The notes under the pieces were generated by a model that saw nothing but the letters and a program-made list of their open reading frames with translations, made no database searches and had not been told where the DNA came from. The position numbers were made by a program, and so were the translations under genes. This document shows positions 1 through 39,748 of a DNA stretch of 39,748 bases, in pieces (position 1 is the stretch's first letter; each line of letters opens with the position of its first letter). Where the stretch lies: the sequence record SRR20825006_387, one strand, 5' to 3'.

Positions 1-72
1 CACTCGGTATACGACTAAATCAATAGGCTGCTAGGCAGGCCAAGGTACGGAACCATTTCCAGGCGAGTTGCC

Positions 73-1986
73 TTACACGTCGATTTCGCTGGCGTCTTCG
101 GCTCGTTCCATGATGAACCGAAACCGCGCCGATGCGTCGCGTCCCATCAAATCGCTGATCGTGCGATCGGTTTCCAAGTGGTCATCGATCTCGACCTTCA
201 ACAACGTCCGTTTGGTCGGATCCAGCGTCGTGTTCCATAGGACTTTGGGCATCATCTCACCCAAGCCTTTGAAGCGTGTGATCTCTGGGTTCGCTCGACC
301 ATTGTGCTCCGCCAAAATTCGCTCCCGGTCTTCTTCGTCTGCCGCCCAAAACGTTTCTTTGCCGATGTCGATTCGATACAGCGGCGGAACCGCAATGAAC
401 AATCGACCATCCGCAATCAAGGCTGGCATGTGGCGGTAGAAGAACGTCAACAACAACGTCGTGATATGGTGACCATCGCTGTCAGCATCTGCCAATAAGA
501 TGATGCGGTCATAACGCAAGTTCGCCAGGTTGAGCGACGGACCGATGCCGCAGCCCAGGGACGCGATCATGTCCTGGATTTCTTTGTTGTCCAGAATCTT
601 CTTCAGCGTCGCCGACTCGGTGTTCAGCACCTTCCCTCGCAGCGGAAGGATGGCTTGGCAGTTCCGATCGCGACCTTGCTTGGCACTCCCGCCTGCCGAA
701 TCACCTTCGACGATGAACAACTCGGACTTGCCTTTGCCGCCGGACACGCAATCCGAAAGTTTGCCGGGCAACAACGTTCGCTTCGAGCCACCTTTTCGCG
801 AAACGGCTTCGCTGGCGGCACGCGATGCGGCGCGAGCTCTTGCGGCGGCGACAATCCGCGCGATCACCGCATCGGCGACCGAGGGATTGTTGTTCAGCCA
901 TTGTTCCATCGCACTTCGGACACCTGATTCAACCAACCCGTGAGCTTCTGGGTTGTTCAAACGATCCTTTGTTTGACCTTGGAACTGAGGCTCGGCGACG
1001 AAGATCGAAACGATCGCAATCAGTCCTTCGCGAATGTCTTCGTGCGTGATCTTCACACCGCGAGGAGTCAGACTGTGCGTGTCAACGTGGTTTCGAACCG
1101 CTTTAACAACGCCACCGCGAAAACCGTTTTCGTGGGTGCCGCCGCTGCCGGTTGGAATTCCGTTGACGTAACTGCGAACGTGTTCGTCGGTCGATTCCGT
1201 CCACTGGAGCGTGACTTCCACCCGATCTTCGTCGTCCACTCGGTAGGTGAACGGAGCTTCATGAATCGTGCGAGCCTCGCGTTCCTTGATGACTTTGCCG
1301 AGGTAATCGACGATACCGTTTTCGTGCAAAAACGTGTCACGCGTCTTCGCGACTTCATCGATATAAGTGACCTTCACACCGCGATGCAAGAAGCTGGCCG
1401 TTTCCAGGCGTTGCTTGATCGTGTCCCCGTTGAATGTCGTGCGTGGGAAGATCGTTGGATCGGGAGTGAAAGTGATGGAGGTTCCTGTACCGCGGATGGT
1501 GCCGCGGAGTTTCTGCAACTTTGAAGTCGCTTGACCGCGACTGAAAGCCATCCGGTATTGAACGCCATCGCGTTTGACAATCGCGACGAGTTCTTTGCTC
1601 AGTGCATTGACGACCGACGCACCGACCCCGTGCAAACCACCGGACGTCTTGTAGTTGTCGCCTTCGAACTTGCCGCCGGCGTGCAATACCGTCAGCACCA
1701 TTTCCAATGCTGACTTCTTCGTCTTGGGGTGTTTGTCGACGGGAATCCCACGGCCGTTGTCGCTGACCGATACCGTTTCGCCGTCTTTATGCAACGTCAC
1801 GGTAATTTCCGACGCGTGACCATTCATGGCCTCGTCGACGGAATTGTCAACGATTTCCCAGATCAAATGGTGAAGACCAGCCGAGCCGACACCACCGATG
1901 TACATGCCGGGACGCTTGCGGACAGGCTCGAGGCCTTCCAGAGCGGTGATGTTTTTGGCGTTGTATTCTTTCGGTGCAACGGACAT
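73..1986 (-). CDS. parE: Type IIA DNA topoisomerase subunit B (ParE-like; GyrB/ParE family)
   Basis: 637 aa. GHKL ATPase motifs (EIVDNSVDE, DNGRGIP, LHAGGKF, SGGLHGVGASVVNALS), Toprim motifs EGDSAGG, PLRGK, DADSDG, and C-terminal RFKGLGEM. Called ParE rather than GyrB because the partner A subunit lacks a canonical GyrA-box. The family call is firm; the parE vs gyrB label is an inference. Confidence 0.8.
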   Translation of the reverse strand: MSVAPKEYNAKNITALEGLEPVRKRPGMYIGGVGSAGLHHLIWEIVDNSVDEAMNGHASEITVTLHKDGETVSVSDNGRGIPVDKHPKTKKSALEMVLTVLHAGGKFEGDNYKTSGGLHGVGASVVNALSKELVAIVKRDGVQYRMAFSRGQATSKLQKLRGTIRGTGTSITFTPDPTIFPRTTFNGDTIKQRLETASFLHRGVKVTYIDEVAKTRDTFLHENGIVDYLGKVIKEREARTIHEAPFTYRVDDEDRVEVTLQWTESTDEHVRSYVNGIPTGSGGTHENGFRGGVVKAVRNHVDTHSLTPRGVKITHEDIREGLIAIVSIFVAEPQFQGQTKDRLNNPEAHGLVESGVRSAMEQWLNNNPSVADAVIARIVAAARARAASRAASEAVSRKGGSKRTLLPGKLSDCVSGGKGKSELFIVEGDSAGGSAKQGRDRNCQAILPLRGKVLNTESATLKKILDNKEIQDMIASLGCGIGPSLNLANLRYDRIILLADADSDGHHITTLLLTFFYRHMPALIADGRLFIAVPPLYRIDIGKETFWAADEEDRERILAEHNGRANPEITRFKGLGEMMPKVLWNTTLDPTKRTLLKVEIDDHLETDRTISDLMGRDASARFRFIMERAEDASEIDV

Positions 1987-2074
1987 GAAGAGAAGACGTT
2001 GGAAGTCGAAGGATGGGATGAGTGAGTGCGTTCAGGTTGGCGACCTGAACAACGGTCGGCCACGCGAAGTGGCG

Positions 2075-4552
2075 TCAGTCTTCAAAAATCGGAGGTGGCT
2101 CGATTGGATCGCGAACGATCTCGGCGATCTTGCCGTTCTTCTGCAGTTCGATGCCGCGTCCACCTCGTGATGTCGTCCGGTACTTGGCCGTCGAAACCGT
2201 TTTCTTGGCACCACGATTGGTCACCACGTTGAGCAAATCGCGGTCACCGGTCGAGGGTTTGAAACCGAGCAACTTGTCGCTCGCCGCCAATTTCAACAGC
2301 AGCACACCTTTGCCGGCGCCGGACAGATAGTTGATCTCATCGGCAGGACACACCATCGCTCTTGCGTCCGCGGAGACCGCCAAGACCGTTTCGGTTCCCG
2401 CGATGGGAACAACGTCGACGATGCTGGCACCTGGTTTCACACGAGCAAATTTACGGCCGGCACGTGTCGACGGTTCAGCGAAGGGTTGCAGACCAAACCG
2501 CAAAGCATACCCATCCGTTGACGCGGCAAGAGCGTGCGTCGCGGGGTAGTAGTTGCCCTTGGGGTCTTCGCTGATGTCGCCAAGAATTCGCGGATCCATC
2601 GATAGAGCCGCGATGATTCGTTCGCCGTCTTTGAACTTGAAGAGCTTTTGAATTGGCTCGCCAAATCCCGTTGAGGCAGGAATATCGATCATCCGAGCGG
2701 TGTAGCAAACGCCCAAACTGCTGAAGAACGCGAGCGTGGTTCGTGTGTTTCCGGCGACACACGCCAGCACCGCGTCGCCCTGACGCAGACGACTCTTGGA
2801 CGGATCGGCGATCTGTTTTTGCCGCTTGACCCACCCGTCGACGGTGACCATCACATGGCAATCTTCGGCGACGATAAAGTCCTCTTCGGTGTACTCCACC
2901 TCTTCCGTCGGCACCACGATCGTGCTGCGTCGGCGACCAGCGGGAGTGTTGCCGTAATCCGAAATCAGGGACTGCAGTTCTTCTTTGATGATCGCCCAAC
3001 GCCCGGACGACGTGTAATCGTCGCGGTCATCAGCCAGCAATTTGTTGATCTCGTCGACTCGTTTGCGTTTCTTCTTCAGTTCGTCCAGCACGACGTTGAT
3101 TTCCAAACGTGCCAGTCGATACAGCTTCAACTCCAGAATCGCATCAGTCTGCTCCGCATCAAGCCCATTTGAGGCTCGCGTCTTGCGACGTGCCTGGGCA
3201 GGCGTGAGCTCTTTGACCGGAAACCGCTTCATGATCTTTTCCGCCGCGTCGGCTTTGCCTTCGCTGCTGCGGATGATTTTGATGATCTCGTCGAGAGCAT
3301 CGAAGATCAACGCCAAGCCTTCGAGGATGTGAATTCGTTTCTCGAGGGCTCGTAATTCGTTGGTCAGTCGAGCGGTCAGCACATCCAAACGGAAGTGCAA
3401 GAAGTACCACAGGATCTCTTTCAAACCGAGACGTTTTGGCGCACCGACCTCTGGATTTTCCGTTGGCGTCAAGCAGGTCAGGTTGACGTTGAAATTGGTT
3501 TGCAGCGGAGTGTGCTTGTAGAGATACGCGAGCACCTTGTCGGCGTCGGCGTTCTTTTTCAGCAACAGATCGACACGGATGTCTTCGGTTGAAAGGTCGC
3601 GAACTTCTTGCACGAGTGGAAGCTTGCTGCTGTAGACCAGCTCAGCGATTCGCTCCACCATCGCTGCTTTGTTGACGCCGAATGGAATCTCGGTGATCCG
3701 GAGCGTGTCGCCCGTGCGAGACTTCTCCGCTACTTCGGCGACGCCACGCAGCTTGATCGTGCCCGTTCCCGTCGCATAGATTTCGCGAAGCTCTTCTTTG
3801 GTGTTGGTGATGTGGCCACCGGTGGGGAAATCGGGACCCTGAATCGCGTCTCCGGCGACCAATTGGTAGTCCTTGATTTCCGGATTGGCCAGCAACTTCA
3901 GCAGCGCGTTGCAAACCTCTTTAAGGTTGTGCGGCGGGATGTTCGTCGCCATCCCGACCGCAATTCCCGTCGCTCCGTTGACCAGCAAACTGGGAACGCG
4001 GGAAGGCAGCACGACGGGCTCTTCTCGCGTGCCGTCGTAGTTGGGTTTGAAGGCCACCGTTCGGCTGGATAGATCCGCCAGAACCTCCGACGCGATCGGC
4101 GTCATCCGGCACTCGGTGTATCGCATTGCCGCGGCGTTGTCGCCGTCGATGCTGCCGAAGTTTCCGCTGCCGTCGATCATCGGCATTCGCAGCGAAAACG
4201 ATTGGCTCATCCGAACGAGCGCTTCGTAAATCGAACTATCACCGTGGGGGTGGTAGTTACCCATCACGTCGCCGACGACCTTCGCACACTTTCGGTGCTT
4301 TGCCGTCGCGTCGAGCCGCTGCTGCGACATCGTGTACAAAATTCGCCGCTGAACCGGTTTAAGTCCGTCGCGGACATCCGGCAGCGCTCGGCTGGTGATG
4401 ACCGAAAGCGAGTAATTCAAATAGCGATCTTGGGCCGCGAATCGCAGCGGAATGTTCTGAATCTCTGCCAACAGCGATTCATCGAACGGATCGGCTTTGC
4501 CCCGTTTGGAGCGACTGGATGCGGAACTGGATGTTTTGCGACGTTTCGCCAC
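2075..4552 (-). CDS. parC: Type IIA DNA topoisomerase subunit A (ParC-like)
   Basis: 825 aa, GTG start. [29 protein letters not shown], catalytic [25 protein letters not shown]. The C-terminal pinwheel appears to have about 5 blades, with no QxRGGKG after the first-blade GWVKR. Confidence 0.8.
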
Positions 4553-4885
4553 GCGGAATCAACCTAAATCGTTGGGGACGTTCGTTGTGAGGAGCTGAGA
4601 ACAGAAAGCGGATGAAAAGCGGACTTGCAGATCAGCCTGCGAGTTTGGGGGTTATAGCGACCACGGGGTTGTTAGCGAAACCGCGGATTACCACGTTTGA
4701 TTCGCATCGGTCGCCGAATTGGTTTGGAAAAGCTCGTCTGAGCTAGGCGAAACGTGCCTGCTGGGCGAACTTCGCCATCTGTCGCGATCATCACGCCGCA
4801 ACAGTATCGGCTGTTTTTCCTCTCGATTCGCGTCGAAACCAAAAGCCAGACACCTGGTCCGTCGTCGTTCGAGGAGGAACGCGAG

Positions 4886-5434
4886 ATGAAGCGAAATTGG
4901 AAAGCAGCCGTAGCGACGGCCCAAACAATCGCCACACAAATCACCCGCCGCTCACGCACCGTAGCAGCGATCGCCATCGGCACCGCCAGCATCACCTTGC
5001 TGGCTCCCGCCGCAATGGCACAAGGCGAACACATCGTCAGCTCGCAAGTCATCAGCGACACCGTTGTCGGCACCAGCGAAACCGGTGGATGTGCAAGCGG
5101 CGATTGTGGCGGAGCGTCCGGTGAAGTCGGCGTTCAAGGCCGCGAGTATGGACAGCCCGACCTGTTCTACAACTACTACACCCAAGGCCCGGCCAACGCA
5201 GCGAACGCACAAATGTACGTGTCGCCTGTGCCGGTTCCTCCAAATGTCGGGCAGACCTACCTGACGTATCAGCCTTTCTATCCCCACGAAATGCTTTATT
5301 GGCACAAAGACCGCTACCACAACTATTATGACAATGGTCGTGGAATGAACCGAACTCGAGCGATCTATTACAGCCCACCGGTTCGTCAAGCTGCCAGCAA
5401 TTTCTACTGGAACACGTTGCGTTTGCCTCGCTGA
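4886..5434 (+). CDS. Small secreted Tyr/Pro/Gln-rich hypothetical protein
   Basis: ATG at 4886 preceded by GAGGAGG (4871-4877). Signal-peptide-like N-terminus (…ITLLAPAAMA-Q), a GGCASGDCGG motif and an aromatic-rich C-terminal half. The ORF-track start at 4754 is probably too far upstream. Confidence 0.75.
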   Translation: MKRNWKAAVATAQTIATQITRRSRTVAAIAIGTASITLLAPAAMAQGEHIVSSQVISDTVVGTSETGGCASGDCGGASGEVGVQGREYGQPDLFYNYYTQGPANAANAQMYVSPVPVPPNVGQTYLTYQPFYPHEMLYWHKDRYHNYYDNGRGMNRTRAIYYSPPVRQAASNFYWNTLRLPR

Positions 5435-5532
5435 TCCAGCCAACTGACTCATTGGCAGAACGGACTCCCCCTGTCCGTTCGTCGCAGCGAATGGTTGCTG
5501 CCAAATCCACCGTCCTCGAGGATCCCCGAGCC

Positions 5533-5913
5533 ATGAAACGCATCGTCCTTTGTCTCGCCGCCTTGGCTGCTTTCAGCGGCTTGGCCGGTTCAACCGAAGA
5601 AGCCCAAGCAGGTGACCCTTACGCGGTGACCCAAGTTTGGAACCACAACTTTGCTCAAACGCGTGCTTGGCACGGCAACTACTACTACGCACCGTACGGG
5701 CAACCGACGGCACTGGTCGTTCCGCCAACCGCTCACCTTCGACAAACGTATTCGTGGGGCGTCAGCCAGAACACGAATCACCCGATTTATCACCAGTACG
5801 GTCGCAGTGCCAGCACACCTGGTGCGGCTGCTCCGGGTCGTTTCCAACCGACTCCCAACTGGCCAAGTCACACGGACCAATTCGGCGTGTACTACGTCCG
5901 AGGTCCTTGGTGA
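5533..5913 (+). CDS. Small secreted Tyr/Pro/Gln/His-rich hypothetical protein
   Basis: ATG at 5533 gives the classical signal peptide MKRIVLCLAALAAFSGLAG…AQA. Mature part is rich in Y/P/Q/W/H and ends GVYYVRGPW. Confidence 0.75.
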   Translation: MKRIVLCLAALAAFSGLAGSTEEAQAGDPYAVTQVWNHNFAQTRAWHGNYYYAPYGQPTALVVPPTAHLRQTYSWGVSQNTNHPIYHQYGRSASTPGAAAPGRFQPTPNWPSHTDQFGVYYVRGPW

Positions 5914-6028
5914 GCACTCACCGAATTTGACACAAATCAACGCTGATTCACTCGGTTGCATCGACGCAATCGAGCGAACGGCAATCGGACGGCTTTGACC
6001 GTTTCCGACATCAAGACTGACGACATTT

Positions 6029-6095
6029 CGGGACGGTGTTCCCGCCGAGCCGCCTCGTCCGGGGGTGGTTTGGCGGAGACACCGTCTCGTTTTTT
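6029..6095 (+). terminator. Long hairpin plus T-tract; probable intrinsic terminator of the two small secreted-protein genes
   Basis: 6029-6056 pairs with 6062-6089 (28 positions: one C-A mismatch, six G-U pairs), with a 5-nt loop, followed directly by TTTTTT (6090-6095). Confidence 0.75.
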
Positions 6096-6422
6096 ATGCG
6101 CCCATCGAACATTTAGCCGGTTTCGACTTTCAAACATCGCAGCATGCGCTGATTTGAAGCTACTCCGCCCCTTCTCGGCAAAACGTCAGGACAACCGAAA
6201 TCCGGCGCATTCGGCACATCTCTCCCAGCCTGCCTGTCCTTCCGCCTCCGCAGGACGGTTGTTCACTGCCCGGACAGCCGACACACCAATCGCAACCTAG
6301 GTTTCAGTGTCACAATCCAGCGATTGCGCAATGGTTCGCGTTCGACACCGAACCGATCTATTGCCTTCGGACAATTGATACACAGTCCGAGCGTCGAAGA
6401 GTGGACCAAACAGGCCGACTTT

Positions 6423-6430
6423 GCCGATGA
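6423..6430 (+). promoter_or_regulatory. Possible sigma-28 (FliA) -10 element for fliD
   Basis: GCCGATGA is a 7/8 match to the sigma-28 -10 consensus GCCGATAA, about 65 bp upstream of the fliD start. There is no convincing TAAA -35 at canonical spacing. Confidence 0.3.
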
Positions 6431-6495
6431 GAAGAGTGTTGGATTGAGACGAAAGCCTTTTCTGTCTCACAAATTCACAACTTCATTGGTGTGTC

Positions 6496-8877
6496 ATGGC
6501 TCGTTTGCAATCATCGATCGGATTAGTCACCGGTACCGACATCGTCGGGACGGTCGACCAATTGATGGCGATCAATGCGCAACCGCGTGACCGAATCCTC
6601 GCCAAAACGGAAGAACTGCTCGGTCAACAGCAACAAATCGCGTCGCTGACCGCATCCGTCATCGGTGTGCAACTGGCTGGCGATGCGCTCGGTTCGTCCG
6701 CACTGTTCAGCAGCAAGAATGCGACGTCATCCAACGAAGACGCTCTGTCGGTATCGACACGCGACGAAGTCACCAACGGCAATCACTTGGTGCGAACGCT
6801 CCGTACCGCAGCCACGCACAGCGTTTCATCGGCACAAAGCTTCAGCTCATTCGACGAAGCATTGAGCCTGGCAGGTTCACTCACGATCAAACCCAGCGGC
6901 TTTGTTGATTCCAAAGTCAGCCTTTCGCAGCTCAACAACGGTTTGGGCGTCGAAGGCGGATCGATTCGTTTGACTGACCGCAGCGGTGCATCGGCAGAAG
7001 TCGACCTTTCCCAAGCTCGTACGGTCGACGATGTCCTGCAAGCGATCAACGACGCCGACGTTGGAATCCAAGCCACAACGTCCGGTGGGAAGATCAAACT
7101 GATCGATCAGACCGGTCAATCGATCAGTAATCTCAAGGTCGAACAACTCGGAACCGCTGAAACCGCAGCCGACCTCGGTTTGCACGGTATCGACGTCGCG
7201 GCGAGCAGTGTTGATGGCAACGACATCCCGCTGCCCGATGGTGTGGATTCGCTCAACGGAGCCAGCCTGTCGCAATTGGGCGGTGGCAACGGACTGGGCA
7301 CTCTCACAAGCCTGGACATACAAACCGGCGACGGAACATCCGCCAGCATTGATGTCTCCGGTGCAACATCGCTCAATGAAGTGATCGATGCGATCAACGG
7401 CAGCGGACTCGATGTCATCGCTCGTATCAACGACGCCGGCAACGGTTTGCGGATCCGTGATGTGTCCGGTGGTCCCGGAACGTTCGAAATCAGCTCAGCG
7501 GACGATACCGCAACCAGTTTGGGGATCGCCGCATCAACGACCGACGACATCGTCGTTGGCGAAGATTTGAACTTCCAATCGGTCACGCTCGAAACCAAGC
7601 TCTCTGAGCTGAACTCCGGCGACGGTGTCGGAACGGGCAGCTTCACGATCCGCGATAGCAACGGTGCCGTTGGCGGTATCAACTTGGCCGTTTCAGAAAT
7701 TGAAACGATCGGTGACCTGATCGACGCGGTCAACGCATTGGACATCGGGGTCGAAGCCGCTTTGAACGAGGCGGGCGACGGCGTCGTGATCACCGACACC
7801 GCGGGCGGTGCATCGTCACTGAAGATCACCGATACCGGCGAAGGAAAAGTTGCCGCTAGCTTGGGTTTGGCAGGCACTGCCGATGCGGGAACCAGTCTGG
7901 TCGGTAGCGAATCGGTCACGATCGAAATCACCGAAGACGACACGCTCGAATCCATCGTTGAAAAGATCAACGAATCAGATCGCTACGCCGACGCGTCGGT
8001 TGTATCCAACTCAGACGGCTCCTATTCGCTGCAGATTCGCAGCAAGAAGGGCGGCGAAGTGGGACGCATATCTGTGAATTTGGATGGCGTCGACCTGAAC
8101 CTGCGGACCAACTCGAAGGGACAAGACGCCCTGATCTCCATCGCAACGGATGGTGGAACCGAGCGTTTCCTGACATCGACCGATGGCGTTTTTGAAGATG
8201 AAATCAGCGGTTTGAATTTGACGGTCAAAGAGTTGTCCGAGGATCCCATCACCGTCAACGTTGACGACGATCCGGACGCGATTGTTTCCGCCGTCAAACG
8301 TTTCGCCGATCAATACAACAAATTGATCGACAACATCCAAGAAGTCACGTTCTTTGACGCCGAAGCAAACGAAGTTGGCTTGCTGTTCGGATCAACGGAA
8401 ACGCTCCGTATTCAAAACGGCTATTCGCGTCTGCTGACCGGTACCGTTCCGCTCAGCAGTGGAGACTCGATTCGTTCGTTCAGCCAAATCGGCGTTCGAA
8501 TGGATGAAAACGGTGAACTCCAAGTGGACGAAACCAAACTCAAAGCGGCGCTCGCCAACGACACCGAAGCGGTCGAACAATTCTTCAACAAAACCAACGA
8601 TGAAGATGAAAACATCGGCATGGTTGGGCAACTGAAAAAGCTCGCTGACACCTACGCGGGTGTTGACGGCGGCATGCTGATTCGCAAAACGCAAACTCTC
8701 AGCGCCCACATCGAACGCAACGACGCTCGCGTTGAATCGATGAACGATCTGCTGGAATCGCAACGGGAACGTTTGCTGAAGCAGTACTACGACATGGAAC
8801 AAGCGATCGCGAAACTTCAGGCGAACACATCGTCGATCGGCGCGATCGAGTACATCGGACCTGTTGGATCTGAGTGA
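6496..8877 (+). CDS. fliD: Flagellar filament cap protein (hook-associated protein 2), elongated
   Basis: N-terminal GLVTGTDIVGTVDQLM. C-terminal FliD features (ISGLNLTVKE, VKRFADQYNKLI, SQIGVRMDENGELQVDETKLKAAL, RLLKQYYDMEQAIAKLQ). Repeated internal domains ending in (V/I)xAIN. Confidence 0.92.
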   Translation: MARLQSSIGLVTGTDIVGTVDQLMAINAQPRDRILAKTEELLGQQQQIASLTASVIGVQLAGDALGSSALFSSKNATSSNEDALSVSTRDEVTNGNHLVRTLRTAATHSVSSAQSFSSFDEALSLAGSLTIKPSGFVDSKVSLSQLNNGLGVEGGSIRLTDRSGASAEVDLSQARTVDDVLQAINDADVGIQATTSGGKIKLIDQTGQSISNLKVEQLGTAETAADLGLHGIDVAASSVDGNDIPLPDGVDSLNGASLSQLGGGNGLGTLTSLDIQTGDGTSASIDVSGATSLNEVIDAINGSGLDVIARINDAGNGLRIRDVSGGPGTFEISSADDTATSLGIAASTTDDIVVGEDLNFQSVTLETKLSELNSGDGVGTGSFTIRDSNGAVGGINLAVSEIETIGDLIDAVNALDIGVEAALNEAGDGVVITDTAGGASSLKITDTGEGKVAASLGLAGTADAGTSLVGSESVTIEITEDDTLESIVEKINESDRYADASVVSNSDGSYSLQIRSKKGGEVGRISVNLDGVDLNLRTNSKGQDALISIATDGGTERFLTSTDGVFEDEISGLNLTVKELSEDPITVNVDDDPDAIVSAVKRFADQYNKLIDNIQEVTFFDAEANEVGLLFGSTETLRIQNGYSRLLTGTVPLSSGDSIRSFSQIGVRMDENGELQVDETKLKAALANDTEAVEQFFNKTNDEDENIGMVGQLKKLADTYAGVDGGMLIRKTQTLSAHIERNDARVESMNDLLESQRERLLKQYYDMEQAIAKLQANTSSIGAIEYIGPVGSE

Positions 8878-8905
8878 TCAGGTTCACCGCAGAGTCTAGA
8901 TTCTT

Positions 8906-9403
8906 CTAGCGACGACTAAGCATCACGATCACTCGTGCCGCGATCGCTTCGCTGCGTCCGACCGCGTCGACGCCTTCTCCCGTCTTCGCCTTCAAACCCA
9001 CTTGTTCGATCGTCGTCTGAAGCATTTCGGCGACCGTTGCTCGCATCGAATCGATGTGCGGAGCCATCTTGGGTTTCTGAGCCAAAATCACAGCATCAAC
9101 GTTGTTGATTTCGTATCCGGCTTCGTGGACTCGGCGGAGAGCTTCTTCGACGAAGTCGCGGCTGTCCCGTCCTCGATTTTCATCGGCATTATCAGGAAAC
9201 AACCGCCCGATGTCGGGTCCCGCGATAGCGCCCATCAATGCATCCGTCACCGCGTGCAACAACACATCCGCGTCGCTGTGGCCGATCGCATGAAAGTCGC
9301 CGGCAACATCCAAGCCACCAATCCGTAGCGGACCGTCTGGACCCAAACGATGCGAGTCGTATCCAAGCCCGATTCGAAAGGCGAGTGGTTGCGGTTTGGT
9401 CAT
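8906..9403 (-). CDS. ispF: 2-C-methyl-D-erythritol 2,4-cyclodiphosphate synthase
   Basis: RIGLGYDSHRL, GHSDADVLLHAVTDALMGA, DIGRLFPD, PKMAPH and KAKTGE motifs; ATG at 9403. Confidence 0.96.
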   Translation of the reverse strand: MTKPQPLAFRIGLGYDSHRLGPDGPLRIGGLDVAGDFHAIGHSDADVLLHAVTDALMGAIAGPDIGRLFPDNADENRGRDSRDFVEEALRRVHEAGYEINNVDAVILAQKPKMAPHIDSMRATVAEMLQTTIEQVGLKAKTGEGVDAVGRSEAIAARVIVMLSRR

Positions 9404-9740
9404 CAATGGAACCGTCTGAAAATCTCATGAGTTGTCGAGGCGTGAGCCCTGATTGTCCGTGGGACTGTGGTCTACGCCGAAGCGACGAAAACATGCCGAG
9501 CTCGATGCCCACCTGCTTGACCGCAGTCTTCCTGCTCAACAGGCCAGCCCCTTTTGCGCTCAAAGCCTAATCCTTGGACGAGAACAAACCATCCCCCGAG
9601 TTCTTGCGTAGGTGCCGTTCAAGGTTCGCAATCGATCCGTTGAACGCTCTTTTTTTGATCGATCTCGGGCCTTTCGCGAAAGCGCCCGATTTGGTGTGCT
9701 TTCTAGCTCATTCGAACGTTCTCTATCCCCGGCTTTTCGC

Positions 9741-11147
9741 ATGCTCGCTTTCTCGAACCCACTTTTTCGACGTTCGCGTGGACCGGCGACCGTGTTCGCT
9801 CAGACCGCCATGCTGCTGATCGCCGGACTGAGCCTGACTTGCCAAACCGGCTTGATTAGCCAGACGTTCGCCCAGCCACCCGGTTCGGAAGCTTCCGCGA
9901 ACGAGACGGAAAGTGCTGCTCCCTCTAACGAGTCCGCGCCACCTTCGGCGAATGGAGTCGACGGCGGTCGGGTGAAAGATGATCCCGAACTCATCGCGAA
10001 AACGATGTCGGAGATGCCGGAAGACATCCGCAGAGACGCGGAAGAGATCTACGCGGAGTTCCGGTCCACTCACGAAGAATTGCTCGAATCGATGTTGAAG
10101 CTTCGCGAGATTCACATTCGATTCAACAATGACGTTGATCGAAGCCGCGAGGCCACAAAGGCTTTTCGCGCGCAGCAGCACAAGACATGGGACCTGATGC
10201 AGAAACAAATGGAGATCTCGGTCAAGGTTTTCCGTTTGCTTCCCAGTCCCGAGGCGGCCAGTTACATGGTCACAATGGTTCAGCACCATTTTGACAACGA
10301 CATCTACGACGCGACCACATTCGAAGCTGCCGCCAGATTGATCGACATTGGTCAGAACTACCGCTATCTGTTCCTCACCGCGGCACGTGCTGGTATCTCC
10401 AACGGCAATTTCGAAACCGCCCGAAAGGTCTACGAGTCGCTCCAGCCCGATGAACTGGAGAAGGTCGACATGGCCAACAAACACTTCCTCGATTTGCTGG
10501 AAGAGCAATACAAGGAAGAAATGGATCGGATGGAAAAGATCGACCGCGACGCGTTGCCGCAAGTTCTTTTCAAAACGACACGCGGCGACGTGCTGATCGA
10601 GCTTTACTCCGGCGAGGCTCCATCGACGGTCGCCAATTTCATCAATCTGGTGGAAGACGGGTTCTACGACGGAATGGATTTCTCGCAAGTCGTTCCCAAC
10701 ATGCTTGCTTTGTCTGGCGATCCGACCGGTGACGGACGCGGCAACAGCGGCAAATTTTTGATGGATGAGCACGACAACGAGAACTCACACCATGCTCTTC
10801 GCGGCTCGGTCGTGATGGCCAAAATTCCGATGGGCGAAGGACGCTTCATCGAAAACTCCGCCAGCTCTCAGTTCGCGATTTTCTTTTTGCCTGTCACGTC
10901 CGCCTCCAGTAATCAAACGGTGTTTGGCCGAGTGATCGAGGGCATGGACCGAGTCAGTGCCATGCGTCGAAAGGATCCCTCCAAGACCGATGAGAAAAAG
11001 ATCCAACTGCCACCGGACGCGATCATCTCCGCCGAAGCTGTTCGCAAAGGACCGGAACTGCCCGAACCGGAATACGTCGACGTGGAAGCGGAACTTAGAA
11101 AAGCCGAGGAAGCGGGGCTGATCAAACGGAAAACGCCGGCCAAATAG
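9741..11147 (+). CDS. Exported protein with N-terminal helical domain and C-terminal cyclophilin-like domain (degenerate active site)
   Basis: C-terminal VLFKTTRGDVLIELYSGEAPSTVANFINLVEDGFYDG…GDPTGDGRG…RGSVVMAK…SSQFAI…TVFGRVIEGMD indicates a cyclophilin fold. Hydrophobic N-terminal segment. Start uncertain (9741 or 9810). Confidence 0.85.
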   Translation: MLAFSNPLFRRSRGPATVFAQTAMLLIAGLSLTCQTGLISQTFAQPPGSEASANETESAAPSNESAPPSANGVDGGRVKDDPELIAKTMSEMPEDIRRDAEEIYAEFRSTHEELLESMLKLREIHIRFNNDVDRSREATKAFRAQQHKTWDLMQKQMEISVKVFRLLPSPEAASYMVTMVQHHFDNDIYDATTFEAAARLIDIGQNYRYLFLTAARAGISNGNFETARKVYESLQPDELEKVDMANKHFLDLLEEQYKEEMDRMEKIDRDALPQVLFKTTRGDVLIELYSGEAPSTVANFINLVEDGFYDGMDFSQVVPNMLALSGDPTGDGRGNSGKFLMDEHDNENSHHALRGSVVMAKIPMGEGRFIENSASSQFAIFFLPVTSASSNQTVFGRVIEGMDRVSAMRRKDPSKTDEKKIQLPPDAIISAEAVRKGPELPEPEYVDVEAELRKAEEAGLIKRKTPAK

Positions 11148-11291
11148 CGCATTCGTCGCCGGAAATGCTGGGCGAAGCCCGCCATCCGTTGGTTTGCACC
11201 TTCCGGCTGGGTTAAACTGTGACCAACAGAATGCCGGCTCTCCAATCCGCCGCCTCCCGCCTCGCCGACATCCCACCTCCGCGAACACTTC

Positions 11292-12716
11292 ATGGCTCAA
11301 CGAACTCCCGCTCGCAACGAGACTCCTCCGTCGGACCCGACGGCGGGCGAATCAAGTCCCGCATCCGAACGGTCCGCCGTGTTGGAGCAACGAGCGAGTC
11401 GTCGTACCTTTATTCAAAGCGGCGGCATCATGCTGGCCGGCGGCAGCGTCCTGGGCACGAACCTGAGCGTTGCCCGTGGTGCTCATGCGTATGGCGACGA
11501 CACACTGAAAATCGGACTGATTGGCTGTGGCAGCCGTGGAACCAACGCGGTCATCCAAGCGATGAATACCGATGGTGCCACTCGGCTCGTCGCGATGGCG
11601 GATGTCTTCGAGAGCAACGTGCAATCGGCTTTCCGCGCCATCAACAGCAAACACGGAAAGACCGGACCGGCCGGCAAACGTGTTGATGTTGATGGTGCTC
11701 GTTTCGTCGGTTTGGACGGATGGAGGCACGTCTTGCAAAGCGACGCTGACGTCGTGTTCCTGACAACGCCTCCGGGATTTCGACCGCTTCACTTCGAAAA
11801 AGCCATCGAAGCGGGCAAGCACGTCTTCATGGAAAAACCCGTCGCAACGGATGCCCCGGGTGTCCGACGAGTCCTGGCGGCCAATGAGATCGCCAAGCAA
11901 AAAGGTTTGGCGGTTGCGGTCGGTTTGCAACGCCACCACGAAGCTCGCTATCACGAATGCATTGAACGACTTCACGCCGGTGCGATCGGTGATCCAGTGT
12001 TTGCGCGAGCCTACTGGAACGGGGCCGGATCGCGGCTGCGAGCCAAACCGAATAACGTTTCCGAACTCGAATATCAACTTCGTCAGTGGCAGCACTTCAA
12101 TTGGATTGGCGGCGATCAAATCGCTGAGCAACACATCCATAATCTGGATGTGATCAACTGGTTGCTCGGCGAACATCCGGTGTCGGCTCAAGGTCAAGGC
12201 GGACGTGACTCACGATCCGATCAGACGCTCGGCGAAACGTTCGACCACCACATGGTTGAGTTCACCTATGCAAAGGACGTGCGGTTGCTCAGCCAATGCC
12301 GGCACGTTCGAGGTTGCTGGAACAGCGTCAGCGAACACGTTCACGGCACGCAGGGAAGTTGCGATATCAGCGCCGCTATCATTCGTGACCCGAGCGGAAA
12401 AGTCGTCTGGCAAAGCTCGCAGAAACCATCCAAAGACCGTGGTTGCCAACAAGCCCAACACGACTTGTTCGCCTCCCTTCGAAAGGGCGAAATCCCAAAC
12501 GAAGGCGACTACGGCGCGACCAGCACCATGACTGCGATCATGGGCCGAATGGCCAGCTACTCCGGCAAAATCGTTCGCTGGAACGAAGCTTTCCAAAGCG
12601 AACAGATGCTTGCCGATGTTGATGCAATGCGGTCACTCAAAGACATCGCACCGGTCCAGCCTCTTCCCGATGGCAACTACGAAGTTGCAATCCCAGGCCA
12701 AACCAAGGTCATCTGA
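11292..12716 (+). CDS. Gfo/Idh/MocA family oxidoreductase with twin-arginine (Tat) signal
   Basis: SRRTFIQ Tat motif, Rossmann motif KIGLIGCGSRG, GKHVFMEKP, EQHIHNLD. Confidence 0.9.
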   Translation: MAQRTPARNETPPSDPTAGESSPASERSAVLEQRASRRTFIQSGGIMLAGGSVLGTNLSVARGAHAYGDDTLKIGLIGCGSRGTNAVIQAMNTDGATRLVAMADVFESNVQSAFRAINSKHGKTGPAGKRVDVDGARFVGLDGWRHVLQSDADVVFLTTPPGFRPLHFEKAIEAGKHVFMEKPVATDAPGVRRVLAANEIAKQKGLAVAVGLQRHHEARYHECIERLHAGAIGDPVFARAYWNGAGSRLRAKPNNVSELEYQLRQWQHFNWIGGDQIAEQHIHNLDVINWLLGEHPVSAQGQGGRDSRSDQTLGETFDHHMVEFTYAKDVRLLSQCRHVRGCWNSVSEHVHGTQGSCDISAAIIRDPSGKVVWQSSQKPSKDRGCQQAQHDLFASLRKGEIPNEGDYGATSTMTAIMGRMASYSGKIVRWNEAFQSEQMLADVDAMRSLKDIAPVQPLPDGNYEVAIPGQTKVI

Positions 12717-12835
12717 ACGGTCTCCGCACGAGGCCGACTCCACTCAATGAAGGAATCGTCCGCGTCGCTGCGACCAGCCTCTGGCGAGCGGTTGATTGAG
12801 TCATGTACCGAATGGCAACAATCAGCCGATGGATG

Positions 12836-14083
12836 CTAGGGCAGGCTCGCGACAAAGCGAGTCAGGCGATTGCTGAAATCTCTCACGTCGGTGCCAACAA
12901 CCCGTTCGAAATCGATCATGCGTTGACCTGATTTGTAGGTCTCAAACGGAGGACGCGTGGCGGTAAGGTTCAGAATGTCCGCGAACGCTTCCGTATCCCG
13001 CTCGGCCAAGTAGAACATCATCGACCAAGCCAGCGCGTACGCGGTGTGGATGGTGGTGGGATTGCGGAACAAGTCATCGCTTCGAATCATTCGATCCACC
13101 CATCGAGCGACCTCCGCTGGATCTTCCATGTCGATCGTCTCGCGAAGCTGACGAACTGAGTCTTTGTTCACACGCTCGACCAGTCGGGTTCCGGATCGCC
13201 CCGAACTCATTGCATCGGGTTCGAACATCTGCCCAATCCCTTCAGTCACCCAGCTCGGCGTGTCGTTCACCCGGCTGTGGACACCACAATTGAATGCGGA
13301 TTGGTGAGCGGCTTCGTGGCGAACCGTCGCGGCGATCATGCTGATAGCACCGCCATCATGAGTCATCACGCGATTGCATTTGTTTGCATACAGCCCCGCA
13401 ACTCGCGAAACGTCGATTCCTAATCGCGCGATCTCGTCGTACATCGCTCGGGCATCGGGCAAAACAACCGCGACCATCGGGAAACGACCTTGCCGAACCT
13501 TCACGCCTCGACGTTCCATGTATGTCACGAATGCGCGATGGCATTGCTCGAACATTTTGGGCCAGCGACTGCCGCGGCCTTTCGGTTGAACCACCAAAAA
13601 GTTTTGCGTGGCGATGACTTCAAACTCTCGCCCGAATTCTGCTCGCAATCGATTGCGAAGCTCAACCGACGACGTGGGCTGAAATTGCCCAGCGATCGAA
13701 CGCATGGACTCGGATTTTTCTGTTCGACTGATCGTGTGCAACCAACCGTCTCTGCCGATCACCAGCGATTCACTCGCCGATTCGATCAGATGCAAACCAC
13801 TTTGCCAGCTGTTGCCAACACGGAATTCAACCAAACCCGGACGAATCGATGGCGCGACCGATTGCGATGAAACCAAGTGTTCAGAACGTTCTGGCGAAGC
13901 TGGCGCAACCGGTTCCGCATTGCATTCTTCGGCGGACATCCCGCTGAGCAGAATCGCAGCGATCAGAGGAACCAAGCGAGTTTGAACCACTCGAAAGCGT
14001 GTCGCATACGAGAGAAGTCGATGCGGCGTGCCCGAGGGAACGACATTCGACGTTTTCGCAATGGAAGTGAGAGTCATCGACAT
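12836..14083 (-). CDS. DUF1570-like protein (putative zinc metallopeptidase, HExxH)
   Basis: TVRHEAAHQSAFNCG…PSWVTEGIGQMFE and YALAWSMMFYL match the pattern of DUF1570 proteins common in planctomycetes. Start uncertain (14146 TTG, 14083 ATG or later). Confidence 0.75.
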   Translation of the reverse strand: MSMTLTSIAKTSNVVPSGTPHRLLSYATRFRVVQTRLVPLIAAILLSGMSAEECNAEPVAPASPERSEHLVSSQSVAPSIRPGLVEFRVGNSWQSGLHLIESASESLVIGRDGWLHTISRTEKSESMRSIAGQFQPTSSVELRNRLRAEFGREFEVIATQNFLVVQPKGRGSRWPKMFEQCHRAFVTYMERRGVKVRQGRFPMVAVVLPDARAMYDEIARLGIDVSRVAGLYANKCNRVMTHDGGAISMIAATVRHEAAHQSAFNCGVHSRVNDTPSWVTEGIGQMFEPDAMSSGRSGTRLVERVNKDSVRQLRETIDMEDPAEVARWVDRMIRSDDLFRNPTTIHTAYALAWSMMFYLAERDTEAFADILNLTATRPPFETYKSGQRMIDFERVVGTDVRDFSNRLTRFVASLP

Positions 14084-14288
14084 GATGGAAGTCAACGGCG
14101 AGGAACAACGCAGGAACACATCCGAACCGTCGGCGCCCCGCAACACCCACGCGATCTACTCAACCCTAGGTTAAGATTGAAGTGGCGGACGGACGTACGA
14201 CCTTTTTGCACGGAAGGTTCCTCGTACCCTCGCGGTTGTAACGCCGATCGATCGAAATTCAGTTCAAAACTTTTCTCGAAAGCTTGAC

Positions 14289-15614
14289 ATGCATCGTTTT
14301 CACGTCGCGCACCAACGGCTTGTCCCGATTGCGGTGACCTTGCTGGCGTTTTGCCTGCTCGCACTGGCCGCTTCCAACGCTCACGCCCAGGATTCGGCGG
14401 ACACGCTTGAACTCGAAGTCCCGCTCTGGATCGCTGAGCTCGATGCTGACGAAGCCCAGACCCGCCGCGCCGCCGAGCTAAAGCTGATCGAAGCGGGACC
14501 GGATGCGTCCGACTATCTCCCCGCGATTCTCGATGATCTTTCGATCGAAGCTCGCGAACGTCTCAATCGAGTCCGTGCGGAATGGGCAAAACGCAAAGCG
14601 GAAAGTCATGTCGAAACCCAGCTGATTCGCCTTCAGAATGCCAAAACTCTGGGCGAGGCTTTGGAGGCGATCTCAACCGTCAGTGAAGTTGAGTTTGATC
14701 TCGAAGCGGCAGGTGAGGGAGGCGACCTCACCCAAACCATCCGTGCTCCAAGGTCCCCACTGAACTTTTGGCATGCGGTCGACCATGTTTTGGATCAAGC
14801 CAAACTGGATATCAACTTTTACGGAGGCGACCGAACGACGTTGATGCTGATTCCTCGCGATGAGAACCGTCCATCGCGAGTCGAATCGGCTGCATACGTC
14901 GGAATCTACCGACTCGAGCCCACCGTTGTGACCGCCCGCCGCGTCTTGCGTTCCCCGGAACTTAGCAGCATGAATCTCAATCTCACAATCGAATGGCAAC
15001 CCAATCGAACGCCGATCGGATTGACGTTGCCCATTAGCGCCGTCAACGGAAAACTCGACTCGGGCGAAACGCTGGTGCCTCAGACCAGTGGCGATACGAT
15101 CGACATCGCAACGAACACTGAGATGGCGCAAAGCGAGTTTTTCTTGCCCATGCAACTTCCCAATCGACCATCTGAAACGATTGAACGGCTCGCGGGAACG
15201 CTGACAGCAATGATTCCCGGTCGCCGTGAAAAGTTTGCCCTGGATCTAAACGAACCCGCCGCATCGCAAACCGAAGACCAAATGACCGTTTCGATCGAAG
15301 CCGTTCGCGACGCGGACCCACTCCGCGAAATTCGCGTGGGAGTCGAACTGGACTCTGCGGGTCGTTCACTTGAAAGTCACCGGCAATGGATCTTTGAGAA
15401 CGAGGCCTATGTGATATTGGAAGATGGAACTCGGATGGATCACCTGGGCTACGAAGTGTTCCGCCAAACCGACTCAGGAGTTGGAATCGGGTATCTGTTT
15501 GATTTCGGCCCAGCCGGCTCACCACCGCCCGGGTCCAAATTGATCTACGAATCGCCCACCTCAGTCGCACAGGACGCGGTCGACTTCATACTCAACGACA
15601 TCCCCACTCCGTAA
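14289..15614 (+). CDS. Secreted hypothetical protein
   Basis: 441-aa ORF with a signal peptide ending AHA-Q and a HEAT-like N-terminal segment (LDADEAQTRRAAELKLIEAG). No family recognised. Confidence 0.75.
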   Translation: MHRFHVAHQRLVPIAVTLLAFCLLALAASNAHAQDSADTLELEVPLWIAELDADEAQTRRAAELKLIEAGPDASDYLPAILDDLSIEARERLNRVRAEWAKRKAESHVETQLIRLQNAKTLGEALEAISTVSEVEFDLEAAGEGGDLTQTIRAPRSPLNFWHAVDHVLDQAKLDINFYGGDRTTLMLIPRDENRPSRVESAAYVGIYRLEPTVVTARRVLRSPELSSMNLNLTIEWQPNRTPIGLTLPISAVNGKLDSGETLVPQTSGDTIDIATNTEMAQSEFFLPMQLPNRPSETIERLAGTLTAMIPGRREKFALDLNEPAASQTEDQMTVSIEAVRDADPLREIRVGVELDSAGRSLESHRQWIFENEAYVILEDGTRMDHLGYEVFRQTDSGVGIGYLFDFGPAGSPPPGSKLIYESPTSVAQDAVDFILNDIPTP

Positions 15615-15676
15615 CCATCGGGTGAAGCCAATCGGCTATAGGGGACGGGGCCGAGAGTCGTTCAGTACCAATATCC

Positions 15677-15731
15677 GTCGTGGATGAGGCAACGGATCCT
15701 TGAGTACGGGACTCGTCGCCTCGTCCACGAC
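15677..15731. repeat. 55-nt palindromic REP-like repeat, copy 1
   Basis: GTCGTGGATGAGGCAACG-N19-CGTCGCCTCGTCCACGAC; 18-nt arms with 2 differences. Confidence 0.8.
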
Positions 15732-15869
15732 CAAGATTCAGTCTCGGATACACTCGCACCTAATATTCAGCCGGTCTCAAACGTAGTTCTGGTGAGGCAC
15801 GTTGCATGACAATCCCTCACCGTCACCGTTCTCCAAATGGAACAGACGACGCATCCATGCGCGCATCCC

Positions 15870-15924
15870 GTCGTGGACGAGGTAACGAATCCTTCAGCGT
15901 GGGACTTGTTACCTCGTCCACTAC
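15870..15924. repeat. 55-nt palindromic REP-like repeat, copy 2
   Basis: GTCGTGGACGAGGTAACG-N19-TGTTACCTCGTCCACTAC. Same length and layout as copy 1; reads GTAG… on the minus strand. Confidence 0.8.
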
Positions 15925-15983
15925 CAATTCAGCCGAATCGATCATCTAGCGACATACATCCCACCGACGCAGGACCAAAGTTG

Positions 15984-16898
15984 ATGAACCACCGAAACTT
16001 TCGCAACGGTTTTCTTGTCGTCGTGCTGTTGATCGCGGGATGTGGGACGCAATCCAGTCAATTCTCTAGCAAGCTCGACATGGTGAGCGAGCAAGCCGCT
16101 CAGGAACCATCGGCAGCAGCCTTCTCAGTTGCCCAAACTCCAAATCGTCTCCCAAACGGCGACGAGACTGATGGTGAGGCACCGGCAGGCGATCGATCAA
16201 GCGAAACGGTGAAATCGAATCGGCGAATCGTTTACAACACCCACCTTTCTCTGGTCGTGAAAGAGTACGCAACGTTTGAATCCAAGCTGCCCGATTTAGT
16301 CGATCAACATGGAGGGTTCATTTCCAATAGCGAAACGAATCGTCGCTACAACAATCAGCAATCCGGTGTGTGGGTCGCCCGCATTCCAGTCGCGAACTAC
16401 TTGGACTTCCTTCAAGGAGTCACAGGGTTGGGTTTCGCGGAATCTCGCACCGAAGACGCCGATGATGTCACTGCGGAATTCGTGGACGTTGAGGCGAGAA
16501 TCCGAAACAACAAGAAGCTCGAAGAACGCATCATCACGATGCTCGATGAACGCACCGGAAAGCTGTCTGAGGTCTTGGAAATCGAACGCGAACTTTCGCG
16601 CGTTCGCGAGGAGATCGAACGTATGGAAGGACGCCTGCGAGTGCTATCAGATCGCTCCGCTTTGGCAACCATCACGATCAAGTGTCGAGAAGAAAAGGAG
16701 TACGTTCCTCCGGCGTCACCGACATTCGGTTCACGGATTGAAAAATCATGGGCGGGTTCGATCGACGCGATGAAGCAGACGAGTGAGAACATCGCCATCG
16801 CTGCAATCGCGATCCTGCCGTGGTTGCTCGTCTTCGCCGTACCGATTTTGGTGAGCATTGCCGTGGGCAGACGAATCCTTCGCAAGCGATCGAAGTAG
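15984..16898 (+). CDS. DUF4349 family lipoprotein
   Basis: ATG at 15984 gives lipobox LLIAG-C. RRIVYNTHLSLVV, DVTAEFVDVEARIRN and LEIERELSRVREEIERMEGRLR match DUF4349, and there is a C-terminal TM helix. The ORF-track start (15837) runs through the REP repeat. Confidence 0.85.
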   Translation: MNHRNFRNGFLVVVLLIAGCGTQSSQFSSKLDMVSEQAAQEPSAAAFSVAQTPNRLPNGDETDGEAPAGDRSSETVKSNRRIVYNTHLSLVVKEYATFESKLPDLVDQHGGFISNSETNRRYNNQQSGVWVARIPVANYLDFLQGVTGLGFAESRTEDADDVTAEFVDVEARIRNNKKLEERIITMLDERTGKLSEVLEIERELSRVREEIERMEGRLRVLSDRSALATITIKCREEKEYVPPASPTFGSRIEKSWAGSIDAMKQTSENIAIAAIAILPWLLVFAVPILVSIAVGRRILRKRSK

Positions 16899-16961
16899 CA
16901 ACGCAATAACCACGATGCATCCGGGCCACGACGACGCCCGAAACGATTGCGAATCTGATTG

Positions 16962-17303
16962 TTAGGAAGTGAACCTTCCCAAAGGTGATTCCACCACTCG
17001 CATTCGTTTCATCGTCACGCCTTCTTCCAACAACCGTTGCTCTTGCAAAGAAGGATTGACTGGCGGCAATCGCCCATCGTTGTAGACAACCCGCCACCAT
17101 GGCAATGCATCGAATGATGCCCCGAGCAATTGCCCCACCGCTCGGTGCCGACGTGGGTAGCCCGCTCGAGCGGCGACGTCGCCATAGCTGACCACTTCAC
17201 CGGGACGAAGCCCCTCAATCGTGCGAACAAACGCCGCGCGCATCGGATCCGTTTCGGATTCGCGAGCGGTCCACTCAGACGTTTTCGATGACTTCGATGA
17301 CAT
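16962..17303 (-). CDS. Alkyltransferase-like (ATL/YbaZ-type) MGMT-family DNA-binding protein
   Basis: PGEVVSYGDVAARAGYPRRHRAVG and active-site motif PWWRVV, with Trp in place of the catalytic Cys of PCHRV. C-terminal QEQRLLEEGV. Start uncertain. Confidence 0.85.
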   Translation of the reverse strand: MSSKSSKTSEWTARESETDPMRAAFVRTIEGLRPGEVVSYGDVAARAGYPRRHRAVGQLLGASFDALPWWRVVYNDGRLPPVNPSLQEQRLLEEGVTMKRMRVVESPLGRFTS

Positions 17304-17445
17304 GGGCTCAGAATTCCACTGAATTTTCGCTTCGCGGCCGCGAACCTGATTTTGGTTGCATGCGTCTTGACTACCGACGATCATGTCGTCAACGGGTCGC
17401 GATTCCGCGTCGCGACAAAACTTCCGCACGTTCGCTTGTCTTTTC

Positions 17446-17578
17446 TGGTTGGCACCTGGGCAAGTGGCGTCGAACCAAATTTTAAAAGGAGGTGATCAAG
17501 TGGATTATTGCTGTACTAGCCAACGGGGTGGAAACCCTTGACGAAAGTCGGCGGGCTGACGCCAGGGTCAGCCACCCC
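17446..17578 (+). ncRNA. Candidate structured RNA / mini-ORF element with extended Shine-Dalgarno
   Basis: AAAGGAGGTGATC (17485-17497), then GTG at 17500 opening MDYCCTSQRGGNP* (17500-17541). Hairpins GGGT-GGAA-ACCC, TTGAC-GAAA-GTCGG and GGCTGAC-N6-GTCAGCC. Confidence 0.5.
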
Positions 17579-17748
17579 ACTCGCGATCACTTTCTAGAAC
17601 GCGAGCATCGCCCGTTTGCTGAGATGGTTACCTTGGTCTCAGCAGACGGGTTCTTTATGCGCCGACCGTGTACCATCCGACACGAACCATCCAAGCTGTG
17701 CTCAAAGGCGCAAGCACGCAAAACCAATGCGTCGCTGCAACGAATGCG

Positions 17749-18531
17749 TTAGTTCACGCTGAACGGCGGAGGAAAGTCTTTTCGCGAACGTGACGATTCA
17801 GCCAAATCGACATCACCTTCTTCCACGCTGACCGATTGAAGATCCAGTCCGCCCTTTTGGATCAAGCGGATCAACGCTTCCGCTCGTTCATCCACATCTG
17901 ACATCGCCAGCAATTTGATCTTTTCATTCGGATCAAAGGGCAATGTGTAAGCGATGATGTCGGTGATCGGTCCCACTCCCATTTGGCCGGCCATCAAATC
18001 GTGCAACGATTTCTGTGAGCCTTCGCTGACGGGAATGATCTTGCCAAACGCTTCGAGCAAACGTTTCTTCAAATCCGCTCGCTTTTGCGTTCCAGCGGGA
18101 AGATAGAAGTCATCGATCAAATCAACTCGTGCCGTTCGGAACGAACGCCCGGTCTCCAGCTCATGCCGAATCGTGGCACGGCGGATCCCAACAATCAAAA
18201 TGTTGTGACGATCGCCTTCCAACTCGGCGTGCGAAATGATCTTTCCCACGCAAACGGTCGGCGAGATCGGCGGCAGCATGTTCAACGGCAACTTTTGCTT
18301 GGTCGCCTCATCGATCGCGACGTTGCCCTGTTGGTTCGTCAGCGTCGCCATCGTGATGAGATGATCAGTCGACAATGCTTCGTGCAGCATGTCGACGTAG
18401 CGAGGTTCGAACACATGCAAGGGTTGCATCGCATGGGGAAACAAAACCATCCCCGGAAGCGGAAACAACCGGACCAGCCCGTCGAAATCATCCGGCAGAC
18501 TGGTCACTCCTGTGATCGAATCAAAACTCAT
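17749..18531 (-). CDS. Lon protease N-terminal (substrate-binding) domain protein, without AAA+ or protease domains
   Basis: RLFPLPGMVLFPHAMQPLHVFEPRYVDML, CVGKII, NILIVGIRR and EKIKLLAMSDVDERAEAL match the LON_substr_bdg domain; only 260 aa. Confidence 0.88.
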   Translation of the reverse strand: MSFDSITGVTSLPDDFDGLVRLFPLPGMVLFPHAMQPLHVFEPRYVDMLHEALSTDHLITMATLTNQQGNVAIDEATKQKLPLNMLPPISPTVCVGKIISHAELEGDRHNILIVGIRRATIRHELETGRSFRTARVDLIDDFYLPAGTQKRADLKKRLLEAFGKIIPVSEGSQKSLHDLMAGQMGVGPITDIIAYTLPFDPNEKIKLLAMSDVDERAEALIRLIQKGGLDLQSVSVEEGDVDLAESSRSRKDFPPPFSVN

Positions 18532-18535
18532 GAAG

Positions 18536-19282
18536 TCAGTCGCTGCTGGAGAAAGCCATCAAGATTCGCAGCACGTAATAGAACAACAACGCGACCGAAG
18601 CAAACAATGCCAAAGAAGCGGCAACGTGCTGACGCGTGTCGTAGTGATGCAAGACATTGGAAGTGTCGTAAAGAATGTAGCCGCATGCCAAGGCGACCAT
18701 CGCGGCACTGAAGAACAATCCCAATGAGAATCCGAAGAGAACGCCGCAAACGACGACGCCCATCGCAACCAAACCGGCGACAAACAGATACGTTCCCCAT
18801 GATGCGAGATCGACTCGCGTAAACATCACGAAACCTGTCAGACCAGCGAAGGTCAGCGTCGTGATGATCCCTGCTAAAATCGGAATCTGAGGCTGGTTCA
18901 TCACGCGAATCGCGATGTACATCAGCGGCAGCATGATCACGGCTTGGGCGACCACATACAGCCCCAACCCAGCGTATTGCAGCCCGCGCGATTGCCCGCT
19001 GCTGGCCCACGAACGAGCCATCCAACTGACGGCCATGAAGGCACCGAGCACCAACAACCAACCGTAGCCGCCAGTCATTCGCTGAACCAGCATCGTCATC
19101 GTGTCAGCTGGCACCAAAGTGAACAGAACCACTTCCAATGCCAAAAACGCGAACACGGCTCCCGACAAGTGAGCGTAGGTGCGTCGGATAAATCCAATGC
19201 GTTCGTTTTCATCCGCGTAGATCGCTGCGTTGCCGTAAGCGGCACCGTCGACACCGGACGAATAAGGATTCACGTTGCTCAT
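18536..19282 (-). CDS. Bax inhibitor-1 / YccA family membrane protein
   Basis: About 7 hydrophobic helices, ERIGFIRRTYAHL, GYILYDTSNVLH and ASLALFASVALLFYYVLRIL. Confidence 0.88.
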   Translation of the reverse strand: MSNVNPYSSGVDGAAYGNAAIYADENERIGFIRRTYAHLSGAVFAFLALEVVLFTLVPADTMTMLVQRMTGGYGWLLVLGAFMAVSWMARSWASSGQSRGLQYAGLGLYVVAQAVIMLPLMYIAIRVMNQPQIPILAGIITTLTFAGLTGFVMFTRVDLASWGTYLFVAGLVAMGVVVCGVLFGFSLGLFFSAAMVALACGYILYDTSNVLHHYDTRQHVAASLALFASVALLFYYVLRILMAFSSSD

Positions 19283-19790
19283 GAGGTAACTCGTTTCAAA
19301 GGAAAGTCTGAATCGTTGCTGGTTTCACAAATTGGATCGCAAAAGCAATCGTCGCTCGCAAACTCCGCGGGGGAGGTCGTTATCCCCGAGGGTACAACGA
19401 GCGTTTGCCGGCTGCATCCAGGATGAACGATCCACTCGAAGATTTCACGGTCGTTTCTCACCGACTCAGCGGCCGAGAAGACGCTTTGTCGACGATCAGA
19501 CAATTTGTGCGGTTCAAACCGGTTCTACGGAGCAAATCGGTTGTTGCTCGCTTCGAACATTTGGGTTTCCAGAAATATACCCCAATGCAACATCTTGGGG
19601 ATCAACCGAGAGCTCGATGTGGTTAAATTGCCAGGAGCAGCCCACTGAACGATCCGCTTATTCCAACGCAATCCTCGCACCTTTCCCGAAACGCCAAGGT
19701 GGCGATTTCTGGCAACATCTGGTGCCGCGTGATTGACTGACACCCGGACCGTCTCGCTCCTCGACACATTCCGTGAAGGAAACACAGATC

Positions 19791-20369
19791 ATGATCCTTT
19801 CCGGTCAAGACATTCAATCGCGGCTGGGCAAAGACATCGTGATCGATCCCTTCGATCCATCTCGTTTGTCGCCCAACAGCTACAACTTGACGCTTCACGA
19901 CGAGCTTCTGGTCTACGAAGAAGTCGTTTTGGACGCCGCATCACCCAACCGCTACCGCCGGCTTCCCATTCCAGAAGAAGGTCTGACGCTGCAACCCGGC
20001 ACGTTGTATTTGGGCCGAACGACCGAACACACCGAAACCCATGGTTTGGTTCCGATCATTCAAGGTCGATCCTCGCTCGGCCGTTTGGGGCTGTTCCTCA
20101 ATCCCGGCGGCAGTCTCGGTCATGCCGGATATCGCGGAACCTGGACGTTGGAACTGCACTGTGTGCAACCCGTTCGAATCTATCCCCACATCCAAATCTG
20201 CCAGATCACCTACTGGGAAGTCAGCGGCGACAGCCCCGAGGAAGCCAGCGAGAAATATCAAAACAGCAACGATATCCAGCCTTCACTGATGCATCGCGAA
20301 TTGGGTTTTGATGATCGAGACACGCAGCTGGAGCTCGGCTTTGACGAAGCCATTCGCAGCACGCCGTGA
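19791..20369 (+). CDS. dcd: dCTP deaminase family protein
   Basis: MILSGQDI…DPFD…PNSYNLTL, GRSSLGRLGL, WTLE, ICQI and KYQ. The central loop is atypical (see findings). Confidence 0.85.
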   Translation: MILSGQDIQSRLGKDIVIDPFDPSRLSPNSYNLTLHDELLVYEEVVLDAASPNRYRRLPIPEEGLTLQPGTLYLGRTTEHTETHGLVPIIQGRSSLGRLGLFLNPGGSLGHAGYRGTWTLELHCVQPVRIYPHIQICQITYWEVSGDSPEEASEKYQNSNDIQPSLMHRELGFDDRDTQLELGFDEAIRSTP

Positions 20370-20857
20370 ATCGCCGCAGCGTTGCGGAAATTCAGACGCG
20401 ACCAAATATCGCTATTTCCGCTGTCTCGCGAGATTTCGCCGTCCCGCGAGATCCCGCTTAGCAATCGGCAACACTGAGTTTGCGGTTGGTTTCTCCCGCC
20501 AAATCCGGTGACGACTCCAAACAATCGATCGTTGATCCGCGAACTCGGAAGAAATGTCGCCCGATCCAAGCTCGATGAGACGCAAATTGGCGGCATCGCG
20601 ACAAGGATGACTCGTTGATTGCCCCCCACAATGCTGCGTTGAGCTTTTTTGGGCGTTCAAAAGGTGCCGCAGAAAAACTTTCGCCCGAGCCAACGGGGGT
20701 TAGCACAACCAACTGTCCAGCAAAGCTGAAACGGGCATTTCAGAAGCCCTTCCTAACCTTGCTGGAAACGTGCAAGAACGGCTAAACTACTAGGTCTGAC
20801 CGAAAAACTCGACCTATCTGATCCAATCGTCCGCGAGCCCGGAGTTCTCTACTCTCT

Positions 20858-23590
<2,733 letters not shown>

Positions 23591-23728
23591 TTTTGGTCGC
23601 AAAAACGCGAACGTCGTTCGCGACGCATTGCCTGGATTTCAATCGTCCCCGAAACACCGGGGACTTGGCCGCAATCGAACGACCGAGCGTCTCAACCTTC
23701 TCCAATCACACTCTGACATATCTTTCCC

Positions 23729-25150
23729 ATGACTGAAGTCAAACTCCCCGAACTCGGCGACGGCATCGAATCTGGCGATGTCCTTGAAATTTTCGTTTCC
23801 GTCGGCGATGTGATCACCGCCGGACAAGACATCGTGGAAATGGAAACGGACAAAGCAACCGTTCCCGTGCCGAGCGACGTGGGTGGCAAAGTCACCAAGA
23901 TTTCAGTTGGCGAAGGTGACACGGTGCCAATCGGTGGCGTGTTGATTGAAGTTGAAGCTGCCGCTGGAGCCGAATCTGCTCCTGCACCGGCCGCTCCAGC
24001 AGAACCAGATAAGAAACCCGAACCCAAACCCGAACCCAAACCAGAACCTCAGGCGGAAGCACCTGCTCCCGAGCCCGCCGCTCCTCCTGCTGCAAAACCA
24101 GCCGCACCGGCGGCACCGCCCGTCGCTCAACCCGTGGCAACTCCCGCCGCCCAAACTCCCGCGGTCGCGGACGAACCCGATGCTCCCGTTGACGGCGGTG
24201 GATCGATCCCAGCCGGCCCTGCGATTCGCCGCTTCGCTCGCGAAACGGGTGTGAACTTGGCCAGCGTCACCGGAACCGGTGCCGGCGGACGTATCACTCG
24301 CGATGATGTTCTAGCTGTCGTGCGATCGGCCAGCCAAAAGGCCGCCGCTCCGGCTGCGAAACCAGCCCCATCGGCTGGCACGGCTGCACCACGAACCAAC
24401 GTTACATCGGGCGACCTGCCGGGAACTCCCGATACGGATGACTACGGTCCGATTCGCGTCGAACGCATGAGCAAGATTCGTAAAACGATCTCCGCTCAAA
24501 TGCACCTGTCTTGGTCCACCGTTCCCCGCGTGACCAACTTCGACGATGCCGACATCACCGATCTCGAACGACTTCGGCAGAGCAGCAAAGACGACTACGC
24601 TGCCCAAGGCCTCAAGCTGACCACGATGCCGTTCTTGGTCAAAGCCGTCGCGACTGCCCTTCGTCATCACCCATCGCTCAACGCGGTAATCGACTCCGAA
24701 AACCAGCAAGTGATCTACAAGGATTACGTCAACATTGGCATCGCGGTGGACACCGACAACGGCTTGGTTGTCCCCGTCATGCACAACGCTGACCAAATGG
24801 GCATTCCCGACACCGCCCGCAACATCGCCGAAATGGCCGGCAAAGTTCGCGGCGGCAAGTTCGGCGTCAATGACCTTCGTGGTGGATCTTTCACGATCAG
24901 CAACCTCGGCGCGATCGGTGGCCAATACAGCACACCAATCGTGAACGTTCCCGAAGTCGCCATCTTGCTGGTCGGCCGCTCGCGAAAGTTACCTGTCGTC
25001 ATGCCCGACGATTCGATCCAACCTCGTTTGATGATGCCACTGAGCCTTTCGTACGACCACCGTTTGGTGGACGGAGGAACCGCAGCTCGCTTCCTCAACG
25101 ATGTGATCGGATACCTGCAGGCACCAAGTCGTCTTTTGTTGGCTCTCTGA
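23729..25150 (+). CDS. aceF: Dihydrolipoamide acetyltransferase (PDH E2), single lipoyl domain
   Basis: Lipoyl motif METDKATVPVPS, Ala/Pro-rich linkers, peripheral subunit-binding domain (AGPAIRRFARE…GTGAGGRITRDDV), catalytic DHRLVDG; adjacent to aceE. Confidence 0.92.
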   Translation: MTEVKLPELGDGIESGDVLEIFVSVGDVITAGQDIVEMETDKATVPVPSDVGGKVTKISVGEGDTVPIGGVLIEVEAAAGAESAPAPAAPAEPDKKPEPKPEPKPEPQAEAPAPEPAAPPAAKPAAPAAPPVAQPVATPAAQTPAVADEPDAPVDGGGSIPAGPAIRRFARETGVNLASVTGTGAGGRITRDDVLAVVRSASQKAAAPAAKPAPSAGTAAPRTNVTSGDLPGTPDTDDYGPIRVERMSKIRKTISAQMHLSWSTVPRVTNFDDADITDLERLRQSSKDDYAAQGLKLTTMPFLVKAVATALRHHPSLNAVIDSENQQVIYKDYVNIGIAVDTDNGLVVPVMHNADQMGIPDTARNIAEMAGKVRGGKFGVNDLRGGSFTISNLGAIGGQYSTPIVNVPEVAILLVGRSRKLPVVMPDDSIQPRLMMPLSLSYDHRLVDGGTAARFLNDVIGYLQAPSRLLLAL

Positions 25151-25177
25151 GCCTGACGTAATCGAGACAAATCATTC

Positions 25178-25209
25178 AAAGGCCGAGTCAAACCGACTCG
25201 GCCTTTTTT
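25178..25209 (+). terminator. Intrinsic terminator after aceE-aceF
   Basis: Perfect 12-bp stem AAAGGCCGAGTC-AAACC-GACTCGGCCTTT running into a T6 tract, 28 nt after the aceF stop. Confidence 0.9.
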
Positions 25210-25341
25210 CGTTTGACCACGAGAGCTTCCACCTCACATCACCAATCCGAACTGAGAACAAGTCCATACATTGGACAAAGGAACACCTCGTGACAATCAT
25301 TGATGGTTCCCCATCCCATCGTCACTGGACTCAGCACACTG

Positions 25342-27735
25342 ATGAAACAGATTCATTTCGCTGCCCTCGTCTGCCTTTCCTTCTTTCCTGTCTTTGCATC
25401 CGCTCAGGCTCCGACGGCCACCAACCTTTTGAGCGATGAAGGGCTCGCCCGCCAAGAGGCCCATGCGTATTTGTTCGACGAGTTTTCGAAGGACAAAGAA
25501 TCGACTTATCGGGGCGAAGGTGAAAACCGAAACCTGGTCGAGCTGGTGCTCTCCAATGAAACCCTTCAACTCGGCGGAGACGTTTCAATCGAGTTGCCGG
25601 CCGGAAGCCAACGGGTCGCTTCGCTGTTCAAGTACATCATCCTTCGTGGTAAAAACCTGAATCATCTTGGCGGCATCGAGGTCGCTCCCTATTCCGGTGG
25701 CGGAACGGTCGAACGCAGCACTCAAGAACCCAAGCTGTATCGTTTTAAATTGCCCGCGATGCCTGTCCCCAGCGAGGAAATGCCGCCGATCCGCATTCGC
25801 ACCCGTTGCGCCGATGGCAAGACCGCAACCGTCACGCAGATCGCCTTCAACTCACAAGGCAAACTGCCGGTGAAGTTCGACGACATCCCTTATCGAACTC
25901 TGGGCGCCGACCGACCACGCGTTCCGGTCAACGTGCGTGTCGACCTGCAACACGAACTTTCCATCGCCGGCCACGTCGACTTGGAACGCCAGAAGTTCTT
26001 TCGCTACTATGCCGCACCGGGGACTTCCGACCCCAGCTTTGAACGATGGGCAAGCGAACGCAACTTCTCCCCGGGCCGGCAAATATTCAAGCTCGATCCT
26101 GCTTTGGTCGTTGGCTATGGTCCCGGCGAAAAGCTAAAGGAAGATTCCAACAACAAAGGAGCCGCTGACCTCACGTTTTTTGATCGCCACGATTCGTCGC
26201 CACCGAAGACGATTCCCGAGTTCGAAGCCACCGACTATGCGATGTGCTTGAACGACTACCCCGAATTCATGTCAGTGGAACATATCGGACGGGGAACACC
26301 TTTGATCGAGCACTTTGGCGACGCAGCGAACTTAGCCGCCGCTCACATCGCAGATCAACGACGTGATGGCGGACGAACCGCGAAATGGTGGGAAGTCAAA
26401 AACGAATCCACCATCAAAGCCGAGTGGGACTACCACTATCAAAAGGAACATGATTCTTGGGCTTTGCTCGCCGAGTTTCATAATTCGGTCGCCGAGGCCG
26501 TGCACGCGAAAACTCCTTCGGTCAGCGTCGGTGGCCCGACCTCCGCTTGGATGCAATTGCACGTCAACCAATTTGGCCTCTATCGCGACCAAACCCGCTT
26601 CATGGATCTCACTCGTGATCACCTGGACTTTTACTCACACCACTTCTACGAAGACATGGGCTCGCTCGGTGCATGGGCACGTCGCGACAAAGGTTACTCG
26701 GGCTACTTGCTCGGTCGTCTCGAAGCCACGCTCGACATGTTGCAAGCACACATGGAAGAGACCGACAACGTCAAACCCATCCTGATCACCGAGTGTGGTT
26801 CACTTCAAGCTGGACGCGGTGCGGCCGACTATTGGTTGCGTCTGCGATCTTTCAGTGCATTCTTGCACAAACTGATGAGCCGTCCGCATCAAATCGATTT
26901 GTCGGTTCCGTTTGTCTTCACGAACATGCACTGGAACCCGACCAGCGGAAACGTCGCTTTTGTTCCAACCGAAGGTGCATCGGCGAGAGGTCCTTTGGCC
27001 GATTTTCAGCCCACCCCCGTTGCTGACTTCTTCGAGCTCTGGCGTGACTTCGATGGTCGAAGACTCCCCGTCGCAACCAATGGTCTGGCTGAAGTCGGCC
27101 TGAACGCGACGGCTGTCTATCAAGGCAATCGTTTGCAGCTCGCACTGACCAACATGACCAGTCATCAACTCAGCGTTCACCTATCGGAAATCGCAGGCGA
27201 AGCATTGCACGCATCGTCCATCCAGCAACGACGTTTGCGATACAACGACGGCGAAGTCATCTACGAAGACGCGATTTCATTGTCCGATTCGAAGGCGATT
27301 GAAGTCGACGCGGAGGAAACAACCGTGCTTACGTTCACGTATGACGAAGCGATTCAGCCTAAAAAGACACTGCTTCGCGAGTTTGCTTACGCAGCCGGCA
27401 CCGCCGTGACCGCCGATCAAACGCAAACATTCCAAATCGATATCGACGACGCATCCGATATCGAATCGGCTAAATTGGTCGTCGGGGTCCACCGAATCAA
27501 AGGACTTGAGCAAGCCGTTTCTGGTACGTTCAACGGTCACCGTTTTGAGTCACACCCGGAGTGGACCCACAAGTTTGATCAGCTGTTGGCACCGCTGGAA
27601 ATTCCGATCTCTAAAGACTGGCTGCAAAATAACAACCAAATCCAAATCGAACCCCAACCCGGACTGACGATCACCTCAGTCCACTTGATTCGCGACAGCA
27701 TCAGTGAGGCCGTCGATAGCGAACACGGTCAGTGA
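25342..27735 (+). CDS. Secreted clan GH-A glycoside hydrolase, GH86-like (beta-porphyranase/beta-agarase-like)
   Basis: Signal peptide (…VFASA-Q), acid/base WWEVKNE, VGGP, LDFYSHHFY, nucleophile ILITECG, LFELWRDFDGRR-type motif and C-terminal beta-sandwich regions resembling GH86 porphyranases. Substrate is inferred. Confidence 0.65.
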   Translation: MKQIHFAALVCLSFFPVFASAQAPTATNLLSDEGLARQEAHAYLFDEFSKDKESTYRGEGENRNLVELVLSNETLQLGGDVSIELPAGSQRVASLFKYIILRGKNLNHLGGIEVAPYSGGGTVERSTQEPKLYRFKLPAMPVPSEEMPPIRIRTRCADGKTATVTQIAFNSQGKLPVKFDDIPYRTLGADRPRVPVNVRVDLQHELSIAGHVDLERQKFFRYYAAPGTSDPSFERWASERNFSPGRQIFKLDPALVVGYGPGEKLKEDSNNKGAADLTFFDRHDSSPPKTIPEFEATDYAMCLNDYPEFMSVEHIGRGTPLIEHFGDAANLAAAHIADQRRDGGRTAKWWEVKNESTIKAEWDYHYQKEHDSWALLAEFHNSVAEAVHAKTPSVSVGGPTSAWMQLHVNQFGLYRDQTRFMDLTRDHLDFYSHHFYEDMGSLGAWARRDKGYSGYLLGRLEATLDMLQAHMEETDNVKPILITECGSLQAGRGAADYWLRLRSFSAFLHKLMSRPHQIDLSVPFVFTNMHWNPTSGNVAFVPTEGASARGPLADFQPTPVADFFELWRDFDGRRLPVATNGLAEVGLNATAVYQGNRLQLALTNMTSHQLSVHLSEIAGEALHASSIQQRRLRYNDGEVIYEDAISLSDSKAIEVDAEETTVLTFTYDEAIQPKKTLLREFAYAAGTAVTADQTQTFQIDIDDASDIESAKLVVGVHRIKGLEQAVSGTFNGHRFESHPEWTHKFDQLLAPLEIPISKDWLQNNNQIQIEPQPGLTITSVHLIRDSISEAVDSEHGQ

Positions 27736-27805
27736 ATCTGCTTAGTTTCATTTGCACTGTGCTTTATCACAGCGGCACCGACGTTCCATACCATTGCGGA
27801 AAACC

Positions 27806-28345
27806 ATGACAACCTGGATCGCTCTTTTTCGCGGAATCAACGTTGGTGGCAAGAACAAGTTGCCGATGGCTACCCTGCGATCAACTTTGGAATCCATCGG
27901 GTGTCAGTCGATTCTCACTTACATTCAAAGTGGGAACGTCGTGTTCTCGTGCGAGCCTAGCTCGAAAGAAGCAATTGCCACACGAATTGCCGACGCGGTG
28001 GACGAGAACTTCGGGTTCCGGCCTCAAGTGATGCTTCTGACGAAAGATGAATTTCAATCCGCCGTCGCGAACAATCCGTTCGCTGATGCTGTTGCCGCTC
28101 CCAAGACGCTCCACTACTTTTTTCTCTCGACCCAACCGGTTCATCGAGATCTTGCGACACTCGCCGAACTCGCAACCGCTACCGAACGCTTCGATTTAAT
28201 TGAAAACGTGTTCTATCTCCACGCTCCCGACGGGTTTGGAACGTCCAAATTGGCCAAAAGCGTTGAGCGAAAACTGGGCGTGGTCATGACTGCTCGCAAT
28301 CACTCAACCGTTGAAAAACTCGCAGGCCTTCTGAATCCTGAATAG
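27806..28345 (+). CDS. DUF1697 family protein
   Basis: MTTWIALFRGINVGGKNKLPMATLR…TYIQSGNVVF…NPF…TARNHSTVEKL signature. Confidence 0.9.
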   Translation: MTTWIALFRGINVGGKNKLPMATLRSTLESIGCQSILTYIQSGNVVFSCEPSSKEAIATRIADAVDENFGFRPQVMLLTKDEFQSAVANNPFADAVAAPKTLHYFFLSTQPVHRDLATLAELATATERFDLIENVFYLHAPDGFGTSKLAKSVERKLGVVMTARNHSTVEKLAGLLNPE

Positions 28346-28402
28346 TCCATAATGTCCGCTGCTCGGGACGCAACGACTTTTAGTTTCTTTCAGAGATTCA
28401 AC

Positions 28403-29413
28403 ATGCAACCGATATCAATCGTGATCCTGGCGGTTCTGACCGCCAACGCTTCACTCCTTTCAGCGGCGACGCCCGCCGAAACAGTCGCCAAGCAAACCGA
28501 CGAATGGTTCCGCGGTGCCGAAGGACAACACGCGATGCGTTGCATTCTGTCTTGGCAAACCGATCATGGCGACTGGCCAAAGAACACTGACACGACGTCC
28601 AAACTGTTCACCGCTGGCGATGACAAGCCGAACGGCACCTTCGACAATGGCGCCACCATTGGTGAACTGCAAGCCTTGGCGAGAGCGTTCAAAGCGACGG
28701 GCCAAAACGAATACAAGTCAGCCTTCTTGAAAGGTCTTGATCATCTCTTGGCCGCCCAGTATCCCAATGGTGGATGGCCACAGTACTTTCCGCTCAGCAA
28801 AAAGTACCACCGCCACATCACCTTCAATGACGGCACGATGATCAATATCATGCAGTTCCTTGAAGAGGTGGCTGAAATCCCAACCTACGAGTTCTTGGAC
28901 GAGCAACGTTTGGTTCGGACGCGAACCGCATTGACTCGCGGGATCGAGTGCATATTGGATTGCCAAGTGATTGTTGACGGTGAACGGACCGTTTGGTGTG
29001 CTCAGCATCATGCCGAAACGCTCGCCCCGGTCCTCGCCAGAAGCTACGAGCACCCATCGCTCAGTGGTGCTGAGAGTGCAGGAATACTCCTTTACCTGAT
29101 GGAATTGGATGAACCATCGCCACGGGTGATTCAGGCAGTGGAATCCGGCGTGAAGTGGTTCGACTCGGTTCAAGTGAACGGGTCCCGCTATCAAAAGCGA
29201 AAGGAGCTTCCATCGCTGATTGCAGACAACAACGCTCCGTCAATCTGGGCTCGTTTTTACGACATCAAAACCAACCGTCCGATGTTTAGCGATCGCGATG
29301 GGACAATCGTTTACGATTTGGACTTGGTTGGTGAAGAAAGAAGAAGTGGCTACACGTGGTATGGAAATTGGGGATCAAAGGTCGCCAAAGCTCACGCAAA
29401 ATGGATGAAGTAG
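28403..29413 (+). CDS. Pectate lyase, family PL10 (PelA-type), secreted
   Basis: WQTDHGDWPKN, TFDNGAT, AQYPNGGWPQYFP, HITFND, WCAQH, ARSYE, WARFYD and ERRSGYTWYG motifs; signal peptide. Confidence 0.92.
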   Translation: MQPISIVILAVLTANASLLSAATPAETVAKQTDEWFRGAEGQHAMRCILSWQTDHGDWPKNTDTTSKLFTAGDDKPNGTFDNGATIGELQALARAFKATGQNEYKSAFLKGLDHLLAAQYPNGGWPQYFPLSKKYHRHITFNDGTMINIMQFLEEVAEIPTYEFLDEQRLVRTRTALTRGIECILDCQVIVDGERTVWCAQHHAETLAPVLARSYEHPSLSGAESAGILLYLMELDEPSPRVIQAVESGVKWFDSVQVNGSRYQKRKELPSLIADNNAPSIWARFYDIKTNRPMFSDRDGTIVYDLDLVGEERRSGYTWYGNWGSKVAKAHAKWMK

Positions 29414-29544
29414 CCCGACGCGATGCCCATCCGATCACGGTGGACTGTATCAAATGCCGGCATACATGATTCGGTCGCGCTCTGGGGCTATCATGAATCA
29501 CTCACCAAGAAAGCCTCCACCTGCCGAACGAAGCCGAGTTGAAG

Positions 29545-30660
29545 ATGAATCATCCTTTCCGCCTATCAGTCCTGTTTGCACTGACGCTGACCGTTGCATG
29601 TTGCTGGACTTCGGACGCGTTTGCGCAGCGTGAACGTCCGACCATCAAGAATCGATTGGAAAACGATGATTCGAACGACGACGGGAAAGTCTCCAAGGAC
29701 GAATTCAGTGGACCCGAAAACCTGTTCAAACGTCTCGACCGCGACGGTGATGGCCAAATCGACATTGAGGAAGTTGTCGGAAACATGTCCGTAAGACGTC
29801 CCGAAAACGGCCGAAACCCATCTGCTCGTGCACCGCGAGGTGTCGAAGTCAAACGCGATGTCGTCTTCGGAAAAGGCGGCGGCCGCGACCTCAAAATGCA
29901 CATCATTTTGCCCGAGTCAAAACCAAGCAAACCACTGCCGGCTTATGTTTGGATTCACGGTGGTGGATGGCAAGCGGGTTCCAAGGAAGGCGGCGTCAAC
30001 CAAGTCGCGAGAGTTGTGGCAGAGGGCTTCGTGGGCGCAACGATCGAATATCGCCTGACCGGGGAGGCACCTTTTCCCGCACAAATCGAAGACTGCAAAT
30101 GTGCCATTCGCTTTCTTCGTGAACACGCCGACCAATACGGTATCGATCCAGATCGCATCGCCGTTGGTGGCAGTTCGGCGGGCGGGCATTTGGTCGCGTT
30201 GCTGGGCACGTCCGGCGATGTGGAAGAACTTGAAGGCTCCGGCGGTTGGCCTGAACAATCCAGTCGCGTCCAGGCGGTGGTCGATCTTTATGGACCAACC
30301 GACTTTTCGAAGTTTGTCACCACGAAAGGTTTTGAGTCCCACAACCGGGATGGTTCGCCCGAATCGAAATTGCTCGGCGGAGGTGAGGTTCTTGGGAATG
30401 ACGAGGGAATTCGTCGCGTCAATCCGATCACCTACATCGATGACGAGGATCCGCCTTTTCTGATCATTCACGGAACGAGCGACCCCGTCGTTCCGGCGAA
30501 CCAAAGCCAACTGATCCATGACGCTCTCGAATCAGCCGGTGTCGATACAACTCTCAAACTGATTCGAGGCGCAAAGCATGGTGGCAAAGAATTTTCCGAT
30601 CCCGAAATTCGCGAATTGATCACGACGTTCTTGAAGAAGCATCTGCAACCGTCTGAATGA
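29545..30660 (+). CDS. Secreted alpha/beta hydrolase (esterase, HSL/BD-FAE-like) with N-terminal EF-hand pair
   Basis: IHGGGW oxyanion motif, GSSAGG nucleophile, HGTSD and GAKH. EF-hand loops DSNDDGKVSKDE and DRDGDGQIDIEE. Confidence 0.88.
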   Translation: MNHPFRLSVLFALTLTVACCWTSDAFAQRERPTIKNRLENDDSNDDGKVSKDEFSGPENLFKRLDRDGDGQIDIEEVVGNMSVRRPENGRNPSARAPRGVEVKRDVVFGKGGGRDLKMHIILPESKPSKPLPAYVWIHGGGWQAGSKEGGVNQVARVVAEGFVGATIEYRLTGEAPFPAQIEDCKCAIRFLREHADQYGIDPDRIAVGGSSAGGHLVALLGTSGDVEELEGSGGWPEQSSRVQAVVDLYGPTDFSKFVTTKGFESHNRDGSPESKLLGGGEVLGNDEGIRRVNPITYIDDEDPPFLIIHGTSDPVVPANQSQLIHDALESAGVDTTLKLIRGAKHGGKEFSDPEIRELITTFLKKHLQPSE

Positions 30661-30675
30661 AAGCGGCTTTACCGC

Positions 30676-31500
30676 TCAGTCGCCGGGCCACTCATTGGGA
30701 ACAACGAAGAAACGCTCGACGTGGTTCGTCGAAGCATCCTGGGAAACGCAACGACGAGCTGCGAAAATGGGGCGGGCGAATTGAATGGCTTGCTCCTCAA
30801 CGGCGGCAAGAAACTCATCTGGCTCCATCCATGCGATTGATTCGTCACCGCTCGAACTTACTGACAACCAGTGAGGCTTTGTCAGGATTCGAAATTCACC
30901 ATCTGAATCCGTGACCCTTCGCAATTCGCATTGGTGCACCCACAGGCCTCGGTCGTGATTAGCCGACATCCATCGCGGCAGTTCTGGAACAACACCGATC
31001 CCGGGCGGGTAGAACAAGCAACCTTTGACAATCGCTTCACGCACCTCCACATCATCGCGAACCTTGCTGCTCAACAACAACTGATGTTCATGCATCCGTT
31101 GCGTCTTCCGCTCGAATGTGTCACGTGAGTTCGGACCCACAAAGCGACTTCCGCGAGAAGGTTGTCCGGTCAGGTACAGATAAAACTTCACCGCAACTTC
31201 CCAGTGAGTCAGCCGGCCTCGCTCATCAATGAATAGGAAGTCAATCTCGCCAAGCGTCTTTCCCTGATCGCGAACGGGCAATCCATGGGCGAGGATCTGC
31301 AAACCGCGAATGTGCTTGAGCCAGTAGTAAATCAATCGCTCAAAATATGGCCCGACCTTGGTCAACGTGCACTCGTCCATGAACGATCGAAGATGCGACC
31401 GATCAATCTGGGCAACTGCAAGCGTTGGACAGTCCGCTGCCGGCGAAATCAGGGAAGGACTGTTCACCACCCAAAGCAAGTCTTCGACGTACTTGTCCAA
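30676..31500 (-). CDS. DUF1853 family protein (PD-(D/E)xK-like)
   Basis: DLLWVVNSPSL, VGPYFERL, TLGEIDFL…HWEVAVKFYL, FVGPN and HQLLLS signature. TTG start separated by 1 nt from the upstream gene's stop. Confidence 0.8.
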   Translation of the reverse strand: MDKYVEDLLWVVNSPSLISPAADCPTLAVAQIDRSHLRSFMDECTLTKVGPYFERLIYYWLKHIRGLQILAHGLPVRDQGKTLGEIDFLFIDERGRLTHWEVAVKFYLYLTGQPSRGSRFVGPNSRDTFERKTQRMHEHQLLLSSKVRDDVEVREAIVKGCLFYPPGIGVVPELPRWMSANHDRGLWVHQCELRRVTDSDGEFRILTKPHWLSVSSSGDESIAWMEPDEFLAAVEEQAIQFARPIFAARRCVSQDASTNHVERFFVVPNEWPGD

Positions 31501-31501
31501 C

Positions 31502-32044
31502 CTACTCGCCCGAAGCGTTGTGTGGCATGTGACAACTTTGCATCTTCATCAACGCACGTTTGAGACCGGGATAGATTCTGACGCCCACGATGGCAATGGC
31601 GAGTTCACCAAATGCAGCTTCTCCAAAATGCCTCTCGATGCGAAGAGCCACCTCTTCGTCGATGGCTCCGGCTCCTAAGCAATTCAGCGTGTGGTCACGC
31701 ACGTCCTTCAGCTCCGCCGGCAAGCGTTCCGGCGACTTGACCATTTGCTCAATGAGTTGCTCGGAGCCCCCCGCCTCCTTCGCCATTTTGACGTTCAGTT
31801 CCAAACAGCCGCTGCAATCTTCCTGTTGCATCACGGTGATCGCGGCGGTGAAGTAGGCCTCTGCGGTCAGCTGATCGTAGTGCATCGTCATTGGCCGCGC
31901 CGCACGAAAACGCCGGAATGATTCAGGCGACCGTGCAAACAAATCCTTCATGTAATCAGCGTTGTACCCATACGCTGACTCGAACGCTTCGATCTCCGCA
32001 AGCATTTGGGCGGCGTCCTCGGTGGGTTTGCTTTCCTTTGGCAT
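31502..32044 (-). CDS. AhpD/carboxymuconolactone-decarboxylase-like protein with CxxC
   Basis: FESAYGYNADYMKDL, EDCSGCLELNVKMAKEAG and RIYPGLKRAL; all-helical pattern. SD-like GGAGG upstream of the ATG. Confidence 0.65.
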   Translation of the reverse strand: MPKESKPTEDAAQMLAEIEAFESAYGYNADYMKDLFARSPESFRRFRAARPMTMHYDQLTAEAYFTAAITVMQQEDCSGCLELNVKMAKEAGGSEQLIEQMVKSPERLPAELKDVRDHTLNCLGAGAIDEEVALRIERHFGEAAFGELAIAIVGVRIYPGLKRALMKMQSCHMPHNASGE

Positions 32045-32486
32045 CCTCTGTTCCTCCAGCGGCGTTGGGTCATCAACCGCGACGCATCATCGCCATCTTC
32101 TCCTCGGATGACGAACAAGACCATTGGTCTGGGTTACCGCACTCCCCCTTTTTGAGCTTCTCAAATTCGCGAGAAAGCACCACCGCGAGCGGTTAATCAC
32201 CGGCTGTTCAGTTCTAGGGATGGGATCCAGACCTAATCGCCACCGAACCCTTTACTACGACCCTTTGTCACGCTAGCCTGTCATTTGGCTTTTCAACAAA
32301 TCAGGCTGACCAGGGTCTTCAAAGACGCCACAAAACGCCTTTCATCTCGTTTTTAACCATTGAAAGCCAACATCCCCTTTCCCCACCTCGTCCTCCGCGG
32401 CATGTCAGACGTCTCCCAATTACTCAGTTTCTCCGTCACGCTGAAACTGCTGACATTGCCGCTTACCCGACTGAAAGACATCCCCA

Positions 32487-34790
32487 ATGAAGAATGATCG
32501 TTTCAAGTTCCTTTCGACGCATCTAGTGATGTTGAGTGGACTGCTCCTCTCGCTCTCTTGTTCCGTCGCAACCGGGCAAGAAATCAACGACAAGTGGAAG
32601 TTTCAGCTGAACGATCCCGGCGAAGACTGGCAGCGATCCAATTTCGACGATTCAGCCTGGTCGGACGCGGCCGGTGGATTCGGGACGCATGTAACTCCCG
32701 CCGCCCGGATCGGGCATATTTGGGAAACTGACTCAATCTGGCTGCGGAAGTCGTTTGAACTCAAATCGGTTCCTGCAAAACCAGCTCTCTTGGTGCATCA
32801 CGACGAAGACGCCGAAGTCTATCTGAATGGGGAACTGGTCGCCAAGCTGAGCGGATACAGCACTCAATACCACACGCTTCCGCTCAAACCCGCAGAAGCC
32901 TCGGCACTTCACGTCGGTACAAACCTGATGGCGGTGCACTGTGTGCAAAAGACCGGCGGACAGTTCATCGACGTTCACGTGGTCGATTCGCAGAACGTTC
33001 CCGACCTTCCGAAGCCCGAACTCAGCACCAAACCGTTTGAATCGGAATTGCTCACAAAGTGGGGAGCTGAAGTCACTGCAGAAAATGCTTGGACGGAATA
33101 CCCACGACCTCAATTACAGCGTTCCGATTGGACCAACCTGAACGGCAATTGGGACTACGCGATCACTCCCAAGCAATCGAAGACTCCGTCCGAATGGACA
33201 GGCGAAATTTTGGTTCCTTTTCCACTAGAATCGAAACTTGGTGGCGTGCAACGCTTGCTCGATTCAGAAGAGTCTTTGTGGTATCGACGCAGCTTTGACT
33301 GCTCACCGTCCAAAGACAAACGAACGCTTCTGAACTTCGAAGCGGTCGACTATCAGTGTGAAGCATTCGTCAATGGAAAGTCCGTTGGTTCGCACATGGG
33401 AGGCAACACGCCATTCACTTTTGATATCACCGATGCGGTGATAGACGGCCGGAACGAACTGATCGTCCGTGTCGAGGATGCGACAGAAGAGTGGCAGTTG
33501 CGTGGAAAACAAACTCTGAACGCTCGCGGCATCTGGTACACGCAAGTCTCGGGGATATGGCAGACCGTTTGGATGGAAGAGGTCGCTTCGCAACACATCA
33601 ACGATCTCAAAATCACGACAGATGCACAGGCTAATTCCATTACGATTGCCGTCGATCGAGAAGGCAATGCGCCGGTCAAAATCGAAGTGAGAGATGACGG
33701 TGAGCTGGTTGCTTCGGCAACAGTCACCAACGAAACAGTGACCTTGCCGATTCCAGACGCAAAGCTTTGGTCCCCCGACTCACCGCACCTGTACACGATC
33801 GATGCGACAATGCTCGACGGTCAGGGTGCTGCCTTAGACCAAGTCACATCCTACGCTGGAATTCGCGATGTCGGCAAAGTCAAAGATGCCGATGGAAATT
33901 GGCGTTTCACCTTGAACGGCGATGTCATCTTCCACTGGGGACCGCTCGACCAAGGATGGTGGCCCGACGGGTTGCTCACTCCACCATCGGACGAAGCGAT
34001 GTTGTTCGACATCGAATGGTTGAAGTCAGCCGGCTTCAATATGATTCGCAAACACATCAAGGTCGAACCGCGCCGTTACTACTACCACTGCGATCGGTTG
34101 GGCATGATGGTCTGGCAAGACCAAGTCAGCGGTGGTTCCGGTGAAGGTGCTTGGCCGAAATGGACGCGTCTTGACCCCAACCCTTCCGACGCGACCTGGC
34201 CGAACGAGCCTCACCAGCAATTCATGCGTGAATTGGAGTGGATGATCGATTCGTTGGAGAACCATCCGTCGATCGTTTGCTGGGTCCCATTTAACGAAGC
34301 ATGGGGCCAGCATCTGACGATGGAAGTCGGCAAGTGGACGTCCGAACGTGATCCTTCACGTCTGATCAACATCGCCAGCGGTGGTAACTTTTGGCCGGTT
34401 GGTGACATCGTTGACGAGCACCGATATCCACACCCCGGATTCCCATTCGACCTGAATACGAATGGCCGTTTTGACAATTTCATCAAGGTAATTGGTGAAT
34501 TCGGCGGTCATGGCTACCCCGTTCAAGGACACCTGTGGGACGCCAATCGTCGCAACTGGGGCTACGGCGGGTTGCCTCAAACCAAAGCCGAATACAAAGA
34601 ACGTTACACAACGTCGATCGGCAAGCTGAAAGAGCTTCAGCAACAAGGAATTGCTGCAGGCGTCTACACGCAAACAACGGATGTCGAAGGTGAAATCAAC
34701 GGACTGATGACATACGATCGAAAGGTGATCAAGATTCCAGCAGAAGAATTGGCTGAGCTTCACGAACCATTGCTTGATCCCGTCGAATGA
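32487..34790 (+). CDS. Glycoside hydrolase family 2, secreted
   Basis: EYPRPQLQR, NLNGNWDY, LNFEAVDY, SGIWQTVWME, LWSPDSPHLY, GPLDQGWWPDG, FNMIRKHIKVE, acid/base WVPFNEAWGQ and nucleophile IGEFGG. Confidence 0.92.
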   Translation: MKNDRFKFLSTHLVMLSGLLLSLSCSVATGQEINDKWKFQLNDPGEDWQRSNFDDSAWSDAAGGFGTHVTPAARIGHIWETDSIWLRKSFELKSVPAKPALLVHHDEDAEVYLNGELVAKLSGYSTQYHTLPLKPAEASALHVGTNLMAVHCVQKTGGQFIDVHVVDSQNVPDLPKPELSTKPFESELLTKWGAEVTAENAWTEYPRPQLQRSDWTNLNGNWDYAITPKQSKTPSEWTGEILVPFPLESKLGGVQRLLDSEESLWYRRSFDCSPSKDKRTLLNFEAVDYQCEAFVNGKSVGSHMGGNTPFTFDITDAVIDGRNELIVRVEDATEEWQLRGKQTLNARGIWYTQVSGIWQTVWMEEVASQHINDLKITTDAQANSITIAVDREGNAPVKIEVRDDGELVASATVTNETVTLPIPDAKLWSPDSPHLYTIDATMLDGQGAALDQVTSYAGIRDVGKVKDADGNWRFTLNGDVIFHWGPLDQGWWPDGLLTPPSDEAMLFDIEWLKSAGFNMIRKHIKVEPRRYYYHCDRLGMMVWQDQVSGGSGEGAWPKWTRLDPNPSDATWPNEPHQQFMRELEWMIDSLENHPSIVCWVPFNEAWGQHLTMEVGKWTSERDPSRLINIASGGNFWPVGDIVDEHRYPHPGFPFDLNTNGRFDNFIKVIGEFGGHGYPVQGHLWDANRRNWGYGGLPQTKAEYKERYTTSIGKLKELQQQGIAAGVYTQTTDVEGEINGLMTYDRKVIKIPAEELAELHEPLLDPVE

Positions 34791-35049
34791 TTGACTCCTG
34801 TGTCGTCAATCGCGTCGTGTAATACGCCCGCCGTGTTGCAAATCCTCTCAACGCTCGGATCCGATGATCCGAGCGTTCTCGTTTTGCATCAGAGCTTCTT
34901 CACGTTCATGACGAAATGTTGCGTCTTGGCGACGACACAGCGACAATCGCACGCCGAACACCGTTTCAAATTGGCAACCCCGCTATGAGCGACTTCGTTC
35001 TGGCGATGCTCTCACCTCTTCCCTCCCGCCCCATCAAGGAATCTACCCC

Positions 35050-36525
35050 ATGATTCGTCCCCACCTTCCGTTCCATCAATTCAAGGCGTCCCCATTGTGG
35101 TTGCCTTGCAGTTTGCTGGTTTTCATGTTTTTCGCTACCAGCCTATCGTCGGTCGCCTCAGCGGCGAACCAACAACGCCCGAATGTGGTGCTCGTGTTTA
35201 TCGACGACATGGGATGGGAAGACTTTTCGTGTTTCGGCAACCATGACGCTCAAACACCTCGCATCGACCAAATGGCTCGCGAAGGCGTGAGGTTCGAACA
35301 GTTTTATGTGAACTCGCCAATCTGTTCGCCATCGAGAACCGCAATTTCCACCGGGCAATACCCTCAACGCTGGCGCATTGGTTCATTCCTAAACAATCGC
35401 GATCACAACAACGAACGAGGCATCGCTCAATGGCTCGATCCAGCCGCACCGATGCTGGCAAGATCACTCCAACAATCGGGCTATGCGACCGGGCACTTCG
35501 GCAAATGGCACATGGGCGGCCAGCGAAATGTCGACGACGCGCCGTACATCACCGAGTATGGCTTTGACGAGTCGCTGACGAATTTCGAGGGGATGGGGCC
35601 GAAGCTCTTGCCACTCACGCTGAAACCTGGTGACGACGAACCCGGCCGGATTTGGGCGGACGCCGAACGACTGGGTGAGGGATATCGCTGGATGCTGCGA
35701 TCCAAAATCACCGGCGGCTTCGTCGACGCTGCGATCCCGTTCATCGATCGAGCTCAGAAAAACAATCAACCGTTCTACGTCAACCTTTGGCCCGATGATG
35801 TGCACTCACCGTTCTGGCCACCGGTCGATGAGTGGGCCGATGGGAAACGCGGTTTGTACCTCTCGGTCCTCGAAGAGATGGATCGCCAATTGGGAAAGCT
35901 ATTCGACCGGATTCGAAACGATGAAGACCTACGAACCAACACGCTCGTCCTAATTTGTTCGGACAACGGTCCCGAGCAAGGTGCGGGGTCGGCAGGTCCT
36001 TTTCGGGGTCACAAGACGCACCTGTACGAAGGAGGCATTCGCTCATCAATGGTTGCTTGGGGGCCCGGCATCGTGACTCGCACCAATGCCGTCGACACAA
36101 CGTCCGTCTTCTCAGCAATCGATTTGGTTCCAACGCTTTTGGATATCACTGGGACCAAACATCCGCAGGACGCAACGTTTGATGGCGAGTCGCTCGCATC
36201 TGTCTTCACCGGCGACGGTCAATCGCGAAACGCACCGATCTTCTTTCGACGCCCACCAGACCGCGATTCGTACTACGGAGTGGACGACCTTCCCGATTTG
36301 GCGATGCGGAAAGGCAAATGGAAGCTGCTGTGCGAATACGACGGATCCTCCGCGGAACTGTACGACCTCGATACCGACCGAGGCGAAACCACCGACGTCT
36401 CAGCTGAACACCCCGACACAGTGGCCGAGATGACAAAGAATCTTGTTACCTGGCACCGCTCGATGCCCAAAGACAACGGCGCCACCTATCGCGTGAAGAC
36501 AAAAAAGAAAGGCCGCTCCCGTTAA
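35050..36525 (+). CDS. Formylglycine-dependent sulfatase (S1 family), secreted
   Basis: RPNVVLVFIDDMGW, CSPSR (CxPxR), GYATGHFGKWHMG, SDNG, KTHLYEGGIR and ELYDLDTDRGE. Confidence 0.95.
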   Translation: MIRPHLPFHQFKASPLWLPCSLLVFMFFATSLSSVASAANQQRPNVVLVFIDDMGWEDFSCFGNHDAQTPRIDQMAREGVRFEQFYVNSPICSPSRTAISTGQYPQRWRIGSFLNNRDHNNERGIAQWLDPAAPMLARSLQQSGYATGHFGKWHMGGQRNVDDAPYITEYGFDESLTNFEGMGPKLLPLTLKPGDDEPGRIWADAERLGEGYRWMLRSKITGGFVDAAIPFIDRAQKNNQPFYVNLWPDDVHSPFWPPVDEWADGKRGLYLSVLEEMDRQLGKLFDRIRNDEDLRTNTLVLICSDNGPEQGAGSAGPFRGHKTHLYEGGIRSSMVAWGPGIVTRTNAVDTTSVFSAIDLVPTLLDITGTKHPQDATFDGESLASVFTGDGQSRNAPIFFRRPPDRDSYYGVDDLPDLAMRKGKWKLLCEYDGSSAELYDLDTDRGETTDVSAEHPDTVAEMTKNLVTWHRSMPKDNGATYRVKTKKKGRSR

Positions 36526-36540
36526 GAAGAGCGACCTCTC
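36501..36540 (-). terminator. Probable intrinsic terminator for the minus-strand DUF1559/lipoprotein transcript
   Basis: Minus strand reads GAGAGGTCGCTC-N10-GAGCGGCCTTTC-TTTTTT (12-bp stem with G-U pairs, then T6). Overlaps the last codons of the sulfatase. Confidence 0.7.
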
Positions 36541-36598
36541 GTCTATCTCAGATCCAACTCACCTGAACTGATCTTACGATGAGTTCAGGCGTCCTGGC

Positions 36599-36799
36599 TT
36601 AGCGATAATTGTCTTCGTAGTTCTCTGTTTGTTGCTGAGCCTGCTCCTCGTAGTCCTGCAACTCTTGTTCAGTCATAGGACCGTCTTCTGATTCGATCAC
36701 GGTATTCCCACCAGGCCCACAACCGGTGAAAACGACTGGCGTCAATGCCATGAGGGCGACCAAGCAAAATCGATTGGTCCAAGAGAAAGTTTGAGTCAT
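36599..36799 (-). CDS. Small lipoprotein downstream of the DUF1559 gene
   Basis: MTQTFSWTNRFCLVALMALTPVVFTG-C lipobox followed by a short acidic Gln/Glu-rich tail (66 aa). Confidence 0.75.
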   Translation of the reverse strand: MTQTFSWTNRFCLVALMALTPVVFTGCGPGGNTVIESEDGPMTEQELQDYEEQAQQQTENYEDNYR

Positions 36800-36923
36800 T
36801 GAGTTCGCTCGTATGAAAGATGGTGCAAGTAATAATGAGGACGGTCGCTTCTCGCGATTCCTTGCCACGAAGGCAAGTTTCAATTGCGACGAAGCAACCC
36901 TCCAATCCAAGTCAGCGACGTGA

Positions 36924-38165
36924 TCAGAAGGCTCCTTCGATCGTCTCTTTACCGTTCCGTGTACCCAGTGCACCCCAAACACCGTAAGGCGATTCCGCCC
37001 CAGGGTTGTTCGCACTCCAAATCACTTCTGCGTGGATATTCCCCGCATCAATGCTATCCGTGATGAACTTCACCGCACCGTCGCCGAGCACGACATGAAC
37101 ACCACCTTGGTGTTGGCTGCTAGGTGGCGCGACGCACCAAGCCGAGTCAGAGCGGTTTGGCATCACCATCTCACGGTTTGGTGGAAGAATCGTGTTGAAC
37201 GCAGAATAGATCGTCGCGGCATCTGCCCAACGGAAGCCACGTCCATAACCCGAATTCAGGTTACGAACGATTGAGTCAGTAGCGTCCACCCAAAATTGTG
37301 GCCGGGCGGGATCCTTCGCATTGGTCGTATCTGCCCAACCTGGATCTTCCCCCAACGGCCGAAACCCAGGACCGACTGCTGCGTCAGTGTTGATCGCACG
37401 CGGGTTTACGTGCGTCGCCATCTCGCCCAACATGACCGTGTTGCTCAGCCCGTCCGTGACGTCACGGAAACGCATGAGCGGTCGAGTTCGAGCCTGCCCC
37501 AATCCCTTGATGCCGTTCACCGTATTGCGGAAGATGAAGAACCCCCGCAACGACTGGTTGACTTGGTTTGCACGTCCACTGTCTTCGTAATGAAACCCGT
37601 TTGATGCGTTGAGAGGGCCAACGTCGCCGTAATGCAATCCATCACCGTAACTACAGACGTAGTTGCTTCTTCCCATCGCTGGCGAACCGACCCCTGGATC
37701 ACTTGGGCAACGGAAGGTACCGATGTCGGTCATCCACGGCGTGTAGTTGCGATCCCACGCCCGCGGGCCCATGGCTGGATAATTGATCGTACCGTCGCCA
37801 TCCGAATCCATCGGATTGCTGATCTGCTCCCATAACGCTTGTTGCTCAACGTAGGGCAAAATAGGAATGAGCCAACTGATGCGTCGACCGTTCCCCGCGT
37901 TGCCATTTTGAGTCGGCTGGCTACCAGCAGTGTTGTCGGTCCCGCCACCATTCGGCGGTAAACCGTTGAATGCACTGTGATAGTTGTGGATCGACAGCCC
38001 AAGTTGCTTCATGTTGTTGCCGCAACTCATTCGCCGTGCAGCTTCTCGAGCCGCTTGAACGGCGGGTAACAGGAGCCCCACCAAAACTCCGATGATGGCA
38101 ATCACCACCAACAATTCGACCAGCGTGAACGCTTGTCGATCGCTCCTCGATTCTGACTTGATCAT
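36924..38165 (-). CDS. DUF1559 prepilin-type N-terminal cleavage/methylation protein (H-X9-DG)
   Basis: AFTLVELLVVIAIIGVLVGLLLPAVQAAREAARRMSC, FRCPSD, DVTDGLSNT and HQGGVHVVLGDG. Confidence 0.95.
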   Translation of the reverse strand: MIKSESRSDRQAFTLVELLVVIAIIGVLVGLLLPAVQAAREAARRMSCGNNMKQLGLSIHNYHSAFNGLPPNGGGTDNTAGSQPTQNGNAGNGRRISWLIPILPYVEQQALWEQISNPMDSDGDGTINYPAMGPRAWDRNYTPWMTDIGTFRCPSDPGVGSPAMGRSNYVCSYGDGLHYGDVGPLNASNGFHYEDSGRANQVNQSLRGFFIFRNTVNGIKGLGQARTRPLMRFRDVTDGLSNTVMLGEMATHVNPRAINTDAAVGPGFRPLGEDPGWADTTNAKDPARPQFWVDATDSIVRNLNSGYGRGFRWADAATIYSAFNTILPPNREMVMPNRSDSAWCVAPPSSQHQGGVHVVLGDGAVKFITDSIDAGNIHAEVIWSANNPGAESPYGVWGALGTRNGKETIEGAF

Positions 38166-38595
38166 CGATCAATCCTTCAGGTTGTAGAAAAAAATAACGA
38201 CATCGAGCTCGAAGAGCAGCACGCTCACAAAACAGCGTCGCAAGCTCATTCCGAGCACCTCTGTCGTTAAATTTCGGCGATACCGCCCCCGGTGTCAAGC
38301 GACAACGGGTCTCAGCTCCCCCTTAAAAATAAAGTCCATAGCATTCACCGGAAAAACACACGCGTTTTCTCCGTTCGGCTCGCTTTCACTGATCATCAGT
38401 ATCCATCCAACTTCTCATGTTTCAGCCCACGCCCGTTTAATGCACCCGAGAGAGGATTCCCCCAACACGTTCTCGCTGGACGCACACTGACAACTCCCCC
38501 GCAACATGTGAGCGCATGAAAGAACCGCATGCTGCTCGAAGCAACATGCGGTTTAGGTTTGGTAGCTGACTGACAGAACGAGATCGCAGAGTCGA

Positions 38596-39748
38596 TTAGA
38601 ACTCGGTGCTGATCACTTCTTTCATGCCTTTGGTACCCAAAGCACCCCACAGCCCGTACGGGCTTTCACGTCCGGCACCACCGTTCGCACCACGTCCGTC
38701 ACCATTGTCACGACCATAGGCGACGTGGTCTTGGTTTCCGGAATCAATCGACGACGTGACAAATTTCACTGCCCCGTCACCCATCAGAATATGAACACCG
38801 CCCTGGTGACGACTCGCCGCCGAATAGATCCCGAAGTTTCCTTCGCCACGACAAACGTTGTAGCTATTAGGTGGCCCAATCGTCATGAACGAAGTGTATG
38901 TCGGGCGACCGTCAGCCCAACGTCGGCCCCGCTGGTGGTTGGCGTTGCCGTCCCAGTTCGCGCTATCGGACCAAAACTGCGGACGTGCTGGATCGATAAC
39001 GCCAGATGTTGCCCAATAGCTTGGTGGTTGGTTGGCCACGTTTCCATCGCGGTGGATCGAGCTAAAGATCTCACGGTTGCCGTTTCCGACAACGATCTCG
39101 CCACACAAAATGGTGTTTGACAAACCGTCCAGGATGTCACGGAATCCGGTGAAGTTACGACCGTGAAACGCTCCACGTGCCCAGCGATTTCCGGCGGTGG
39201 ATCCCCAGGTACCGTCACCGCTAGGCTGACCGTTCCCGTCTTGGATGCCATTGTGATGCTGCTCGAAGAACGCGTCGCCAGTGCAAGCGGCATAATTCGA
39301 AAATGCAACCTGCGTTCCTGCTGGAACAACTGGGTCGCTCGGGCATCGATACATCGGTACCTGAGTCAACCATGGTTGATAATCCTCATTCCAAGGCGTG
39401 CCACCCATTGCCGCATAGGTATTAGGAGGTGTCAACACATTGCCATTCCGATCAAAATTGAACGGGTTCGAAATGGTTTCCCACATGGCCTGCTGCTCAA
39501 CGAATGGCAATATACCAACCAAGAACGAGAGGTAGCCGCGGTTGTGGGTGTAGTTGTTACCCCCATCGATGTGTGTCCCACCCTTATGCTTCGGAAGCTT
39601 GTTATAAGCGGCGTGATAGTTGTGCAGTCCAAGGCCCATCTGCTTGAAGTTGTTACTACAACTCATACGTCGCGCGGCCTCGCGGGCGGCTTGAACAGCC
39701 GGCAATAGGAGTCCAACAAGGACTCCAATGATCGCGATGACGACCAGG
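38596..39748 (-). CDS. DUF1559 prepilin-type protein (5' end outside the window)
   Basis: The frame continues to the window edge as LVVIAIIGVLVGLLLPAVQAAREAARRMSC. Also YRCPSD, DILDGLSNT and HQGGVHILMGDG. Confidence 0.93.
   Translation of the reverse strand, partial: LVVIAIIGVLVGLLLPAVQAAREAARRMSCSNNFKQMGLGLHNYHAAYNKLPKHKGGTHIDGGNNYTHNRGYLSFLVGILPFVEQQAMWETISNPFNFDRNGNVLTPPNTYAAMGGTPWNEDYQPWLTQVPMYRCPSDPVVPAGTQVAFSNYAACTGDAFFEQHHNGIQDGNGQPSGDGTWGSTAGNRWARGAFHGRNFTGFRDILDGLSNTILCGEIVVGNGNREIFSSIHRDGNVANQPPSYWATSGVIDPARPQFWSDSANWDGNANHQRGRRWADGRPTYTSFMTIGPPNSYNVCRGEGNFGIYSAASRHQGGVHILMGDGAVKFVTSSIDSGNQDHVAYGRDNGDGRGANGGAGRESPYGLWGALGTKGMKEVISTEF

What the first reader, a model, noticed from the sequence alone, without database searches (positions are those of the whole stretch)
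17446..17578. Stand-alone structured element: 13-nt perfect anti-16S match, 13-codon Cys-Cys mini-ORF and GNRA hairpins
Seen: in the gap between two minus-strand genes, the + strand carries (i) an imperfect 5' hairpin TGGTT…AACCA (17446-17477); (ii) an A/T-rich linker and AAAGGAGGTGATC (17485-17497), the exact complement of the conserved 16S rRNA 3' end GAUCACCUCCUUU; (iii) GTG 7 nt after GGAGG, opening MDYCCTSQRGGNP* (17500-17541), below the ORF-track cutoff; (iv) hairpins GGGT-GGAA-ACCC (17526-17537), TTGAC-GAAA-GTCGG (17538-17551, containing the stop codon) and GGCTGAC/GTCAGCC (17554-17573). An alternative pairing GGGGT/ACCCC (17525-17529/17574-17578) excludes the first hairpin, which is switch-like. 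GNRA loops and G-U pairs point to the + strand. No + strand gene follows, so it is not a simple leader. Inference: an independent small RNA that encodes a micropeptide or captures 30S subunits through the unusually long SD, with translation-dependent refolding. This is my best candidate for an undescribed system here. I recall a published 'Rhodopirellula-1' RNA motif but cannot confirm from memory that this is it.
Basis: partly seen in the sequence, partly recalled or inferred. Interest (0 to 1): 0.75.

Follow-up and report, generated by a model that had tools for sequence, protein, structure and literature searches.

The report
Structured mini-mRNA with super Shine-Dalgarno
This is a real, stand-alone gene for a roughly 250-base RNA, kept in single copy across a whole class of planctomycete bacteria, in which a perfect ribosome-docking site and a 13-codon mini-gene are woven into a knotted fold; it is a new branch of a little-known kind of RNA (rre and Ms_IGR-5) whose cellular job is still unknown.

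Summary
It runs on the + strand from about 17356 to 17657 and has its own promoter-like boxes and an intrinsic terminator.

- **Distribution.** It is single-copy. It was found in 23 of 23 genomes of the genus, in 10 of 10 sampled genomes of the family with a covariance model, in nine families of the order, and in 6 of 6 genomes of a second family of the class.
- **Conserved translation signals.** All 115 homologues examined keep an anti-16S Shine-Dalgarno site, a GUG or UUG start (never AUG) 6-8 nt behind GGAGG, a 12-15-codon frame (core C-T-S-Q-R-G-G) and a stop codon.
- **Fold.** Covariation supports a fold that ties up the whole frame:
  - the SD pairs with a downstream look-alike of the 16S 3' end;
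  - codons 7-8 pair with a 5' hairpin loop, forming a pseudoknot;
  - codons 9-11 pair with CCACCCC.
- **Expression.** Contigs from four RNA libraries cover just this unit.
- **Databases.** Rfam does not recognise the window.
- **Relatives by design.** The design matches the alphaproteobacterial rre mini-mRNAs and Ms_IGR-5 (RF02471). One relative scores 33.8 bits against RF02471 (cut-off 45). A shared motif links the two families, but they read it in different frames.

The scan had noted Ms_IGR-5 and rreR copies in other genomes, but not this family.

Verdict: a new variant of a known kind, probably acting by engaging ribosomes. Its function is unknown.

The parts
17340..17350 (+). Conserved upstream box GCGAACCTGAT. 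It may be an UP-like element or a regulator site.
   Evidence: CGAACC is invariant in the 24-sequence alignment of the genus. Its function was not tested.
17356..17384 (+). Promoter-like boxes: TTGCAT, a 17-nt spacer, then GATCAT (GATAAT in most relatives).
   Evidence: Both boxes and their spacing are conserved in the anchored views of the family. The consensus scan did not call a promoter here. The 5' ends of the RNA-library contigs lie only 1-3 nt behind the second box, which does not fit a sigma-70 -10 box.
17385..17657 (+). The transcript: about 225 nt are covered by RNA-library contigs (17385/87 to 17607/11), and about 270 nt if it runs to the terminator's T tract.
   Evidence: The island of DNA conservation spans 17338-17669 in the distant species of the genus. 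Contigs of four RNA studies cover it. The + strand folds at -110.1 kcal/mol with z -4.07, against z -2.91 for the minus strand.
17396..17416 (+). 5' hairpin P1: GTCGCGAT/GTCGCGAC, with a loop that keeps ACGC in most relatives.
   Evidence: It has 8 pairs, 6 of them with compensatory changes, in the 24-sequence alignment. The stem changes to GCAC/GTGC, GTGA/TCAC and others in distant loci.
17435..17464 (+). Hairpin P2, whose apical loop carries TCTGGTTGGCA.
   Evidence: The stem covaries; for example, one pair shows CG 9, UA 8, UG 5, GC 2.
17448..17453 (+). Pseudoknot, 5' strand: GTTGGC in the P2 loop.
   Evidence: It pairs with 17519-17524. On 108 sequences the 5 core pairs are 86.4% paired, and one pair shows UA 62, CG 16, UG 5, GU 3, AU 2. 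None of 500 shuffles reaches the observed score, and slid controls reach at most 46.5%.
17485..17497 (+). Extended Shine-Dalgarno site AAAGGAGGTGATC, matching the 16S 3' end at 13 of 13 positions.
   Evidence: AGGAGGTG is kept in 109 of 115 homologues, while its internal pairing partner varies.
17500..17541 (+). Mini-ORF: GTG start, 13 codons (MDYCCTSQRGGNP), TGA stop.
   Evidence: All 115 homologues keep a 12-15-codon frame. Starts are GTG 105, TTG 10, ATG 0. Stops are TAG 48, TGA 44, TAA 23.
17519..17524 (+). Pseudoknot, 3' strand: GCCAAC, in codons 7-9 (Ser-Gln and the first base of Arg).
   Evidence: CAA/CAG changes in the ORF are matched by UUGGC/CUGGC in the loop, and GCCGA is matched by UCGGC.
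17525..17531 (+). Helix Px, 5' strand: GGGGTGG (GAGGTGG in most other lineages), in codons 9-11. The sequence is itself SD-like.
   Evidence: It pairs with 17572-17578. The helix is 90.9% paired and 4 of its 7 pairs show changes on both sides, such as GGGGTAG/CTACCCC and GGGGAAG/CTTCCCC.
17540..17549 (+). Small hairpin GAC-GAAA-GTC that overlaps the stop codon.
   Evidence: It is seen in the sequence. Distant relatives have a different hairpin there (CTGCC-TGAC-GGCAG), with the stop in the loop. It was not tested by covariation.
17554..17573 (+). Hairpin Py: GGCTGAC/GTCAGCC. Its two outer pairs compete with Px.
   Evidence: The inner 5 pairs covary; for example, one pair shows CG 20, AU 9, UG 6, UA 3.
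17572..17578 (+). Helix Px, 3' strand: CCACCCC.
17580..17605 (+). Stem CTCGCG/CGCGAG, enclosing the look-alike of the 16S 3' end.
   Evidence: Both arms are conserved. A 30-45-nt variable insert sits in the loop in part of the genus. One species has CTGGGG...CACCAG instead.
17585..17594 (+). Internal anti-SD look-alike GATCACTTTC. It pairs with GGAGGTGATC at 17488-97 over 10 bp, two of them G-U.
   Evidence: It is part of the minimum-energy fold. This helix is 80% paired on 60 sequences. The longest SD-to-downstream pairing run averages 9.1 nt against 6.7 in shuffles, and starts 100-109 nt behind the SD in 72 of 114 loci. Distant lineages have GGATCACC(T) there, the actual 16S tail sequence.
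17611..17657 (+). Intrinsic terminator: a 14-bp stem (17611-24/17637-50), the loop TGGTTACCTTGG, and a T-rich tail.
   Evidence: The stem covaries, and its U-G pairs fit only the + strand. A hairpin followed by a T run is seen in the anchored views of relatives. The consensus scan missed it because the loop is too long for its rule.

Best explanation
The region holds the gene for a stand-alone, structured mini-mRNA or small RNA. It is a planctomycete counterpart of the 'super Shine-Dalgarno' small mRNAs: the rre genes of alphaproteobacteria and Ms_IGR-5 of actinobacteria.

Shown here:
- It has its own promoter-like boxes and an intrinsic terminator, and it is single-copy.
- It is conserved across the window's order and in a second family of the same class, and it is present in RNA libraries.
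- At its centre lie a 13-nt perfect complement of the 16S tail, a GUG start and a 13-codon frame.
- Every part of that frame is also a strand of a covarying helix. The SD pairs with a downstream copy-like stretch of the 16S tail, codons 7-8 pair with the apical loop of a 5' hairpin (a pseudoknot), and codons 9-11 pair with CCACCCC.

Inferred:
- The free RNA is closed. A 30S subunit opens it by out-competing the internal look-alike for the SD.
- Translating the 13 codons unzips the pseudoknot and Px and ends at a fixed place.
- Ribosome binding and translation therefore set the RNA's fold and lifetime, as was measured for rreB.

In the sister family Ms_IGR-5 the shared motif GAGGUGG is read in another frame, yet the stop lies at almost the same distance from it. 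So I take the conserved function to be where ribosomes land and stop, rather than the peptide. The physiological output is unknown.
For: **Distribution.**
- blastn found one strong match in each of 23 of 23 genomes of the genus. In distant species the conservation is confined to 17338-17669.
- blastn found it in 176 of 401 genomes and 56 of 126 genera of the family.
- Covariance model R1 found it in 41 of 151 genomes of the order: 10 of 10 in the window's family, and also in eight other families.
- R1 found it in 9 of 151 genomes of the phylum sample, among them 6 of 6 of a second family of the same class.

**Stand-alone unit.** No neighbouring gene is shared by more than 10 of 82 loci. The longest downstream ORF is on the + strand in 42 and on the - strand in 39.

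**Translation signals**.
- All 115 homologues have a 12-15-codon frame; 99 have 13 codons.
- Starts are GTG 105, TTG 10, ATG 0, placed 6-8 nt after GGAGG.
- Stops are TAG 48, TGA 44, TAA 23.
- There are 70 distinct peptides with the core C-T-S-Q-R-G-G.
- Length changes come in whole codons. Thr uses ACT, ACC, ACG and ACA, and Arg is once replaced by Lys.

**The SD faces the ribosome.** AGGAGGTG is kept in 109 of 115 homologues while its internal partner varies.

**Fold.** The three core helices are 82.8% paired, against at most 61.2% in slid controls. The pseudoknot is 79.5% paired against at most 46.5%, and no shuffle of 500 reaches the observed score. The genus alignment gives 77 predicted pairs, 28 with compensatory changes, and the U-G pairs fit only the + strand.

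**RNA libraries**.
- Contigs of 196-273 nt from four studies cover 17384/87 to 17590/17611 and nothing beside it.
- One contig is flanked by sequencing-adapter letters at both ends.
- Contig ends are only a weak hint of transcript ends.

**Kinship by design.**
- rreB is a 165-nt mRNA with a 17-nt SD, a GTG start and 14 codons. It binds 30S, is weakly translated, and its turnover depends on the start codon (PMC5711450; abstract and sections 13, 18, 19).
- One relative (L144) scores 33.8 bits, E 5e-4, against RF02471.
- The motif AAGGAGGTGGTC-N22-32-GAGGTGG, taken from relatives, finds at least 120 loci, mostly Actinomycetota. Eight of the 16 loci tested reach the RF02471 cut-off.
- Of the first 80 of those loci, 69 have an 11-15-codon ORF running through the motif. 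In 66 it is read GAG GTG with the stop 8 nt behind; in the 3 loci of the window's type (those that model R1 hits) it is read xGA GGT GG with the stop 7 nt behind.
Against: - There is no direct evidence of translation, of 30S binding or of any phenotype.
- All parts of the frame are base-paired, so much of the 'peptide conservation' could be RNA constraint. The CAA/CAG changes, for example, are compensated in the pseudoknot loop.
- Two loci (L095, L105) carry a 1-nt deletion that changes the C-terminal residues.
- The window itself gives no Rfam hit to RF02471 even at E up to 10, and only 14.4 bits to CC2171.
- Model R1 finds none of the actinobacterial loci at E up to 0.1; its best there is one hit at E 0.16. 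Common descent with Ms_IGR-5 is therefore not shown, and the shared motif, being itself SD-like, could be convergent.
- The window's SD is 13 nt and ends 2 nt before the start codon. [quoted passage not shown]
- The contig 5' ends (17385-87) lie too close to the GATCAT box for a sigma-70 promoter.
- Overproduction of rreB gave no growth effect in its host (PMC5711450, section 19).
Confidence: 0.7

Rival explanations
1. A purely non-coding structured small RNA. The 'SD', the 'start' and the 'ORF' are just helix strands and are never translated, and the RNA acts through its fold or by pairing with other RNAs or proteins.
For: - The SD, codons 7-8 and codons 9-11 each form one strand of a covarying helix.
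- Third-position changes such as CAA/CAG are compensated in the partner strand.
- The sister family reads the shared motif in another frame.
- The nucleotides behind the stop, such as GTCGGCGGGCTG, are as conserved as the frame itself.
Against: - All 115 homologues keep a start 6-8 nt behind GGAGG and a frame of 12-15 codons. The stop position holds TAG, TGA or TAA and never TGG.
- Length changes come in whole codons in at least 8 lineages.
- The SD stays complementary to 16S while its internal partner drifts.
- rreB, which has the same design, is translated weakly, and its turnover depends on the start codon (PMC5711450, abstract and section 19).
Confidence: 0.12
2. The 13-residue peptide is the product that matters, for example as a signalling, regulatory or cofactor-precursor peptide. 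The RNA fold would only tune its synthesis.
For: - The core C-T-S-Q-R-G-G is kept across the class through 70 distinct peptides. Thr uses four synonymous codons, and Arg is once conservatively replaced by Lys (CGA to AAA).
- The strongest possible SD suggests a need for ribosome loading.
Against: - No conserved neighbour that could modify, export or sense a peptide was found in 82 loci.
- Most conserved codons are also constrained as RNA.
- The N-terminal and C-terminal residues vary freely.
- The related Ms_IGR-5 type reads the shared motif as ..R-E-V-A.. instead.
- The synthetic RreB and RreR peptides were unstructured, and the putative overproduction of RreB had no effect on growth (PMC5711450, sections 13, 18, 19).
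Confidence: 0.12
3. A cis-acting leader-peptide attenuator or riboswitch that controls a downstream gene.
For: The layout resembles an attenuator: a short frame, alternative hairpins, then a terminator. In distant relatives the anti-SD look-alike can pair either with the SD or with a 3' arm GATCC, which is switch-like.
Against: - In the window the next gene is convergent, on the minus strand.
- Across 82 loci the longest downstream ORF is on the + strand in 42 and on the - strand in 39, and no gene family is shared by more than 10 loci.
Confidence: 0.03

Closest known systems
rre small mRNAs (rreB of Bradyrhizobiaceae, rreR of Rhodobacterales); Hahn et al. 2016, RNA Biol 14:1353, PMC5711450 (abstract and sections 13, 18, 19 read). 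The Caulobacter sRNA CC2171 (Rfam RF01867) has the same start of sequence.
   Same: - A stand-alone small transcript of about 165 nt with its own promoter and terminator.
- An SD extended far beyond AGGAGG into a long complement of the 16S tail.
- A GTG start and a conserved frame of 14-18 codons.
- The SD partly buried in a hairpin.
- Conservation within a clade, with a variable genomic context between clades.
- Unknown function.
- Some relatives of the window reach 17 nt of complementarity, with one G-U, that includes the G of GUG (GAAAGGAGGTGGTCCAGTG).
   Different: - A different phylum, and no sequence similarity beyond the SD and start. CC2171 scores 14.4 bits on the window and 19-31 bits on 10 of 18 relatives, against a cut-off of 75.
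- The window's complementarity is 13 nt and ends 2 nt before GUG.
- The frame is 13 codons and encodes an unrelated peptide.
- The RNA is larger (about 225-270 nt) and has a pseudoknot between a 5' loop and the ORF. No such pseudoknot is mentioned in the parts of the rre paper that I read.
Ms_IGR-5, an Actinobacteria sRNA of unknown function (Rfam RF02471).
   Same: - A strong SD (AAGGAGGTGGTC), then a frame of 11-15 codons that runs through GAGGTGG.
- That motif pairs with a downstream ..CACC stretch.
- The stop lies 7-8 nt behind the motif, and the transcript stands alone.
- One relative of the window scores 33.8 bits, E 5e-4, against RF02471.
   Different: - The window gives no RF02471 hit at E up to 10.
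- None of the 3 planctomycete-type loci tested reaches the cut-off.
- My model finds none of the actinobacterial loci at E up to 0.1.
- The start lies 9-14 nt behind AAGGAGG rather than 6-8 nt, and ATG is common there (29 of 69) but absent here (0 of 115).
- The motif is read in another frame (..R-E-V-A.. against ..Q-R-G-G..).
- The 5' part differs: ACACG...CGTG flanks the SD there, and there is no P2-loop pseudoknot (read by eye).
Leader-peptide transcription attenuators such as trpL, and the trans-acting attenuator RNA rnTrpL with its peptide peTrpL
   Same: A frame of 13-16 codons is followed by alternative hairpins and an intrinsic terminator. A short terminated RNA and its peptide can both act in trans.
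   Different: There is no downstream operon and no run of regulatory codons. The SD is maximal and is sequestered by a 16S look-alike.

Membership tests
Ms_IGR-5 (Rfam RF02471) | The covariance-model score reaches the curated gathering score of 45 bits. | tested here: not met
   The window gave no hit at the gathering score and none at E up to 10 on 17250-17800. Of 18 relatives, 1 hit below the cut-off (L144, 33.8 bits, E 5e-4). None of the 3 planctomycete-type loci reaches the cut-off, while 8 of the 16 loci tested do (7 actinobacterial loci and 1 Blastocatellia locus).
Ms_IGR-5 (Rfam RF02471) | A strong SD followed by a short frame that runs through GAGGTGG, with the stop just behind it.
   The layout is shared, but the frame differs: 66 loci read GAG GTG and the 3 planctomycete loci read xGA GGT GG. 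The window itself has GGGGTGG and GATC in place of GAGGTGG and GGTC, so it does not match the scan pattern.
rre small mRNAs (Hahn et al. 2016) | At least 16 nt of complementarity to the 16S 3' end, reaching into the GTG start codon. | tested here: not met
   The window has 13 nt (17485-97), ending 2 nt before GTG. Some relatives reach 17 nt with one G-U.
rre small mRNAs (Hahn et al. 2016) | A stand-alone small transcript with its own promoter and terminator that carries a conserved short ORF starting with GTG. | tested here: met
   The frame has 13 codons, against 14 in rreB and 18 in rreR.
rre small mRNAs (Hahn et al. 2016) | Strong binding to 30S subunits, weak translation, and turnover that depends on the start codon. 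| not testable with these tools
   This needs gradients, reporter fusions and stability assays.
CC2171 (Rfam RF01867) | The covariance-model score reaches the gathering score of 75 bits. | tested here: not met
   The window scores 14.4 bits, E 0.97. Ten of 18 relatives score 19-31 bits. The match rests on the SD, the GUG and the terminal hairpin.
6S RNA (Rfam RF00013) | A model hit, and a rod-like fold whose 5' and 3' ends pair around a central bubble. | tested here: not met
   The window gave no hit. The fold is multi-branched with a local 5' hairpin. RF00013 finds nothing anywhere in G001, but it rings in only 5 of 14 control genomes.
tmRNA (Rfam RF00023) | A tRNA-like domain plus a tag frame that has no SD. 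| tested here: not met
   The window gave no hit. A full tmRNA lies elsewhere in G001 and scores 144.7 bits.
Leader-peptide attenuator or riboswitch (cis-regulatory) | A regulated gene follows on the same strand. | tested here: not met
   The longest downstream ORF is on the + strand in 42 loci, on the - strand in 39 and absent in 1, of 82. There is no shared neighbour.
Rhodopirellula-1 motif (Weinberg et al. 2010) | A match to the published consensus. | not testable with these tools
   The motif is listed only in a table of PMC2864571, with taxa Proteobacteria and Planctomycetes, a 'y' for cis-regulatory, a '?' for RNA, and no Rfam accession. It could be this element.

The most novel reading that the evidence does not exclude
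The rre genes, Ms_IGR-5 and this planctomycete RNA may be branches of one ancient class of RNA, found in many phyla, that exists to be engaged by the small ribosomal subunit. In this reading the closed, pseudoknotted fold can be opened only by a free and correctly matured 16S 3' tail. The 12-14-codon run then serves as a short 'test drive', so the RNA reports on or buffers the pool of free or newly made 30S subunits. The peptide is a by-product.
Probability: 0.15. Interest if true: 0.85.

Novelty: new variant of a known kind. Interest (0 to 1): 0.6.

Why it matters
Planctomycetes use Shine-Dalgarno sites sparingly (general knowledge, not tested here). Against that background, one gene per genome that keeps the longest possible SD, together with an internal copy-like stretch of the 16S tail, stands out.

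- **A new RNA family.** The work adds a well-supported, class-wide family to a phylum for which the Rfam scans run here named no RNA at this locus. The family comes with a covariance model (R1), a pseudoknotted fold and presence in RNA libraries.
- **A link between two isolated reports.** It connects the rre mini-mRNAs and Ms_IGR-5 through a common ground plan.
- **A testable idea.** The same RNA landmarks are read in different frames in different phyla, while the ribosome's start and stop stay in nearly the same place relative to them. That argues that the act of ribosome engagement is the conserved function, not the peptide. This idea can now be tested in three phyla.

Tried and rejected
- **Rfam on the window.** Gathering thresholds gave nothing on the whole window. 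The permissive scan of 17250-17800 gave only chance-level rows.
- **Promoter and terminator scan.** It called neither the promoter boxes nor the real terminator, whose loop exceeds its rule.
- **The window's own genome.** It is not held, so all genome work is centred on G001.
- **RNAalifold on the 60-sequence MAFFT alignment.** It recovered only 10 pairs. I therefore named the helices by eye and tested them with pair counts.
- **Terminator loop as a second anti-16S segment.**
  - GGTTACCTTG can pair with 16S CAAGGTAGCC with one G-U.
  - ACCTTG occurs downstream of the ORF in only 56 of 115 loci. By my reading of the rows, about 53 of these lie in the terminator loop, and none in the more distant families.
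  - I dropped it as a general feature.
- **A processed 3' end.** RNA-library contigs do not cover the terminator hairpin. A part without cover proves nothing, since a stable hairpin may simply be under-represented, so I make no claim of a processed 3' end.
- **Conserved neighbours.** The two largest clusters of flanking ORFs were spurious frames across the element itself.
- **6S and tmRNA identity.** Both were rejected.
- **Cross-detection with Ms_IGR-5.** Model R1 found 3 planctomycete loci and one weak row (E 0.16) among the 80 pattern loci.
- **Earlier scan notes.** Look-ups by sequence and by place found nothing for this family.
- **Literature.**
  - Searches for planctomycete small RNAs, small ORFs or SD elements found nothing on this RNA.
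  - The two surveys of 26 and 50 genomes do not mention planctomycetes.
  - No later paper on rreB or rreR appeared among the 20 rows listed, out of 2,960 papers holding a term; most of those rows concern the unrelated animal gene RREB1.
- In one search the script mis-called the start in 2 of 82 loci. This was corrected.
Full report
**1. The observation**

- AAAGGAGGTGATC lies at 17485-97.
- GTG lies at 17500, 7 nt behind GGAGG.
- The 13-codon frame MDYCCTSQRGGNP ends with TGA at 17539-41.
- The four hairpin-forming repeats are there too.

The window's own genome is not held. The nearest held genome is G001, which shares 48% of the window's sampled words and is 98% identical over this locus. 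It has one 16S gene, ending ...GGATCACCTCCTTTCT. The 13-mer is therefore a perfect complement of the 16S tail.

The 11-mer AGGAGGTGATC occurs only five times in the 7.1 Mb of G001: here, in the 16S gene itself and at three other places. A reversed-pattern control gave none.

Both neighbouring genes are on the minus strand. One has an MGMT-type DNA-binding domain and the other a LON substrate-binding domain.

**2. The real extent**

blastn against 41 relatives found one strong copy in each of 23 of 23 genomes of the genus. In the more distant species the similarity begins at about 17338 and stops at about 17669, with unrelated DNA on both sides.

The alignment shows these parts in order:
- a conserved box, GCGAACCTGAT;
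- promoter-like boxes, TTGCAT-17 nt-GATCAT (GATAAT in most relatives);
- a 5' hairpin;
- a second hairpin with a conserved loop;
- a nearly invariant core from the SD to 17590;
- a stem that carries a variable insert in part of the genus;
- a long hairpin followed by a T run.

RNAalifold predicts 77 pairs, 28 of them with compensatory changes. U-G pairs in the terminator and elsewhere fit only the + strand. The + strand folds at -110.1 kcal/mol (z -4.07), against z -2.91 for the other strand.

**3. Distribution**

| Search | Scope | Result |
|---|---|---|
| blastn | family | 176 of 401 genomes, 56 of 126 genera, nearly always one match |
| model R1 | order | 41 of 151 genomes |
| model R1 | phylum sample | 9 of 151 genomes |

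I built covariance model R1 from 60 core sequences.
- In the order sample it found the element in 10 of 10 genomes of the window's family, including genera that blastn had missed.
- It also found it in eight other families: 8/10, 10/10, 3/3, 5/9, 2/2, 1/2, 1/1 and 1/3.
- It found nothing in the other families sampled.
- In the phylum sample it found G001, 6 of 6 genomes of one further family of the same class, and two weak rows elsewhere.

These are samples searched with strict filters, so 'not found' does not mean absent.

**4. Not a leader**

Across 82 loci no flanking gene family is shared by more than 10 loci. The longest downstream ORF is on the + strand in 42 and on the - strand in 39, and the longest upstream ORF in 41 and 38. 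Together with the terminator, this rules out a cis-regulatory leader.

**5. The mini-ORF**

In all 115 homologues examined there is a frame of 12-15 codons.

| Feature | Counts among 115 homologues |
|---|---|
| Frame length | 13 codons in 99, 14 in 12, 12 in 2, 15 in 2 |
| Start codon | GTG 105, TTG 10, ATG 0 |
| Start position | 6-8 nt behind GGAGG |
| Stop codon | TAG 48, TGA 44, TAA 23, never TGG |

- There are 70 distinct peptides. The core C-T-S-Q-R-G-G is kept, and the ends vary.
- Length differences come in whole codons in at least eight lineages.
- Thr uses all four ACN codons.
- In the second family of the class, Arg is once replaced by Lys through two base changes.
- Two loci (L095, L105) have a 1-nt deletion that alters the C-terminal residues, yet a stop follows at once.

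I read this as good, but indirect, evidence that the frame is translated.

**6. The fold ties up the frame**

Three long-range helices involve the translation signals.

(a) *The SD and a 16S-tail look-alike.* GGAGGTGATC (17488-97) pairs with GATCACTTTC (17585-94).
- In distant lineages the partner reads GGATCACC(T), the very sequence of the 16S tail. There it can alternatively pair with a 3' arm GATCC.
- This helix is 80% paired on 60 sequences.
- The longest pairing run averages 9.1 nt against 6.7 in shuffles.

(b) *A pseudoknot.* GTTGGC in the loop of the second hairpin (17448-53) pairs with GCCAAC in codons 7-9 (17519-24).
- On 108 sequences the five core pairs are 86.4% paired.
- One pair shows UA 62, CG 16, UG 5, GU 3, AU 2.
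- No shuffle of 500 reaches the observed score, and slid controls give at most 46.5%.

(c) *Helix Px.* GGGGTGG (17525-31, codons 9-11) pairs with CCACCCC (17572-78).
- The helix is 90.9% paired, and four of its seven pairs change on both sides.
It competes with the small GGGT/ACCC hairpin and with the outer pairs of GGCTGAC/GTCAGCC.

Because the CAA/CAG changes in the frame are compensated in the pseudoknot loop, part of the apparent peptide conservation is RNA constraint. By contrast, the SD stays complementary to 16S (AGGAGGTG in 109 of 115) while its internal partner drifts. That says the SD is selected to meet the ribosome.

**7. Expression**

One run search listed 10 runs on record as RNA that hold part of the stretch. 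I laid the contigs of four of them, from four studies.

| Run | Contig length (nt) | Window positions covered | Note |
|---|---|---|---|
| X3 | 221 | 17387-17607 | whole contig |
| X6 | 196 | 17416-17611 | |
| X2 | 247 | 17387-17590 | then continues as the insert-bearing variant seen in other species |
| X4 | 273 | 17384-17609 | sequencing-adapter letters on both sides |

- The flanks are uncovered, apart from a separate low-depth contig on the LON-domain gene.
- Contigs cannot prove transcription, strand or ends, so I count this as a hint that a discrete RNA of about 225 nt or more exists.
- The 5' ends lie 1-3 nt behind the GATCAT box, which does not fit a sigma-70 -10 element. I leave this unexplained.

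**8. Comparison with what is known**

*Rfam.* Rfam 15 gives nothing for the window at gathering scores. At E up to 10 it gives only a 14.4-bit row for the Caulobacter sRNA CC2171, which shares GAAAGGAGGUGAUC.AGUG.

*The rre genes.* Notes of earlier agents of this scan pointed me to two known things, one of which is the rre genes. I read the abstract and sections 13, 18 and 19 of PMC5711450.
- rreB is a 165-nt stand-alone mRNA of Bradyrhizobiaceae with 17 nt of complementarity to the 16S tail, a GTG start and a conserved 14-codon frame.
- It sits on 30S subunits and is translated weakly.
- Changing its start codon to a stop makes it more stable.
- Analogues occur in four alphaproteobacterial orders.
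- Its function is unknown.

The present RNA has the same design but a shorter SD (13 nt), another peptide and a larger fold.

*Ms_IGR-5 (RF02471).* This is the second known thing the notes pointed to.
- A permissive Rfam scan of 18 relatives gave one sub-threshold hit, L144 of the second family, at 33.8 bits against a cut-off of 45, E 5e-4. It also gave CC2171 rows of 19-31 bits in 10 of the 18.
My estimate of chance hits is about a dozen.
- Most hits are Actinomycetota. A few are Acidobacteriota, a Heliobacteriaceae genome, a Syntrophobacter genome and Planctomycetota.
- Eight of 16 loci tested reach the RF02471 cut-off, but none of the three planctomycete-type loci does.
- My model R1 recognises only those three loci among the 80.

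*Frames.* Of the 80 loci, 69 have an 11-15-codon frame running through the motif.
- In 66 it is read GAG GTG (..R-E-V-A..), with the start 9-14 nt behind AAGGAGG and the stop 8 nt behind the motif.
- In the three planctomycete loci it is read xGA GGT GG (..R-G-G..), with the start 6-7 nt behind and the stop 7 nt behind.

The two families thus share RNA landmarks and the places where a ribosome would start and stop, but not the peptide. Whether this reflects common descent or convergence is open, because GAGGTGG is itself SD-like.

**9. How it most likely works**

*Shown:*
- a conserved stand-alone RNA;
- a maximal SD;
- a non-AUG start;
- a fixed short frame;
- three covarying helices that bury the SD and the frame;
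- an internal look-alike of the 16S tail.

*Inferred:*
- The free RNA is closed.
- A 30S subunit competes with the look-alike for the SD and opens the fold.
- Translating 13 codons melts the pseudoknot and Px and ends at a fixed point.
- Ribosome engagement therefore governs the RNA's conformation and decay, as measured for rreB.
- The output could be the freed RNA segments, the peptide, or the occupancy of ribosomes. It is unknown.

I put 0.7 on this reading as a whole and about 0.9 on 'real, conserved small RNA gene with a mini-ORF'. Rivals:
- 0.12 for a purely non-coding RNA;
- 0.12 for a peptide-centred function;
- 0.03 for a cis-regulatory leader.

**10. Novelty**

The kind is known, from rre and Ms_IGR-5. 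New here are:
- this family;
- its spread across the window's order and a second family of the class;
- its pseudoknotted fold;
- the frame shift relative to Ms_IGR-5.

Its alignment is in supplements that I could not open, so it may or may not be this element.

Searches of the held library found no paper on this RNA in planctomycetes. No follow-up on rre appeared among the 20 rows listed.

Noticed in passing
L042:1480-1560 (G001:C1:4328888 region): This is one of the three other AGGAGGTGATC sites in G001. It precedes an ATG-led long frame and is itself directly preceded by GATCAC. The three elements form a small hairpin, GATCAC-TCAGGAG-GTGATC, that would mask the SD. This is the same trick on an ordinary gene.
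   Followed up: no
G001, whole genome: The Rfam 6S RNA model (RF00013) finds nothing in G001 at E up to 0.001. The same search rings in only 5 of 14 control genomes, so a divergent 6S RNA may have been missed.
   Followed up: no
window 17375-17391: In the genus, the -10-like box sits inside an inverted repeat: TGACGATAATGTCGTCA in most species, CGACGATCATGTCGTCA in the window. The repeat is absent from other genera. It may be an operator, or a 5'-terminal hairpin if transcription starts further upstream.
   Followed up: no
window 17594-17596; L018:1453-1759 and 13 other loci of the genus: Fourteen of the 24 sequences of the genus carry a variable insert at this point: about 30 nt in most, 10 nt in one and about 45 nt in one. 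It lies in the loop of the CTCGCG/CGCGAG stem and contains TTTTTGAGC...GCTCA-like repeats. One RNA-library contig (X2) continues into such an insert.
   Followed up: partly
window 17625-17636: The terminator loop TGGTTACCTTGG is invariant in the genus. It can pair with 16S CAAGGTAGCC(GT), just 5' of helix 45. ACCTTG occurs downstream of the ORF in 56 of 115 loci, nearly all in the terminator loop by my reading of the rows, but not in the distant families. It remains unexplained.
   Followed up: partly
L160, L167, L176, L181, L195, L215, L229 (Acidimicrobiia and Acidobacteria loci): These Ms_IGR-5-like loci lack an ATG, GTG or TTG start at the expected place. L160, the one I read by eye, has an in-frame CTG there, which hints at a non-canonical start.
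   Followed up: no
L174:416-506: A tRNA-Sec gene (RF01852, 78.5 bits) lies about 4 kb from the Ms_IGR-5-like element of a Terriglobia genome. This is probably a coincidence.
   Followed up: no
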